Shown piece by piece: positions 1 through 58,447 of a stretch of DNA of 58,447 nt (its first letter is position 1; the number at the start of each line of letters is the position of its first letter). A program made the translations under genes and the position numbers. Origin of the DNA: a virus (lineage: Duplodnaviria > Caudoviricetes); the IMG/VR virus record IMGVR_UViG_3300042934_000463, positions 1-58,447 of that record. One strand, 5' to 3'. The notes beneath the pieces were generated by a model. That model did no database searches, had not been told where the DNA came from, and saw only the letters and a program-made list of their open reading frames with translations.

Positions 1-127
1 TTATCTTCTCTAATTGCAGCTAAAAATGTCATTTTTTTATACCTCCTTAATATCCTATTGCAAGCCAATTAACTGTGATAGGGTTATTATTATCAGTTCT
101 TCTAGCGTAAAGATCAAAATTAGATAT
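1..127. repeat. Terminal overlap, identical to 58321..58447 (circular contig)
   Basis: Exact 127-nt identity of the two ends; 127 is a common assembler k-mer; the tail fibre stop and the downstream gene run continuously across the junction. Confidence 0.95.
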
Positions 128-3100
128 CGTGCTCCCAGACACTGTAGCATCCACCATAAGAGGGAGATAAGTTCTTGGAGTGCATACTATTGATTGGCAA
201 TACGTAGGGAATGTTATAGGGAAATTAACTGTTGTAGAAACTGCCCCACCAACTGTAGTTGGAGTTAAACTTGTAGAACCCCATTGTATTATTAGACCAT
301 TTGGCAACTTTTGGTACCCATTAGATGATTTGTTTGCCACAAAATCATCTGTGAGATTTATTATTGTTCTCCAAGGTGTCCAAATATTAGCGTGCTTTGT
401 TCTAGTATACACTCTACCACTATCAGTTAGAGTAATTCTTTGCATTGTGCTTTCGGCAGCTCCAGCTATCACTCTTCTTTGAACCTCTAGTATGCCATAC
501 ATAGTAACTGCGGGAGCATTAGTGAAAGATGCTCCGGATAATCCATAAACACCAGTACTAGCAAAGTTATTTAGGTCTGTCGCTCCGGGTATTGAATATA
601 GGGGTAACCCATCTTTGTCTGTTAGGGAATAACTCTGAAAATTACTATTGGTATCAATAGATTCTACCCAACTGGACCAAGTAACTGTACCAGAATGATA
701 ACTTCTTATATACTTACACCCACCATTGGAACCTATATAGTCTTGGTCATAGGTAAACTCTTGTATGATTCTACCTGTATTTAGCTTTTTGACCTCTAAT
801 ATACCTCTAGCTGAAGTTCCCTGTCTTGGGTTATTATCACAAGTTCCATCTATAGTGTATACTCCAGGAGCTAACATGGTATTAAAGTTAGAGGTTCCTA
901 AATATGATTTACCCGTACCATCTGAGTTAGTTATTTGGTAACGTTGTAGATTTCCCCAGCTAGACCAGGTAGATCCTGATTTTGCTCTATTAAGGATATC
1001 TCCACCATCAAAGTATATAGTCTGTGCTAATCCTGTACTTGTTCCATATACAACTTCTAAGGTACCATATATAGCAGAAGTAGGACCATTGGTATAACTA
1101 GTACCCTGTAACCTGTAAAAACCTGGACTTACTATAGCATTTAAATCAGTGGTTAATGGGTCCTTAGCTGCTCCATTAGACTGGGTTAATGCATAAGCTT
1201 GATTTGACAAGCTAGCATCTAATGTTACTGTAGTGGTAATTCCAGTCTCAGAGGTAATTATGGATATTTCCCAACCAAGGTCCCATCCGGTTTGGTTAGA
1301 AAAAGCTGCTAATACTTCGGATATTAATAGCTTAGGGTAATTCCAAGTTGTGGATAGAGTACCCAATAAAATACAACAGTTAGTGCCATCATGAGCAAAA
1401 CGTACTTGAGTAAAGGGAGCTTCTTTATTTAGTACCGCAGAGCAACCTTGCCAAGTAGGTGAGGCAGTATTATAATTGTAACCCCCAGTTCTCAATTCCC
1501 AAGCTCCCCAGCCAATACCACTATGGGTGTGACCTTTAATTACCAGGTCAAGCATTGTATTAGACCAGGATTTGGGAAGTTTAATTTTTAGAGTTCCCGT
1601 AATAGCTGAGGTATTATTATTATAGTTTGCTACATCTCTATAATGTACACCAGCACTGTTACCACCAGCTATGAGTGGTAAGTCTGTAGTCTTAGGAAAG
1701 TATAGAGCATCTGTATAGCTCTTAGCCATTATAGTATCCCAAGATCCCCATCCTGAGGAATTTTTAACTCTAGTTGTGGGATAGCCATTTCGAGGATAAA
1801 AAATCTGTCTTATATTAGTTGATGTATCCTCGGGCATTACATGAAGGATACCATACATTCCCCCTCCAGGGCCATTTGTTGGGGTAGCTTGTAGGAAAGT
1901 GTAAAACCCAGCACTAGTATAGGTATTCAAGTCCTTTGAGGTAGCTGATAAGCCAGTTCCATTGGTATTAACTAAATGATACATTTCTCCACCAGCTATT
2001 CTCCAAGCAGTCCATTCCCCTGTTAGACCCCTGGACCTTATAGCCGTTCTTGCTACTCCACTTGCATCGTCAAAAGAAGTTGCTATTTGAACACAACTAT
2101 TAACTGCACTACCCATAACTACCATGTAGGAGTTACCAAAAGCCTCATCGGGTAAATTACCACAAGTTGGAGTTACTTGATATATTCCAGTACTTATTAC
2201 AGTGTTTAGATCAGTGGAGTTAAGAACATTAGCTGCTCCCATATCACCTATATCACTTTGACTTAAAGACCTTTTCCAACTATTCCAAACTCCATTAACT
2301 AAGGTTCTAGTGTACATAATCCCCGTAACATATTCAGTAGCTATTTGAGTACAGTATTGTGTTGCGTCATGTTGTATGACCATTACATACCACCACACAC
2401 CAGTACTATATCCAGGCTTAGCCTCTGGAGAATTTGCAAGTGCTTGACCTCTATAAAAACCAGTAGTCTTGTAGTTATTCCAATCAGTTACAGCTTGTTT
2501 TGCTGTGCCTCCAAGTCCATAGTTACCAGGTGCGTAGATATTGTCTGCATAGTTCTTATTCAATACTCTTTCCCAAGGTGTCCAAACAGGAGATCCTGGA
2601 ACTGTGGTTGTTAGCTTTCTAACCCACATCAAGTTTCCAGTTGTGTTTGTCATATCAAAAGCCAACTGGGTCACATACTTAGAATCTCCTGATATTACTG
2701 TTAGTATACTACACCAGCCTGTTCCAATTTCTGTAGGCCCATTAATAGGACTATTCACATCGAACCAACCATTGGTGTAGACTAAGGTATTTAAGTCGTA
2801 ACCTGTAGCTAGTCTCTTACCTTGAGCTCCCAATCCATATCCTGTAGGGGCTTTCCCATCAAGAGCAGTTTGTAACCCATCCACATTATCAATAATATGG
2901 TTATGGGAATCATCTACTACATCTACGTTTATTGTAGCTGTACCCTCTGACCCATTCACACTTACGCTTCCAAGAGCATCTCCAGCTAATTGTATTTTTG
3001 TAGGGGTTTTCCACCTAGTTGCTGTATCAGCATTTCCCCCTAGATCAGCTATGATAGTTGGCCCCAGCTTTGTAGTTATCTCATGTCCAACTATTTTATT

Positions 3101-4696
3101 TGCATCTATAGTGGTTCCATCATCAAAGGTTGTAACTCCTGAAAGAGTTTCTGCCACATATATACTATTTAGGTTTATTATCTGTATATGGGGATTAATT
3201 ATGGTAGCAGATGTAGCTGAACCATTATCATCATACATTTCTATATAACCATCTCCATAAGAGTTAATTACTGCCCTTATTTTAAAATTACTATAGGAGG
3301 TATTAGCTAATTGAATGATATTTGCCTTTTGTGAGTGAGAGGTGGTTATTAAAAAAGTAGCACTATATACTACACTACCCCTGGTACCTGAAACATGCAA
3401 TATAAATGAATGTCCCAATATATTATTTGGGGATACCATACTTACTATTCTAGACCAAGTAGCACCTCTAACATCTCCAACAAAGCTAATAGATTTAGCA
3501 TGATTATTATGGGGTGAGCCTGCATCTATATGAGCTTTTGCCTCAGTAAGAGTTGTTGGGGGATTATTATACCAGTTAGCTCCACCTACAATTTTTTTTA
3601 GCATATTCCCTAATTGGCCAAATAAAGCCGTTATACTATCAGCAGCCCCTGAAGTCTGGGGAGTAGCATCGTTTATAGTTCTAACCCCTATCATTCCATC
3701 ACTAACTGCAGCACCCCCTATGGATAGAGTATCTCCTGACTTAACTAATCCTCCTCCAGCAGTTATTTGACCTGCTCCTGAGGTTTGAATCCAGGCTAGG
3801 GATGTAGTTCCTAGGGTTATAGTTCCATCAGTAGTCATTAAAAAGGTATCATCTGCAAAATTTGTACCTTCTCTTACTGCTACCTCAGCAGATAGAATCT
3901 TTTCAGCAGTATCACAATCTGTAGATCTTGTCCATGCTCCTGAAGCAACTACGTAAATACCATTTTGAGATCCTGTAGTTTGATTCTTTACTAATACTCT
4001 ATCACCAATAGCTAAGGCTACACCATCTATGGTTTGGGTCCCACTTAAAGTTATATTTGCAGTAGTAGCAGCTCTAACTGAATCTTTTCTATTAATTTTT
4101 TGTATAGCTAGGTCTATATAGGTCTTAATAGCTGCTATAAGGGCTTCCAACTGAGTTACTGAACCAAAACCTGTATTGGAAGGAACTCCTATCTTACTAG
4201 CTCCTGAAGACCCTGAGGTAGTAGCTTGTAAAGAAGCACCTGTAAAGTATCTATTATCATGGTCAGTGCTACCCGCAGCAATATGTGCTGATATAACATT
4301 GGAATCAGCAACCTTTAACCATGCTCCCCAAGTTGAGGCTGTATATCTAGAATACCACATAGTTTGTGTGTCAATTTGAATGAATAGTAAACTGATTATA
4401 GTAGCTTGATTTGATGAGTCTTTAGCAGCAGTTGCCATAATTATGGCATTACCTGTTGCAGGGGCATTAGCTAAATTTTTACCATAATAAAATCCACTTT
4501 TTGTGATTGATCTGCAATCGGTAATTAAAGTAGCATCTGTTCCTAAACCAAAACCTACTGGAGCTTTACTATCTTGTAACCCTTTTAGAGCAGTGTCTAT
4601 TTTTGAATTATCCAGGTTAAAATCACTCATTTTAGGTTTATCAGTTAATAGGTATTGATTAAGATTGTAGTTGGGTGTTTTATTAGTACTAGGCAT
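47..4696 (-). CDS. Long tail fibre / receptor-binding protein with about 8 pyocin-knob-like repeats and a gp53-like C-terminal domain
   Basis: Follows baseplate genes; N-term MPSTNKTPNYNL typical of tail fibre attachment; repeated DLN..xxGxY..N.P...G.L.V...Q...R..W..W units; C-term NGYQKLPNGLIIQWG...FPITFP...WLAIGY. Confidence 0.9.
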   Translation of the reverse strand: MPSTNKTPNYNLNQYLLTDKPKMSDFNLDNSKIDTALKGLQDSKAPVGFGLGTDATLITDCRSITKSGFYYGKNLANAPATGNAIIMATAAKDSSNQATIISLLFIQIDTQTMWYSRYTASTWGAWLKVADSNVISAHIAAGSTDHDNRYFTGASLQATTSGSSGASKIGVPSNTGFGSVTQLEALIAAIKTYIDLAIQKINRKDSVRAATTANITLSGTQTIDGVALAIGDRVLVKNQTTGSQNGIYVVASGAWTRSTDCDTAEKILSAEVAVREGTNFADDTFLMTTDGTITLGTTSLAWIQTSGAGQITAGGGLVKSGDTLSIGGAAVSDGMIGVRTINDATPQTSGAADSITALFGQLGNMLKKIVGGANWYNNPPTTLTEAKAHIDAGSPHNNHAKSISFVGDVRGATWSRIVSMVSPNNILGHSFILHVSGTRGSVVYSATFLITTSHSQKANIIQLANTSYSNFKIRAVINSYGDGYIEMYDDNGSATSATIINPHIQIINLNSIYVAETLSGVTTFDDGTTIDANKIVGHEITTKLGPTIIADLGGNADTATRWKTPTKIQLAGDALGSVSVNGSEGTATINVDVVDDSHNHIIDNVDGLQTALDGKAPTGYGLGAQGKRLATGYDLNTLVYTNGWFDVNSPINGPTEIGTGWCSILTVISGDSKYVTQLAFDMTNTTGNLMWVRKLTTTVPGSPVWTPWERVLNKNYADNIYAPGNYGLGGTAKQAVTDWNNYKTTGFYRGQALANSPEAKPGYSTGVWWYVMVIQHDATQYCTQIATEYVTGIMYTRTLVNGVWNSWKRSLSQSDIGDMGAANVLNSTDLNTVISTGIYQVTPTCGNLPDEAFGNSYMVVMGSAVNSCVQIATSFDDASGVARTAIRSRGLTGEWTAWRIAGGEMYHLVNTNGTGLSATSKDLNTYTSAGFYTFLQATPTNGPGGGMYGILHVMPEDTSTNIRQIFYPRNGYPTTRVKNSSGWGSWDTIMAKSYTDALYFPKTTDLPLIAGGNSAGVHYRDVANYNNNTSAITGTLKIKLPKSWSNTMLDLVIKGHTHSGIGWGAWELRTGGYNYNTASPTWQGCSAVLNKEAPFTQVRFAHDGTNCCILLGTLSTTWNYPKLLISEVLAAFSNQTGWDLGWEISIITSETGITTTVTLDASLSNQAYALTQSNGAAKDPLTTDLNAIVSPGFYRLQGTSYTNGPTSAIYGTLEVVYGTSTGLAQTIYFDGGDILNRAKSGSTWSSWGNLQRYQITNSDGTGKSYLGTSNFNTMLAPGVYTIDGTCDNNPRQGTSARGILEVKKLNTGRIIQEFTYDQDYIGSNGGCKYIRSYHSGTVTWSSWVESIDTNSNFQSYSLTDKDGLPLYSIPGATDLNNFASTGVYGLSGASFTNAPAVTMYGILEVQRRVIAGAAESTMQRITLTDSGRVYTRTKHANIWTPWRTIINLTDDFVANKSSNGYQKLPNGLIIQWGSTSLTPTTVGGAVSTTVNFPITFPTYCQSIVCTPRTYLPLMVDATVSGSTISNFDLYARRTDNNNPITVNWLAIGY

Positions 4697-4706
4697 TTTA
4701 TTCCTC

Positions 4707-5273
4707 CTATCCGCCTAAAGCATATTCTTCCCATTCTTTCCAATTTAATTCCTTACTATCCCATGTAGCCCATGTATAGTCATAGCTATCAAATATCTCC
4801 CAAGTAATATAAAGAAATATAATTTCATAAATTAAATGGGCGGGTATTCTTTGTTCTATTACCTTTTGGAGAGCTGTTATATTAGGGGGTACCCCTGGTA
4901 AATCTGTAAAGAAAATCATCAATTTACTTTCTAAATACTTAAACTCAGTTCTAACAGATCCTCCCGTATAGGCTCTGGATAAATTGTTAAGTGAGGTGGC
5001 ATTAAATTTTTTCCATGAGGTTAGTACTACTTTGGCAATTCTTGATTTTTCTAATTCTGTAGGTTCATAATTAAAGAGTTTATACAGTTGGAATAATTTA
5101 AAATATTCTTCTCCACCACCATCTAAATAATATCTAATCTCATCTTTTATTAGTTGTTCTAATTCTGAGGTTTTATGTGCTAGGGATTTTATTAATTCAT
5201 GAGACTCTAAAAACTCAGTATATAAAGGGGGCACATAAGTTTTTAGCTGCTCTAAAACTTTATCATAGGACAT
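4707..5273 (-). CDS. Baseplate wedge protein (XkdU/DUF2313-like)
   Basis: Position after baseplate J; IEQRIPAHL motif. Confidence 0.8.
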   Translation of the reverse strand: MSYDKVLEQLKTYVPPLYTEFLESHELIKSLAHKTSELEQLIKDEIRYYLDGGGEEYFKLFQLYKLFNYEPTELEKSRIAKVVLTSWKKFNATSLNNLSRAYTGGSVRTEFKYLESKLMIFFTDLPGVPPNITALQKVIEQRIPAHLIYEIIFLYITWEIFDSYDYTWATWDSKELNWKEWEEYALGG

Positions 5274-6327
5274 TTATGGTTACTCCAGCTAATTGAGGTA
5301 CAGTTGCATAAGGTATACTTAAATTAGCTTCTAACCCATTAAGAGTTAGTTCATCATAATCTTGTACTTCTGGTATGGTTAGTAATAAAGCCCCCATCTT
5401 ATTTAAGGATAACACAGTAAGGGAGAATAAACCATTAGTTGCAAAGTATTGGTTTATTAGTTCTGTATATTTTACTCTTACAGTTTCAGTAGTAGCTCCA
5501 AAGGTTAATTGAGCCTTAACGGAGAAGGTAACATTTATGGCATTAGCAGCTACTGCGGTAAACTTACAACCAATAGGAGCTACTCCCTCTCCTAATCCAG
5601 CAGATCCAGGATCTATATATTCTTGAACCTGGTTCACCAAAGCAGTATTTGCAGGATTAAATTGTGTATTTACTAAATAAGCTTTTACAGTATTTATTCC
5701 ATCCCAAACAGGTTGAACTAAAGCATCTCCTACACCAGATACTTCCATACACCATTTCCTTATTTGATTTTGATTAGCATTTCTCTCAGGGGTGGTTATG
5801 AAGTTTATTAGTCTTTCTCTTAACTCATCATCTGTCTCTGGTTCATCTCCCAAAACCAATACTGCTCCCATAGTAGCAGACTCTAACCCTATGATTACTG
5901 AAGTTGGTATTAGAGTGGTTCCGGTAATTACCTCATTAGGTTTTATACCAATGCTTTCACATTGTATTAAGTTAGTACTTATTAGAGTCCAAAAGAAATT
6001 ACCTGCCTGGAATTGTGTTCCTATGGAAGGAGTAATTCCAGTAAAGGTTGCAACTCTTTGGGATTGAGTACCAGTTAATCTATACAACCCATAGTCATTA
6101 GCTCTACTATCTAGGTCTTCACCAGTACAACTACCAATGAAGGTTTGAGATTTGGTTTCGGGTATTAGCCCAACTTCTAATTCTGCCTGTTTAAGAGCAT
6201 ACAAAAAAGCAAGATCATATAAAATACTTCCGGGCCTTTTGTCAATAGTAGCATCTGCAAGAGATAACATCTCATTAAGTAGCTCTTCCTGCCTTTGCTC
6301 TAATTCAGCTTGATTATCAGTTGCCAT
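5263..6327 (-). CDS. Baseplate J-like protein (XkdT-like)
   Basis: DKRPGSILYD, GEDLD..A, ETDDELRER, PVWDG.NTVK and GEGVAPIG motifs. Confidence 0.92.
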   Translation of the reverse strand: MATDNQAELEQRQEELLNEMLSLADATIDKRPGSILYDLAFLYALKQAELEVGLIPETKSQTFIGSCTGEDLDSRANDYGLYRLTGTQSQRVATFTGITPSIGTQFQAGNFFWTLISTNLIQCESIGIKPNEVITGTTLIPTSVIIGLESATMGAVLVLGDEPETDDELRERLINFITTPERNANQNQIRKWCMEVSGVGDALVQPVWDGINTVKAYLVNTQFNPANTALVNQVQEYIDPGSAGLGEGVAPIGCKFTAVAANAINVTFSVKAQLTFGATTETVRVKYTELINQYFATNGLFSLTVLSLNKMGALLLTIPEVQDYDELTLNGLEANLSIPYATVPQLAGVTINVL

Positions 6328-6755
6328 TATACACTCACCTCCGTTTCAAGTTGCCCATATATGGTGTTAAGCACAATTTTTATTTCTATAGAGCCATTAT
6401 AGTTATAATTAATATAATCAATGCTAACTATTTCCTTTACTCTTGATTCTTGTGCTATAGTCTCCTTTATCATTCTATCTAGTTCTATCTGGATTAATTC
6501 ATTAGTATAGCCTTTTGATAATAGAGTTTCACCTTCAAAGCCATAACCTTGATTAACTATATCTGGGCTTTCTAAATATATTTTGAAAGTATCTTTTTTT
6601 GTTGATAGTTTTTTTATAACTGATTGAATTACTGAATCTTGCCCATTTACAAAACCTATAATTCTATTATTCTCAAAATCCATTTTATAGGTTCTATCTA
6701 CTTGATCTAATTGAGTAGTAACTTGTATATCATCATTAAAGGTTATTGGTAACAC
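6327..6755 (-). CDS. Baseplate / sheath-initiator protein (XkdS/DUF2634, gp25-like)
   Basis: TYKMDFENNRI, YGFE, ELDRMIKE and NTIYG motifs; synteny. Confidence 0.8.
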   Translation of the reverse strand: MLPITFNDDIQVTTQLDQVDRTYKMDFENNRIIGFVNGQDSVIQSVIKKLSTKKDTFKIYLESPDIVNQGYGFEGETLLSKGYTNELIQIELDRMIKETIAQESRVKEIVSIDYINYNYNGSIEIKIVLNTIYGQLETEVSV

Positions 6756-6997
6756 TAGATCACCTTCTTTCCTATAATTATATAGCGTTGGTTTTCATCA
6801 TAGGGTAAGCCAAACAATAAATCTCCACTTGATATACTACCGATGTGTTGGGGTATATCTATTATACCTAGAGGCAATTCAATCCTATCATTATGCTGAG
6901 GCTTAAAAGTTAGAGGGTTGGTATTTTGAACTACTAGGATATGGATATCAATTTGGGTTGGCATTCCAGCAACAATTTTTTTAATTTGGTCAACCAT
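6755..6997 (-). CDS. Putative baseplate spike protein (XkdR/DUF2577-like)
   Basis: Small ORF between hub and XkdS-like genes; V..TNPL and GD...QRYII pattern. Confidence 0.6.
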   Translation of the reverse strand: MVDQIKKIVAGMPTQIDIHILVVQNTNPLTFKPQHNDRIELPLGIIDIPQHIGSISSGDLLFGLPYDENQRYIIIGKKVI

Positions 6998-7968
6998 TAG
7001 AAACTCACCTCATTTGTCTCCATTAATGTTAGGTCCATAGAATGATACCCTTCTATAAAAGTGTGATTATCATTTTGGACATAAAAGGCCTTTGATATAT
7101 TAAGATGGGGTATTGTTACTATAATGGCTTCACCTGATATTACTGAATCAACCCCCATAACCTTTAGATTTATATTCTTACTACCATTCCTTTTGGAAGC
7201 TAATAAACTTGTAGCTCTTTGGTTAAGTTGGGCCTGATTAAGTTTTTCGTTAATACTTTCATATAGTTGGAATACCCCAAATTTACTCTGGCTATTTGGA
7301 TCTTTAGCTAGAGAGGTAATTATATTATCTCCATCTTTACACACTAACTTAACTTGATTCCTAATATCAGAAATATTAAAACCCAAGTTAAATTCCTCAA
7401 TATTTTTACTATGCTCAAATTTCCACAAGGTAGTATTGGTTCTTCTGTTAAAGAAGTCAGAAGCATTATTCTGAGCATTATACCTCATATAGAATCTTTC
7501 TCCAGTTTGTTCAAAAGTGGTTTTGATTGCTTTTTGGATCATATCATATAGAGTTGTTCCATCACATACTAATGAGCCTATTACATAGGGAGCTGATTCG
7601 GACCTTCCTACTTTTAGGCCTAAGGTTTTACATATTATATTATGAATCTCATGGGCTCTTTGATTGCTAAATACATAACTATCTTCATTATTTGCAGCAT
7701 ATATTAGAGGGTCATAGGAAACAATTTCTTGGGTATATTTTTTAATATTCTCATTTACCTCTAATACTATGCCATTAAATAATTTAGCCCCCTTGGGATT
7801 AACTAATAATATTTGTTCTCCCCCTGTAAACCTTATGCTTTGAGGCCCATAATACTCAAAGGATAAACTTCTTGGAGCATTAGTAGCACTACCCTTCCAA
7901 GATATTTTACCCACTGATTTACTTATATCATAAGCTTTGGAATTAGCTATTACAATGATAGAATACAT
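6997..7968 (-). CDS. Baseplate hub protein (XkdQ/YqbQ-like)
   Basis: ISWKGS...RSLSF, LFNG.V, SYDPL.Y and KFGVFQ motifs; synteny. Confidence 0.85.
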   Translation of the reverse strand: MYSIIVIANSKAYDISKSVGKISWKGSATNAPRSLSFEYYGPQSIRFTGGEQILLVNPKGAKLFNGIVLEVNENIKKYTQEIVSYDPLIYAANNEDSYVFSNQRAHEIHNIICKTLGLKVGRSESAPYVIGSLVCDGTTLYDMIQKAIKTTFEQTGERFYMRYNAQNNASDFFNRRTNTTLWKFEHSKNIEEFNLGFNISDIRNQVKLVCKDGDNIITSLAKDPNSQSKFGVFQLYESINEKLNQAQLNQRATSLLASKRNGSKNINLKVMGVDSVISGEAIIVTIPHLNISKAFYVQNDNHTFIEGYHSMDLTLMETNEVSF

Positions 7969-7969
7969 A

Positions 7970-8707
7970 CTAATCCCTCCTTATATATGAGCTATGAGAA
8001 TAACCATCTTGAATATTGCCAGCTGAATCCTTATATTTTATTTTATACCAGGGATTGGAATTAGTGTCAATTATCATGAATCTCTCATTATTATACATCT
8101 TACCTACTGTTGCCCCATTGGGTGAGTTTCTAACCCATAACCAGGAGCTAACATTTATTACTCTTGCATTGGGTTGCCAAGGATTAGGTGGAGGAGCTGG
8201 TGGAGCAGTTGATATGGTATTACCAGTCACTTGTAATCCTGAATAATTTAAGGTAACAGCTTGTATTTGATAATTAACTGGTACTACACTAGTAGACCTG
8301 TACTCCTTTAGAGTTAAAGTTACTATATAACTGCCAACATCTCCCCCCTTTTCCACATAGCTTAAATTTTGAATAGTTACTTCCATATTTATCCCTGTTC
8401 CTGTAACTATTAATCTACAGGAATTTCTTGACATACTAACTAGTCTATTATAAAGAGTTTCAGCTGGGGGAAAATTGTTATACTCACAACCATCATAATA
8501 AGCAAAGGGTAGTTCAACATCAAAGGAGAAGGAGGTAAGGGATTTATCAGATATAAAGGTTGCTTCCCCTAACCCCTCAATATTTACTGTGGTATTTTGT
8601 TGTTTATTGTCTACATTAAATTCGGTGGGATTAACTGGGAATCTAACACTAGTATTTCCCTGTATTAGCCAAAATTGATATTTACTAATAGTCATATAAT
8701 CCTCCAC
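7970..8707 (-). CDS. Tail tube initiator (XkdP-like) with Pro linker and C-terminal SH3b-like domain
   Basis: FPVNP, GLGE and LTLKEYR motifs; C-term V..WLWVRNSP...WYKI...GY.HSSYI resembles SH3b; true start may be a few codons downstream. Confidence 0.8.
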   Translation of the reverse strand: MEDYMTISKYQFWLIQGNTSVRFPVNPTEFNVDNKQQNTTVNIEGLGEATFISDKSLTSFSFDVELPFAYYDGCEYNNFPPAETLYNRLVSMSRNSCRLIVTGTGINMEVTIQNLSYVEKGGDVGSYIVTLTLKEYRSTSVVPVNYQIQAVTLNYSGLQVTGNTISTAPPAPPPNPWQPNARVINVSSWLWVRNSPNGATVGKMYNNERFMIIDTNSNPWYKIKYKDSAGNIQDGYSHSSYIRRD

Positions 8708-11516
8708 CTCCTCCTAGGATTTCTTCATCCAATTTCTTTTTAAGGAATTTATACATTCTCTCTAATTCACTATCTGGAATTTTTCCATCCTCAGAATTAA
8801 CCTGAATAATGAAAGTGTTATTATTGGTAGTATCACCAACACTAGTAACTGAGTTATTATTACTTTGATTTAAAAGGTCTTGGGTTTTATCAGCAGGGAT
8901 AACTCTAGAGCCTGGATCTAAATCAGTTATAGTTGGACCTGTAACTAACTCAGGACCTCTCTCACCTATCATAGCCCTACCACCCAACCAGTTATTAGTA
9001 CCTTTTGCTAAGAATGGTATATGACTTATATTGGGTCTAAAACTCTTACCTGCCCCTAAAAAATCAGGAACCCAATCAGGTATATCTATACCTATACTAT
9101 TAATACCATCAATAGCTCCATTAATTAGAGATATTACAGCATTAAGGGGAATTTTAATTATACCCACTAAGCCATTGAAAATACCTTTAAATATCTCTAC
9201 TACACCTTCCCAAGCTTTGCCCCAATGTCCTGTGAATACACCTACTACAAAGTCAATTAGTCCTCCAAATATTTGAACTAAACCAGTAAATATCTGAGAC
9301 ACATTATTAAATATTGCAATAAAAGTATTATAAAATATTGGCCACAAGTATTGAACCCAGGATATAATATTTTGTATAGCTGGATATAGAATAGTATTCC
9401 ATACCTCATTAATGAGTATAAAGGCAGTTTCTACTACACTTGCAATAACGGGGAATATCTCATTAAAGGTTTGATAAAGTGCAGGTAGAAGGTCTTCAAC
9501 AAAGGCATTAAAAGCCGCTTCCATCATTGGCATTACATCTTCAACTATGATATTTACAACGTCTGAAATAATGGGTAATATATAAGTTTGAAAAGCTTCA
9601 ATTACTGAAGCTACAAAAGGAGCAAATATAAAACTATAGGCATTTATAAACCATGTAGCTATGGGCATTAATACATCTAAGACCATATCCACAAATTTGA
9701 AAATTCCAGGTAAAACCTGATCCATTAATATATCCCCTAAACCGGACACAAGGTTTATAAAGGGGTCTAACATCTCAGCAGTACCCATTATAATACTCAT
9801 TAGGCCAGAGGATAAAAACCCTGATAGTTTATCAATGGTGTTACTTACAAAGGGAGCAAGAGTATCCTCATAGAAACTCAAGAACCAACCATTCATTTTA
9901 TCTAAGAGAGGTAAAACCATATCCAGTAGAGTGGTTAATCCAGGAGTTACTACATTTAAAAGCATACTTCCTAAATTTTGGGCTCCTTTTACCATGGAAT
10001 CAAACATAACTCCAGTACTTTTAACTATTACTTCCACATTGTTTTGTATGAGGGGTATTAGTTTATCTTCAAAAAGGTCAGAGAGTTGGTCATACATCTG
10101 AGTTACAAATCTTTGAAAAGCTGGTATTCCTTGTTGAATAACTATGTCAGCTTTATCAGTAAAAGTATACCAACCATCCAGAAATTTATCAGATAGTTGA
10201 GATCCCAAATCATCACCAAATATATACATTATTTGCTCACCAATATTTTCTTTAAAAGCCTGGAAGGCAGTATCAACACCATCTCCAGGATTAGCTATTA
10301 GGTTTTTAACCCCTTGGACAAAATTACTTCCCAGTCTATAGCCTGCTTCAAAAAAGCTACCAGTCATATTGATTATATCCTTAACAATGAATTTACCATA
10401 CTCAGCTATTAAGCTCATACCATTTAATATAGCATCGGATACTTTTTGAACATATGGTGCAAGAGCATCTCCTAAGTCTAGAAGAGCTACCTTTGTTCTA
10501 ACCTTAATTCTTTCCCATGTTCTTGCAATACCCTTATCCATAATCTGATAAGCTGCTTCTGTAGAACCTGCAGCATTATTCATGGCATCAGAAAATTTAG
10601 TAAACATGGCCGCACCATTTTCAGAGGTTAATAATTGGGCAGCACTAGCAGCTTCAACAGAACCAAATAGGTCTCCAATATTTCCTCCGGTTTCTAGAGC
10701 TTTCTTATTCATGATGGATAAAGCTTCCTGAACAGTTCCTCCAGCAGCCACAAAGTCTCTAAATCCTTTACCCGATAGTTCTTTGAACATATCAGCAGCT
10801 TTTTGGCCTGGCTTAGCTAATTCATCTAACATTGATCTTATTTTAGTGGTTGATTCAGCAGTTCTAACACCTTGTGCTGTAGTAGTAGCTAACATAGCTC
10901 CTACCTGTTCAAAGCTTACTCCAGCTGCTTTAGCACTTGGTAACACATTAGCCATTGAGGCAGATAATTCCTCAAATCGAGTCTTACCTAATTTAACTGT
11001 TTGGAACATGATATCCGAAGCTCTTTCAGCAGATATAACATTACTGCCATAGGTATTAGTTACAGTGGTTAGAGAATCCACTGCAACTTTAGCTTCAGTA
11101 ACTCCAGCTATTGCAGCTTTTTGTGCAGTAGCTAGAAAATCAAATACATTATCTGCTGGTACTCCAGCTGATAGAGCTTCATATAAAGCAGGTACTACTT
11201 TTTCTGGTAATACACCCATATCTAAAGCTAACATTTTTACTTTTTCCCCAATGTTACCTATAGCTTTAGCTGAATCATCATCTAATAAAGTATTTACTTC
11301 ATTAATACCTTTCTCAAATTGAGCAAAGTCTATAGTAGCCTTGGTTGAGGCGGCTACCGCAGCTGCTCCTATAGCAGCAAAGGAAACAGCAGCTACACTA
11401 CCTATCTTACTAAATATACCAGAGGTTTCTTCTCCAGCTCTTCCCATATTTTTTAACTTATCACTAACCTCATCTTTAGCTCCAAAAATTGCAGTTAATT
11501 TTTTACTAAGGGACAT
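8685..11516 (-). CDS. Tape measure protein
   Basis: 943 aa, Ala-rich TP901-type N-terminal region, amphipathic repeats, C-term IPFLAKG...GERGPELV. Confidence 0.93.
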   Translation of the reverse strand: MSLSKKLTAIFGAKDEVSDKLKNMGRAGEETSGIFSKIGSVAAVSFAAIGAAAVAASTKATIDFAQFEKGINEVNTLLDDDSAKAIGNIGEKVKMLALDMGVLPEKVVPALYEALSAGVPADNVFDFLATAQKAAIAGVTEAKVAVDSLTTVTNTYGSNVISAERASDIMFQTVKLGKTRFEELSASMANVLPSAKAAGVSFEQVGAMLATTTAQGVRTAESTTKIRSMLDELAKPGQKAADMFKELSGKGFRDFVAAGGTVQEALSIMNKKALETGGNIGDLFGSVEAASAAQLLTSENGAAMFTKFSDAMNNAAGSTEAAYQIMDKGIARTWERIKVRTKVALLDLGDALAPYVQKVSDAILNGMSLIAEYGKFIVKDIINMTGSFFEAGYRLGSNFVQGVKNLIANPGDGVDTAFQAFKENIGEQIMYIFGDDLGSQLSDKFLDGWYTFTDKADIVIQQGIPAFQRFVTQMYDQLSDLFEDKLIPLIQNNVEVIVKSTGVMFDSMVKGAQNLGSMLLNVVTPGLTTLLDMVLPLLDKMNGWFLSFYEDTLAPFVSNTIDKLSGFLSSGLMSIIMGTAEMLDPFINLVSGLGDILMDQVLPGIFKFVDMVLDVLMPIATWFINAYSFIFAPFVASVIEAFQTYILPIISDVVNIIVEDVMPMMEAAFNAFVEDLLPALYQTFNEIFPVIASVVETAFILINEVWNTILYPAIQNIISWVQYLWPIFYNTFIAIFNNVSQIFTGLVQIFGGLIDFVVGVFTGHWGKAWEGVVEIFKGIFNGLVGIIKIPLNAVISLINGAIDGINSIGIDIPDWVPDFLGAGKSFRPNISHIPFLAKGTNNWLGGRAMIGERGPELVTGPTITDLDPGSRVIPADKTQDLLNQSNNNSVTSVGDTTNNNTFIIQVNSEDGKIPDSELERMYKFLKKKLDEEILGGGGGLYDY

Positions 11517-11527
11517 TTATTCACCCC

Positions 11528-11695
11528 CTATTTTTTAGGTTTAGGTTTATTTTCCTCATTAATAATTTCGGAGGCAATTAAATAAGCTCTTTTCCTAGAA
11601 GAAAGAGCGATGAATACCTCAGGGTCCATGTTATGCTTTTGCCACATAACGTGAGCCCATACTGCTAGGTAGTCACCGCTCTTTATTAGTTTTTT
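11528..11695 (-). CDS. -1 frameshift extension of the tail chaperone (gpGT)
   Basis: A AAA AAC heptamer at 11695..11689; the -1 frame stays open (LIKSGDYLAVWAHVMWQKHNMDPEVF...KPKPKK) to TAG at 11530..11528, just before the TMP RBS. Confidence 0.85.
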   Translation of the reverse strand, partial: KKLIKSGDYLAVWAHVMWQKHNMDPEVFIALSSRKRAYLIASEIINEENKPKPKK

Positions 11696-12135
11696 GCTTC
11701 TTCAGTTAGGGATTCCTCATCATCACTCTCGGAAAGACCATTGACTGCCATTACTTCTTTAGATATTCTAGAGAAGTCTCCTGGCCTATTTAGGGTCTTT
11801 TTTAGTAATTCCACAGGATCTAAAATTTGTTCTTTCTTTAACCAAGATTCATCCTTAAAATTAGGATAAACAATACTATCCACCATAATATCATAGGTTA
11901 CTCTATTTTCATCTATGTTTCTGGTCTTTACTTTCTTTTTAGTTGTTACTGTAGTATTACTCTTGGTTATTTCCTCTAATCTTTCAGTGGTAATACTTTT
12001 AATTACCCAAGGAATTTTATCCCCTTTTTTGAACCCCTCTCCATCACATGGGAATCTGAACTTATTTATACCTTCTATTTCAATTTCTTCTATTTCAATT
12101 TCTTCTGCATCCATGAAAAAACTCATATCTCTCAT
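11686..12135 (-). CDS. Tail assembly chaperone (XkdN-like, gpG)
   Basis: Between tube and TMP; IVYPNFKD motif; ends EEAKN over a slippery heptamer. Confidence 0.88.
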   Translation of the reverse strand: MRDMSFFMDAEEIEIEEIEIEGINKFRFPCDGEGFKKGDKIPWVIKSITTERLEEITKSNTTVTTKKKVKTRNIDENRVTYDIMVDSIVYPNFKDESWLKKEQILDPVELLKKTLNRPGDFSRISKEVMAVNGLSESDDEESLTEEAKN

Positions 12136-12166
12136 GTTTAATAATCCCCTCTCTTAATTTATTAGA

Positions 12167-12604
12167 TTATAAAAATCTTACTTCAGCTGCACTAAAGCTT
12201 ATTTCTTCTTGAACTTCTTCACCTTCTGAGTCTATATCAATTAAAGGAAGATCTCCTTCTAATTGAACCCCTATAAATTGTATTCTAGCTTCTCCATACT
12301 GTTTATAGTAATCTGAGTCTTTATCATCCATTACAGCTTGAATATCTAATTTAGGGAATATACCCGTTGCTAAATATTGTTTAATTAAGTCTCTTATGAA
12401 AGGTGTATTTTTAAATTGGGTTAAAGTTCCAGTTATCTCATACCCTATAACTTTAGGGGTAGTACCTCTTTGACCCACAACTCTTTTTTTAGAAACTTCA
12501 GGAGTAAATATAGCATTTAATTTAACTAAGCTTGTAACTTGTTTTCCACCAATAAATGCTCTACCTTCTCTAGCACTCATTCTGTTAATTGTTGTAACAG
12601 CCAT
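12167..12604 (-). CDS. Tail tube protein (XkdM-like)
   Basis: 145 aa following sheath; REGRAFI, ITGTLT and EEISFS motifs. Confidence 0.9.
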   Translation of the reverse strand: MAVTTINRMSAREGRAFIGGKQVTSLVKLNAIFTPEVSKKRVVGQRGTTPKVIGYEITGTLTQFKNTPFIRDLIKQYLATGIFPKLDIQAVMDDKDSDYYKQYGEARIQFIGVQLEGDLPLIDIDSEGEEVQEEISFSAAEVRFL

Positions 12605-12617
12605 CTAACATTCCTCC

Positions 12618-13964
12618 TTATGCAGTTTGTATGGTTACATAGTATTTCTTAAAGGTTCTTACTGGTTGAGCCCCAACAGTTAAGTATAGAGATTTACCAG
12701 TACTTCTTACAGTATCAGCTATAACATCGGTTTCAGGATCTATACCTTGTATAGCACCCTCTCTTTCCAAATCTTCTAATAGATTAAGCATATCTTGTTC
12801 AGCATGTTTAATACCATCAACATTATTTGGATATTTATTAGGTACTAATAGTTGAGATCCTAAATCAGCTATAGCATCTAGAGTGGCAATAAATTTATTA
12901 TCAGTATAATCTTCTCCCCAATCACTTGTGAAAGTATGAAAGGAATTAAGATCTTCTTCAACTCTAACTTTTATATTTTCATCTGGATTAGTGGAAGCAC
13001 CTTCAACTACAGTTGTAAACATAAAGTGGCCTGTTTTTAATCCCTGAATTATTTGCTCATTTGTCAATCTTGGGTTAGCATCTATAGCTCCAACATATTG
13101 CTTATGAGTAATATCTACAAGGTAGCCTGCTGCAGCTCTTGCTCCAGCTACCCAAGCAACGGACTGTTTAGCACTTAATAGAGTTCCATTGGACAATTTA
13201 ACCCCATTAGTAACATTAATGATATATGGATAGTCAAAATCAAAATTAGCAGATACACCAATAACATTCTTACCAATCTCTTGTCTTAGATATCTAATTT
13301 GAGATAAGAAAGCAGCTTGTAAAGTTGAATCATCGAAAGGAAAAGCAAGAGTTTTAAAATTATATAATTCACAATTTGATAAAAACTCAGTTATATCGGA
13401 ATTAACTATGGCATTACTAGAACCTCCAGCAAATTGAGATTTAGCAGTTGCAGTTAATGCTCCAGTACCTGTTTTAGTAAACCATATTGAGGATGGTAGA
13501 TCAGCAACAGTAGCTACTCCGGTTGCTTTATATATTTGGGTATTTTCAACATATACTTCTACATCGAACCCACTAATAACATTGGTCTTTACTATTAAGT
13601 AAAAATCATTTCCTCTAGCTCCAGCTTGTTTTAGAGTTAAAGTTAAGTTACCAGCAGTTACAGATGCAGAACTACCTGTATTTAAAACATATCCTAATAC
13701 AGTTGTAGCTTCTTTTAAAGCTTCTCTTACCAAAAGCATAGCACTATGGGATAGGTCATACCCCAGTTTGAAGAATTGCTCATCATCTAAATTGGATGTA
13801 ATGTTTATTACATCTCCCTTAGTACCCCACTTTGAATCTATGAGGGGTAACATAATTACACCAGTATTAGTTAATCCTACAGATACTTTTCCAGATCCTG
13901 TATATCTGGTGTAAAAACCTGGTCTAGTTTTTTCTTGTCCACTGACAAAAGTTCCACCTGCCAT
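12618..13964 (-). CDS. Contractile tail sheath protein (XkdK-like)
   Basis: MAGGTF...K.RPGFY N-terminus, WVAGA, EEDLNSF, KKYY.T.; defines myovirus morphology. Confidence 0.95.
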   Translation of the reverse strand: MAGGTFVSGQEKTRPGFYTRYTGSGKVSVGLTNTGVIMLPLIDSKWGTKGDVINITSNLDDEQFFKLGYDLSHSAMLLVREALKEATTVLGYVLNTGSSASVTAGNLTLTLKQAGARGNDFYLIVKTNVISGFDVEVYVENTQIYKATGVATVADLPSSIWFTKTGTGALTATAKSQFAGGSSNAIVNSDITEFLSNCELYNFKTLAFPFDDSTLQAAFLSQIRYLRQEIGKNVIGVSANFDFDYPYIINVTNGVKLSNGTLLSAKQSVAWVAGARAAAGYLVDITHKQYVGAIDANPRLTNEQIIQGLKTGHFMFTTVVEGASTNPDENIKVRVEEDLNSFHTFTSDWGEDYTDNKFIATLDAIADLGSQLLVPNKYPNNVDGIKHAEQDMLNLLEDLEREGAIQGIDPETDVIADTVRSTGKSLYLTVGAQPVRTFKKYYVTIQTA

Positions 13965-14146
13965 TATTTAACCTCCCTTTTTAAAAATTCTTCAATTAAC
14001 TCTTTAGCATCAGATACAGTTATAGTCTCTATGGGATCTTTTCTATATAAGGCTCCCTCAACTACAATCTTACTAACACCAAAAAGTTGTTTTGAGTTAT
14101 CAATTATGTCTTTAAGTGGAAAGGAATTTTCTCTTTTCTTAGACAA
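13964..14146 (-). CDS. Small YqzN/YkzM-like virion-module protein
   Basis: LFGVS..VVEGAL...IEEFLKREV pattern upstream of sheath as in PBSX/skin elements. Confidence 0.7.
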   Translation of the reverse strand: MSKKRENSFPLKDIIDNSKQLFGVSKIVVEGALYRKDPIETITVSDAKELIEEFLKREVK

Positions 14147-14152
14147 ATCACA

Positions 14153-14605
14153 TCACTCCTTTAAGTAACTTTCCACAGTTAGTTTGTCAAAATATTCTAT
14201 TGGCTCATCTAGAGATTTTAATACATTGTGCCATTGAATAGCCACTTGGGAAACTCCATTATCTATTTTACTACTAGTACATTTGTCTAGCTTTAAATAT
14301 GAACTATCTAGACTGCCATTAACCCTGATTATTGGAACCTTTAGATTCTGACTATATAAATTTAAACATACATCATCGGCTACCTCCATGGCTTGGGTAG
14401 TAGTATTGTGAAATATATTTATATACACAACATAGTCTCTTCTAAAGGTATCCACTGAGTCAAAGGTATTATCAACACTTTCTGGAAAAGGTATATATAA
14501 AGAAGGAGTTTCAAATTCTTCAGGAACATCATCTAGATATACTTTTTCTATACCACAAATATCAATTAAGTTTCTAGCTATTGAAGCTATTTGTTGTTCA
14601 ATCAT
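14153..14605 (-). CDS. Tail terminator (XkdJ-like)
   Basis: VYLDDVPEEFETPSLY motif; synteny. Confidence 0.75.
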   Translation of the reverse strand: MIEQQIASIARNLIDICGIEKVYLDDVPEEFETPSLYIPFPESVDNTFDSVDTFRRDYVVYINIFHNTTTQAMEVADDVCLNLYSQNLKVPIIRVNGSLDSSYLKLDKCTSSKIDNGVSQVAIQWHNVLKSLDEPIEYFDKLTVESYLKE

Positions 14606-14614
14606 ATATACCTC

Positions 14615-15124
14615 CTAAAAGTATTTTATTAACCATTCTTCTAATTTCTTTTCTAGAGTTTTACCAAATATTTTCTCAAAGATAATTTGAGCACTATCCC
14701 AATAGTGGTAGCCTTTGACAAATTGTTGTCTTAAAAGCATACCAGTTTTAGCACCCCTTTTATACTCAAATTTATCTCCTCTCCATTCTCCTGGAACCCA
14801 TCGAGTTTCAACTCCTTTGGGATTAGTCCAATGGCCATTATTTACAGCTTCAGCATATTTTACATTTGTTCCTACCTCAAGAGTAAGACCCCCATTGCTA
14901 GTTATCCAAACATTTGAACTAGTTCCTTTCTCAAAAGAATTAAATAGCAATCTAGTATCTACTACACCTTTCCTTTTTATTTCATCTTGTACAATGTCTA
15001 AAAGCTCAAAGCCCAAAGCTTCATACCATAACCCAATTTCTTTTTTAAACTCAGAATTACCCGCCTTAATCATTTTCTTGAAGAAGTCTTTATATTCCTT
15101 GGTGTCTATTTTAACACTAGACAT
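14615..15124 (-). CDS. HK97 gp10-like neck / tail completion protein
   Basis: VDTRLL.NS, EVGTNVKYA.AVN.GH and FVKG.H motifs. Confidence 0.88.
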   Translation of the reverse strand: MSSVKIDTKEYKDFFKKMIKAGNSEFKKEIGLWYEALGFELLDIVQDEIKRKGVVDTRLLFNSFEKGTSSNVWITSNGGLTLEVGTNVKYAEAVNNGHWTNPKGVETRWVPGEWRGDKFEYKRGAKTGMLLRQQFVKGYHYWDSAQIIFEKIFGKTLEKKLEEWLIKYF

Positions 15125-15476
15125 ATTGTCTCTCCATGAATAGTTGTATTTTTAAATGGCTGTTTCTGATATTTCTGGGTTTTTGGGCATAATAGATTAG
15201 ACTTGTTTCTTTATCTATAACCTTGTCATTGAATCGTATGTCTGTATCTAAGGGGCATAGTAAAGTAACATCATGGTTAATATTCCTCTGTGGCTCAGAT
15301 ATGGTTATCGTTTCCACTGGGTGAACATTAAAGTGGCAAATTATGTCTACTAAATCAGGCTCTTCATTATATTTATATTCTTTTGAAGTAGTGGAAGGTA
15401 GACCATATTTTGGAGGATTATCTACTATATCAAAATGGTAAATATCACATTTATGATTGAATAGATCCTCTATCAT
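15117..15476 (-). CDS. Head closure protein (XkdH/YqbH-like)
   Basis: HKCDIYH, YGLP, DIRFND and PRNIRN motifs. Confidence 0.8.
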   Translation of the reverse strand: MIEDLFNHKCDIYHFDIVDNPPKYGLPSTTSKEYKYNEEPDLVDIICHFNVHPVETITISEPQRNINHDVTLLCPLDTDIRFNDKVIDKETSLIYYAQKPRNIRNSHLKIQLFMERQYV

Positions 15477-15862
15477 AGTAGCCTCATTTTAAATGATACA
15501 GGATTAGGGGTATTTTCAATTTTTAAAAATTCCTTAACTAATCCAGTAACATCTGGCATGGATATTTCAGCTTTTTGGTAGGTATAATCATCTAAAGTCT
15601 CGGAGGATACTCCAGCGTTTTTTTGAGATATGGCTCTTAAAGCAAAATACTCTGCTAACATAATTAGAGCTAATTTTGCTTTAGATGGGAAGGGGTTCAT
15701 ATCTTTAATAATCTGAAAATCCTTATTGTTTTCAATGAATATTCTCTCAAGTTCAGATTCAGCTTGCACAATATCAAATTCTAGTTTGGTAGTTTGTCTT
15801 AAACTTACTTTTGAGTTTTCAGTATAGTCTATTATATCTTGAGGAATGATTAAGGGATCCAT
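15473..15862 (-). CDS. Head-tail adaptor (YqbG-like)
   Basis: DIVQAE, KLALIMLAEYFA and SETLDDYTY motifs. Confidence 0.8.
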   Translation of the reverse strand: MDPLIIPQDIIDYTENSKVSLRQTTKLEFDIVQAESELERIFIENNKDFQIIKDMNPFPSKAKLALIMLAEYFALRAISQKNAGVSSETLDDYTYQKAEISMPDVTGLVKEFLKIENTPNPVSFKMRLL

Positions 15863-15866
15863 AATT

Positions 15867-16205
15867 CTATTCCTCCTCTACATTTTCTCCTGAAATTTTC
15901 TCAATCTCTTCTTGGGCTTTTCTTATCATATACATGATTTTACCTCTACCCAATTTATCAACATTTTTTAATTGAATACCCAAATCAACAGCTAATTGCA
16001 CTAATTCCTTTTTGCTTAAGCCTTCCATATTGGTTTCAGGTTCCAATTCTTCTGAACCTTCCTCAACTAAAATGGGGTAGTCCTGGCCTTGTAAATAGGC
16101 CAGATTTTCTTTACTTACTAACTCCCATCTGTGAGGAACTATTTTATGAGATCCTAGGTAGAGTATATTCATACCTTTAGAATCATCAAGCTTAACCTTT
16201 GGCAT
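15867..16205 (-). CDS. Hypothetical head-associated protein with a HeH/Rho-N-like motif
   Basis: RBS GAGGAGG; LSKKELVQLAVDLGIQ motif; directly after the capsid gene. Confidence 0.6.
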   Translation of the reverse strand: MPKVKLDDSKGMNILYLGSHKIVPHRWELVSKENLAYLQGQDYPILVEEGSEELEPETNMEGLSKKELVQLAVDLGIQLKNVDKLGRGKIMYMIRKAQEEIEKISGENVEEE

Positions 16206-16225
16206 AATAGTACCTCCTCACTTTA

Positions 16226-17167
16226 TTAGTCTTTTATTTTAGTTATTTTTACTACTGCATCTTCTTCTTCAAATTTAACATCCATTTTTAAAGTAAGCAC
16301 AATGTAGCTAGCTCTTTCTCTTGGTTTTCTTTCAGTTTCTATTCTTATGTCTCTTGATATACCTACTATTATATTTTGAGGGTTAACTAATAGAGCATCT
16401 GAAACATCTATACCAGAACCATTATCATAAGCATCTAACATAGCTATACCCTTAACTGGTATACCATAAGCTGGTTTTACTGAGGCATTTAAGAAAGAAT
16501 CATCCCCATTTTGACCAACTCTTTCTCCAACTACATCAGTCCACTCAGTTTCAGTATTGTATGATACATAGAATCTTGAGTCAGAAGCATTTCTTAAATA
16601 CTTTTTAGGCATAGCCTTTTTAGCATTTTTGAATATGTCCTTTCCTAATGCAGCTGAAGCGGCATCTACTATATGAGCTGTTGCTTGTTTCTTTAAACCA
16701 TTTAATTGTTTTAAGAAAAGATCACTAGAAGCAGTATCTCCTTTAACCACAATTTCTTCCATATCTAATGCAACTCTTTTAGCAAGTAAAGACATGATAG
16801 TATCTTCTATAGAAGTTCCTTCAATGTTATTCTCTATAGTATCATCAGTGATCTTTACAACTGCTATAAATTCTTTAGCATTAAGCTCTACAGTTCCTGT
16901 AGTTGGAGCTGAGTAGTTTGATTCTCCTGGATCTGTTCCTTCCACCCCTGGGTGAAGTACTCTTTGACCAAATCCTATCTTCTCAATCTTTCTACTATCA
17001 CCGGTCATTTTAACGGTTCTAGCATCGTTTATTAGAGTAGGCTCATCAATTAAACTTTGAATAAAAGCATTAGCTTGTTCTGTATTTAATCTACCTCCAG
17101 TTGTAAGAGTATTTAAGTTAAATACTGCTTTAGAAATTAAGTCTCTATTTACTTTAACTTTAGCCAT
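16226..17167 (-). CDS. Major capsid protein (HK97 fold, XkdG-like)
   Basis: GGRLNTEQANAF, IEKIGFGQRVL, ENNIEG and FEEEDAVV motifs. Confidence 0.93.
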   Translation of the reverse strand: MAKVKVNRDLISKAVFNLNTLTTGGRLNTEQANAFIQSLIDEPTLINDARTVKMTGDSRKIEKIGFGQRVLHPGVEGTDPGESNYSAPTTGTVELNAKEFIAVVKITDDTIENNIEGTSIEDTIMSLLAKRVALDMEEIVVKGDTASSDLFLKQLNGLKKQATAHIVDAASAALGKDIFKNAKKAMPKKYLRNASDSRFYVSYNTETEWTDVVGERVGQNGDDSFLNASVKPAYGIPVKGIAMLDAYDNGSGIDVSDALLVNPQNIIVGISRDIRIETERKPRERASYIVLTLKMDVKFEEEDAVVKITKIKD

Positions 17168-17180
17168 TTACATATCCTCC

Positions 17181-18485
17181 CTATATTCCAGTGTTGCCAA
17201 AAATGCCTTTGTAGACACTTTTATTAACTGGTTCATTATCATCTTCGTCTTCTTCATCATCTTCATTGTCTAGAGCTTTAGATATACCTCTAGCTTTGTA
17301 TATTGGTTCCATAGCCTTTTCTACTGCCTTAGCAATTTTGTCCTCTATAGTTTCTTCTGGGGTTTCTTCAGCTTTAACAATTGGTTCCATTGCCTTAGCA
17401 ACTGCTTCAGCTATTTTCTCCTCAAGAGATTTTTCTACTGGTACTGGATCAGTAGCAGCTGATGGTGTAGGGTTTGGATTTTGTTGCATACCTTTTAATA
17501 CTAGGTCTGCTACTTTTTGAATATCTTCTGGTTTCACTTCTTCATCCTCCTCATTATCTTCAAAATTATTTTTAAAATTATTAATAGATTCCACAATGTT
17601 GTCTAGTGTAGCTTTATTAGCTCCAGACATCTTTTTGCCAGCTTTTTCTATTATAGCCTTAGAGGGTTCTAAAGCCTTTTCAATATCATCACTAGCTAAA
17701 GCTTCTTGGATAGCTTCACTAAAGTCTTTTAGTGATTGGGTTATTAGGTCTTTATCATTCTGGAAAACTGTATTCCATGACCAATTATCTGCATAGGGAA
17801 CTAGGATTGTTTCTAATACACTCCAAGCATTCCAGAATTTAGATGATTTATTTTTCTTATCCAATTCTTCTTGGAAACTTGTATCTGCAATAGGTTTTCC
17901 ATCCCAAGTAAAACCTAAAGCTTTGCCTATTTGAGAAAATATTTTTTGAGTTATGCTTTTTTCAATAGTTTCTAAATCAACATCTACAGTTGAGTAGTTT
18001 CCTTCTCCACCCATAGACCAACCAGTGATTTCGCCTTTTTCAATTTTTTCCCACAAGTTAGAATCAGTAACCTCTGCTTCAGCTAACCAAGTTCCAGCTT
18101 TTACAACAGTTCCATTAATTGTGGTGTCTTCTTCAACTACCCAGGATTTGGTAATGGTTATGCCTTCTTGAACACTATAATTGTGCTGTAAATCAGCTCC
18201 CTGTCCATTGGTATTAAACCAATCAGCAGCTTTTTTGATTTCCTCAGCAGTCATATAGTTGTCATGAGCATCTCCAACTAGGGGTTCATAGACTACACCT
18301 GTTATATAATGTTTCTCTTGTGAGTCCTCAAATTTGAGGATAGGGGCTTGTAATTTGAATCCAGGTTTACTTTTGTTATCTTTCGCTATTACCCATTCCC
18401 AGCCATTGGCTGCTTTATCCACAAGTGATAAAAAGGATATTTTAGCATCTGATATTTCTATTGACTTTTTAATTTTTTTGGACAT
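17181..18485 (-). CDS. Prohead protease (XkdF-like) with C-terminal scaffold-like region
   Basis: SLVDKAAN, GVVYEP...DAH and GEITGWSMGG motifs; acidic helical C-terminus. Confidence 0.88.
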   Translation of the reverse strand: MSKKIKKSIEISDAKISFLSLVDKAANGWEWVIAKDNKSKPGFKLQAPILKFEDSQEKHYITGVVYEPLVGDAHDNYMTAEEIKKAADWFNTNGQGADLQHNYSVQEGITITKSWVVEEDTTINGTVVKAGTWLAEAEVTDSNLWEKIEKGEITGWSMGGEGNYSTVDVDLETIEKSITQKIFSQIGKALGFTWDGKPIADTSFQEELDKKNKSSKFWNAWSVLETILVPYADNWSWNTVFQNDKDLITQSLKDFSEAIQEALASDDIEKALEPSKAIIEKAGKKMSGANKATLDNIVESINNFKNNFEDNEEDEEVKPEDIQKVADLVLKGMQQNPNPTPSAATDPVPVEKSLEEKIAEAVAKAMEPIVKAEETPEETIEDKIAKAVEKAMEPIYKARGISKALDNEDDEEDEDDNEPVNKSVYKGIFGNTGI

Positions 18486-18497
18486 TGTTTCACCTCC

Positions 18498-19400
18498 TTA
18501 TCCATATAGCTTATCAGCCTCGGCTATAGCTTCATCTCTTAACTTTATCTTTTCCTCTTTGGAAAGACCTAAGATATCTTCATCAACTACAGCAGAATGA
18601 GTACAATGGCATTCTACAGTTTCTGAGGCTGGCAAATTAGTATCTCTGGGAAACATAGCTTTAAAGGTTCCACTAGGAGCGTAAATGGTAAATTTACCAT
18701 TCTTCTTAATAGTAGTTCCATCTAAGGCTTCATGATGTTTTCTAGGATTTATGCCTTTCCCTCCTGAATGTTTCCACTGTACTTTTGTAACCACAGGAGA
18801 TTGTGTGAAAGCCTCATTTTTGGCATAGGAATGAGCTCTTAACATTTCAGTAATTGCAGTTCTTCTAGCTCTTAATCTACTAAAACAGTATGCATCTTCT
18901 AGGTCTGCAATTACATCTTGAACAGAATCTCCATTTTCTAAGGCTATATCTAAAATTTCCTGTAGTCTATCATGGGAAGCCAACTTCATTATTTCTCCAA
19001 GCTGTTCTGACCAATCATTTATAAAATTGGTAGTAGCTTTAGTGAACATTTCAAAGGGCACATCTTTATCCAGTAGTGCCATATAGGTTTTGGTTAGTTG
19101 TTCTAAAGTTATTTCTAACACTTGTTTGTTAGCTAGACCTATGGCAGCAGCAAAAGTATCTGAAGCCATAAGGTCTTGCTTAACATGATTTATATAATCA
19201 TTAAGTGAGGGGCTATTTCCATCATTAGAAAAGTGTTCTCTTTCCTTTTCCAATGCCTCTGCAAATTTATCCTCCAGAGCATTTATCTGCTCTACAGTAT
19301 ATGCAGTATCTGAGAATCCTTCACTTGCTAAAAGATCCGATAGATCATCATCTTCAGATTTTAATATAACATCAATGGCTTTTATTAAATCATTATACAT
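18498..19400 (-). CDS. Minor head morphogenesis protein (SPP1 gp7/Mu gpF family)
   Basis: RARRTAITE, W.H...PRKHH, FPRD..LP and CHC motifs; start moved to ATG 19400 behind an AAGGAG RBS. Confidence 0.88.
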   Translation of the reverse strand: MYNDLIKAIDVILKSEDDDLSDLLASEGFSDTAYTVEQINALEDKFAEALEKEREHFSNDGNSPSLNDYINHVKQDLMASDTFAAAIGLANKQVLEITLEQLTKTYMALLDKDVPFEMFTKATTNFINDWSEQLGEIMKLASHDRLQEILDIALENGDSVQDVIADLEDAYCFSRLRARRTAITEMLRAHSYAKNEAFTQSPVVTKVQWKHSGGKGINPRKHHEALDGTTIKKNGKFTIYAPSGTFKAMFPRDTNLPASETVECHCTHSAVVDEDILGLSKEEKIKLRDEAIAEADKLYG

Positions 19401-20973
19401 TGTTATCCATCTCCTTTTTAGCAAGATCTATTAAAGCTTTTTTAACCTCTTTAAGTACCACAAGGATATTTTCATCCTTTTCTTTAGCAGCTTTCTCAAT
19501 AGCTGTTTGGGTGTTAGAGGTTAGGGCATTTAAGCTACTCATTCCAACAGGAACATTAGCCCAAGGTTCAGTAGAGTTCTCATAATCCTCATTCATAGTT
19601 GAATAGTACTCAGTAAGCATTTGGTTAGGAGTCATTCCTTTACTAGCTACTGAGAACATACGGAATTGATGGTCAGTATTCTCAATGTTAGGACTTTTAA
19701 AATAAGCCTTAACATACTTAAATTCATAAGGGGAAAGTATATTATTAAGAACCCACTCAAGGTATTCTCTTTCTGGCTGAAAAACTTGTTCTTCAGTCTT
19801 TTTGGTAGCCTCCTTAGCAGTAGCTACATTATAGTCCTGGGAATACCCTACATAAATATCTGGTAATAAGAATGATGATTGAGCTTTCTTTCTAGAATTT
19901 TCCAAATAACTTTGGAATAGTTCATCTTTTTGGAGAATCTCAGCTAGTGGCTTAATTTCAACCTCAACTTTATCAGTAACATCTGTTGCAGTTGCAGCTT
20001 CCATTTTCTCAGCCTCTAAGACAAGGAATCCATGTTGGCCCTTTTCTCCTTCAATATCATTCATGTAGGCTTGTAGCTTACTCCAGGAATCATCACTTAA
20101 ACTTCCACCTTTAACAATTATCATAAGTGGGGTATGTCTACCTCTTTTGAAGTAACGCCAATTTAACAGTTCTGCTTCTCTAGCTCCCTGTATAGTTAGC
20201 ATTGGTCCTTCCCATCTAGGAGTTCCATAAACATCAAAATTATTTACAGCTAAGTGGATAATAGCATTAGCTTGTTTTTCTTCAGGTAGATTATCAGTAC
20301 TATATTCTCCTGTAGTAAAGTCTAAGTCTCTAGGATCTCCAAACTCTTTAAAATAAATTTTCTTACTATTCACTATTTGAACAAATCTTCTGAACCTTTT
20401 CTTTCTTTTAAAAGTTTGGTTATTTCTCTTAATTTCATATTCGGTTAATTTAGAATCCTTAGGAAGAATGTACATAGTTTTAGTATCAGGCATATTTAAC
20501 TCTACTGGGTACCCTTGACCATCATTTATTACCTCTATAAAACTATGACCATAGATTTCTCGGTTTTCTACCAAATCCTCAAATAGTGTTTTAGTGGGTA
20601 TGTCTATTGATAACATTTCAATGATATCAGTAAGTTTAGTATATTCAGCTTCCATATCTGGTTTTTCTTTACCCTTACTGTCTAGCTTCTTATACTCATC
20701 CTTATAGTCTACTCCTATACCAAAGCCACAGATATTATTTCTATAGGCTTGAATACATTGGGGAATAATAGTTGATTCTCTAACCATCTGTTCAAGTCTA
20801 TCAACATCATAGGGTTTAGTTAAAGCCTTAGCTCCAGCCACAAGGGAATTGTTAGCTACCTCACTTTCTATGGATATAGGGTTAGTAGCTTTATCAACTT
20901 TACCTTTAATTAACCCAATATTCATTTTCGAGTTTTTATGGATATTGCCTTTCTTCTTTTTTATTGGTTTCAC
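19393..20973 (-). CDS. Portal protein (PBSX XkdE family)
   Basis: QCIQAY..NICGFG, YFKEFGDPR, YGTPRW and YN.ATA motifs; GTG start with RBS. Confidence 0.92.
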   Translation of the reverse strand: MKPIKKKKGNIHKNSKMNIGLIKGKVDKATNPISIESEVANNSLVAGAKALTKPYDVDRLEQMVRESTIIPQCIQAYRNNICGFGIGVDYKDEYKKLDSKGKEKPDMEAEYTKLTDIIEMLSIDIPTKTLFEDLVENREIYGHSFIEVINDGQGYPVELNMPDTKTMYILPKDSKLTEYEIKRNNQTFKRKKRFRRFVQIVNSKKIYFKEFGDPRDLDFTTGEYSTDNLPEEKQANAIIHLAVNNFDVYGTPRWEGPMLTIQGAREAELLNWRYFKRGRHTPLMIIVKGGSLSDDSWSKLQAYMNDIEGEKGQHGFLVLEAEKMEAATATDVTDKVEVEIKPLAEILQKDELFQSYLENSRKKAQSSFLLPDIYVGYSQDYNVATAKEATKKTEEQVFQPEREYLEWVLNNILSPYEFKYVKAYFKSPNIENTDHQFRMFSVASKGMTPNQMLTEYYSTMNEDYENSTEPWANVPVGMSSLNALTSNTQTAIEKAAKEKDENILVVLKEVKKALIDLAKKEMDNNV

Positions 20974-20984
20974 CCCCTTCCTTA

Positions 20985-21040
20985 ATTATACACAATACAC
21001 ATATATAATATAAATATTATATATTGTGTATGTGTATAAT
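20985..21040. promoter_or_regulatory. 56-bp imperfect inverted repeat (candidate operator) between an internal promoter and the portal RBS
   Basis: ATTATACACAATACA...TGTATGTGTATAAT arms; TTGACA on the minus strand at about 21062-21067; twin copy at 31445..31500. Confidence 0.65.
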
Positions 21041-21075
21041 ATATCACACAGGTAAAGGCCCTGTCAATGTTTTTC

Positions 21076-22593
21076 TTATTTATCCCATTGTCTTACCTTC
21101 ATACCCACTGGCATACAAGCCAGGAATAGAGAGTCAGCTCTATCTGGAGATACTAGACCTCTCTTTTTCATTTCATCCTTGGATTCTAATTTTATTTGAC
21201 CCTTAGAATTATGGATAGCATATTTTCTATTAGTAAGTTGTCCAAGAAGATCAGAATCATTTGGTAACTTAATCCCACATGGTATGGATTTCCCTTCTTT
21301 ATCTACTGTGGACAAGGATTCCTTTACTACACTAGCCATAAAAGTGGTGGTGTCATAGTAATTATTATAGGCAATAGATCCTTTAGCTAGGGGTATACCA
21401 AATTTTACAGGAACTACTTTTAACCATTTGAGGTTTTCTTCTTGTTTTATTTCCTTTAATCTATCGGTTACACCTCCACCAAGACCAGTATCATCTACCT
21501 TTACTACTATAGCAGGTGTAGGATATTTTAAATGGAGTTCCTTTGCTAATCTAATAGCTGCTCCAGCAGTCTTCATGGTGTCCTTCCCCCTGTGAGTAAC
21601 TAGAGGAGGTACAATATTATTAATTTTTGGAGTTATAACTGTCTCATCATCCCCAAATCTTGCAACGTCTATGCCAATATCAATGGTAACTGGCTCACCT
21701 TCAAGGTGAATATCATTATTGATACCAGCCATAACCTCTGATAATTGAATATAAACATCATCTTCTTCCAGAGGAAATTCTCCATCAATCAATACTCTTA
21801 CTACATTTGAGTCTTTTCCATATTTCTTTTCCATCATTTCAATATTTTTCTTATCAGTTCTAGCACAATCTCTAGCGGATATCTTAATACATTTAAAATT
21901 ATCCTTCAAAGAATTGTGGGAATCAAAGAAAATACCTGAATTTCTGGTAGGGTTACCTATTAAAATTATCCTATTATCAGGATGGGAACAGGTACCAAGT
22001 AAAGCTTCCAATATATCATCTGATATACCAGGAGCCTCATCACAAACTATCAGCATATTTTCAGCATGGAGACCTAGCATATTCTCTTTTTTGGCAGCTG
22101 TTTTAGCATTACCAAAGGAAGTTCCCTCATGCCCTATTCTATAAATGAAGGTTTTAGTTGTGCTAAGATAATTTTGAGCATATGAACCATTTAACCATTT
22201 AGATATTTCTGGCCATAATACTATATTCAATTGATTGGCAGTTGGAGCAGTAGCTATTACCTTAGGGTGATATCTAAACATCATGTACCATATAATTAAA
22301 CAAGCCAAACAAGCCGTTTTACCAACTCCTTGACCTGCTCTAATACTAATCCTCTTATGAGTCAGAATCGACGTCATAATGTCAATTTGACTGCTATCAG
22401 GATAAAAGCACAAAATGTCTTCAGAAAATCCCACTGGATCATCATAGTACATATCTACCAAATCTTCCCAAGCAATTTCATCTATCTTTTGTTTAGCATA
22501 ACTAATATCCATTTCATTATCTAAAGCATCTGAAACATCTTCAAGAGACATGAGACTTAATGATTTTATTATCTCATCAATAATATTATCCAT
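21076..22593 (-). CDS. terL: Terminase large subunit
   Basis: Walker A AGQGVGKT, Walker B VCDEA, GNPT motif, RNase H-like GIDVARFGDD and SPDRAD. Confidence 0.96.
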   Translation of the reverse strand: MDNIIDEIIKSLSLMSLEDVSDALDNEMDISYAKQKIDEIAWEDLVDMYYDDPVGFSEDILCFYPDSSQIDIMTSILTHKRISIRAGQGVGKTACLACLIIWYMMFRYHPKVIATAPTANQLNIVLWPEISKWLNGSYAQNYLSTTKTFIYRIGHEGTSFGNAKTAAKKENMLGLHAENMLIVCDEAPGISDDILEALLGTCSHPDNRIILIGNPTRNSGIFFDSHNSLKDNFKCIKISARDCARTDKKNIEMMEKKYGKDSNVVRVLIDGEFPLEEDDVYIQLSEVMAGINNDIHLEGEPVTIDIGIDVARFGDDETVITPKINNIVPPLVTHRGKDTMKTAGAAIRLAKELHLKYPTPAIVVKVDDTGLGGGVTDRLKEIKQEENLKWLKVVPVKFGIPLAKGSIAYNNYYDTTTFMASVVKESLSTVDKEGKSIPCGIKLPNDSDLLGQLTNRKYAIHNSKGQIKLESKDEMKKRGLVSPDRADSLFLACMPVGMKVRQWDK

Positions 22594-23404
22594 TCTTCTT
22601 AGCCCCCCTTGCTTCCATCTTTTGCTTCAATAAACCAATATCAGCATTGGCCTTATTAGTATTTCTAGTTTGTTCAATATCCATAAGAACCTTAGCTCTA
22701 GCAAGCTTAAGCTTTTCCTTTTCAAAATCAAATATATAGAATCTTTCCAATCTTTTAAGAGCTTCAAGCTTATCATATAACTTGATTTTGAATCCTCCAT
22801 CCTTAGTTTGTGCTAATTCAGATATAAGCTTACCATCAACTTCAGTGTTGGACCTCATTCTTAATTCATCACCCTTGAATATTACCACATCTGTGATATC
22901 TGCAAAGGCTATATTAGCATATTGTCTAATGATATCTATTGAATCTATAAACAATTCTGTATCTCTGCAACTTTTAATATGTTTTAAAAATGATTGTATT
23001 TTTGGAGTGTTCATTAGATCACAACCTTTTTTATAACAAAAGGCAGATGAATAACCTGCTCTAGCTGCAGCAGTAGTTGCATTGAATGTCTTGAGGTAGT
23101 GAAAACAGAATAGTCTCTCTTCCTCACTTAAATCAAATTGATCGGCATCTTCTGAAATAGCTTTCTTGGTTTCTTCTGACAATGTGACTTTATCACCTTT
23201 CTCTTCTACTATAAGATCCTTCCAATTCTCTTCCTTCATCCATTTTCTTACATAGGATTGAGGAACTCTAGCTACTCGGGCCAGTACCTTAACAGATACA
23301 GCTCCTAGCTCATCAATGAATTTCTTCTTAGCAGCTTCTTTTAAAGCCATCAGTTGTTTCTGGGTGTAACCTTTCACATCTTCGTCATATTTTATATTTC
23401 CCAC
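22586..23404 (-). CDS. terS: Terminase small subunit
   Basis: N-terminal HTH (VRKWMKEENW), FNATTAAARAGYS, IAFADITD and KIKLYDKLEAL. Confidence 0.9.
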   Translation of the reverse strand: MGNIKYDEDVKGYTQKQLMALKEAAKKKFIDELGAVSVKVLARVARVPQSYVRKWMKEENWKDLIVEEKGDKVTLSEETKKAISEDADQFDLSEEERLFCFHYLKTFNATTAAARAGYSSAFCYKKGCDLMNTPKIQSFLKHIKSCRDTELFIDSIDIIRQYANIAFADITDVVIFKGDELRMRSNTEVDGKLISELAQTKDGGFKIKLYDKLEALKRLERFYIFDFEKEKLKLARAKVLMDIEQTRNTNKANADIGLLKQKMEARGAKKNG

Positions 23405-23574
23405 AGTTTATTCATTCACCCCCTTATTAATATAAATGATGTGAAAAAATGTTAGTAAAAATACAAAGTTTAGGAAATTATAATCTAAAAAGGAAAGACC
23501 CCAATATTACAATATGTGTAATACCAAGGCCTTGAGAGATTATAAAATGTATTTTACTACTATTTCATACGTTT

Positions 23575-23604
23575 ATTATACCATACCTGTCCGGGGAAAG
23601 TCAA
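23575..23604 (-). promoter_or_regulatory. sigmaA-like promoter upstream of the packaging/late operon
   Basis: TTGACT-18 bp-TATAAT with extended TG on the minus strand. Confidence 0.6.
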
Positions 23605-23676
23605 AGGGGTAAAATAAAAAACTTTTGACTCAGTATATGACTCAGTAGACTTAGGGTCAAAATAAAAATCTGGGTG

Positions 23677-24342
23677 TTATAACCCAGACTCTTTTAAATC
23701 CTCTTCAGTAATTTTACCTTCTCTTAATAACTTCTCTTTTGCTTGTTTCATATCCTCATCGGATGGAACTATACCTCTCTTATCTATTTCCAATCCTGTG
23801 TATGAATCAATCTTACTTCTATTCATACCATAGCCTATAGTCTTATGCTTTTCTAATTGACCATGCTCAGATTCAAAGTCTTCAAGAGCTTCATTATAAA
23901 ACTCTTTTTCATAGTTGATTCTATCCTTACATTCTGGGGCTTTATTATCCTTCATCATTTGCTTGGCATTTCTATTACCACCATTTTCAGATTTACTACC
24001 TCCACTTCCTCTATGCTTATCTTCCTCATAGCATTCTCTAGCTTCACTGGTAGATCTTAGATCATATATAAATTTAATATGCTCATACTCCTTTTTGAGT
24101 TCTGAGTACATCACATGGTTTTTATCCTTATTATAGATCATGAGATCCTCTAGTTCTTTGATATATAATTCAAAATTAACTATTCTTGATGGGCATCCAG
24201 TTTTATAGGGTTTACTAAATGCAATACAACCAACCCCTAATTTATTTCTTAGACAGTCTTTACATTGTGGAGGCATAGCTATCACTCTACCATCACTCTG
24301 ATTCTTATTTACATTTTTAGCAACCTTAACACTTCTACCCAT
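23677..24342 (-). CDS. Hypothetical protein with an N-terminal Cys cluster
   Basis: 221-aa ORF with RBS; C-x2-C-x8-C-x9-C. Confidence 0.6.
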   Translation of the reverse strand: MGRSVKVAKNVNKNQSDGRVIAMPPQCKDCLRNKLGVGCIAFSKPYKTGCPSRIVNFELYIKELEDLMIYNKDKNHVMYSELKKEYEHIKFIYDLRSTSEARECYEEDKHRGSGGSKSENGGNRNAKQMMKDNKAPECKDRINYEKEFYNEALEDFESEHGQLEKHKTIGYGMNRSKIDSYTGLEIDKRGIVPSDEDMKQAKEKLLREGKITEEDLKESGL

Positions 24343-24343
24343 T

Positions 24344-24790
24344 TTAATACCCCTCTTCCAATTTAGTATACTCTCTGAGTTTTTCTATACTGTGTATTTT
24401 TATAAAATTACTTAAAAATTCTACACCAGATAAATCTCTATAAGGTTCATCATATATAACTTGTTTAATTCCTGCATTTAGAATTAGCTCAGCACATTTT
24501 TTGCATGGGCTATAGGTCACATATAATATACTATTTTCAAGAGCAATCCCTTTTCTTGCTGCAAAGCTTATTGCTGCAGCTTCAGCATGAACAGCTACAC
24601 TACAGGATGGACCAGTACAAGTCTCAGATGTACAATGAGGAACTCCAGCAGGGGCTCCATTATATCCTGTTACTACTATTCTATTATCTACAGTAATTAC
24701 ACACCCTACCTGTTTTCTTAGGCAGGTACTTCTCTTAGCTATTGAATGGGCTATTTCCATATTTAGATCATGTCTCTCAATTCTCTCCAT
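24344..24790 (-). CDS. dCMP deaminase (ComEB-like)
   Basis: RSTC.RKQVG, GYNG.P, HAE and SPCKKC zinc-deaminase motifs. Confidence 0.93.
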   Translation of the reverse strand: MERIERHDLNMEIAHSIAKRSTCLRKQVGCVITVDNRIVVTGYNGAPAGVPHCTSETCTGPSCSVAVHAEAAAISFAARKGIALENSILYVTYSPCKKCAELILNAGIKQVIYDEPYRDLSGVEFLSNFIKIHSIEKLREYTKLEEGY

Positions 24791-24794
24791 ATTA

Positions 24795-24908
24795 TTACCT
24801 CCTTATTAATGCCTTAATGGTTGATACAATTACAAGTAAACTCATCATGAAAAAGAATATTGCAAGGAACCCAGCGAAGGCCCACCTTACTATTTGTATA
24901 GGATCCAT
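24795..24908 (-). CDS. Small membrane peptide (37 aa)
   Basis: Hand-translated MDPIQIVRWAFAGFLAIFFFMMSLLVIVSTIKALIRR; GGAGGTG RBS; fills the gap between genes. Confidence 0.6.
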   Translation of the reverse strand: MDPIQIVRWAFAGFLAIFFFMMSLLVIVSTIKALIRR

Positions 24909-24919
24909 ATTATCACCTC

Positions 24920-25348
24920 CTAAAATGGTATATCATCATTATTAACATAAGCTAGAGTTTTGTTAAAGCTCTTCTCAATAGGTTTTTCTTGGGGTTTATG
25001 GGGGAATAACTTTCTGTATTCCTTTTTAGTTAATGCTTGACTTAATCTAAACTCCCATGACTTAATTAAAAGCTTTTGACCACATACATACTTGAATCTT
25101 CTAGATATGGGTTTCAAAGCTTTTAATGCAGATTGCTCAGTTGGATTTTTTATTGAGCCCACTACTAACAATCCAGTTTTCCTATCAGTTACACAATAAG
25201 ATCCTTTATTGATTGACTCATGTATAATCAGTTCTCTTCCTTGGTAATCAAATTTATGCAGGACCTTCACTAGTTTTTTGAATATCTTAATTCTGTTACT
25301 AGGTTTATCAAAGTTCCTACAGTGAACATAAGTATATTCTTTCATCAT
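24920..25348 (-). CDS. Basic hypothetical protein ending in an SSB-tail-like DDIPF
   Basis: GGAGGTG RBS, own TTGACT-17-TATAAT promoter; C-terminus NNDDIPF. Confidence 0.7.
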   Translation of the reverse strand: MMKEYTYVHCRNFDKPSNRIKIFKKLVKVLHKFDYQGRELIIHESINKGSYCVTDRKTGLLVVGSIKNPTEQSALKALKPISRRFKYVCGQKLLIKSWEFRLSQALTKKEYRKLFPHKPQEKPIEKSFNKTLAYVNNDDIPF

Positions 25349-25523
25349 TCACCTCCAGATCAGGGGTATGGGGTGAAGGGAGGGTACAAGACATAGCTAT
25401 TATTTTGTATCTGTGGTTACACCATAGTTATATCAGCCCTTCACCTTAATTAAATTATACCATATTATAGTTTATAAGTCAAAAGAAACCTAAAATAAAA
25501 AAGGCCATTTCTGGCCCTATGGA

Positions 25524-25742
25524 CTATTTTGAATATATACCTAATAACATTCTAGCCATTAAATTAGCCACATATTCATCATGTATTATATCATTAGCTT
25601 CTTCTACTGATTGTATATAATCTACCCAATCTCCTTGTCCATAATTTTTAAGTTCTAACCTTTCTTCTTCTGAAAATTGTATATCTATTGACCCCTTTAC
25701 CATTTCAAATAACTCATTATATCTTTCCATCCAGTTTCCCAT
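25524..25742 (-). CDS. Small acidic early protein
   Basis: Own TTGAGA-17-TATAAT promoter (25786..25814) and AAGGAGAGA RBS. Confidence 0.75.
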   Translation of the reverse strand: MGNWMERYNELFEMVKGSIDIQFSEEERLELKNYGQGDWVDYIQSVEEANDIIHDEYVANLMARMLLGIYSK

Positions 25743-25851
25743 TTTAATATCTCTCCTTCAAATAATTAATTTTGATTACAATATTATTATACCAGATGTC
25801 TGGGTATATCTCAATGGGTAAACTAAAGAAAAAGGAGATATTTCTATCCCC

Positions 25852-26064
25852 CTATTGAATCATTATGCCTATTATATTATTTTCCTTTAGCTGTTCATCA
25901 ATGTCTCCATATTTATCTTTGTAGTCACCATACAGTCCCATATCAGGGGTCCATCCTATTCCTACCTCATCTCCCACAATATCTGTGAATCTTATCATAT
26001 AACTGAGCTTTTCTTGGTTGAGTAAATTCAGAGCCAAGTCCAATTTGGTTAATCTCTTTGCCAT
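25852..26064 (-). CDS. Small early protein
   Basis: Start reassigned to ATG 26064 (MAKRLTK) behind AAAGGAGAG; promoter at 26098..26126. Confidence 0.72.
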   Translation of the reverse strand: MAKRLTKLDLALNLLNQEKLSYMIRFTDIVGDEVGIGWTPDMGLYGDYKDKYGDIDEQLKENNIIGIMIQ

Positions 26065-26128
26065 GTCTAACTCTCCTTTACAATATATGTTAATTCTATT
26101 ATAAGCCATTCATAGGGGAATCTCAATA

Positions 26129-26593
26129 TTATTTGTTTAATAATTCTTTGATTGCTTCAACTTCTTCAGGTGTAAATCTCCAGCCTGATTCTGGTTTACC
26201 CATTTTGTTTCTTAGGATTCTTCTAGCTTTTTTATCTGTCATGTTTTCAATTTCTTTACAAATTTGTGTTAATGATATTTTGCCATCCTCAACCTTTTCA
26301 GTTTTAGGTGTTCTTGGTTTTCTTTCTGATTTAGGTTTAGCTTCTTCTTGTTTAGGTTCTTCCTTAGGTTGTTCATCAACTTTATTGATAGTTTCCACAA
26401 TAGTAGTGATTTGTTCTAATACAGTTGTTAGATCCTTCATGTTAGTATCTTGGAATTTCCATTCCTTTGCAGACTTCCAATTCATTAAAAAGATGTTTTG
26501 TTCCTTTGTGATTGATTCAACTTGTTTTAATGATAGTTCTCCTACCTTTGATAATTCACCTTTGATTGTTGATATCATTTCCTTCTTATTCAT
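26129..26593 (-). CDS. Putative DNA-binding protein, 'ARRILR..W' HTH-like family
   Basis: C-term ISLTQICKEI...KKARRILRNKM...WRF; promoter at 26637..26665. Confidence 0.7.
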   Translation of the reverse strand: MNKKEMISTIKGELSKVGELSLKQVESITKEQNIFLMNWKSAKEWKFQDTNMKDLTTVLEQITTIVETINKVDEQPKEEPKQEEAKPKSERKPRTPKTEKVEDGKISLTQICKEIENMTDKKARRILRNKMGKPESGWRFTPEEVEAIKELLNK

Positions 26594-26743
26594 AATATAA
26601 TCTCTCCTTCTTATTTATCAGTTATTTGTTAATATAATTATACCACCAGAGGGGGGATATCTCAATAGGGTTTCGAGAAGTTTTTAGGGTTTTTCTAAAT
26701 ATATTTTGACAATGAAAAAGGAACCTTTTCAGGTTCCAAATTC

Positions 26744-26986
26744 TTATTCTTCATCAACAAATATTTCAGGGTAATTATCTGTTAGCATTTCAATAGTTCC
26801 TCCATCAAGTTCAAATTCAGTAATGTCAGATCCTTTAGCATCCATTTCTTCAATGATAGCATATTCTGGAAAATCTTCCTGTTCCATTTCATCATCTTCT
26901 TCCATATCATCATTGATTACCTGTTGCATAAAATCCTTTAATTCCTCACCTTTTAATTTTGAATCTTCTCTTAATCTTAATATCAT
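26744..26986 (-). CDS. Very acidic small early protein
   Basis: 80 aa, D/E-rich; CTGACA-17-TATAAT promoter at 27024..27052. Confidence 0.75.
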   Translation of the reverse strand: MILRLREDSKLKGEELKDFMQQVINDDMEEDDEMEQEDFPEYAIIEEMDAKGSDITEFELDGGTIEMLTDNYPEIFVDEE

Positions 26987-27080
26987 TTTAACATCTCTCC
27001 TTTTTGTTTTTGTTTACAATATAATTATACCAGACTATGGTGGTGTTGTCAGGGGTTTTCTAAAAGAAAAAGAAGCCATA

Positions 27081-27470
27081 TTAGCTTCTTCTTATATCAT
27101 GACCCTTACCTTTTAAATTATCCAAACATTCCTGCATATAGTCCTCATTATGCTCAGGATATATTAAACCAGGAGCAGTATAGTATTCAGCTGTCCAATA
27201 GTCACTAGCCTGTTCACAACCTAGGATCTTACCTCTATAATGTATATTCTTCCATTTAGGATCTACCTCCATTAGGTTCTGTCTCTCAAGCTCATCAATA
27301 AGTCTTAAATGGTAGGCTACTAACATCTCCATGGGGTGTGTAAATACATAATCAACAGTCTTATGTTTTCTCCCCCATCCTTTACCTCTAAGAGCACAAC
27401 ATTCTCTATGTTGACCTCTCAACTGCATAACAGGAAGATCCTTTAATAATGCTTCATGCCATAATCTCAT
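27081..27470 (-). CDS. Pyrimidine-dimer DNA glycosylase / T4 endonuclease V-like protein (TIGR02328 type)
   Basis: MRLWH...LP..QLRGQHRECCALRGKGWGRKHKTVDYVF and IYPEHN..Y..EC..NL. Confidence 0.85.
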   Translation of the reverse strand: MRLWHEALLKDLPVMQLRGQHRECCALRGKGWGRKHKTVDYVFTHPMEMLVAYHLRLIDELERQNLMEVDPKWKNIHYRGKILGCEQASDYWTAEYYTAPGLIYPEHNEDYMQECLDNLKGKGHDIRRS

Positions 27471-27547
27471 ACATGATACCTCCTAATATATTTATAGTTC
27501 TATTATAAGATATATCTAGTCTGCCCTCAATAGAAAAAAAAGAGAGA

Positions 27548-28171
27548 TTATTCAATCTCCCTTCCTAACCCTTTCCCATCTTGATAGCCTCTTAGGTATA
27601 ATTCTGTATTACCTGCACCTTTATGCTTGATAGCCTTAGTAGATACATTCCATTTAGACATTACATCATGAACCTTTTGAGGTGTCACAACAACTAATCC
27701 CATTTCGGTTACATTTCTTTTAAAGGATTCATCAACACCTAATAAGAATCCCATTACATAGTCTTCCCTGATCCCTTTTGTTGGCCTTCCTGCTTTCTTT
27801 GCTTCTCTGTATACCTGTCTCCTTTTCTTTTCCATGAATTTGTGTATTGACTCAAAGGTCATGATAGCAATTTCCAAATCTTCTTCTAATCCTATGAACT
27901 TAATTGTGGATCCTTCCTTGTAACATTCAACCTTGAAATTCTTAGCCACAATGGTTGCTAACCTTAAATTTCTTGCAGCTGAAGCTCTATCATCAATGAT
28001 GGTTTCAGTATCAACCTTAGCTTCCTTCTTGATCTCAACTTCCTTTGTTGATATATTATTCTGAGCCATTAATTGTTGAGCCTTGTTAAAGAACATTTGA
28101 GCCTCATGCTCATTATTTGTACTTTCTGCTTTAGCTAATAACTTTTGGATTTTCTCTACTAATGGATTCAT
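27548..28171 (-). CDS. DUF2786-like protein
   Basis: KIQKLLAKA...HEA....KAQQLM N-terminus; GYQDG C-terminus. Confidence 0.8.
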   Translation of the reverse strand: MNPLVEKIQKLLAKAESTNNEHEAQMFFNKAQQLMAQNNISTKEVEIKKEAKVDTETIIDDRASAARNLRLATIVAKNFKVECYKEGSTIKFIGLEEDLEIAIMTFESIHKFMEKKRRQVYREAKKAGRPTKGIREDYVMGFLLGVDESFKRNVTEMGLVVVTPQKVHDVMSKWNVSTKAIKHKGAGNTELYLRGYQDGKGLGREIE

Positions 28172-28172
28172 A

Positions 28173-28403
28173 TTATTTATCCCCCTTTAATTTGTATTCA
28201 TCATATATGGCAGTACCCTCATAAGGTAGTTTTTCAAGTTGAGGTAATAGTTTAAGGTAAGTATCAAATCTTACAGATCCTAACCTATCATAATTGTCTT
28301 TGTCAATTATATAAACCTTTCCAGCTATTGTTATATATTGTAGTATGTGTCCTTCCTTTAATAATGAGGATATATCTTTTTTATTTAATACTTTTAAATT
28401 CAT
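28173..28403 (-). CDS. Small early hypothetical protein
   Basis: AAGGAGAGA RBS; promoter at 28442..28470. Confidence 0.7.
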   Translation of the reverse strand: MNLKVLNKKDISSLLKEGHILQYITIAGKVYIIDKDNYDRLGSVRFDTYLKLLPQLEKLPYEGTAIYDEYKLKGDK

Positions 28404-28509
28404 TTTATATCTCTCCTTCAGTGTTTATTGATTATATATTCATTATAAGAGATAGACCCAGAGATCTCAATAGACTTTCGAAAGAAAAGAGAAAAAACTT
28501 CTATGCTAA

Positions 28510-28638
28510 TTTCCATGGGACAGTATTTTCGATCAGGTCGCAGTATTTGACAAGAATTACCATAGATGGAACTCTTTTACATCTTCTCTCTCCCTAAAGC
28601 TTGTCACTACGACTGGCTATTACCCTGAAAACTGGAAA
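28510..28638. other. Long imperfect hairpin in a divergent intergenic region (candidate ncRNA or cis element)
   Basis: Nested pairings GTCGCAGT/ACTACGAC, TGACAAG/CTTGTCA, AGATG/CATCT and outer TTTCCA/TGGAAA. Confidence 0.4.
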
Positions 28639-28736
28639 GTGGTTCTGTACTTCTCGGGCAAAATATGACTGTATATTACAAAAGGAAGAGGGTATAATAA
28701 TAACATAAACAATATGTAAAGGAGAGATATATTATT

Positions 28737-28913
28737 ATGAATAAAAACTTAATTGCATTGAAGGAAATTGCTCAAGAGGTAGGAATCACAGAGAGGAAGG
28801 CAAGAAAGATCCTAAGAGAAAATGAGGCAGAAAAACAACATACATATTTTTGGATGTTTACTGAAAAGGAATCTAAACAAGTTGCAAAGAAATTAAAAAG
28901 AGAGTTACATTAA
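28737..28913 (+). CDS. 58-aa stand-alone 'ARKILR..W' HTH-like protein (absent from the ORF track)
   Basis: Hand-translated MNKNLIALKEIAQEVGITERKARKILRENEAEKQHTYFWMFTEKESKQVAKKLKRELH; AAAGGAGAGA RBS; terminator-like hairpin at its end. Confidence 0.8.
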   Translation: MNKNLIALKEIAQEVGITERKARKILRENEAEKQHTYFWMFTEKESKQVAKKLKRELH

Positions 28914-29006
28914 TATGTAGCTTTTTTCTTTGGAGTTTTCCCTGACAAGTCTGGGTTATTATCTTATAATTGTATTAATGAATAAATTATTTAAGGAGAG
29001 GTTATT

Positions 29007-29429
29007 ATGATAAGTAAGAATGCCCAAAGAATATTAAATATGTGCAGGAAACATGGTCACTTAACATATGTAAAGTCAAAAGGATCTCACACAATATTTA
29101 TAGAAGGGTCTGATAAGGTATGGTTGCAAACCAAAACCCAAGATGAGATGATTGAAAAACTTCTACAGGTTGTAGATGAAGAGGAAGTTTCAACAATTAA
29201 TATAAAAGCTTTAAAGGAAAACATAAGAAGGGAAGTAAATGAGATCACTAAAGAAATGAAGGATAGATCACCAAGTAGACATATTCTAAATGCTAAAATT
29301 GATAATTTAAAACAACTGCTTGTATTACTTGATAATTCTTCAAAGGCTAATTCATCAAAGATTCTATCCTCAAGAGGTTATGATAAAGTATCAGAAGCTA
29401 CACAATTCATAATAACATATTTTAAGTAG
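29007..29429 (+). CDS. Early hypothetical protein
   Basis: CTGACA-17-TATAAT promoter (28942..28970) and AAGGAGAGG RBS. Confidence 0.72.
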   Translation: MISKNAQRILNMCRKHGHLTYVKSKGSHTIFIEGSDKVWLQTKTQDEMIEKLLQVVDEEEVSTINIKALKENIRREVNEITKEMKDRSPSRHILNAKIDNLKQLLVLLDNSSKANSSKILSSRGYDKVSEATQFIITYFK

Positions 29430-29435
29430 GAGGCT

Positions 29436-29636
29436 TTATGCCTCCTCTACTTTTTCTATTTGGTTCCAATCATACCATTTAACTCTTACTGGATCAGTTG
29501 GTAATACTACATAGGATCCACCTATCCTTCTCCCCTTAGTCACATATCCTTCAAGAATAGTTCCTGCTGGCATTTCACATATAGTCTTACCCCAATCAAG
29601 AACAACTGAATCCTGTTTCAATCTGTATTTAACCAT
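29436..29636 (-). CDS. Small hypothetical protein
   Basis: AAGGAGGTG RBS; last gene of a minus-strand operon. Confidence 0.65.
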   Translation of the reverse strand: MVKYRLKQDSVVLDWGKTICEMPAGTILEGYVTKGRRIGGSYVVLPTDPVRVKWYDWNQIEKVEEA

Positions 29637-29808
29637 TGGTTAATCACCTCCTTATAATATGAATATAGTTATGCTTACACAAAGGTATTGAACCCATATA
29701 TAGATCATGTCTACAATGTCATGAGAATTATTTTTAATGAACTTCCTGTACTTGATGAACCAAAATGTTAAAACAGCCCATACCATTATTCTTAATCCTA
29801 AATGCATA

Positions 29809-30396
29809 TTAATTACCTCCCCATTGTAATATCCTTATCTTAGCTCCATCAACTCCTTTGCCTTGAGCACTGTTCACATACTTATCAAGTCTCATGGTTG
29901 CTCCTGAGATTTGTCTGCTGTCTTCCCTATTGAATACCTTGATAGCCCATAAAGCCCCTCTGTCCTTAACAATACCTGTCTCTCTATAACCATTATCAAA
30001 TTGTATTTCAAATATTGTACCTATTGGGAATAGATCAGGTGTAGAGTAGTCACTATGGTGTATGCCATTACCTTCCTTTAATGTATCCCCATTAGCTGCA
30101 ATAGTACTTGATTCAGCAGGACTATAATAAGATACTTCTACTGGAATCCAAATTGCTTGAGCGGATTGATAGACATTGACCTGTTCTTTCAGTCCTCGGA
30201 CCTGTTCATCTAATTGGGATATTTGAGCCCCTTGTTTTTGTATTGTCTCAGAATAGAATTTCCTGTTCATTGAGTTCTCTTGGTTGATATGTTCTATATA
30301 GTTATCCTTCTCATGCAGATCCTTTCCTTGGTTATGGATAATACCCATTAACCCTACAATCACCATCATTAAAAATACATTGAATATCTTCTTCAT
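29809..30396 (-). CDS. Membrane-anchored 3D-domain (MltA-like) putative cell-wall hydrolase
   Basis: N-terminal hydrophobic segment, coiled coil, then VSYYS...ANG...D.FPIGT...VKDRG...RLDKYV resembling a 3D domain. Confidence 0.7.
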   Translation of the reverse strand: MKKIFNVFLMMVIVGLMGIIHNQGKDLHEKDNYIEHINQENSMNRKFYSETIQKQGAQISQLDEQVRGLKEQVNVYQSAQAIWIPVEVSYYSPAESSTIAANGDTLKEGNGIHHSDYSTPDLFPIGTIFEIQFDNGYRETGIVKDRGALWAIKVFNREDSRQISGATMRLDKYVNSAQGKGVDGAKIRILQWGGN

Positions 30397-31335
30397 TTAT
30401 AATTCCTCCTCTAATTCACTTATTAGTTTTTTGATGTAGTCCAACACTAATTTATTATTGTAGTACTTAGCTTGAACTGTCTTACCCTTTATTTCATTAT
30501 ATCCCCATCCGGCTGCAATACCTTCTTTAGTAAATCTCCAACGTTTTCCATCAGGTTTTTCTATTAAGCATTTAAGCTTCAGGTCCTTATTGATCTCCTT
30601 AATGATTAAATCACAATGGGCTCTACTAGGATCTACTGTATGGCCACATTGATTGCATATGTCAGTTATTGAGTATCCTTTGACCTTACTAGGTTTCTTT
30701 GTCATTACTTCCTTGAATTGGATCAGTTCTAGCAATTTAAGGAATCTCTTGGAATGAAACAATACACCTGAGCCTTTTGCAGTTGCAACAGTCTTCATGT
30801 AAGGTTTTCCTTTTGGTGTAGGCCTTCTACCTTTATTAGATCTCAATATATACCCACTATTCTCTAATAATCCATATATGACTCTTGCATAATGCATAGG
30901 CCCTATATTGTTTCTCTTTATTAATTCAGGTAGGGTTTCAAACTCATCAAGAATTAGTTTGTCAATTCCCCCTACATCTTTTATAATGCTATTATATGCC
31001 CATTCATAAAACTTCATGGTCTTACCTGTTCTTTTACCATATGGCATTATAAAGGTTCTTACACCACTCTCATTGGGCAGTGACACTATCTTCTCTTGGG
31101 TTAAATAAATATAGATCCTTTGAATTACTTTCCTAGCCTGATTCTTTGTTAAGGTTGGAAAATCTCTTTTTATAAAATCAGTCAAGGGACTGCAATCTTC
31201 ATCTACAAACTTAATTCTAACCATAGGACTAGGGAACATATCATTATACTGTTCTGGAGTTAGAAGTTGTTTACCCAGTGCCTTATATAATTCTGGGTTA
31301 TGTTTAAGTTCAGCTGGAACATTGAATATCATCAT
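30397..31335 (-). CDS. Putative DNA-binding protein with antirepressor KilAC-like segments, next to the putative origin
   Basis: LLENSGYIL...RRPTPKGKPYM and WRFTKEG...G motifs; TTGACA-17-TACAAT promoter. Confidence 0.5.
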   Translation of the reverse strand: MMIFNVPAELKHNPELYKALGKQLLTPEQYNDMFPSPMVRIKFVDEDCSPLTDFIKRDFPTLTKNQARKVIQRIYIYLTQEKIVSLPNESGVRTFIMPYGKRTGKTMKFYEWAYNSIIKDVGGIDKLILDEFETLPELIKRNNIGPMHYARVIYGLLENSGYILRSNKGRRPTPKGKPYMKTVATAKGSGVLFHSKRFLKLLELIQFKEVMTKKPSKVKGYSITDICNQCGHTVDPSRAHCDLIIKEINKDLKLKCLIEKPDGKRWRFTKEGIAAGWGYNEIKGKTVQAKYYNNKLVLDYIKKLISELEEEL

Positions 31336-31384
31336 AACACCTCCTCATGACTATTGTATCACATTAATTGAATCATGTCAAAGT

Positions 31385-31960
31385 TCTGGATATCCACAAC
31401 TGGATGTATAGGAAAGCGTATTCCTGTGTTTACCTATCCATTATATTATACACATACATATGATATTATCTTACAGATATATCAATGTATTGTGTATAAT
31501 GAGGATATAACAGGAAAGAAAGGTAGTGAAATCAAGGCCTCAGCATGTCTTGGTTATTAATAGGAAGGTAGTAAGTCCACCTGTATCTAACTGTGGATAA
31601 CTATACGTAGGGACTCTTGAACCGTCACCGAACAAGGCTTGCCTTGGAGGTATGGTAAAAAGAGGCCATTAGAGAAGAAATAGATATCCATAGCTAGGGG
31701 AAGAAATAATAACAAGGATCCATAAATAACAGTAAATACTGTCCACACTTAGGGGAAGAATGGGTCTAATGCAGACAGTATGGACATAGAACATTGAAGG
31801 CCAATAAGTTTGTCCACAGCTAAGCCCATATCAGCAATTATGCTTAAGTATGGATAACTTCCTCAGTATGACTTCATGGACATACAATAATGATATAAAA
31901 TATCTGTCCACACTAAAGGAAAGAATTAGAAATATTCTCTAAATATGGATAAGTTTCTAT
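31385..31960. promoter_or_regulatory. Putative replication origin: array of DnaA-box-like 9-mers
   Basis: TGTGGATAA 31592 (perfect), TTATACACA 31446, TGTGTATAA 31491, TTGTCCACA 31810, CTGTCCACA 31739 and 31904, ATATCCACA 31390, TATGGATAA 31849 and 31944; non-coding; at the main coding-strand switch. Confidence 0.7.
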
Positions 31961-32030
31961 TGTATTCCTTCTGGATATCTTATATAATAATATTGTAATC
32001 AAATAACAAATATAAAGGAGAAGATATAAA

Positions 32031-32243
32031 ATGGCTAAAGGATTTGTAAGAACTATCAATGAAATGGTAAATAATAAAGAAAAGGAAATATGGATCAATT
32101 GGGTGAATACACCTGAACATCTATATAAGAAGAATCCTAACTTTGTACCTGAAATGAGAAAGATGCTTTTAGATAATGGGTATGTAAGGGAATCAGAACA
32201 CAACATGGCTCAAGAAACATACATATATAAAGGAGGTAAGTAA
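32031..32243 (+). CDS. Small early hypothetical protein
   Basis: TTGTAT-17-TATAAT promoter (31960..31988) and AAAGGAG RBS. Confidence 0.72.
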   Translation: MAKGFVRTINEMVNNKEKEIWINWVNTPEHLYKKNPNFVPEMRKMLLDNGYVRESEHNMAQETYIYKGGK

Positions 32244-32244
32244 T

Positions 32245-32409
32245 ATGAACAAACAACAAACAGTATTAAATGACCTATTTAAAAAGGTAAATGAACAAAA
32301 ACTAATAAAGGGGTTCATCTTTGATAGAGAGGTACTCCAATTCCAATCTCTTGATGGTACAATGGTTAAAGTAAAATTAATAGTAATGGAGGAAACTAAC
32401 AATGACTAA
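32245..32409 (+). CDS. 54-aa hypothetical protein
   Basis: Hand-translated MNKQQTVLNDLF...; AAGGAGG RBS; fills the operon gap. Confidence 0.65.
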   Translation: MNKQQTVLNDLFKKVNEQKLIKGFIFDREVLQFQSLDGTMVKVKLIVMEETNND

Positions 32410-32653
32410 TGAAGGAAGAAAGTTATTGGAACTGTTAATTGATAAGAAAGGTTTAAGAGATTACTTCAATGGGATAAGAGATGCTCAATGGTATCAAAAA
32501 GTTCAGGCCCATGACCCATACCTACTCAATACCTTGGAACTTGCTATAACCGATGAGAATGAAGACCTAATGTATATGCAGGTACAAACAATAGTAGGAA
32601 TGAACATATTGTCTCAACTTGATATTGAAGAAATGGAAGGAACATTATTTTAA
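32402..32653 (+). CDS. Hypothetical protein
   Basis: GGAGG RBS, followed by a terminator. Confidence 0.7.
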   Translation: MTNEGRKLLELLIDKKGLRDYFNGIRDAQWYQKVQAHDPYLLNTLELAITDENEDLMYMQVQTIVGMNILSQLDIEEMEGTLF

Positions 32654-32681
32654 GAGGAGGGTGTAAAAACCTTCTTTTTTT
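32654..32681 (+). terminator. Intrinsic terminator
   Basis: GAGGAGGGT/ACCTTCTTT stem with G-U pairs, followed by a T-run. Confidence 0.55.
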
Positions 32682-32767
32682 CTTTCGAGAAAACTATTGA
32701 GATCCTGCGTCAGATCTTATACAATTATATTAAGGTAATAAATGTTAATCAAAGGAGAGATTGTGAA

Positions 32768-32995
32768 ATGGTTGAAGAGTTTGTGGTTATTACCATGCTT
32801 ACTAAAACTGACAAGAAATTATACTTAAGTATGCAAAATGCTAAACCTACCTGGAGCTTTGATCCAGATGAGGCTTGTGTATGGGACTTTGAGGAGGAAG
32901 CTCAAAAGTTTGCGGACAACTGGTTTAAGGGGTTCAAGGATTACAGTATAGAACCTTATAGAATAAATATAATGGAGGGTGTTAGAGTTGAATAA
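32768..32995 (+). CDS. Small early hypothetical protein
   Basis: TTGAGA-17-TACAAT promoter (32697..32725) and AAAGGAGAGA RBS. Confidence 0.72.
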   Translation: MVEEFVVITMLTKTDKKLYLSMQNAKPTWSFDPDEACVWDFEEEAQKFADNWFKGFKDYSIEPYRINIMEGVRVE

Positions 32996-33482
32996 TGAAA
33001 ACAAGTTATGGATTGCAAGTTTATCTCTTGATGGGGTAATTGAAGTTGAAGAGGTAATCATACTAAAGGATCTAGGCCAACAATACAGAGTTACAGCAAA
33101 TAGCCAATTTAGGAACAGAATCAATAAAAGTGAAATGGGTAGAGTTAGCAGGAGCTATACAAGAGGTGAGACTTATATACCATATGTAATTACTCAATCA
33201 GCTACATCTGCAAGGTATAGGCTTAATGAATGGATTGAAGGTAAGATAGGTGAATATGATAAGAAGGCCCAAAGATTAAGAGAGGCCATAGGTGATAAAC
33301 TAGACAGGGTATTGGACTTACTGGTTTCCACTGAGGCAGACAATGGAGATCCAATGCATGGGTTTACACCTGTAGTTGAACAGTATAAGAAAGATGCAGA
33401 CATTGAAAACCTAGTTTGTAATATATTTAATCTAGTGTACAATGAGGAGGAATTATGGCAAAGAGTAAATGGGACCAAATAA
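32979..33482 (+). CDS. Hypothetical protein
   Basis: Overlaps the previous ORF in an operon; the start codon is uncertain (TTG at 32979 or 32988). Confidence 0.65.
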   Translation: MLELNNENKLWIASLSLDGVIEVEEVIILKDLGQQYRVTANSQFRNRINKSEMGRVSRSYTRGETYIPYVITQSATSARYRLNEWIEGKIGEYDKKAQRLREAIGDKLDRVLDLLVSTEADNGDPMHGFTPVVEQYKKDADIENLVCNIFNLVYNEEELWQRVNGTK

Positions 33483-33661
33483 TTAAAGGGTTGGCTAACA
33501 TAAGCAGTAGCCATGACAGAGTTAAGATTGTTGAAGTACTAATCATGAACATGACCAGGAAGGAAAAGCTTCAGGCTACTAAGGAACTAAAGGAATTGTT
33601 TGAAGAGGATCTGCAGTTGGTACTAGATGAACATGAAAAAGAATTACCGGAGGAAGATTAA
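33455..33661 (+). CDS. Hypothetical protein
   Basis: GAGGAGG RBS. Confidence 0.65.
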   Translation: MAKSKWDQIIKGLANISSSHDRVKIVEVLIMNMTRKEKLQATKELKELFEEDLQLVLDEHEKELPEED

Positions 33662-33739
33662 TTTCTTCTTCTTTTTTCGTTGAGATTTGGTAGTAGGTCT
33701 CATATAATTATATTAATGAAACAACAGGAGGTAATATAT

Positions 33740-33961
33740 ATGAGGATCCATATAATTAAAGATGAAGAAGGTAAGACTATTGGGTGGACTGATACTAAAG
33801 ACAATGTAAGGGTAGAGATTGAGAACTGGAAGTACAGATACTTCTGCTCACACTGTGGAAGATCAACTAAGGATATGAAGTTTATCAAGGAAGAAGGCTA
33901 TGAACAAAAAACAGTAACTCTTAAATGCCCATGTGGCAAAATAGTTAGATATGGGGACTAA
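33740..33961 (+). CDS. Small zinc-ribbon protein
   Basis: CSHC...CPC; start reassigned to ATG 33740 behind AGGAGG; promoter at 33680..33708. Confidence 0.7.
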   Translation: MRIHIIKDEEGKTIGWTDTKDNVRVEIENWKYRYFCSHCGRSTKDMKFIKEEGYEQKTVTLKCPCGKIVRYGD

Positions 33962-34051
33962 CCTCCCCAGTCTTAAAATTCTTTAAAGTTTCTATTGAGA
34001 TATGACTTAGTATCTTATATAATGAATATATCAAATGAAGGAGGAGTTACC

Positions 34052-34261
34052 ATGTTAAGATTATGGGCTAAGGAATCTGGAGAAGTAATGGAAGGTAAGG
34101 TTAAGATATATGGGGTTATATTCCACATAGCTAGAGGTATAGTTGCATATGATGAAGGAGAAGAAGTTGCATCTGCAGCAGTACCTAAGAAGGAAATACT
34201 GGAAGCTTTATCTAAGGATAGAGTGTATGAGAACAAATGGATAAAGGCTGAGATCATCTAA
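34052..34261 (+). CDS. Small early hypothetical protein
   Basis: Start reassigned to ATG 34052 behind AAGGAGGAG; promoter at 33995..34023. Confidence 0.7.
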   Translation: MLRLWAKESGEVMEGKVKIYGVIFHIARGIVAYDEGEEVASAAVPKKEILEALSKDRVYENKWIKAEII

Positions 34262-34275
34262 GGAGGACTTCACAA

Positions 34276-34422
34276 ATGGTAGTTGAATTACAATACATAA
34301 GATCAGGTAAGGCTCTAGAGATATGTTATTATGAGCTATTACAAAGTAAGGTGGGTGAAGGGGCTCAGGTTCCTGACTCATGTACATACAATTATTATAA
34401 TAAAGGAGACGATGAAAAATGA
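34276..34422 (+). CDS. 48-aa hypothetical protein
   Basis: AAGGAGG RBS; ATGA overlap with the next gene. Confidence 0.5.
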   Translation: MVVELQYIRSGKALEICYYELLQSKVGEGAQVPDSCTYNYYNKGDDEK

Positions 34423-34916
34423 TAAAAACTAAGTACAATGTATTAGAAGCAGCCAATGATCTATTAAAGGGGGTTTCCCCTGCTTTCTCATCTACTAACC
34501 TTCAAATGGTTATAGATCCATTATCAAAGAATGTAGTAATTTTTAATGCTAACACCAACACTAAAGAAACCTTTGGCCAATACCTTAGCAAATTAGCTTA
34601 TGGGGGTATTCTGGAAGAGAAATGGTTGATAGAGTACCCAGTTATAAGTACTATTCAACTAATCAACTATTACAAAAACCATCCTAACAATGACATAGTG
34701 GTTAAGTTCAAATGGACTGGATATGATAGTCCAGAAATGGTTGAAGCTGTTACTGACTTCAAATATGATAACACTAATTGGAATGACTTTGAATCTATAG
34801 TATATGCAATCCTAGAGGATGGGTGGACAGAACCACTTGAACAAATACTACTGGAAGGTAGTTGGGTAATTAATGACAGAGGATTAAAGGAGGCTAATAT
34901 AAATGAAGAAAGCTAA
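34419..34916 (+). CDS. Hypothetical protein
   Basis: 165-aa ORF with RBS in a plus-strand operon. Confidence 0.7.
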   Translation: MIKTKYNVLEAANDLLKGVSPAFSSTNLQMVIDPLSKNVVIFNANTNTKETFGQYLSKLAYGGILEEKWLIEYPVISTIQLINYYKNHPNNDIVVKFKWTGYDSPEMVEAVTDFKYDNTNWNDFESIVYAILEDGWTEPLEQILLEGSWVINDRGLKEANINEES

Positions 34917-35211
34917 TAAATTATTAACTAACCCAAAGATCCTAGAAGGATTGAATCAATTAGGAACCATTGTGGAAGACTTATATCAATCAACTAGTGC
35001 TAATTCAGATGTATGGGAAGTAATAGGTGAGATTAAAGGCAAACTTGCAGAAGCTCAGGATTTGGTTAAACCTAAGACCAGAGAGGATCTGTTGAATGAT
35101 GTAGAGGACATCTATATAGAACTTCATAACACCATTACTCATGGTGGGGACTTCAATGAAATATTGGAAAAGGTAAAGGGTATATTATATAGGGAAGGTA
35201 TAGATGTATAA
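34903..35211 (+). CDS. Hypothetical protein
   Basis: AAAGGAGG RBS. Confidence 0.7.
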   Translation: MKKANKLLTNPKILEGLNQLGTIVEDLYQSTSANSDVWEVIGEIKGKLAEAQDLVKPKTREDLLNDVEDIYIELHNTITHGGDFNEILEKVKGILYREGIDV

Positions 35212-35333
35212 TGCATGATTTGATAACTATGATTTTCTATTTATCTGGAATATGGATTTTAGCCATAGCTACTACTTTTATGATAGGGGCATTAGCAATT
35301 ATATATTGGGAGAAACTAAAGGAGGAAAAGTGA
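35211..35333 (+). CDS. Small membrane peptide (40 aa)
   Basis: Hand-translated MHDLITMIFYLSGIWILAIATTFMIGALAIIYWEKLKEEK; TAATG and TGATG couplings on both sides. Confidence 0.55.
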   Translation: MHDLITMIFYLSGIWILAIATTFMIGALAIIYWEKLKEEK

Positions 35334-35521
35334 TGATTCTTATTTCCACAATGTTTGTTGGTTCTATTGTAGTTTTGGGTGTACTCATATGGAGAGACAA
35401 GAAGGTTCCGGGTAGATGCCCAGGTTGTATGTATTATAAGAAAAGAGAATGCCAAAGAAGAGGAACACTAATTGAAAACTTTGGGAAGAAAGGTGTATGC
35501 TGGATGGAGGAGGAGTATTAA
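35333..35521 (+). CDS. Small membrane-anchored Cys-rich protein
   Basis: Start reassigned to ATG 35333; hydrophobic N-terminus then CPGC...C...C. Confidence 0.55.
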   Translation: MILISTMFVGSIVVLGVLIWRDKKVPGRCPGCMYYKKRECQRRGTLIENFGKKGVCWMEEEY

Positions 35522-35874
35522 TGAGAGTTGTAGTCATAGATCCCATAGGTCTAACAGCTGAGGAAATTCATGAAGCTATTGAAGTGGGTCTAAAAGCTCA
35601 ACAGGATGGAATTATTCCAGATGATATTGCTCTAGAAGGTTTGACAGAAGCTTTTGAAAGGATAAGAGATCAGTTTGAACAAATGGTAAACAATGAAATA
35701 CTAGACAAGGGGTTAATAGAGGAAGAGTTTTATGAGAAGTTCATTATGGAGGCACAAAGTGATATTGATAGGCCGGACTATATTGATTCTTATAAATCTC
35801 CAACTCTTAACACTAAAGGATATACACCTAGAAAAGAACACAAGTCAAGAGATAGGTTGAGGAGGATTAAGTAG
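35521..35874 (+). CDS. Hypothetical protein
   Basis: GGAGGAGG RBS before ATG 35521. Confidence 0.68.
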   Translation: MRVVVIDPIGLTAEEIHEAIEVGLKAQQDGIIPDDIALEGLTEAFERIRDQFEQMVNNEILDKGLIEEEFYEKFIMEAQSDIDRPDYIDSYKSPTLNTKGYTPRKEHKSRDRLRRIK

Positions 35875-35967
35875 TGAAGAGATTTGGTTACTTCTTCCTC
35901 ATGCTATGTATTGTAGAATATATAATATCACATTTTAGAAAGGAATAATTATTGGGAGGAATTATTA

Positions 35968-36186
35968 ATGAGTCAATCAATAGAAGATGCAAAAAGAAGG
36001 GCTTTAGATGAGATAGAGGACAGAGAATATAGGATTAGAGTTGCTAGTGAGATCAGGTCTGGTGAAAGGAAGGAAATGTCAAACTCTACTGCTATGCTAA
36101 TATTCTGGATTATGGTTATACTAATAGGTATAATATTCAAAAGCCCAGGGCTAAGCTTCTTGAAATACTTTAGGTGGCTCAAATGA
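35968..36186 (+). CDS. Small membrane protein
   Basis: Hydrophobic segment AMLIFWIMVILIGIIF. Confidence 0.62.
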   Translation: MSQSIEDAKRRALDEIEDREYRIRVASEIRSGERKEMSNSTAMLIFWIMVILIGIIFKSPGLSFLKYFRWLK

Positions 36187-36280
36187 CGGGTAAGGAAGTA
36201 TTAATTGGATTCTGTGTATATTTTGGTTTGCTTATACTGATTGCTTTAGCTTATGCAATAGAAGAGTAAGGAGGATTATA

Positions 36281-36568
36281 TTGGCTGCACTGTATTTAGA
36301 ATCATCTTTGTGGACTAGATATGAGGGCATAGCTCAAAATTATAAAGATGAATTAAAAGACCCCCAACTATCTAGCCTCATGAAATATGTTCGATATATA
36401 CTACTTCATAAATACACAACTCTTACAAAAGGTAAAAAACAACAAATAGGATTTCATCTAGGAAAGATTGAGCAAGAATGTAAAAAGCTCAGACAATTAC
36501 ACATTGATGTAATACAATTAAAAATAACACTGAATAGGGGGATATTAGAAGATGTTAAAGTACAATGA
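36281..36568 (+). CDS. Hypothetical protein
   Basis: AAGGAGG RBS, TTG start. Confidence 0.6.
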   Translation: MAALYLESSLWTRYEGIAQNYKDELKDPQLSSLMKYVRYILLHKYTTLTKGKKQQIGFHLGKIEQECKKLRQLHIDVIQLKITLNRGILEDVKVQ

Positions 36569-36779
36569 TAAGGAAGTATTGATAAAACTAGCTGAGGAGT
36601 GTAGTGAGCTTGCTGTTGAAGCTAATAAGGCTGCAAATGGTAACATGAGAAGAAACTCCATGGAAGAGGAAATAGCCCATGTTAGGTTATATATTGATGA
36701 GGTTATTGCCAGGTATAGGTTAGACCAGTGTGATATACAAAAGGAATACAACCACAAGAAAAAGAAAAAATCACAATAA
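36552..36779 (+). CDS. Small MazG-like (all-alpha NTP pyrophosphohydrolase) protein
   Basis: KLAEECSEL...ANK...EEEIAHV pattern (EExxE...EExAD, with the last Asp replaced by His). Confidence 0.6.
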   Translation: MLKYNDKEVLIKLAEECSELAVEANKAANGNMRRNSMEEEIAHVRLYIDEVIARYRLDQCDIQKEYNHKKKKKSQ

Positions 36780-36841
36780 GATTGACTTGCCTAAAAGGTA
36801 ATGGTATAATGAATTATATCAATTATTAGGGAGGTAGTATT

Positions 36842-36988
36842 ATGTTTAAACTCTGGAATAAGCTTTTCGGGGGTGCCATGAAAATAAATAGTAAGATAGG
36901 TGATTTCAATTCTATCAGGAAGGGCAGATATCCTAAAAGAGTTATAAGGAGGTCAATATTTAACATTATACGAAAAATCCTTTCCTAA
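36842..36988 (+). CDS. 48-aa strongly cationic peptide
   Basis: TTGACT-17-TATAAT promoter, GGGAGG RBS; MFKLWNKLFGGAMKINSKIGDFNSIRKGRYPKRVIRRSIFNIIRKILS. Confidence 0.6.
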   Translation: MFKLWNKLFGGAMKINSKIGDFNSIRKGRYPKRVIRRSIFNIIRKILS

Positions 36989-37014
36989 TTGGTAAAGTCA
37001 GAAAGGGAGGGAAT

Positions 37015-37185
37015 ATGCCAACAAAGACTCAATGGAGAATGTTCCATTACATCAATAGGGATGGCTCACTAGTTAAAGAATGGGATGGTTTTAGTAAAAT
37101 GACATTTTCAGAAGCAGGTAAGTTTTTGAGTAAGTATATTGTCAGGAGAATAAAGCCATCCCAAAATAGAAAGAGGAGGTATTAA
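37015..37185 (+). CDS. 56-aa hypothetical protein
   Basis: GGGAGG RBS; hand-translated MPTKTQWRMFHYINRDG... Confidence 0.55.
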   Translation: MPTKTQWRMFHYINRDGSLVKEWDGFSKMTFSEAGKFLSKYIVRRIKPSQNRKRRY

Positions 37186-37189
37186 TGGT

Positions 37190-37858
37190 ATGAGTTATAT
37201 AATAACTAACAATGTTAAAGACTACAAGGGGTTCCTACTTAAACAAGTAAGATATTCCAATGGAGAACTAGGTGGATGGGTTATAGGAGAAGGAGCTTTA
37301 GGATCTAATGCATATATAGGACCAGAAGTTATGGTATTTGGGGCAGTATCTGGTGTAGCTAGAGTGGAAGGTAAAAGTATTATAGATGGTATAGTTCAAG
37401 GTAATGCTAGAGTGTATGATTCACATATTCGAGGAGTGGTTAAACAAGATGTTATTGTTAATAATTCAGTAATATACAGAGATGCCATTATATCAGGGAA
37501 GTCTGAAATATCAAATGCTTTTATACACGATGTTGTTGAAGATGGAGTTAAGATCATTGGAACTGGTGAAGCTTCTAGATCTCTATCTGTTAACACTCCA
37601 CTAAGGGGTAAGTTGATTATAGAAGGAAAAGGCTCAATAGGATCTAATGCAAGAATATGGGTTCAAGAGGATTATGTATATACCAAAATCTGTGGAGAAG
37701 ATGTTATGATATATAAGACTCAGGATCTAACTCTACACTGCTCATCTAGTAATCCAGAAGTACAATCTATGGTTAAAAGATTTATAGTTGGTAATATGTA
37801 TAGAGTAGGAGAATATGCAGATGCAATTGGCTTAAGTGCAGCTATTGGAGAATTATAA
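37190..37858 (+). CDS. Left-handed beta-helix (hexapeptide repeat) protein
   Basis: GELGGWV followed by repeats such as VSGVARVEG / VQGNARVYD / ISGKSEISN. Confidence 0.75.
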   Translation: MSYIITNNVKDYKGFLLKQVRYSNGELGGWVIGEGALGSNAYIGPEVMVFGAVSGVARVEGKSIIDGIVQGNARVYDSHIRGVVKQDVIVNNSVIYRDAIISGKSEISNAFIHDVVEDGVKIIGTGEASRSLSVNTPLRGKLIIEGKGSIGSNARIWVQEDYVYTKICGEDVMIYKTQDLTLHCSSSNPEVQSMVKRFIVGNMYRVGEYADAIGLSAAIGEL

Positions 37859-37860
37859 TC

Positions 37861-38136
37861 ATGAAGAGAGTAATCATACACAAGATAACAGAGGAATTAC
37901 CAGGACACCTGCAGGGAGTTGACTTTGAAGGTAAAATAGGAACCATGATAAACAACCCTAGACAAATGAGTAGAGTCACAATATATCTGCCAACTGAAAA
38001 AGGATCTATGGGATTCATATCTTCAAGGATTTTGAGTATTGTAGGTAAGGATACTAACTTTATAACTTATGAAACTATAAAAGGTATAATCATAGTGGAG
38101 GTAATAGATGAAGAGAAGGAAGCCTCAGCTCAGTAA
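37861..38136 (+). CDS. Hypothetical protein
   Basis: Tightly packed operon ORF. Confidence 0.62.
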   Translation: MKRVIIHKITEELPGHLQGVDFEGKIGTMINNPRQMSRVTIYLPTEKGSMGFISSRILSIVGKDTNFITYETIKGIIIVEVIDEEKEASAQ

Positions 38137-38494
38137 AACAATGGAACTAGCTAAGCTGGGTGTAGAAGAATCAGAAGAAAGGATTTTGATGAGAAGGCTA
38201 TGGCTTTCAATACTGATCCACAGTTGTATATATTATGAGTTGGATGATTCACTTATTAGTGATGAGGTATGGAACCTAATGGCCCATGAATTGGTCAAGT
38301 TAAGAGATGAGAATCCTGGAATAGTTAAAAGCATGAAGTTTCCAGATGAGCTAAGGAAGTTTACACCTGCAACAGGACATGATCTGCCATTAAGAGATCC
38401 ATGGGTGTTGAGTATATCCCAGGACTTAATAAGAACAAGAGATAGAATGAAAAATACTATAAGACTCGATTTTAGGAGAGTAAAGAATGGATAA
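38108..38494 (+). CDS. Stand-alone NAD-dependent DNA ligase domain Ia-like protein
   Basis: HSCIYYELDDSLISDEVWN...EL..L resembles LigA H..YY..D.P.ISD..YD.L..EL. Confidence 0.65.
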   Translation: MKRRKPQLSKTMELAKLGVEESEERILMRRLWLSILIHSCIYYELDDSLISDEVWNLMAHELVKLRDENPGIVKSMKFPDELRKFTPATGHDLPLRDPWVLSISQDLIRTRDRMKNTIRLDFRRVKNG

Positions 38495-38867
38495 TCATTT
38501 TGAAAAGCTAGTCAATAATTTAGCTGGAGGTAAGGATAAACAATTAACAGAGTATGCAAAGGCCAATATTATTAGAACATTTTGTCCCCATATGTTCTTT
38601 CAAGATATGGAAAAGATTCAATGTAGGACCGCCAAAGGTACAATTAAAGCAGGCTTCTCATGTGAGAAGTGTTGGGGATGTAAAATAGTAGATAAACCGC
38701 TTAAAAAGAAGGAGAGGAATAAAAATGGCAAAAAGAAGAATAGGACTAATCAAGATACCCCAATATCTAGCAGCAGAGTTGGGAACCCAAGTGGAAAGAC
38801 AACTAACAATAGAAAAAGTAATGTTCGAAAGGTTACAAAAAGAAATTCAAATAGTGGAAAGGCATAA
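38487..38867 (+). CDS. Hypothetical Cys-containing protein
   Basis: AGGAG RBS; FCP...C...CEKCW; its C-terminus overlaps the next ORF. Confidence 0.55.
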   Translation: MDNHFEKLVNNLAGGKDKQLTEYAKANIIRTFCPHMFFQDMEKIQCRTAKGTIKAGFSCEKCWGCKIVDKPLKKKERNKNGKKKNRTNQDTPISSSRVGNPSGKTTNNRKSNVRKVTKRNSNSGKA

Positions 38868-39198
38868 CACCCATGACTATTTATTTTTATATTGTACCCA
38901 TCCTAAATTTGAGGAGATTGAAGATTACCAGGAAGTGGAAATACCAACTTATGAATACTATTTTAATTCTAGAGGAGATTTGAAATTTACAAATCCCGAT
39001 AGGCCATCTTCAGAACCAGGGGATCTAAATATATCTTGGGATACAGTACCAACGGGTGAATTATGGAAGGTACTGCAAGAAAGAAAAGGTGTTAAGTCCC
39101 AAACTATAAGAGCTACTTTAGGACCTTGTGACATTATATGTAGAACTTTAATTAAACCCACTAAGGAGGATTCAGATGAGGAAGAAAAAGGTCAATAG
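38725..39198 (+). CDS. Hypothetical protein
   Basis: AAGGAGAGG RBS. Confidence 0.65.
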   Translation: MAKRRIGLIKIPQYLAAELGTQVERQLTIEKVMFERLQKEIQIVERHNTHDYLFLYCTHPKFEEIEDYQEVEIPTYEYYFNSRGDLKFTNPDRPSSEPGDLNISWDTVPTGELWKVLQERKGVKSQTIRATLGPCDIICRTLIKPTKEDSDEEEKGQ

Positions 39199-39733
39199 CC
39201 CCCATGAAGAATTAGTAATGGATATTAGGAATCAAGGTGTAACTGATCTACTGGAAACAATATTGAAGATAGATGATAAGAATTATATGGATTTTATTAA
39301 TGACGCTATTGATATACTGCCCATTGGATTCTTTATACAACCTGCAAGTTCTTCGGGCAAGTATCATCCTGATTATGCAGCAGGTCTAGGAGGTCTTGTT
39401 AAGCATACTAAGGCTGCTTGTTTATATGCTGAGATATTATTCCCTATATATAGGTTCAAGGCCTCAACAAAGAATAGTATAAGGTGTGCATTAGTATTGC
39501 ATGATATAGCTAAGCCTGATAAGAACCATCCTATATTAGCTAAATTGATACTAGAGCCTCTAAGAAATAAATATGGTAAGATATTTGATGAGGTTATCCC
39601 CTTAATAGAATCACATATGGGGCAATGGGATAAGTATGGCAAACTACCTACCCCTATAACTGAAGCTCAGAAGTTTGTCCATCTATGTGATTATCTGGCA
39701 TCAAGGAAAGAATTAAATATTCCCATAAGGTAG
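39176..39733 (+). CDS. HD-domain phosphohydrolase
   Basis: PASSSGKYHP...GGLVKHT...LHD...SHMGQW...HLCDYLASR. Confidence 0.88.
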   Translation: MRKKKVNSPHEELVMDIRNQGVTDLLETILKIDDKNYMDFINDAIDILPIGFFIQPASSSGKYHPDYAAGLGGLVKHTKAACLYAEILFPIYRFKASTKNSIRCALVLHDIAKPDKNHPILAKLILEPLRNKYGKIFDEVIPLIESHMGQWDKYGKLPTPITEAQKFVHLCDYLASRKELNIPIR

Positions 39734-39743
39734 GTGATTTGGT

Positions 39744-40001
39744 ATGGGTTTTGCTAGACAACAAAGAAGGAAACAAGCCAGAAAAGAAGATAATGATGTA
39801 ACTAAGGAATTAAGAGACCTACAAAAATTACCCTTGAATGAATTTGCACAAACTATATATGACCAGATGATTAGTGAACATTTTAAGATCAGGAACATTA
39901 TAATTGAAGCTTTAAAGGAGACCAAAGGCATTGGCCCTAAAAGGATTCAACAAATTCTGGATAAGTATGAAGTTAAATATAAAGAATATTTAGAAAAATA
40001 G
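39744..40001 (+). CDS. Small protein with a helix-hairpin-helix motif
   Basis: TKGIGPKRIQQI. Confidence 0.6.
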   Translation: MGFARQQRRKQARKEDNDVTKELRDLQKLPLNEFAQTIYDQMISEHFKIRNIIIEALKETKGIGPKRIQQILDKYEVKYKEYLEK

Positions 40002-40012
40002 GAAAATGTTCG

Positions 40013-40041
40013 TTGACATAGTTCTAGCTGTATGGTAATAT
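40013..40041 (+). promoter_or_regulatory. Replication-gene promoter class TTGACATAG-N14-TAATAT (also 49124..49152 and 50992..51020)
   Basis: Three copies with identical 9-nt -35 extension and 17-bp spacing, each upstream of a replication-module gene. Confidence 0.65.
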
Positions 40042-40092
40042 ATTAATGTAATCAAAAAAATTAATTTTTTAAAATATGAGGAGGAAACAAAA

Positions 40093-40665
40093 ATGGCAAA
40101 GGCAAAGGCAAAATGGTTAGAGGAATCAAGCAACAAGGAATTACTGGAAATTGTAAAGGCAGGTATATCTGGGGATGAAGCTGCAGGAAAGAAAGCTCCA
40201 AAGGCTGTTGATGAATTATTAGAAAGAACACCAGACACAGATGGGGAAGTATCAGTAGAGGAAGCATTAGCTAACCTAGAAGTAGCAACTAATGTGGTTA
40301 AAGCTGCATACCAAGCTGAATTAGATGCAATGGATGGAGATCTAGGTGATACTGAAGAAGGCGGCGAAGATGAAGAAGAAGGAACACCTTCATTAGCTGA
40401 TATGTCCAAGAAAGAACTTGTTGAAATAGCTAAGGAATTAGGAATCAAGGGAGCTAAGAAAAAATCACAAGAGGAGCTAATCAAATTAATTGAAGAAGCT
40501 CAAGGTGAAACTGAAGAAGAAGATGGGGAAGATGATGTAGACTATTCTGAAATGTCTAAGAAAGAGCTAATAGCTGAATGTAAGGATAGAGGACTTAAGG
40601 TAAATAAAAAGGACTCAACTGAAAAATTAATAGCTGCCCTAGAAGCTGATGATAAAGACAAATAA
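40093..40665 (+). CDS. Acidic protein with two HeH/Rho-N-like repeats
   Basis: LADMSKKELVEIAKELGIK and YSEMSKKELIAECKDRGLK separated by E/D tracts. Confidence 0.75.
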   Translation: MAKAKAKWLEESSNKELLEIVKAGISGDEAAGKKAPKAVDELLERTPDTDGEVSVEEALANLEVATNVVKAAYQAELDAMDGDLGDTEEGGEDEEEGTPSLADMSKKELVEIAKELGIKGAKKKSQEELIKLIEEAQGETEEEDGEDDVDYSEMSKKELIAECKDRGLKVNKKDSTEKLIAALEADDKDK

Positions 40666-40735
40666 TATCCTTTAAGGGACATAATGGGAGGCTTAGGCTT
40701 CCCTTAATTTTTACAGAAAGGAGACTTAGTATAAA

Positions 40736-40942
40736 ATGGATAAACTAATATATCCAAATAAGGCTAAACCCATATACTGCCCTGAGCTGGGAACCTATTA
40801 CCCCTCAGCTAGTAACTGTGCAAAGACATTAGGAATTAGCCTACAAAATATCCGAAAGGTGTTAAAAGGTGATAGACAGACTTGCCATGGTTACCATTTC
40901 GAATATGCGCCAGAGGAGGTCCAGGATAAGGGGGAAGAATAA
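40736..40942 (+). CDS. NUMOD1-like small DNA-binding protein
   Basis: YPSASNCAKTLGI...IRKVLKG.RQTCHGYHFEY. Confidence 0.7.
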   Translation: MDKLIYPNKAKPIYCPELGTYYPSASNCAKTLGISLQNIRKVLKGDRQTCHGYHFEYAPEEVQDKGEE

Positions 40943-40945
40943 ATC

Positions 40946-42910
40946 ATGGGTGATAAGAAGGTCCAATTCCTAAAAGACATATATTCTAAACAGTGTGAAA
41001 ATGGGGACTATATAATCTTATCAGCTAAAGGACTGGATACTCCTTGGAAAGATGTGGCTATCCCTTATAATGATAAGACTATTGATAAAAAGTTAGATGG
41101 GTTTTTTAAACAGTACCCCACTGAAGACTATGATCTCTATTGGTCTCCAATGCCATACGCAGGACCTAAGAGAAGACTAGATAATTCAATAGAAAGTAAA
41201 TTCCTAGTACAGGATATAGATGAGTATGATAATCCTATGTCCATTGAACCCAAACCAAGCTACCTATGGGAATCATCTCCTGGAAAGTATCAGGGAATAT
41301 GGGAGCTTGATAGGTATATACCAGAATCTGAATATACACCCTTAAACAAAGCTTTAGCTGAGTCTATTGGTTGTGATGATTGTTTCGACTATTGTCATGT
41401 ATATAGAATACCTGGAAGTATAAACCATAAGTATAAAAATAACCCAAAGGTTAAATCTCCACAACATACTAACATGATCTATAAACCTAAGAATCTTAAA
41501 AAACTTCTAGGTGTAAATCATAAACAAGAAGAACCCACTGGAGATATAGATTCTAATGATCTAACTGAGAGAGGTATATATGCTAAATATAATATCCCCC
41601 AAAAGGTCAGAGATTTATTAGCTCTAACAGACATTACAGGTATTGACAGAAGTGATACCATATGGTATATTGAAAATAAGCTACATGAATTAAAGATGAC
41701 CCCCAATGAGATTATTTACCTTGTGAAAAATTCATCCTTTAATAAATATAAAGGGAGACATGATGAAGATAAAAGGCTTAGAAATGAGCTGGATAAAATC
41801 ATTAGTGGGAAGATTGAAGGTAAGATACAAAAAATGGAAGAATCCCAACTTAGAGTAGATTCCTACTTTGATGTAATGGGGAATCAAAGATCCTTTCCAG
41901 GATGGCTAATTGAAGGATTCTGGGGAAGAAGATCACATGGGATTGTAGCTGGTCAACCTAAAGTATTTAAGTCTACATTTACTCAGGATCTAATAATATC
42001 AGTAGCCTCAGGAAGACCCTTTCTAGGGAAATATAAGGTATTAGAACCTGGACCTGTGATATTAGTTCAAAATGAAAATGCTGATTGGATACTTAAGGAT
42101 AGAACTGAAAAATTAATTAATCATAGAGGATTGGTGGGTAAAGCTAAGATAAGGAATAGCCATATATTAAATGTTGATTTTCCACCAGAATTGCCAATAC
42201 ACTTCATTAACCAACAAGGATTTAGTTTTGATAATGACTCTCATAGAAAACAATTAGAAGATATGATTGTAGAAACTAAACCTGTGTTAATAGTATTTGA
42301 CCCATTGTATTTAATGATTAATGGAGACTTAAACAGTGCTTCTGAATTAGGTCCAACACTACAATGGTTATTACATCTAAAGAACACCTATAACACTGGA
42401 GTCATGGTAATACACCATTATAATAAAGGTGGAAATGCCACTCAAGTAAGAGGTGGTCAAAAGATGTTAGGTTCAGCTATCCTACATGGTTGGGTAGAAT
42501 CTGCTTGGTATTTAAAAAGAAGTGATGATGATCTAGAAGAACCTGATGAGGATATAGAGGATTTTGATAAACAATCTGATGTGCCTTCCAAGGTAATCAT
42601 GGATAGAGAGTTCCGTCTTGCAGGAACATTCCCACAAATACAATTAGAAATAGCAATGGGTAAGCATGGAGATCCTTATTATCATGTAGATGTAACAATG
42701 CCAGATAAGGAAGATAGGCCTAGTAATAAAGGTAGCCAAATCGAAAAGGATATTATAAACCTGATTGAATCACAAAGTGTTCCAGTAACTAAAGAAGATT
42801 TGAGGGAAAGGCTGGGATTAAAACATAAACAAATAAATGTGGCCTTGGATAAATTAATCCAGGATAAAAAAATCTCACCTACTAAAAATGGTTTTACTCT
42901 TTACAAATAA
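40946..42910 (+). CDS. Primase-helicase (RepB-like AEP primase plus RecA-like AAA_25 helicase)
   Basis: DID, ESSPGKYQ.IW and RIPGS.N.KY primase motifs; GQPKVFKS Walker A, VFDP Walker B, IHH..K. Confidence 0.88.
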   Translation: MGDKKVQFLKDIYSKQCENGDYIILSAKGLDTPWKDVAIPYNDKTIDKKLDGFFKQYPTEDYDLYWSPMPYAGPKRRLDNSIESKFLVQDIDEYDNPMSIEPKPSYLWESSPGKYQGIWELDRYIPESEYTPLNKALAESIGCDDCFDYCHVYRIPGSINHKYKNNPKVKSPQHTNMIYKPKNLKKLLGVNHKQEEPTGDIDSNDLTERGIYAKYNIPQKVRDLLALTDITGIDRSDTIWYIENKLHELKMTPNEIIYLVKNSSFNKYKGRHDEDKRLRNELDKIISGKIEGKIQKMEESQLRVDSYFDVMGNQRSFPGWLIEGFWGRRSHGIVAGQPKVFKSTFTQDLIISVASGRPFLGKYKVLEPGPVILVQNENADWILKDRTEKLINHRGLVGKAKIRNSHILNVDFPPELPIHFINQQGFSFDNDSHRKQLEDMIVETKPVLIVFDPLYLMINGDLNSASELGPTLQWLLHLKNTYNTGVMVIHHYNKGGNATQVRGGQKMLGSAILHGWVESAWYLKRSDDDLEEPDEDIEDFDKQSDVPSKVIMDREFRLAGTFPQIQLEIAMGKHGDPYYHVDVTMPDKEDRPSNKGSQIEKDIINLIESQSVPVTKEDLRERLGLKHKQINVALDKLIQDKKISPTKNGFTLYK

Positions 42911-42960
42911 AACTATTAATGATATAATCTAATTATCATAATCGGAAGGAAAGAGATGTT

Positions 42961-43422
42961 ATGAATATATATTTAAACTTCGAGGAGGGAATGGTTAGGA
43001 TAAAAAAATATGTAGTGGTTATAGTTATGAGAAGTAATAAAAAGGAAAAGATCCTTTATAACTCTGGACTACAATATTTTTATACTGAAGCTTCCAAAAA
43101 TCTTTATGTTAGAAGTATAAAAGAGAAATTTAAAGGTTCCAATTTAGAGGTTCATGATGTAGATATATATCAAGCCCATGCCCCTGAATCAGATACAAAG
43201 GTTAGAGGAAAATATTGGTGTCCCTATTGCCAAGGATATCACAAATATAAGAAGGATGGCTACTCAGGTTATTTAAGATGTGAAATTTGTGGTATGTCAG
43301 ATGGTGACTTCTATGTTAAAACTTATAATCATTTATGGTCAAAGACTGGAATTAAAACAACTGTATCAACAGTTCCAGTTGAAAATAAATCCACTAAAAA
43401 GAGGAGAGTGAAGAGAAAATGA
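42961..43422 (+). CDS. Zinc-finger hypothetical protein
   Basis: WCPYC...RCEICG; the start may be 42991. Confidence 0.65.
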   Translation: MNIYLNFEEGMVRIKKYVVVIVMRSNKKEKILYNSGLQYFYTEASKNLYVRSIKEKFKGSNLEVHDVDIYQAHAPESDTKVRGKYWCPYCQGYHKYKKDGYSGYLRCEICGMSDGDFYVKTYNHLWSKTGIKTTVSTVPVENKSTKKRRVKRK

Positions 43423-43946
43423 TAATTTGCACTGGAATGGATAATACGGGTAAAACTACACTATGTAATAAGTTAAAGATTCATTATGGATTAGAACTTA
43501 AAAAATCCCCTGGGCCTATATCTTACCCTGAACAAAAAGAATGGATGATGGAACAAGCTTTGAATAGTTTAGTATCTAATGAAGAAGTTATATATGATAG
43601 GTTCTCATTTATGGAAGAAATGGTATATGGTACTGTGTTAAGAAATGGCACATTATTTGATTTTAATTCTGAGGTAGTTAAAGCTGTTGCAGCTACTAGG
43701 CCTCAAATTATATATACTAGACCCCCAAGAAAAAAGATCTTTAACTTTGGTGATAGAGAACAGATGAAAGGTGTTGTTGACCAAAAGGAAGAGTTACTCA
43801 ATGCCTATGATGAATTAATATTTAATATGATATCAAAGGGATGGTTGGTCCATGTATATGATTATACAGAACCTGCAGCTCTTGAAAAATTAATGGAAAA
43901 GATAAACATGACCTTATTACTAAAAACAAAATTGGGAGGAATTTAA
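43419..43946 (+). CDS. Deoxynucleoside monophosphate kinase (thymidylate kinase-like)
   Basis: G.DNTGKTT P-loop; YDRF...E.VYG. Confidence 0.85.
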   Translation: MIICTGMDNTGKTTLCNKLKIHYGLELKKSPGPISYPEQKEWMMEQALNSLVSNEEVIYDRFSFMEEMVYGTVLRNGTLFDFNSEVVKAVAATRPQIIYTRPPRKKIFNFGDREQMKGVVDQKEELLNAYDELIFNMISKGWLVHVYDYTEPAALEKLMEKINMTLLLKTKLGGI

Positions 43947-43947
43947 T

Positions 43948-44601
43948 ATGAATATTACACATGCAACTGAGGAACAAATAATAGGGGATAAATTACAAGC
44001 CATATTTAAAAGACAAAGTGAACTAATGGAGAAGTACCATGACATTGAAGCTAGATCTGGACTATTACAGACACCCTTCGTACCTGTGAATATTAATGAC
44101 AAAAGGGGTCAAGCTAGAATTAAGGATTTTGCATGGAGGTTGACTGAAGAATTAGGAGAAGCTCTGGATGCCCTATCACATGAAGAGCATTTTCAGGAAG
44201 AACTTATTGATGGATTGCATTTTCTAACAGAGTTGACAATACTAGCTGGGAAGGATTATAATAGTATTATACCTAACACTATAGATGTAGAAAATATAGA
44301 AGGAGACTATCTAGATAAACTTCATGCCATAGCAACAATAAATTATATAAGTACCCATCTAGCTGATAATATAATGATCTTCATAAGAGAACTTGGCATG
44401 ATGTGTAATTGCCTCAAAAATAAACCTTGGAAACAATCTCAAATGTTAACTGACATGGAAGCTTTTAATACTAGGTTATATAATACATGGGTAGCTTATA
44501 TAGGAATACTAGAAGAATCTGGATTATTATCAGAAGATATAGCTAATATATATTTGAAAAAATCTCAGGTAAACCAATTCAGACAAAGAAGTAATTATTA
44601 A
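43948..44601 (+). CDS. All-alpha dCTP/dUTP pyrophosphatase (dimeric dUTPase / T4 gp56-like)
   Basis: EELGE, EELIDGLHF, KPWK and YLKK.QVNQFRQ..NY. Confidence 0.82.
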   Translation: MNITHATEEQIIGDKLQAIFKRQSELMEKYHDIEARSGLLQTPFVPVNINDKRGQARIKDFAWRLTEELGEALDALSHEEHFQEELIDGLHFLTELTILAGKDYNSIIPNTIDVENIEGDYLDKLHAIATINYISTHLADNIMIFIRELGMMCNCLKNKPWKQSQMLTDMEAFNTRLYNTWVAYIGILEESGLLSEDIANIYLKKSQVNQFRQRSNY

Positions 44602-44612
44602 GAGGTGATGTA

Positions 44613-45359
44613 ATGCTAATAAGGGAATACCAAAACTTTGATGAGCTATTCCTAAAACTGAATCAAGAAATTATATTGAATCCAGAGGAATGTATGGACT
44701 ATACTCAAAATATCCAAGGATTCATGGAAGACCTAATCATTACTTGTCATGGACATGGCTGTACCTTAGACTTGGGTGATTTTGGTTATAAGGTTGGTAA
44801 ATGGGGACATTTATTAAGATCCTATATTGACTACCCACAACTTCTTGAATTTAGGGAAAAGCTTCAAACAATAAGTGGTATGTCATACACATATTACTTC
44901 AATAGGAAAAAGGCCACTAATGGCTCATGCCTCATAGCTGTGGTTATGACTAGACCCAAAAGAAAAGGCCCATGGAAACACATGAAGATCATGTATAGAG
45001 TATGTGAATTACAAAAGAAGTTTGCAGCAGATTTGGTTTTAATAAACAGATTCATTGAAGAATTACCCCAAGAATGTTGTGAGATTGATGAAATTACCTT
45101 CCATATGTCTCAAGCTTATTTATCAGGTATGTTTATAAATGGCTACTTTGAATATTTCAAGGTTGATAGAAAAATTATTGAAAAGAGTAAACATCCATGG
45201 CATAGAACTCTAACTTCAAACTTTAATAGGTTTTTTAAATCTCCTGACCAAATACACTCATACAAAGCTCTTCAAAAGATGCAAAAATTACATTTTGGTA
45301 TGGAAGACTTTGAATCAATACAACTGGAGAAGTTATCAATAGATGAGTACTTTAAATAA
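44613..45359 (+). CDS. Divergent thymidylate-synthase-fold protein (paralog 1)
   Basis: SCL (catalytic Cys position) and MYRVCELQKKFAAD aligning with RSxD-x7-N/D; context. Confidence 0.55.
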   Translation: MLIREYQNFDELFLKLNQEIILNPEECMDYTQNIQGFMEDLIITCHGHGCTLDLGDFGYKVGKWGHLLRSYIDYPQLLEFREKLQTISGMSYTYYFNRKKATNGSCLIAVVMTRPKRKGPWKHMKIMYRVCELQKKFAADLVLINRFIEELPQECCEIDEITFHMSQAYLSGMFINGYFEYFKVDRKIIEKSKHPWHRTLTSNFNRFFKSPDQIHSYKALQKMQKLHFGMEDFESIQLEKLSIDEYFK

Positions 45360-45612
45360 TCATATAACTATCTTTGAAGTCTCACCTTGTGGGATAGGAA
45401 ATAAAAACTTAGTTGTAAGAGTGATATGTAGTGAAGCTAAGGACTGGAGTGAAAAACAAATAAGAGATAATTATAAAAGGATTAAAAAACTCATGAAGAA
45501 AAAGAATCATGATTTTAAAGAACTTGATGTATTTATCTGGTATGAAGACCCTACAAAAAATAATTGGCCTGGAGCTAATATCATAATAAATAATAAAGGA
45601 GAGAGGCTGTAA
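45343..45612 (+). CDS. Hypothetical protein inside the modification cluster
   Basis: Overlapping ORF between the two TS-fold genes. Confidence 0.55.
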   Translation: MSTLNNHITIFEVSPCGIGNKNLVVRVICSEAKDWSEKQIRDNYKRIKKLMKKKNHDFKELDVFIWYEDPTKNNWPGANIIINNKGERL

Positions 45613-45613
45613 A

Positions 45614-46378
45614 ATGAGAATATATATTGATGTAAATGAAGCTTTTGAAGAAGTTAAAAGAGACTTAATGGAAATGGGTATTGAGGTTAAACCCAAATCA
45701 ATGCAAGATAAGGACATTGAAGGAAACACTGACTATTATACAAAGGAACTACAAAATTATTCATATAGTATATTAGCTGTTAAACCAGAAGATGTTCCTA
45801 GAGTAACACAACCTTGGGCCGATGCTGAATTTGAGGAAAGAGTAATGGATCCAATAGGTCTTAGGAATTACTATGATGATGAAGAACTACTATCTAAGTT
45901 TGGTATTAATGTAGAAAAGTCTGATGAGAAATACACAATTAATCCGGGTAAGGCATATAAGCTAAGAGATGAAGTATGGAATGAGTTTTTACATGATGGG
46001 GAATTTGGTTATACCTATAATGAAAGAATTAATCATTTTAACCAACTAAACCAAATCATCAATAGGATTAAAAAAGATCCAGGCTCAAGACAACTATGGT
46101 TATCTCTTTGGGATCCATCTATAGATCCAGCTCATATTGGGGGTAAGGTAAGAGTACCATGCTCATTAGGATATAATTTCCAAGTAAGAGAGGGTAAATT
46201 AAACATCCACTACATTATGAGAAGTTGTGATTTTGCTACTCACTTCCCTAATGATGTTTACCTATCAATGAAACTATTACAATATATAGCTGAACAAACA
46301 GGCTACCCTGTAGGCTCATTTACACATACCATATTCTCACTCCATGTATATAATAAAGATGTTGAGGGGGTATTCTAA
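45614..46378 (+). CDS. Thymidylate-synthase-family enzyme, predicted dCMP (hydroxy)methylase
   Basis: YTYNERI, SRQ, VPCS, MRSCDFATHFPND and SLHVY; Asp at the position equal to T4 gp42 Asp179 / E. coli ThyA Asn177. Confidence 0.82.
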   Translation: MRIYIDVNEAFEEVKRDLMEMGIEVKPKSMQDKDIEGNTDYYTKELQNYSYSILAVKPEDVPRVTQPWADAEFEERVMDPIGLRNYYDDEELLSKFGINVEKSDEKYTINPGKAYKLRDEVWNEFLHDGEFGYTYNERINHFNQLNQIINRIKKDPGSRQLWLSLWDPSIDPAHIGGKVRVPCSLGYNFQVREGKLNIHYIMRSCDFATHFPNDVYLSMKLLQYIAEQTGYPVGSFTHTIFSLHVYNKDVEGVF

Positions 46379-46614
46379 TGAATCATTGTAAAGATGAGGA
46401 TAACAAAAGAACAGAAAAGGTTAGGAACATTGTATGGGGTGATAGTGTTAAAGATGATAAGGTAGCTGTATATATTACCAACTTAAATGGATTAGTTAAG
46501 ACTACTGGATTAAATGTAAAACCTGGAATAGGTTTATATGAAGAAGGTGTATTAATAGCTACTATTGAATATGACCAGAATAAAGGTGAATACTACGCTA
46601 TGCCACCAATTTAA
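46378..46614 (+). CDS. Hypothetical protein
   Basis: TAATG coupling with the upstream TS-fold gene. Confidence 0.6.
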   Translation: MNHCKDEDNKRTEKVRNIVWGDSVKDDKVAVYITNLNGLVKTTGLNVKPGIGLYEEGVLIATIEYDQNKGEYYAMPPI

Positions 46615-46662
46615 AATTTTGAGGAGAGTAACATCTCCTCTCTACCATTAGGAGGTAACTAT

Positions 46663-49116
46663 ATGTCATGCAAAAATTGTGGATTACACATACATTCAGC
46701 CCCCACTTGTATACAAGGTTGTGGTAGTAAAAAAGCTGATATAATGATTATAAATAGTTTAGCTGGAGATTTAGATGAATCTGAAGAAAAAGCTATAATG
46801 GATGATGTATTAAAAAAACATTTACAAGATATAGGTATTGATCTTAAAAGGGTATATTATACTAATGCTATTAAGTGTAGAACACCCAAAGGAACTAAGG
46901 TTAAGATAACTGAGGTTAAGAGATGTAAGAAATATTTGGATGATGAGATAAAAAAGGTTAATCCCAAATTTGTATTAGCTATAGGAGCTCAGGCTACAAA
47001 AGCTTTAACTGATGAGGGTATCACATCAATAAATGGAGTTATTAGAGAAAAGGATGGTTATAAATATATGGCTACTTTTGCTCCTGGTATTATATATAGA
47101 GATCCAGGAAAAGCTCCTTATGTAATACAGGCCTTTAATAATTTCAAAGATATGGTAAAGGGTATTGAAACCAAATTACCTGAATTAAATATAAAATTTG
47201 TAAAAAATAAGAGAGAGATTATTAAGGCCTTACATTATTTAGAAAAGCATAATTATAGACAAATAGCTTATGATATTGAGACTAGAGGTCTAGATAGATA
47301 TAAACAAAATATAACCCTATTTGGTTTTGGTAATGATAAAGTACAATTCATATTGCCTTTGGAAGTAAAATACTCACCCCTGAGGGGTAAGAAGATAGCA
47401 CAGATCAATCTGATGAGGTTCCTCATTAAGAGGTTGAATAATATCACAAATGAAAGGATAGGACAAAATGGTAAGTTTGATGATTTATTCATAGAAGAAG
47501 TTTTTGGTGTAAGGCCTGATATTACCTTTGATACTATGTTAGCTTCCCATGCCCTTGATGAAAATACCCCAAATGGATTAAAGGAGAATGCTGTAAGATT
47601 TTGTGGGGCTAAGGATTGGGATATTAATAAAAAGCTAAAAACTGGTAATGTTCAAACCAAGTTGGATTATGAGCAATACACTAGTTATTTGGGATATGAT
47701 GTATTCTACACCTTTAAACTCAAAAAGAAATTCAGAAAACTATTAAGACAAGATATGGCCATATATAAAATATTCAAGCATATCTACATGCCTGCTAGCA
47801 AGGCCTATGAGGACATTCAAAAGAAGGGAGCATATGTTAGACAGAAACAATTTAAAGAGGCTGAAAAGTACCTTAAGGATAAATTGGCTGATATTGAGAA
47901 AAGACTTAAAAAATATACAAAGGGTAAGGAAATTAATTGGAACTCACCAAAACAAGTGGGGGATTTTTTGTATAAGGATCTTAAGTTACCAATATTAGAA
48001 AAGACTGAATCAGGAGCTCCAGCTACAGGTGAATCCATATTATTAAGATTAAGAGATAAACACCCTGCAGTTGAAGTATTATTAGAATATAGAGGGGTCC
48101 ATATACAGATATCCCATTTTATTACTGGGTGGCAAGAGAGAATGGTTGGCAAGAGATTACACCCTAACTTTAAACTTCATGGAACAGTAACAGGAAGAAC
48201 CTCATCCAATGACCCAAATCTTCAACAGGTTCCTAGAGATAAAATTATAAGGAGCTTAATAGGAGCCCCTGAAGGAAGAGTATTTGTGGAAGCTGATTTA
48301 TCACAAGCAGAATTAAGAATAGCCGCTATGATGAGTGGAGACCATACAATGAAGCTTACTTATCAAACTGGAGGAGATATTCATAATACAACTTACAATG
48401 CCATAGCTGAGGATAGAATTGAGGATGAAAAGGATCCAGCTGTTAAAAAAGAAAAAAGGAAAAAGGCCAAGGCAGTTAATTTTGGTTTCCTATATGGTAT
48501 GGGATGGAAAAAATTCCAGGAATATGCAAGAGATACTTATGGTCTTAAACTTACTGATAAGGAAGCTAAGGAATATCGTAAACGTTTCTTTATGATGTAT
48601 ACAGACTTACCAGCATGGCATGATAGACAAAGAAAGATAGTTCATGCATTGAAACAGGTTAGATCACCAATAGGAAGATTAAGAAGATTACCTGATATTG
48701 ATTCTTCTGAAAAGTCAAAAGTTGCCGAAGCCGAAAGACAATCAATTAATTCACCAGTTCAAGGGTTTGGCTCAGATATTACTCTATTAGGATTATGTGA
48801 GTTAATGGGTTATGCAAAATATTATAATCCAGAATGGGTTGTAGACAAATCAAAATTTGATTGTATTGGAACAGTTCATGACTCTATACTTTGTGAAGTT
48901 GATGAGGATTATGTAGAAGAGTTTGTATGGAAGATCAAGAATATAGTACAATATTCTAAGGTTCTTACTAAGGTCTTTAAATTTAACCCAACTGTTCCAA
49001 TAATAATGGATGTTTCAGTGGGTAAGACCTGGGGTAATTGTAAAGAGCTGGACTTTAATGGAGACTGGAAAAAAGAAGTTAAAAATATATTAAAAGATAT
49101 AAAACAATCTGCATAA
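46663..49116 (+). CDS. polA: Family A DNA polymerase with an N-terminal family-4 UDG-like domain and 3'-5' exonuclease
   Basis: CKNC..TNAIKCR..C; YDIET, NGKFD and GYD exonuclease motifs; DLSQAELR (A), RKKAKAVNFGFLYG (B), VHDS (C). Confidence 0.95.
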   Translation: MSCKNCGLHIHSAPTCIQGCGSKKADIMIINSLAGDLDESEEKAIMDDVLKKHLQDIGIDLKRVYYTNAIKCRTPKGTKVKITEVKRCKKYLDDEIKKVNPKFVLAIGAQATKALTDEGITSINGVIREKDGYKYMATFAPGIIYRDPGKAPYVIQAFNNFKDMVKGIETKLPELNIKFVKNKREIIKALHYLEKHNYRQIAYDIETRGLDRYKQNITLFGFGNDKVQFILPLEVKYSPLRGKKIAQINLMRFLIKRLNNITNERIGQNGKFDDLFIEEVFGVRPDITFDTMLASHALDENTPNGLKENAVRFCGAKDWDINKKLKTGNVQTKLDYEQYTSYLGYDVFYTFKLKKKFRKLLRQDMAIYKIFKHIYMPASKAYEDIQKKGAYVRQKQFKEAEKYLKDKLADIEKRLKKYTKGKEINWNSPKQVGDFLYKDLKLPILEKTESGAPATGESILLRLRDKHPAVEVLLEYRGVHIQISHFITGWQERMVGKRLHPNFKLHGTVTGRTSSNDPNLQQVPRDKIIRSLIGAPEGRVFVEADLSQAELRIAAMMSGDHTMKLTYQTGGDIHNTTYNAIAEDRIEDEKDPAVKKEKRKKAKAVNFGFLYGMGWKKFQEYARDTYGLKLTDKEAKEYRKRFFMMYTDLPAWHDRQRKIVHALKQVRSPIGRLRRLPDIDSSEKSKVAEAERQSINSPVQGFGSDITLLGLCELMGYAKYYNPEWVVDKSKFDCIGTVHDSILCEVDEDYVEEFVWKIKNIVQYSKVLTKVFKFNPTVPIIMDVSVGKTWGNCKELDFNGDWKKEVKNILKDIKQSA

Positions 49117-49172
49117 AATGATATTGACATAGCTTAAAGGTTATGATAATATATTAATGATGAAGAAAGGAG

Positions 49173-50177
49173 GTGATTCCTATTAAAGTTTCAAACTCCA
49201 GAATTAATTTATTTCTAAGATGTCCCTATGCACATTATTTAAAATATTATGAGCATCTGGAAAGAAAAACTAAAGCTGCAGCTCTTCAAAGGGGTACTGT
49301 AGTACATGAAGCTATTGAGGCCTACAACACAGGTAAATCCTGGAAGAAGGTAATAAAGAGATTTGAAAGAGACTTCATGAAAAATACCATGGCTGAGGAA
49401 AGAGTAGAACTGGGAGATATCCCTAAAATAGCTCAAACTATATGTGAAAACTATTTTGCTTGTTATGAGCAAGAGGATGAGAACCTAGAATATATCCAAA
49501 ATGAATTACACTTTGATCTGCCATTGACCAAAACCATAACTTTGGAGGGGTATATAGATGCTCTAACCTTAGATAATAAAATCCTTTGGCCAATGGAACA
49601 TAAAACCTATGCTAGATTACCAGATAGAGACTTCTTAATGTTTAATTCACAATCTGGAAGATATATATGGGCTTTATGGGAATTAGGTTATAATCCTGCA
49701 GGATTCCTGTGGAATATACTTTTAGTAAAAGAACCTGCAAAACCAAAAATGACTGAGAAGACTAATAAACTTTCACTTGCTGCAATAAACTCTACACCTT
49801 TTGCGGTAGAAAAGGGAATCAAGGAATTGGGATTAGATCCTAGAAAATATAAGGATTATATCAACAAATTTAGTTATGATGATTTCTTTTTCAGACACAA
49901 AGTAAGGCTATCAAAACCAGTAGTTAATTCAATCATGGAGGATACTATACAAGTAGCTAAAATGATAGAATCCCATGGCATGACCTATAAGAGTAAGAAT
50001 CTAGGTAAAGATTGTGGATGGTGTTCCTATAAATCCATATGCCAAGGAGAATTATGTGGTTTAGATGTAGACTTCATTAAAAAGACTGAATATGTAATAA
50101 GAGAAGGAAGGGATAAAAAAGATGGTAAAGAAAAAGGGAAGTCCCAGTCCACCAAAAAAGTCAAGCATAGAAGATAG
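49173..50177 (+). CDS. PD-(D/E)XK Cas4/RecB-like exonuclease
   Basis: RCP, GTVVHEA, GYID...EHKT and CGWCSYKSIC. Confidence 0.88.
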   Translation: MIPIKVSNSRINLFLRCPYAHYLKYYEHLERKTKAAALQRGTVVHEAIEAYNTGKSWKKVIKRFERDFMKNTMAEERVELGDIPKIAQTICENYFACYEQEDENLEYIQNELHFDLPLTKTITLEGYIDALTLDNKILWPMEHKTYARLPDRDFLMFNSQSGRYIWALWELGYNPAGFLWNILLVKEPAKPKMTEKTNKLSLAAINSTPFAVEKGIKELGLDPRKYKDYINKFSYDDFFFRHKVRLSKPVVNSIMEDTIQVAKMIESHGMTYKSKNLGKDCGWCSYKSICQGELCGLDVDFIKKTEYVIREGRDKKDGKEKGKSQSTKKVKHRR

Positions 50178-50988
50178 GATAAAGGATCTAATGGATATGA
50201 ATATGCCTTTAGTAACAACTTTGTATGGTAGAGGTGGAACAGGTAAAACTACTATTGCAAGTTTCTACCCAAAGCCTATGTTATTTATTGATGTAAAAGA
50301 CAAGGGTACGGAATCAGCTAAACACAAGAATCTTAAAAGAGGAGATGTTAAGGTTTTTGAGGTTAAAGATTTGGATGACATTTATGAGATCTATGACCAT
50401 ATAGTTGATAGTGGAAAATATAAATCGGTAATTATTGACCATATGACTGCATTACAAGAGATATCACATAATAAGGTTAAAGAAGAAGAAGGTAAAGATC
50501 AGATGTCTCAAAGGATGTTTGGAGTATCAGCTGGATATTTAAAAGAGATTGTACAGATGTATAAGGGGTTGGGAGATATGGGAATAGATCCTGTATTCCT
50601 ATGCCAAGATAGACTACAAGAAGGTGATGGAGAAGGAGATGAACAACTTCTACCAGAAGTAGGAGCAGGGTTAATGCCTTCAGTGGCTACCTTTCTAAAT
50701 GCTGCCTCAAGAATAATTGGTCATACTTATTTATATGAAACCATGACTAAGACTGGAAATATGCAAGTCCATAGAGAAATAGAATATAGGCTAAGGTTAG
50801 GGCCTAACCCTTACTATGTTACTAAATTTACTAGGCCTAGAGGTACACCTTGCCCACAATATTTAACTATAGATGTTGAGAATGGTAATCCCTATGAAGA
50901 CTTACAGACTATATTAAGGGGTGAATGGAAAGCTCCTACAGTAACTAAAAAACCCAATAAGAAAAAAGGTAAGAAGGTTAAAAAATAG
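50122..50988 (+). CDS. Sak4-like AAA_24 ATPase (single-strand annealing recombinase)
   Basis: LYGRGGTGKTT, FIDV and VIIDH; lies between exonuclease and SSB genes. Confidence 0.82.
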   Translation: MVKKKGSPSPPKKSSIEDRIKDLMDMNMPLVTTLYGRGGTGKTTIASFYPKPMLFIDVKDKGTESAKHKNLKRGDVKVFEVKDLDDIYEIYDHIVDSGKYKSVIIDHMTALQEISHNKVKEEEGKDQMSQRMFGVSAGYLKEIVQMYKGLGDMGIDPVFLCQDRLQEGDGEGDEQLLPEVGAGLMPSVATFLNAASRIIGHTYLYETMTKTGNMQVHREIEYRLRLGPNPYYVTKFTRPRGTPCPQYLTIDVENGNPYEDLQTILRGEWKAPTVTKKPNKKKGKKVKK

Positions 50989-51069
50989 TTCTTGACATAG
51001 TTTAAATGCTGTGTTAATATAAAATTATCCATGAATAGAAAACTATAAATATTTAGGAGGAATTTAAAA

Positions 51070-52041
51070 ATGGCTAAAAGAAATGGAAGAAATAAAGGAA
51101 CAGGTGTTAGTGTTGATTTATCAGGAGTTGAAACTGGAAGTAGAAAGGCTATACCAGAAGGAACTTATCCAGTAACTGTTGACTCAATAGAATTGAAAAA
51201 ATCCGATAACTCAGGCGGTAATTATTTATCCTTTACTTTTGAAGTTGAAGAAGGAACACATAAGGGGTCTAAATTATTCCATAACTGTTCATTACAACCC
51301 CAAGCATTATTCAACTTAAAAAGTGTATTATTAGCTTTAGGATTTGAAATACCTAACAAGGCTTTTGACTTAGATACTACACAACTTGTGGGACTATCAT
51401 GTTTAGTAGAAGTATCTCATGAGGTTTATGAAGGTAAGAAAAAAGCTAGAATCACTGATTTTATAAATCCAGAAGATTCCGATGATGATGGAGAAGACTC
51501 TGATTTTGATTTAGAAGAATTGGAAAAAGATGAATTAGTGGAATTAGCTAAAGCTCTAAAAATAACTGCTAAAAAGATCAAGGGAGCTAAAACAGAAGAA
51601 GCACTAATTGAACTAATTGAAGCTGTTGAAGATTGGGAAGAAACAGCAGAGGAAATGTTTGGAGAAGAAGATAGTGATGATAATGAAGAAGATGAGACAG
51701 AGGAAACTCCAGAACTAGAAGATCTTGAACTTGACTCATTAAAGGAATTAGCTAAATATATGGACATACCAGCTAAGAAAATGAAAAAGGCAAAAACAGA
51801 AGAAGCTATAATAGCTGTTATACAAGATTCAGCAGATGAAGATGAAATAGAAGAAGCTATTGAACATTTATTTGGTGTAGACTCAGATGATGATGGGGGA
51901 GAAGATGATGATACTCCAGATTATGAAGAAATGTCTCTAAAAGATTTAAAAGCCCTAGCTAAGGAAAGGGGAATCAAAATAACCAAGAAAGATGATAAAG
52001 ATTCCATCATTGAAAAGCTAGAAGAAGATGATGAGGAATAA
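51070..52041 (+). CDS. DUF669-type single-stranded DNA-binding protein with long acidic tail and three HeH/Rho-N-like repeats
   Basis: IPEGTY...YLSFTFEV...LVG..C.V.V N-terminal domain; acidic C-terminal repeats. Confidence 0.8.
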   Translation: MAKRNGRNKGTGVSVDLSGVETGSRKAIPEGTYPVTVDSIELKKSDNSGGNYLSFTFEVEEGTHKGSKLFHNCSLQPQALFNLKSVLLALGFEIPNKAFDLDTTQLVGLSCLVEVSHEVYEGKKKARITDFINPEDSDDDGEDSDFDLEELEKDELVELAKALKITAKKIKGAKTEEALIELIEAVEDWEETAEEMFGEEDSDDNEEDETEETPELEDLELDSLKELAKYMDIPAKKMKKAKTEEAIIAVIQDSADEDEIEEAIEHLFGVDSDDDGGEDDDTPDYEEMSLKDLKALAKERGIKITKKDDKDSIIEKLEEDDEE

Positions 52042-52054
52042 TTAAAAATTGAAT

Positions 52055-52077
52055 AGGGGCCTGTAATGGGCCCTTTT
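52055..52077 (+). terminator. Intrinsic terminator
   Basis: AGGGGCC/GGCCCTT stem followed by Ts. Confidence 0.6.
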
Positions 52078-52095
52078 ATATTAGGAGGAAATATT

Positions 52096-52689
52096 ATGAA
52101 GCAGGATAACTTAAAAATAACTGTTGAGATCACACAAGGCACATACAGGGAAATAGCTGATAGAGCTAGAACTACTATTGGTATGGGAAAAGGTGATAAG
52201 GTTATATCCTTAAACTATGTTAGAAAGATGTACTTGTGTGAGCATAGCCCTATTAGAATTAGAAATTTCTTGATAAGGATTGAAAATGTTCCAAGCTGGT
52301 TATCAGTACATTTTGTTAGACACCATGTAGGATATACTCCTTTTGTATCTACACAAAGGGATGATAGAAACCCAACTATTATAGATAGAGATGAAGAGAA
52401 ACAGGGTAATTTAGTTACATTAGAGATATATGCTAATGTTCAAGCTATCATAGCTGTAAGTAGGAAAAGGCTATGTAATTGTGCTCACCCAAGAGCTAAG
52501 GCTTTATGGTCTCAGGTAATACAAAAGCTTGGGGAAGTGGATGAAGTAATACCAAAAATAGCTGTTCCTGATTGTGTATATAGAGGATGGTGTTTTGAGC
52601 ATAAATCATGCAACTACCATCAAAGCCAAGGATTCGAGAAAGCTATCAATGAGTATAGAGAAGGTATAAATGGATGGAGAATGCAGTAG
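52096..52689 (+). CDS. thyX: ThyX/Thy1-like flavin-dependent thymidylate synthase
   Basis: EHSPIR, VHFVRHH-x7-S.QR, KRLC..A and CVYRG.C; start reassigned behind AGGAGG. Confidence 0.7.
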   Translation: MKQDNLKITVEITQGTYREIADRARTTIGMGKGDKVISLNYVRKMYLCEHSPIRIRNFLIRIENVPSWLSVHFVRHHVGYTPFVSTQRDDRNPTIIDRDEEKQGNLVTLEIYANVQAIIAVSRKRLCNCAHPRAKALWSQVIQKLGEVDEVIPKIAVPDCVYRGWCFEHKSCNYHQSQGFEKAINEYREGINGWRMQ

Positions 52690-52982
52690 TTAAAAAAATC
52701 AGAGAAGCCATAAAAAAAGAATATCCTAAGGCTTTTCAATTCAAATCTCATGGGGGAATGTATCAAAGATCAGGACTACCTGATATTATATGTAGTATCA
52801 ATGGTATATTTGTAGGTATAGAAGTTAAAGATGTGGGTAAGGAGAATACTCTAACCAAAATACAGCAACACAATCTAGATGTGATAAATGAGTCAGGGGG
52901 TATTGCTTTTATGTCTTCATCTGCAACACATACTATAAAAGAATTAAAGAGGAGGATTAAGAAATGGGAAATAAATATTTAG
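52674..52982 (+). CDS. VRR-NUC domain nuclease
   Basis: GLPDII...GIEVK...LT.IQ...GGIA. Confidence 0.88.
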   Translation: MENAVVKKIREAIKKEYPKAFQFKSHGGMYQRSGLPDIICSINGIFVGIEVKDVGKENTLTKIQQHNLDVINESGGIAFMSSSATHTIKELKRRIKKWEINI

Positions 52983-53359
52983 GACAGGAACTAGTACCAG
53001 AGGGAGATCATAAAATGGGAGAGACAGTAAAGATGTGGGTGTGTGATGGTATAGCTGTTAAAGTGGATAAGCCCATAAACAAGGTAGCTAAACATCAAAT
53101 TATATGCCAAGAAATGAACGCTTTATATCAAAGGAAGAATGATAAGTATGGAGATAGTTTCCACAAGACATATGAAGAATATGGTTCTGCTATGTTATGT
53201 ATAAGGTTAGATGATAAACTAGCAAGAGCTAAACAACTCCTAATCCATGGAAAAGAAGCTACTGATAATGAGTCTATTAGAGATACATTAATTGATCTGG
53301 CTAATTATGCTATCATGGGAATAATGGAGTTAGAAGATGAAAAAAATCCAACTATTTAA
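52964..53359 (+). CDS. DUF1599 / nucleotide-modification-associated domain protein
   Basis: RKNDKYGDSF...RLDDKLAR...ESIRDTLIDLANYAIM. Confidence 0.85.
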   Translation: MGNKYLGQELVPEGDHKMGETVKMWVCDGIAVKVDKPINKVAKHQIICQEMNALYQRKNDKYGDSFHKTYEEYGSAMLCIRLDDKLARAKQLLIHGKEATDNESIRDTLIDLANYAIMGIMELEDEKNPTI

Positions 53360-54914
53360 ACATCAAAAGGAGGCCCTGAAAAGGGTCTTAAAAAATCCCT
53401 ATTATGCACTATTCATGGAACAGGGGACTGGTAAAACACTAGTGGCTATTAAGGCCATTGAGAAAAGGTATAAAGAAGGAAAGCTTACTAGAGTTTTAAT
53501 ATTTGTACCTAAGACTATTGTATTTAATTGGCAGGAAGAAATTGAACGATTTTTAAGTATACCTAAAAAGAGTTATAGAGTTGAGGTTCTGGATGAAAGG
53601 AAAAAGGAGAAACAAATTGAGGCTCTTAAGAACTTCTATAAATTAGATCCTAGCAAACTAACAGTTAAGCAATTAAGAACCATGACAGAGGCTCCTAAAA
53701 AGGCTACTAAGACAGAGATGCTTAGGAATATACCTCAAAAACTTCAAATTCTAGTTATCAATTATCAAAAGTCATGGGTATTAAATAAGGAGTTAAAGAA
53801 GTATAAGCCCCAGATGTTAGTTATTGATGAATCACACAAGTTGAAGAATAGGAATGCTGATATCTCTAAAAATATTCACAGGTTAACTAGAGAATGTGAT
53901 TATAGGATTATTATGACTGGAACTCCAATATGTAATGGCTATGAAGATATATTTATGCAATTCAAAATATTAGATGATAATATACTAGGTAGTAATTATG
54001 GTGATTTTGAAGAAGACTATGTAGTTAAAGGTGGGTATATGAATTATCAGATCACAGGATATCAAAACATTGAAGATTTGGATAGAATCATACAAGAGAA
54101 TGCATATAGAGTTAAAATTGAAGAGTGTATTGATCTGCCTGAACAAATACCCGATCTATATTTAACCTGTGAATTGAATCCAAAGGCTAGGAAACTATAT
54201 AATGAGTTGGATAAAGAAATGGTAGTTGAATTAGATCTACTACAGGAAAACCTACCTCGTAAAGAATTGAAGTCCATATTGAAAAATCATGAAGTAAAGT
54301 ATAGCCCAAGAGAATCCTATTATGAATTATTAATAAAGGCTGCACAATATGTTAATACTTCTTCAGTTGAATTAATCATGACTAAAACTATGAGGCTGCA
54401 ACAGATAACAGGTGGGTTTATAAAAATGGACTCGGGTGAAGTGTTGAATATTAGTAAGGATAAACTATTGATGGCTAAAGAGTTTGTTGAAGAGTATTCA
54501 AAGCCTCTAGTAATATTCTGTCAATATATTCCTGAAATTGATATGCTTAAAAAAGAATTGGGTAAAATTAAGAGGGGCATGAAAAAGAAGAAACTAAGGA
54601 TAGAAACTATTACTGGTAAAACTAAGGATAAGGGTAAGATTAATAAAGAGTTCCAAGATGGTAAAATTGATGTATTGATATTACAATTAAAAGCTGGTAG
54701 TGTTGGCTTGAATCTGTTTAAGGCTTCTAAATTAATGTTTTATAGTTGGAACCATAGCTATGATGATTATGTCCAGGCTATAGCAAGAATTAAAAGAAAT
54801 GGGCAAAAGGAACCTTGGCAAATTATACATCTAATAGCTCAGGATACCATTGATTCTAAAATCCTAAAGGTGATAAAGTCTAAGGGTGATTTAGCTAAGA
54901 GGTTATTAAGATAA
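53337..54914 (+). CDS. SNF2-family helicase
   Basis: EQGTGKT, DESH, TGTP, GLNL and QA.ARI.R.GQ. Confidence 0.93.
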   Translation: MKKIQLFKHQKEALKRVLKNPYYALFMEQGTGKTLVAIKAIEKRYKEGKLTRVLIFVPKTIVFNWQEEIERFLSIPKKSYRVEVLDERKKEKQIEALKNFYKLDPSKLTVKQLRTMTEAPKKATKTEMLRNIPQKLQILVINYQKSWVLNKELKKYKPQMLVIDESHKLKNRNADISKNIHRLTRECDYRIIMTGTPICNGYEDIFMQFKILDDNILGSNYGDFEEDYVVKGGYMNYQITGYQNIEDLDRIIQENAYRVKIEECIDLPEQIPDLYLTCELNPKARKLYNELDKEMVVELDLLQENLPRKELKSILKNHEVKYSPRESYYELLIKAAQYVNTSSVELIMTKTMRLQQITGGFIKMDSGEVLNISKDKLLMAKEFVEEYSKPLVIFCQYIPEIDMLKKELGKIKRGMKKKKLRIETITGKTKDKGKINKEFQDGKIDVLILQLKAGSVGLNLFKASKLMFYSWNHSYDDYVQAIARIKRNGQKEPWQIIHLIAQDTIDSKILKVIKSKGDLAKRLLR

Positions 54915-54978
54915 TTATTTACTTCCTCCTAAGAGTATGGTATAATAAATATATACTAACTTAATAGGAGGATTTATT

Positions 54979-55638
54979 ATGAGATCATTGATAATTTTAC
55001 ATGCCTTAAACCACATAACCATATATAATAATGATGGTGAAGAAAGACATATTATGGTTCCACAAGAAAGTAGAGAAGAAAGAAAGCAATTCATTAGAAA
55101 TTTATTTGGTGATGATATAGCAGATAGACTATTGAAAGTGTTATTATCTGAAGTAAGGATTCCTAATTCCCATGAAACTTGGATTGGTAATATAGCTGTA
55201 CAAACTGAGAAGGACATTATAAATTGTGATGTTAAACAAGCTACAGAAAATATGTTCAGGACTATATCTGATAGAGGAGAATTAATAGAAGCTGAACATA
55301 GAGCAAAAGAAACTATCATGGGTATTGAATCATCAATAAAAGGAAAAGAATCCCAGGTTGAAACACCAAATAAGAAAAATAAGAGTAATACAATCAAATT
55401 GAATTTCAACACAGAGGTAGCTAACAGCTCCGCTAAGGCTCCTGTAGTAAATAATACATCTAAAACCTCATTAGATAATATAATAACACTAAAAGACCTA
55501 TGTATTGAGGTTAATATTGACCCTGGTAAAGCAAGAAGAATACTTAGAAAAAATGAGGATAGGTATAAAATAAATGGTAAATGGGAATGGGATCTAAAAA
55601 GTGATATATTGAAAGAAATTAGGGGCCTATTGAAATAG
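54979..55638 (+). CDS. Protein with a C-terminal 'ARRILR..W' HTH-like domain
   Basis: ITLKDLCIEVNIDPGKARRILRK...KWEWD; own promoter. Confidence 0.72.
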   Translation: MRSLIILHALNHITIYNNDGEERHIMVPQESREERKQFIRNLFGDDIADRLLKVLLSEVRIPNSHETWIGNIAVQTEKDIINCDVKQATENMFRTISDRGELIEAEHRAKETIMGIESSIKGKESQVETPNKKNKSNTIKLNFNTEVANSSAKAPVVNNTSKTSLDNIITLKDLCIEVNIDPGKARRILRKNEDRYKINGKWEWDLKSDILKEIRGLLK

Positions 55639-55648
55639 GCTCTTTTTT
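55621..55648 (+). terminator. Intrinsic terminator
   Basis: GCCTATT-GA-AATAGGC stem followed by a T-run. Confidence 0.65.
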
Positions 55649-55759
55649 ATAGCCAAAAAGAAATTGTTAAAATTAGGAAAGTTTCTATTGAGATATAATA
55701 TTCATACTCTTATAATGATACTGTCATAAAAAATTAAATATATAAGGAGAGAGAAAACT

Positions 55760-56173
55760 ATGAGTAACAAAGATTTGGCAGATATGTCATATAAGGAAAT
55801 TAAGGAGGAAGCTAAGAGATTAAAAGTAAAAGAATGGTGGACTTTTGATTTTGCTACATTGGTGAGTATAGTAAAAGATGTTAGGAAGGAATTGAATTTG
55901 GAAAGTGCCCCCAAGGTTGAAAGGAAAGTAAGGAAAGCTAATGAACCTGCTGAAACTACTGTACAAATACCAGATGAAGTAAAAAGGGAAAATATAACAA
56001 CTCTACAGGATATATTAGATAAGTTGAAAAAGGAAGGTAAACCCATAAAAGGTTCAAAGGCAAGAAGAATATTAAGGACTGGTAATATTGAAAGACCCTT
56101 TGAAAATTGGGAGTGGGATAATAAACTACACAAGGATATCATAAAAGAGGTTGAAAGGTTATTAAGGAAATAA
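55760..56173 (+). CDS. Protein with an N-terminal HeH-like motif and a C-terminal 'ARRILR..W' domain
   Basis: LADMSYKEIKEEAK; TLQDIL...SKARRILR...WEWD; TTGAGA-17-TATAAT promoter at 55688..55716. Confidence 0.72.
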   Translation: MSNKDLADMSYKEIKEEAKRLKVKEWWTFDFATLVSIVKDVRKELNLESAPKVERKVRKANEPAETTVQIPDEVKRENITTLQDILDKLKKEGKPIKGSKARRILRTGNIERPFENWEWDNKLHKDIIKEVERLLRK

Positions 56174-56179
56174 AGGAAC

Positions 56180-56203
56180 AGGGGCTTAAAGGCCCCTATT
56201 TTT
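56180..56203. terminator. Terminator between the convergent replication and lysis arms
   Basis: AGGGGC/GCCCCT stem followed by ATTTTT. Confidence 0.65.
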
Positions 56204-56468
56204 ATTCAGGCTTTTTATTAATTCCTTCCATTAATTGCTTAAAGATTTGGTTACCATAAACTGCCAATGCTGTAAGTAATATGGCTTGTATGACAGCCTC
56301 AACCACAAAGCCTATTATAAGGAAACAAAACATAATAGCTATTGCTAATAGTATGAAGGGGATTAACCAATCGGGAATCCTCTTTGTACCTTTTAACATT
56401 AAACCTATTACATAAATAACTAAGACAATAACTAATACCTCAGGTTTGATAAATTGCATAACATCCAT
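56202..56468 (-). CDS. Holin
   Basis: 88 aa, hydrophobic segments, IPDWLIP and YGNQIFKQ; follows the endolysin. Confidence 0.88.
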   Translation of the reverse strand: MDVMQFIKPEVLVIVLVIYVIGLMLKGTKRIPDWLIPFILLAIAIMFCFLIIGFVVEAVIQAILLTALAVYGNQIFKQLMEGINKKPE

Positions 56469-56488
56469 TTTTATATTCCTCCTTCAAA

Positions 56489-57430
56489 TTATATACTAAA
56501 TAATGCTCTAAGGGTTTTAGGTCCAGCTATTCCATCAACTGATAGACCTCTAGCTTGTTGGAATGATCTAATTGCTGCTATTGATTCATCCCCATACCAA
56601 CCATCTGCCCCAAATTGTGGTAATCTATACCCTAATTGTAAAAGCCTTTCTTGTACAACTTTCACAATTTGATTTTGAGTACCTTTTGTTAATAATACAT
56701 TGTCAAGTAATGACCATGATCTATCCCCTAAGAATCCATCAACTGCAAGTTTAGGACCATATACAGAGTTAGCAGCTTTTTGTAAGTTTTGAGCTACAAA
56801 ACCTTGAACAAAGAACTCCCATGTTTGTTTCTTAGCATTGATTACTTCCTCTGGTTTTCCTACAGGTGTAGTTACTGGTACATATGAAGCTCCAATATGT
56901 TTTAATATACCCATAGCAATAGCTGTACCAATAGCTTCTTGCTCCTCAATACTATCTAATATAAATCTATCATCACTATCTACAAAACCTGGTTCAACTA
57001 TAACAGCAGTCATTCTTGTCTCTCTGATTACACCAAAATAGTCTCCATTTTGACCTGCTTTAGTATATGCTCTTCTAAGGTTTTGACCAGTAGTATCTCT
57101 GATACTATCAAGTATTGAATTAGATAAAGCTTGACCTTCTCCAGGATGGATACTATATATAGCCTCAGCACCATCTCCACCACCACCATTGTAGTGATCT
57201 GATATGAAATAATCTGCTCCCCATTCATTTGCCATTCTTGCTCTTTCATTTATATCCACATATACATCTGATTCTCTGGTTAATTTAACTATTTGGCCAT
57301 TAGCTTCTAATACTGCTTTTGCCTTTCTAGTAGTTACCATAACCATGTTCTTTTCTACTAAACCATTAGCTACTACCCCTGGATCGCTTCCACCATGTCC
57401 TGGATCCATCATAATTTTCTTTTGAATCAT
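56489..57430 (-). CDS. Endolysin: N-acetylmuramoyl-L-alanine amidase (Amidase_3) with PG-binding domains
   Basis: DPGHGG.DPG, EK, H.N and VE.GF zinc-amidase motifs; ADGWYG and VDGIAGPKT PG_binding_1 motifs. Confidence 0.95.
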   Translation of the reverse strand: MIQKKIMMDPGHGGSDPGVVANGLVEKNMVMVTTRKAKAVLEANGQIVKLTRESDVYVDINERARMANEWGADYFISDHYNGGGGDGAEAIYSIHPGEGQALSNSILDSIRDTTGQNLRRAYTKAGQNGDYFGVIRETRMTAVIVEPGFVDSDDRFILDSIEEQEAIGTAIAMGILKHIGASYVPVTTPVGKPEEVINAKKQTWEFFVQGFVAQNLQKAANSVYGPKLAVDGFLGDRSWSLLDNVLLTKGTQNQIVKVVQERLLQLGYRLPQFGADGWYGDESIAAIRSFQQARGLSVDGIAGPKTLRALFSI

Positions 57431-57443
57431 TAATAATCCCTCC

Positions 57444-57788
57444 TTAAGGTTTTATACCTTGATATACTTTTAATGCATCGCTAAGATTAAGACCTATAGC
57501 TGCAATTATAACTAAAAATAGTAATGCTACACCTGATTTAATTAAAAACTTTCCTATGTCACTTTCATACCAGACCTTCTTTTTCACATCATTCTTAGGT
57601 GTTAATGCCTGTAAATTTTGTAAAAGAAGCTCTTGGGTTTTAGCCTGTTGTTCTTGTATTGCGATTACACTGTAAACCAATTTAGACAACTCCTTCAATT
57701 CGTTACTGTGGCCATTGAGCCTCCTCTCAGTTCTATCTTGCTCTTTCTTTATATTCTCATGTCTTTCATTACATAAACCTTCAGCCAT
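57444..57788 (-). CDS. XhlA/BhlA-like lysis-module membrane protein
   Basis: Coiled coil plus C-terminal TM segment upstream of the endolysin; start uncertain. Confidence 0.62.
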   Translation of the reverse strand: MAEGLCNERHENIKKEQDRTERRLNGHSNELKELSKLVYSVIAIQEQQAKTQELLLQNLQALTPKNDVKKKVWYESDIGKFLIKSGVALLFLVIIAAIGLNLSDALKVYQGIKP

Positions 57789-57842
57789 AGTTGAGTACCC
57801 TTTTTCTTTCATAAGATTAGGGCTCATAAAGAGCCCCTTCAA

Positions 57843-57992
57843 TTAATTAATAGGTTCAACAGGTAATGGGTTTCCATTGCCATCTAAACCTAATGCAGTT
57901 AGCTCTGCTAATACTGCTTCTCTTAGGTTCACAGGAACTTGTTCTATAGTTCTTCTGTGATTAACTATTAAAGCCACATATACAGCTACCAT
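57843..57992 (-). CDS. XkdX/CD1375-like small tail-associated protein (49 aa, absent from the ORF track)
   Basis: MVAVYVALIVNHRRTIEQVPVNLREAV...; AAGGAGGTG RBS. Confidence 0.8.
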   Translation of the reverse strand: MVAVYVALIVNHRRTIEQVPVNLREAVLAELTALGLDGNGNPLPVEPIN

Positions 57993-58004
57993 AATATCAC
58001 CTCC

Positions 58005-58352
58005 TTACATTAAATTATTAGCTAATAAAATTTCATACATTTGGGCCATAGCATCCATGGTATTAATAAGCATTTCTCTGGTTTCCTCAAGTTCCATTTC
58101 TATAGCAGACTTGGGTAATTCTGAGACCTGCATAGGAACCTCATCAAACATAACTATATCCTCTACAGTATACACCTCATCCTTGTCAATATAATAGCTA
58201 TTCAATTTAAACTTGCCAGCTATTAGAATTTGATGTAATTCAGAGTCTATCTTTATAGACTCTTTGGGTAGGTCTTTATACAATTCTAACATATCAAGGG
58301 GATAAAAACCTCCCAGTGTTTTATCTTCTCTAATTGCAGCTAAAAATGTCAT
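58005..58352 (-). CDS. Tail fibre assembly / XkdW-like protein
   Basis: Directly downstream of the tail fibre across the junction; start MTFLAA behind AAGGAGG; ends DAMAQMYE. Confidence 0.65.
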   Translation of the reverse strand: MTFLAAIREDKTLGGFYPLDMLELYKDLPKESIKIDSELHQILIAGKFKLNSYYIDKDEVYTVEDIVMFDEVPMQVSELPKSAIEMELEETREMLINTMDAMAQMYEILLANNLM

Positions 58353-58447
58353 TTTTTTATACCTCCTTAATATCCTATTGCAAGCCAATTAACTGTGATA
58401 GGGTTATTATTATCAGTTCTTCTAGCGTAAAGATCAAAATTAGATAT
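58321..58447. repeat. Terminal overlap, identical to 1..127
   Basis: Exact sequence identity with the window start. Confidence 0.95.

What the first reader, a model, noticed from the sequence alone, without database searches (positions are those of the whole stretch)
44613..46378. Two tandem TS-fold paralogs, one degenerate: possible heterodimeric base-modifying enzyme
Seen: 44613..45359 has SCL and YRVCELQKKFAAD, which align with PCS and MRSCDFATHFPND of 45614..46378. It keeps Cys, Arg and the specificity Asp but changes Ser to Val and Asp to Glu and lacks the HxY motif (SQAYL). Known: TS-fold enzymes are obligate dimers whose active sites use residues from both subunits. Inference: the pair forms an asymmetric heterodimer, or paralog 1 performs a second step giving a new C derivative. 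The 89-aa and 78-aa ORFs coupled to them may be accessory. This is the best candidate here for an undescribed system.
Basis: inference. Interest (0 to 1): 0.85.

Follow-up and report, generated by a model that had tools for sequence, protein, structure and literature searches.

The report
Second, unannotated thymidylate-synthase-fold enzyme
Next to an ordinary-looking thymidylate-synthase-like gene this phage carries a second, very divergent gene of the same fold from an unnamed but widespread family, and the two probably work together to build a modified cytosine for the phage's DNA.

Summary
ORF A (44613-45359) has no Pfam match and no significant sequence similarity to ORF B. Its AlphaFold model (pLDDT 89.7) is nevertheless clearly thymidylate-synthase (TS) fold: VIA-align Z 14.1 to phage HY126 dCMP hydroxylase, 13 to MilA, about 10 to TS.

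ORF A is not degenerate.
- Its family (296 cluster representatives; PHROG 34294, "unknown function") keeps Cys106, Arg129, Glu132 and Asp140 almost universally.
- dN/dS against phage CPAS-15 is 0.08, lower than ORF B's 0.20.

The context is a conserved cassette just before PolA: dNMP kinase, NTP pyrophosphatase, ORF A, ORF B.
- All 13 ORF A-seeded metagenomic loci hold ORF B, and six isolate phages show the row.
- 44 of 55 ORF B-seeded loci hold ORF A; seven hold two copies.
- Two complete records have ORF B alone.

My reading: this is a pre-replicative cytosine-modification pathway with two catalytic TS-fold enzymes, and ORF A depends on ORF B. The heterodimer idea is not excluded but not supported. 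The 89-aa and 78-aa ORFs are orphans, not conserved accessories. ORF A's chemistry and the resulting base are unknown.

The parts
43419..43946 (+). dNMP/thymidylate-kinase-like P-loop protein (175 aa), first gene of the conserved cassette
   Evidence: It matches phrog_761 'thymidylate kinase' at E 2.7e-13. Pfam gives only sub-threshold P-loop hits. It is found upstream of the pyrophosphatase in all 11 loci and in most loci.
43948..44601 (+). All-alpha NTP pyrophosphohydrolase (217 aa; dUTPase_2 family); inferred dCTPase/dUTPase feeding monophosphates to the TS-fold enzymes
   Evidence: It matches PF08761 dUTPase_2 at E 9.9e-11 (above cut-off) and phrog_12184 'nucleotide pyrophosphohydrolase' at E 5e-46. 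It sits directly upstream of ORF A in the related loci. Its substrate was not tested.
44613..45359 (+). ORF A, 248 aa: divergent TS-fold protein of an unannotated family. Residues 1-183 form the TS-like core; residues 184-248 are an extra helical C-terminal part. Candidate catalytic residues are Cys106, Arg129, Glu132, Asp140, Tyr59/Lys63 and Tyr169.
   Evidence: - It has no Pfam or NCBIfam family. It matches phrog_34294 'unknown function' at E 4e-147.
- The AF2 model has pLDDT 89.7.
- Foldseek and VIA-align hit TS-family structures: Z 14.1 to 9iqu, 13.0 to MilA, about 10 to TS.
- Family conservation is shown.
- dN/dS is 0.078 against CPAS-15.
- A good Shine-Dalgarno sequence (AGAGGTGA) lies 6 nt upstream of the ATG.
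45343..45612 (+). 89-aa orphan ORF inserted between ORF A and ORF B; it overlaps the end of ORF A by 17 nt
   Evidence: It has no Pfam or PHROG family. phmmer finds no hit in any of the 66 loci then held, and tblastn finds none in 50,697 phage records. Nearest-A to B gaps are tallied (25 of 44 are 15 nt or less). The spacing of its Shine-Dalgarno sequence is rather long.
45614..46378 (+). ORF B, 254 aa: short TS homologue with Asp at the substrate-specificity position (Asp214 = E. coli N177). Asp206 (= D169) and Cys183 (= C146) are kept. Arg180 stands at position 143 and Ser184 at position 147. The classical C-terminal segment is missing.
   Evidence: - It matches PF00303 at E 3e-23, over profile positions 78-218 only.
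- Its best PDB sequence hits are 9iqu/9iqc at E 4e-15, followed by TS entries.
- The AF2 model has pLDDT 81.8.
- VIA-align gives Z 20.7 to MilA and 9iqc, and about 18.8 to TS. The model aligns to E. coli TS residues 1..217 only.
- The signature residues are invariant in 32 relatives and nearly so in 50+ locus copies.
46378..46614 (+). 78-aa orphan ORF; its start overlaps the stop codon of ORF B
   Evidence: It has no Pfam, PHROG or NCBIfam hit. No homologue is found in the loci or in the phage records. A GAGGGGG Shine-Dalgarno sequence lies upstream.
46663..49116 (+). A-family DNA polymerase (817 aa) that follows the cassette; shown as context, since it would have to accept the modified dNTP
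   Evidence: phmmer finds PolA next to the cassette in many loci. It is annotated DNA polymerase I or A in CPAS-15, Serbin, P744, PMBT14, Polewnik and MD02.
24344..24790 (-). dCMP/cytidine-deaminase-family gene (148 aa) elsewhere in the same complete phage genome. It is a likely further member of the pathway; in proteobacterial relatives it sits directly after the TS homologue.
   Evidence: PF00383 matches at 24452-24775 (-) with E 2.1e-24, above cut-off. The ORF is listed. A deaminase lies adjacent to the TS homologue in Serbin, P744, PMBT14 and MD02.

Best explanation
ORF A is a real, catalytically competent and extremely diverged thymidylate-synthase-fold enzyme. It belongs to an unnamed, widespread phage family and is not a decayed copy. 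It forms part of a conserved pre-replicative nucleotide cassette placed before the phage DNA polymerase: dNMP kinase, NTP pyrophosphatase, ORF A, ORF B. A dCMP-deaminase-family gene lies elsewhere in the genome.

Proposed working:
1. The pyrophosphatase turns dCTP into dCMP (inferred).
2. ORF B is a short TS homologue with Asp at the N177 position. It adds a one-carbon group at C5 of dCMP (inferred from residues; whether the product is methyl or hydroxymethyl is open).
3. ORF A uses Cys106 to attack C6 of a cytosine-type nucleotide, which is read by Asp140 and held by Arg129. It carries out a second C5/C6-dependent step, most likely on ORF B's product (inferred).
4. The kinase returns the product to the dNTP pool for the phage polymerase (inferred).

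Shown: the fold, the residue conservation, purifying selection, the cassette, and its asymmetric co-occurrence. Not shown: substrate, cofactor, product, oligomeric state.
For: Fold:
- The AF2 model has pLDDT 89.7.
- Foldseek's top hits are 9iqu, 9iqc, T4 dCMP hydroxymethylase, MilA and TS.
- VIA-align gives Z 14.1, 13.0 and about 10.
- The A2 family profile hits 9iqu at E 1.2e-4.

Active-site retention:
- K63, Y71, C106, R129, E132 and D140 are invariant in 57 distant members.
- They are near-universal in 49 distinct locus copies.
- The register against ORF B is C106-C183, R129-R203, E132-D206, D140-D214.

Selection:
- dN/dS against CPAS-15 is 0.078 for A, 0.195 for B, 0.199 for the pyrophosphatase and 0.387 for the kinase.

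Cassette:
- 10 of 10 A-seeded IMG/VR loci plus CPAS-15 have kinase, PPase, A, B in that order.
- 3 of 3 distant A loci have B and the PPase.
- 6 of 6 isolate phages looked at show the row. Their hosts are Clostridium, Serratia, Yersinia, Pseudomonas and Brevundimonas, plus a Desulfofustis phage with no host entry; the kinase is not annotated in MD02.
- 44 of 55 B-seeded loci have an A member within 5 kb. That includes all 35 whose B is at least 45% identical.

Asymmetry:
- B occurs without A in 8 of 10 records searched whole, two of them 100% complete.
- A was never seen without B.
- Extra A copies occur in 7 loci, as expected of a diversifying tailoring enzyme.

Cytosine reading:
- Asp at the N177 position marks dCMP-type enzymes (paper PMC13326640 sections 24 and 28; PMC8670742 passages).
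- A deaminase together with a D177-type TS homologue marks modified-cytosine contigs: 104/149 against 17/277 (preprint 10.1101/2024.12.05.627091, passages).
- This genome has such a deaminase.
Against: - There is no biochemical datum for any member of either family.
- By secondary-structure register, ORF A has 'SGM' where ORF B has 'SRQ'. It also has no conserved basic residue where TS (recalled) has its N-terminal phosphate-binding Arg. Canonical 5'-monophosphate binding may therefore be lost, and the substrate may not be a dNMP at all.
- Glu replaces the otherwise Asp/Asn residue at position 169.
- No Pfam TS model detects any of the 133 family members scanned.
- The order 'B first, A second' rests only on the co-occurrence asymmetry. 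Many of the B-only records are incomplete.
- ORF B fits none of the published product signatures, because Arg stands at position 143. Even the first step is therefore a guess.
- The strict adjacency is equally expected for a heterodimer.
- dS is near saturation (1.1-1.9), so the ratios are rough.
Confidence: 0.5

Rival explanations
1. One reading: ORF A and ORF B form an obligate asymmetric heterodimer through the TS-type sheet interface. It would have one composite active site, or ORF A would act as a specificity or regulatory subunit of ORF B.
For: - TS-fold enzymes are dimers whose sites use residues of both chains (established knowledge, recalled).
- A and B are neighbours in nearly all loci. 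The gap is 15 nt or less in 25 of 44 loci.
- A was never found without B.
- By register, ORF A lacks the Arg that a TS subunit lends to its partner, while ORF B keeps one (R159). B could therefore complete A's site but not the reverse (inference).
Against: - ORF A keeps its own Cys/Arg/Glu/Asp set throughout the family. It is under tight constraint.
- 7 of 44 loci have two different A copies for one B.
- A and B lie about 5 kb apart, with recombination genes between them, in L069. In G001 they lie more than 5 kb apart.
- B-type enzymes stand alone in two complete records.
- Tight operon spacing is also seen between the pyrophosphatase and A, so it is not specific to the A-B pair.
Confidence: 0.2
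2. ORF A is an independent enzyme working in parallel with ORF B rather than after it. It would act on another nucleotide or perform another reaction. Examples are a Cys-adduct-assisted deamination or exchange on dCMP or 5-methyl-dCMP, or a second C5 substituent giving a mixed population of bases.
For: - It has a complete catalytic-looking residue set of its own.
- Its phosphate site is remodelled and it has a unique helical C-terminal part, residues 184-248.
- Extra paralogues occur in some loci.
Against: - A was never seen without B in the 13 A-seeded metagenomic loci and 6 isolates. This is unexpected for a self-sufficient enzyme.
- A Zn-deaminase is already present in this genome and in the proteobacterial cassettes. 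A deaminase role would therefore be redundant.
Confidence: 0.17
3. ORF A is a non-catalytic TS-fold protein. It could be a scaffold of a dNTP-synthesis complex, or a decoy that poisons the host thymidylate synthase by forming mixed dimers.
For: - It is missing the partner-donated Arg and the N-terminal Arg (register inference).
- No TS sequence model recognises it.
Against: Near-universal conservation of exactly the nucleophile, the Arg, the carboxylate and the specificity Asp across a family with about 15-20% mean identity is hard to explain without catalysis or at least ligand binding.
Confidence: 0.06
4. ORF A is a glycosyltransferase, as its CPAS-15 orthologue is annotated ('colanic acid biosynthesis glycosyltransferase WcaC').
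For: The GenBank product name in MN417334. A weak Pfam Glyco_transf_61 hit at E 0.039, 14.6 bits against a cut-off of 27, covering residues 202-248 only.
Against: The hit is far below the cut-off and confined to the C-terminal tail. The confident model is TS fold over residues 1-183, and all structural neighbours listed (but one designed hydrolase) are TS-family proteins.
Confidence: 0.01

Closest known systems
Phage flavin-dependent 5-hydroxy-dCMP synthases (HY126 AfhB, PDB 9iqu/9iqc; RB69 gp48, DLP3 gp80)
   Same: - It is the best structural match of ORF A (Z 14.1) and the only PDB sequence-profile hit (E 1.2e-4, N-terminal 49 residues).
- It is the best PDB sequence hit of ORF B (E 4e-15).
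- It has the same short TS core without the classical C-terminal segment, with Cys, Arg166 and Asp177 equivalents.
- It is a phage pre-replicative dCMP enzyme working with a dNMP kinase (PMC13326640, sections 24 and 28 read).
   Different: - The diagnostic D169N is absent. ORF A has Glu132 and ORF B has Asp206.
- Position 143 is Asn (A) or Arg (B), not Glu.
- That reaction needs O2. The nearest isolates of this phage infect the anaerobe Clostridium perfringens (anaerobiosis is established knowledge).
- No arabinose or glycosyl-transfer genes were found among the 20 replication-side proteins scanned.
T4 gp42 dCMP hydroxymethylase and MilA CMP hydroxymethylase
   Same: - Both are TS fold and cytosine-specific through Asp at the N177 position.
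- Structural matches: for ORF A, MilA Z 13.0 and T4 dCH Foldseek E 1e-5 to 1e-4; for ORF B, MilA Z 20.7.
- The module logic is that of T4: dCTPase, then dCMP enzyme, then dNMP kinase.
   Different: - The acidic residue at position 143 that goes with hydroxymethyl products (PMC13326640, section 24) is absent from both ORFs.
- ORF A is not detected by PF00303.
- T4 has one such enzyme (recalled); here there are two TS-fold genes per cassette.
Xp12-type dCMP methyltransferase (5-methyl-dCMP synthase) with its 5mC-selective deaminase
   Same: - It combines a D177 TS homologue, a dCMP-deaminase-family gene and an NTP pyrophosphatase, the combination tied to modified cytosine (preprint 10.1101/2024.12.05.627091, passages).
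- This genome has all three.
   Different: - The Xp12 enzyme is a full-length canonical TS, with a classical C-terminal part and a neighbouring DHFR. It scores only 50 bits against the ORF B family profile.
- No ORF A family member was found in the first 50,000 of the 63,783 bases of Xp12.
- ORF A therefore has no counterpart in the known 5mC pathway.
PHROG 34294 / GenBank products 'pyrimidine hmase synthase'
   Same: ORF A matches phrog_34294 end to end at E 4e-147, and all 57 distant members scanned match it too. Two GenBank records (Yersinia phage vB_YenM_P744, and Caudoviricetes sp. MW202455) name the orthologue 'pyrimidine hmase synthase'.
   Different: The PHROG carries no function. The GenBank name is an unpublished annotation: 'hmase' and 'thymidylate' have 0 occurrences in the main text of the P744 paper (PMC11269248, term search). 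No experiment lies behind it.

Membership tests
Thymidylate synthase / dCMP hydroxymethylase fold superfamily (ORF A) | The TS alpha/beta fold | tested here: met
   The AF2 model has pLDDT 89.7. VIA-align gives Z 14.1 (rmsd 3.1 A, 176 aligned) to 9iqu, 13.0 to MilA and about 10 to about 45 TS entries. Foldseek gives probability 1.00.
Thymidylate synthase / dCMP hydroxymethylase fold superfamily (ORF A) | Match to Pfam PF00303 above the gathering score | tested here: not met
   ORF A gives no PF00303 hit even at E<=1. None of 76 plus 57 family members hits it at E<=0.01.
Thymidylate synthase / dCMP hydroxymethylase fold superfamily (ORF A) | Catalytic Cys (E. coli C146) and Arg166 in register | tested here: met
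   hhalign pairs C106 with C183 and R129 with R203. Both are invariant or near-universal in the family. The secondary-structure register is the same in both models. No residue-level structural superposition was available.
Thymidylate synthase / dCMP hydroxymethylase fold superfamily (ORF A) | Asp at position 169 | tested here: not met
   ORF A has Glu132. It is invariant in the distant set and present in most locus copies. This is a conservative change, but not the family residue.
Thymidylate synthase / dCMP hydroxymethylase fold superfamily (ORF A) | Arg pair lent to the partner subunit's phosphate site, and the N-terminal phosphate-binding Arg (features recalled, not from a call) | tested here: inconclusive
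   By strand and helix register, ORF A has S88-G-M where ORF B has S158-R-Q. No conserved basic residue occurs in residues 24-36 of ORF A. The register is inferred, not superposed.
Thymidylate synthase / dCMP hydroxymethylase fold superfamily (ORF A) | Obligate dimer; methylene-tetrahydrofolate as co-substrate | not testable with these tools
   No usable complex result was obtained and there are no coordinates for docking.
dCMP-specific TS homologues (ORF A and ORF B) | Asp in place of Asn177 | tested here: met
   For ORF B, Asp214 aligns with the Asp of 9iqu in the HMMER alignment, and it is invariant. For ORF A, Asp140 aligns with Asp214 and is invariant. The meaning of the residue comes from PMC13326640 and PMC8670742.
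5-hydroxy-dCMP synthases (AfhB / RB69 gp48 type) | Asn at position 169 (D169N), the diagnostic proposed in PMC13326640 section 28 | tested here: not met
   ORF B has Asp206 where 9iqu has Asn (alignment). ORF A has Glu132.
5-hydroxymethyl-dCMP synthases (T4 gp42 type) | Acidic residue at position 143 (L143D/E; PMC13326640 section 24) | tested here: not met
   ORF B has Arg180 (it aligns with the Glu of 9iqu) and it is invariant. ORF A has Asn103, three residues before Cys106.
Canonical dCMP methyltransferase (Xp12 type) | Full-length TS with the classical C-terminal segment | tested here: not met
   The ORF B model aligns to E. coli TS residues 1..217 only and ends 8 residues after Tyr246. The Xp12 enzyme runs about 70 residues past its own H-x-Y motif, whereas ORF B ends 8 residues after Tyr246.
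Glycosyltransferase (GT61 / WcaC, as annotated in CPAS-15) | Family HMM match above cut-off; GT fold | tested here: not met
   PF04577 scores 14.6 bits against a cut-off of 27, over residues 202-248 only. The model's structural neighbours are TS-family.

The most novel reading that the evidence does not exclude
The ORF A family is a new catalytic branch of the TS fold. It takes the C5-substituted dCMP made by the neighbouring ORF B-type enzyme, or its exocyclic-methylene intermediate re-formed by Cys106 attack at C6, and installs a different C5 group. Phages of Clostridium, gut anaerobes, Pseudomonas, Serratia, Yersinia and Brevundimonas would then carry a cytosine derivative not yet described in DNA. 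The extra ORF A copies in some genomes would diversify that base further.
Probability: 0.3. Interest if true: 0.85.

Novelty: new variant of a known kind. Interest (0 to 1): 0.62.

Why it matters
Phage DNA base modifications are a source of new enzymology, sequencing and biotechnology tools, and anti-restriction strategies. The known pyrimidine pathways start with a single TS homologue whose product is predicted from three or four residues.

This cassette breaks that scheme in three ways:
- It has two TS-fold genes.
- One of them is invisible to Pfam and unannotated, although its family has about 300 clusters at 50% identity.
- Neither gene fits the published residue signatures for methyl, hydroxymethyl or hydroxy products.

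Residue-based predictions of "5mC" or "5hmC" phages from metagenomes may therefore be wrong for this large group, and a new base or a new TS-fold reaction may be hidden there. The question is directly testable: cultured phages with the cassette exist, and the published in-vivo assay (TS homologue + dNMP kinase in E. coli, then LC-MS of plasmid DNA) fits it exactly. It also corrects a misannotation ("colanic acid glycosyltransferase") in GenBank.

Tried and rejected
Complex prediction
- ORF B (alignment A3) was run with ORF A (alignment A2) as the partner. The tool's verdict was 'no answer': scores 0.00, 0.33, 0.00, and the controls were not run. I draw nothing from it either way.

Searches that could not be run as planned
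I used the closer alignment A1 instead.
I therefore could not examine the contexts of most of the 296 family representatives. I used the search for related loci with two distant members instead.

Fusions and extra domains
- The search for longer, fused forms of ORF A found none at E<=1e-3 among 452 candidates, which is weak evidence.
- A Pfam scan of ten longer family members (299-483 aa) found no domain.

Further modification enzymes
- PHROG scans of 20 plus-strand proteins between 32979 and 55638 found exonuclease, Sak4, SSB, helicase and ligase-like proteins, but no glycosyl-, amino-acid- or carbamoyl-transferase. The minus-strand genes and the small ORFs were not scanned.
- A Pfam scan of the genes lying between A and B in L069 found Mre11/Rad50-like proteins, a PDDEXK nuclease and a sigma factor, not modification enzymes.

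Other leads
- The ESM Atlas returned only 'hypothetical protein' clusters, one with PF00303 on 10% of its members.
- The glycosyltransferase annotation is rejected (see rival explanations).

Literature
- No paper in the held library describes the ORF A family, a two-TS-fold cassette, or the DNA bases of the Clostridium, Serratia, Pseudomonas, Yersinia or Brevundimonas phages named here.
- Read in sections: PMC13326640 (sections 24 and 28, plus passages).
- Read as passages only: PMC8670742, PMC13697223, PMC6509536, PMC7653180, PMC11269248 and preprint 10.1101/2024.12.05.627091.
- The He et al. paper on HY126 AfhB was not found in the library; I know it only through PMC13326640 and the PDB titles.
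Fig. 6A and the supplements of PMC13326640, and Supplementary Figs 1E and 2A of the deaminase preprint, list tested TS homologues. They could show whether an ORF B-type enzyme has already been assayed.

Not done
- Sequencing-run look-ups.
- Restriction-site avoidance statistics.
- The last 13.8 kb of Xp12.


Full report
THE WINDOW. The window is a whole phage genome of 58,447 bp. It has direct terminal repeats and is rated 100% complete. Its nearest cultured relatives, at about 75% nucleotide identity over parts of this region, are 50-53 kb Clostridium perfringens phages: CPAS-15, CPD4, CP3, A2-H1, P21 and Clo-PEP-1.

The finding lies in a plus-strand replication block:
- primase/helicase (40946-42910)
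- a zinc-ribbon protein
- a dNMP-kinase-like protein (43419-43946)
- a dUTPase_2-family NTP pyrophosphatase (43948-44601)
- ORF A (44613-45359)
- an 89-aa ORF
- ORF B (45614-46378)
- a 78-aa ORF
- an A-family DNA polymerase (46663-49116)

THE OBSERVATION. Sequence alone does not prove relatedness. BLASTP of A against B gives E 0.83. hhalign of a 76-member profile of A against a 32-member profile of B gives only 1.2% probability.

THE FOLD OF ORF A. The fold decides the matter.
- An AlphaFold2 model of ORF A from 12 close homologues has mean pLDDT 89.7 and pTM 0.88.
- Foldseek finds 89 PDB chains at E<=1e-3. All those listed are TS-family entries except one designed hydrolase. The list is headed by phage HY126 dCMP hydroxylase AfhB (9iqu, E 5e-8), then T4 dCMP hydroxymethylase, MilA and thymidylate synthases.
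- VIA-align gives Z 14.1 (rmsd 3.1 A, 176 residues, model residues 1-183) to 9iqu, 13.0 to MilA and about 10 to TS.
- The broad family profile hits 9iqu at E 1.2e-4 through the N-terminal 49 residues.
- In both models the Cys sits just before a strand, the Arg..Glu/Asp at the end of the next strand, and the Asp early in the next helix.
- Residues 184-248 of ORF A form an additional helical part with its own invariant residues: H194, P195, W196, R206.

ORF A IS NOT DEGENERATE.
- A word-based search found only 12 close relatives. A full HMMER scan of 1.84 billion representatives with their profile found 296 at E<=1e-3, 90 at E<=1e-10 and 38 at E<=1e-30.
- None of the 133 members scanned (76 + 57) matches Pfam PF00303 or any other meaningful family. 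All 57 distant ones match PHROG 34294, 'unknown function'.
- Across the 57 most distant members, whose mean column identity is 15%, K63, Y71, C106, R129, E132 and D140 are invariant.
- Across 49 distinct copies taken from loci, Y59, K63, L67, Y71, C106, R129 and D140 are near-universal, and E132 is present in most.
- Against CPAS-15, ORF A is 81% identical with dN/dS 0.078. ORF B is 73% identical with 0.195, the pyrophosphatase gives 0.199 and the kinase 0.387. dS is close to saturation, so these ratios are rough.
- These are features of an enzyme or ligand-binding protein under strong constraint.

WHAT ORF A HAS LOST. This part is inferred by register, not by superposition.
- Where ORF B has S158-R159-Q160 before the strand that follows the long helix, ORF A has S88-G-M.
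- No conserved basic residue stands in ORF A residues 24-36, where TS is recalled to hold an N-terminal phosphate-binding Arg.
- Of the four phosphate-binding arginines of classical TS (recalled knowledge), ORF A seems to keep only the Arg166 equivalent.
- It has instead an invariant Lys63 and a basic loop, R114-x-x-R117-K118, which is conserved in the closer half of the family.

THE CASSETTE.
- All 10 IMG/VR loci found with ORF A, plus CPAS-15, carry kinase, pyrophosphatase, ORF A, ORF B in that order.
- With ORF B as seed, 55 loci came back; they include the same 10 contigs. An ORF A family member lies within 5 kb in 44 of them. That covers all 35 whose ORF B is at least 45% identical to the window's, and 9 of the 20 more distant ones.
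- The nearest ORF A lies upstream of ORF B in 37 loci and downstream in 7. The gap is 15 nt or less in 25. Seven loci have two ORF A copies.
- Three loci found with distant family members, on 23, 80 and 85 kb contigs, also hold an ORF B-type gene and the pyrophosphatase. In L069 the two genes are 5 kb apart, with Mre11/Rad50-like, PDDEXK and sigma-factor genes between them.
- Six of six isolate genomes inspected show the row: CPAS-15, Serratia phage Serbin, Yersinia phage vB_YenM_P744, Pseudomonas phage PMBT14, Brevundimonas phage Polewnik and Desulfofustis phage MD02. In MD02 the kinase is not annotated. In four of them a dCMP-deaminase-family gene sits between the TS homologue and PolA.
- The window's own genome has such a deaminase at 24344-24790 on the minus strand.
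- Ten of the eleven 'B-only' loci were re-examined by searching their whole records. ORF A turned up elsewhere in one (E 9e-55) and weakly in another (E 4e-10). It was absent from eight, two of which are rated 100% complete.
- The dependence is therefore asymmetric. ORF A was never seen without ORF B, but ORF B-type genes can stand alone.
- In two of the distant loci (L057, L065) ORF B is accompanied by a different, more canonical second TS homologue.

ORF B.
- It matches PF00303 at E 3e-23, but only over profile positions 78-218.
- Its model aligns to E. coli TS residues 1..217 and ends there. Like AfhB, it lacks the classical C-terminal segment.
- Numbering comes from the HMMER alignment to 9iqu and the residue scheme of Lee et al. 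2026 (PMC13326640, sections 24 and 28). On that scheme ORF B has Cys183 = C146, Asp214 = N177D (dCMP type), Asp206 = D169 (so it is not the D169N 5-hydroxy-dCMP type), Arg180 at position 143 (neither the hydrophobic residue tied to methyl nor the acidic residue tied to hydroxymethyl products), and Ser184 at position 147.
- This signature is invariant over 32 relatives and nearly so in 50+ locus copies down to about 35% identity.
- Its product is therefore not predictable from published rules.
- The known 5mC phage Xp12 has a full-length canonical enzyme beside DHFR and a deaminase. It has no ORF A member in the 50,000 of its 63,783 bases that I searched.

HOW IT MOST LIKELY WORKS. All of this is inference.
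- The cassette has the logic of the T4 and Xp12 pathways. A pyrophosphatase removes dCTP and supplies dCMP. A TS-fold enzyme substitutes C5. A dNMP kinase returns the product to the pool. A deaminase-family enzyme can make dTTP from part of it.
- In the deaminase preprint, deaminase + D177-type TS homologue co-localise in 104 of 149 modified-cytosine contigs against 17 of 277 unmodified ones, and 5 of 7 tested TS homologues made 5-methyl-dCMP (passages only).
- ORF A adds a second Cys-dependent pyrimidine enzyme with a cytosine-type Asp.
- ORF A depends on ORF B but not the reverse, and it is duplicated in some genomes. For these reasons I favour a tailoring step on ORF B's product. One example: Cys106 adds at C6, the exocyclic methylene is re-formed, and another nucleophile captures it.
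- O2-dependent hydroxylation of the AfhB kind is unlikely for phages of strict anaerobes, and the D169N signature is absent.

THE HETERODIMER IDEA.
- For it: the strict linkage, and the fact that ORF B keeps one partner-donated Arg while ORF A has none.
- Against it: ORF A's own complete residue set, two ORF A copies per ORF B in seven loci, separation by 5 kb or more in two records, and ORF B-only complete genomes.
- I put it at about 0.2.

THE TWO SMALL ORFs. They have plausible ribosome-binding sites. They have no homologue in the 66 loci then held or in the 50,697 phage records. They are strain-specific insertions, not conserved accessories.

NOVELTY.
- The kind is known: TS-fold enzymes that make modified pyrimidine nucleotides for phage DNA.
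- The ORF A family as such is not in Pfam or NCBIfam. It has no function in PHROGs and is 'hypothetical' in most GenBank records.
- It is misnamed a glycosyltransferase in CPAS-15. It is called 'pyrimidine hmase synthase' in two records, with no mention in the main text of the associated P744 paper.
- My eight literature searches found no description of it, nor of a two-TS-fold cassette.
- I class it as a new variant of a known kind. The chemistry, and possibly a new DNA base, remain open.

Noticed in passing
window 45614-46378 and loci L012-L066: The ORF B family is itself unusual. It is a short TS homologue without the classical C-terminal segment. It has an invariant Arg at the E. coli L143 position and Ser at H147, and it keeps Asp169 and Asp177. 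It fits none of the published residue signatures for methyl, hydroxymethyl or hydroxy products. It is very common: 756 clusters at E<=1e-5, many on about 50 kb contigs.
   Followed up: partly
window 24344-24790 (-): A dCMP/cytidine-deaminase-family gene (PF00383, E 2e-24) sits among minus-strand genes far from the cassette. In the proteobacterial relatives the same kind of gene lies directly between the TS homologue and PolA. It may be a modified-dCTP deaminase of the kind described in the 5mC-deaminase preprint.
   Followed up: partly
L057:3552-4436 and L065:2941-3873: Two distant loci pair the ORF B-type gene with a different, more canonical second TS homologue, rather than with, or beside only a weak match to, an ORF A member. 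'ORF B plus a second TS-fold gene' may therefore be the general rule.
   Followed up: partly
L048:5665-6522, L054:3947-4774, L059:2276-4938, L060:3892-5001: In several loci where ORF B stands without ORF A, the neighbouring gene looks like a DNA methyltransferase. I judged this by eye from printed translations: DPPY-like or cytosine-C5-like motifs. No tool was run on these proteins.
   Followed up: no
L001 (MN417334, CPAS-15) 4243-4992: The CPAS-15 orthologue of ORF A is annotated 'colanic acid biosynthesis glycosyltransferase WcaC'. The fold shows this is a misannotation.
   Followed up: yes
window 46615-46662: A GC-rich inverted repeat (gaggagag...ctcctctc) lies between the 78-aa ORF and the PolA start. 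It looks like a terminator or attenuator hairpin separating the cassette from the polymerase gene.
   Followed up: no
L070 (Serratia phage Serbin) and paper PMC6509536: Serbin is reported as related to the E. coli 9g/CAjan phage group but lacks their queuosine/deazaguanine gene cluster. It carries the kinase, pyrophosphatase, ORF A, TS, deaminase cassette instead. Related phages thus seem to carry one or the other DNA-modification module.
   Followed up: no
L006/L041, L014, L022, L029, L034, L044, L049: These loci hold two diverged ORF A family copies each, in tandem or flanking ORF B. Some copies have Val, Phe, Tyr or Leu in place of Glu132.
   Followed up: partly
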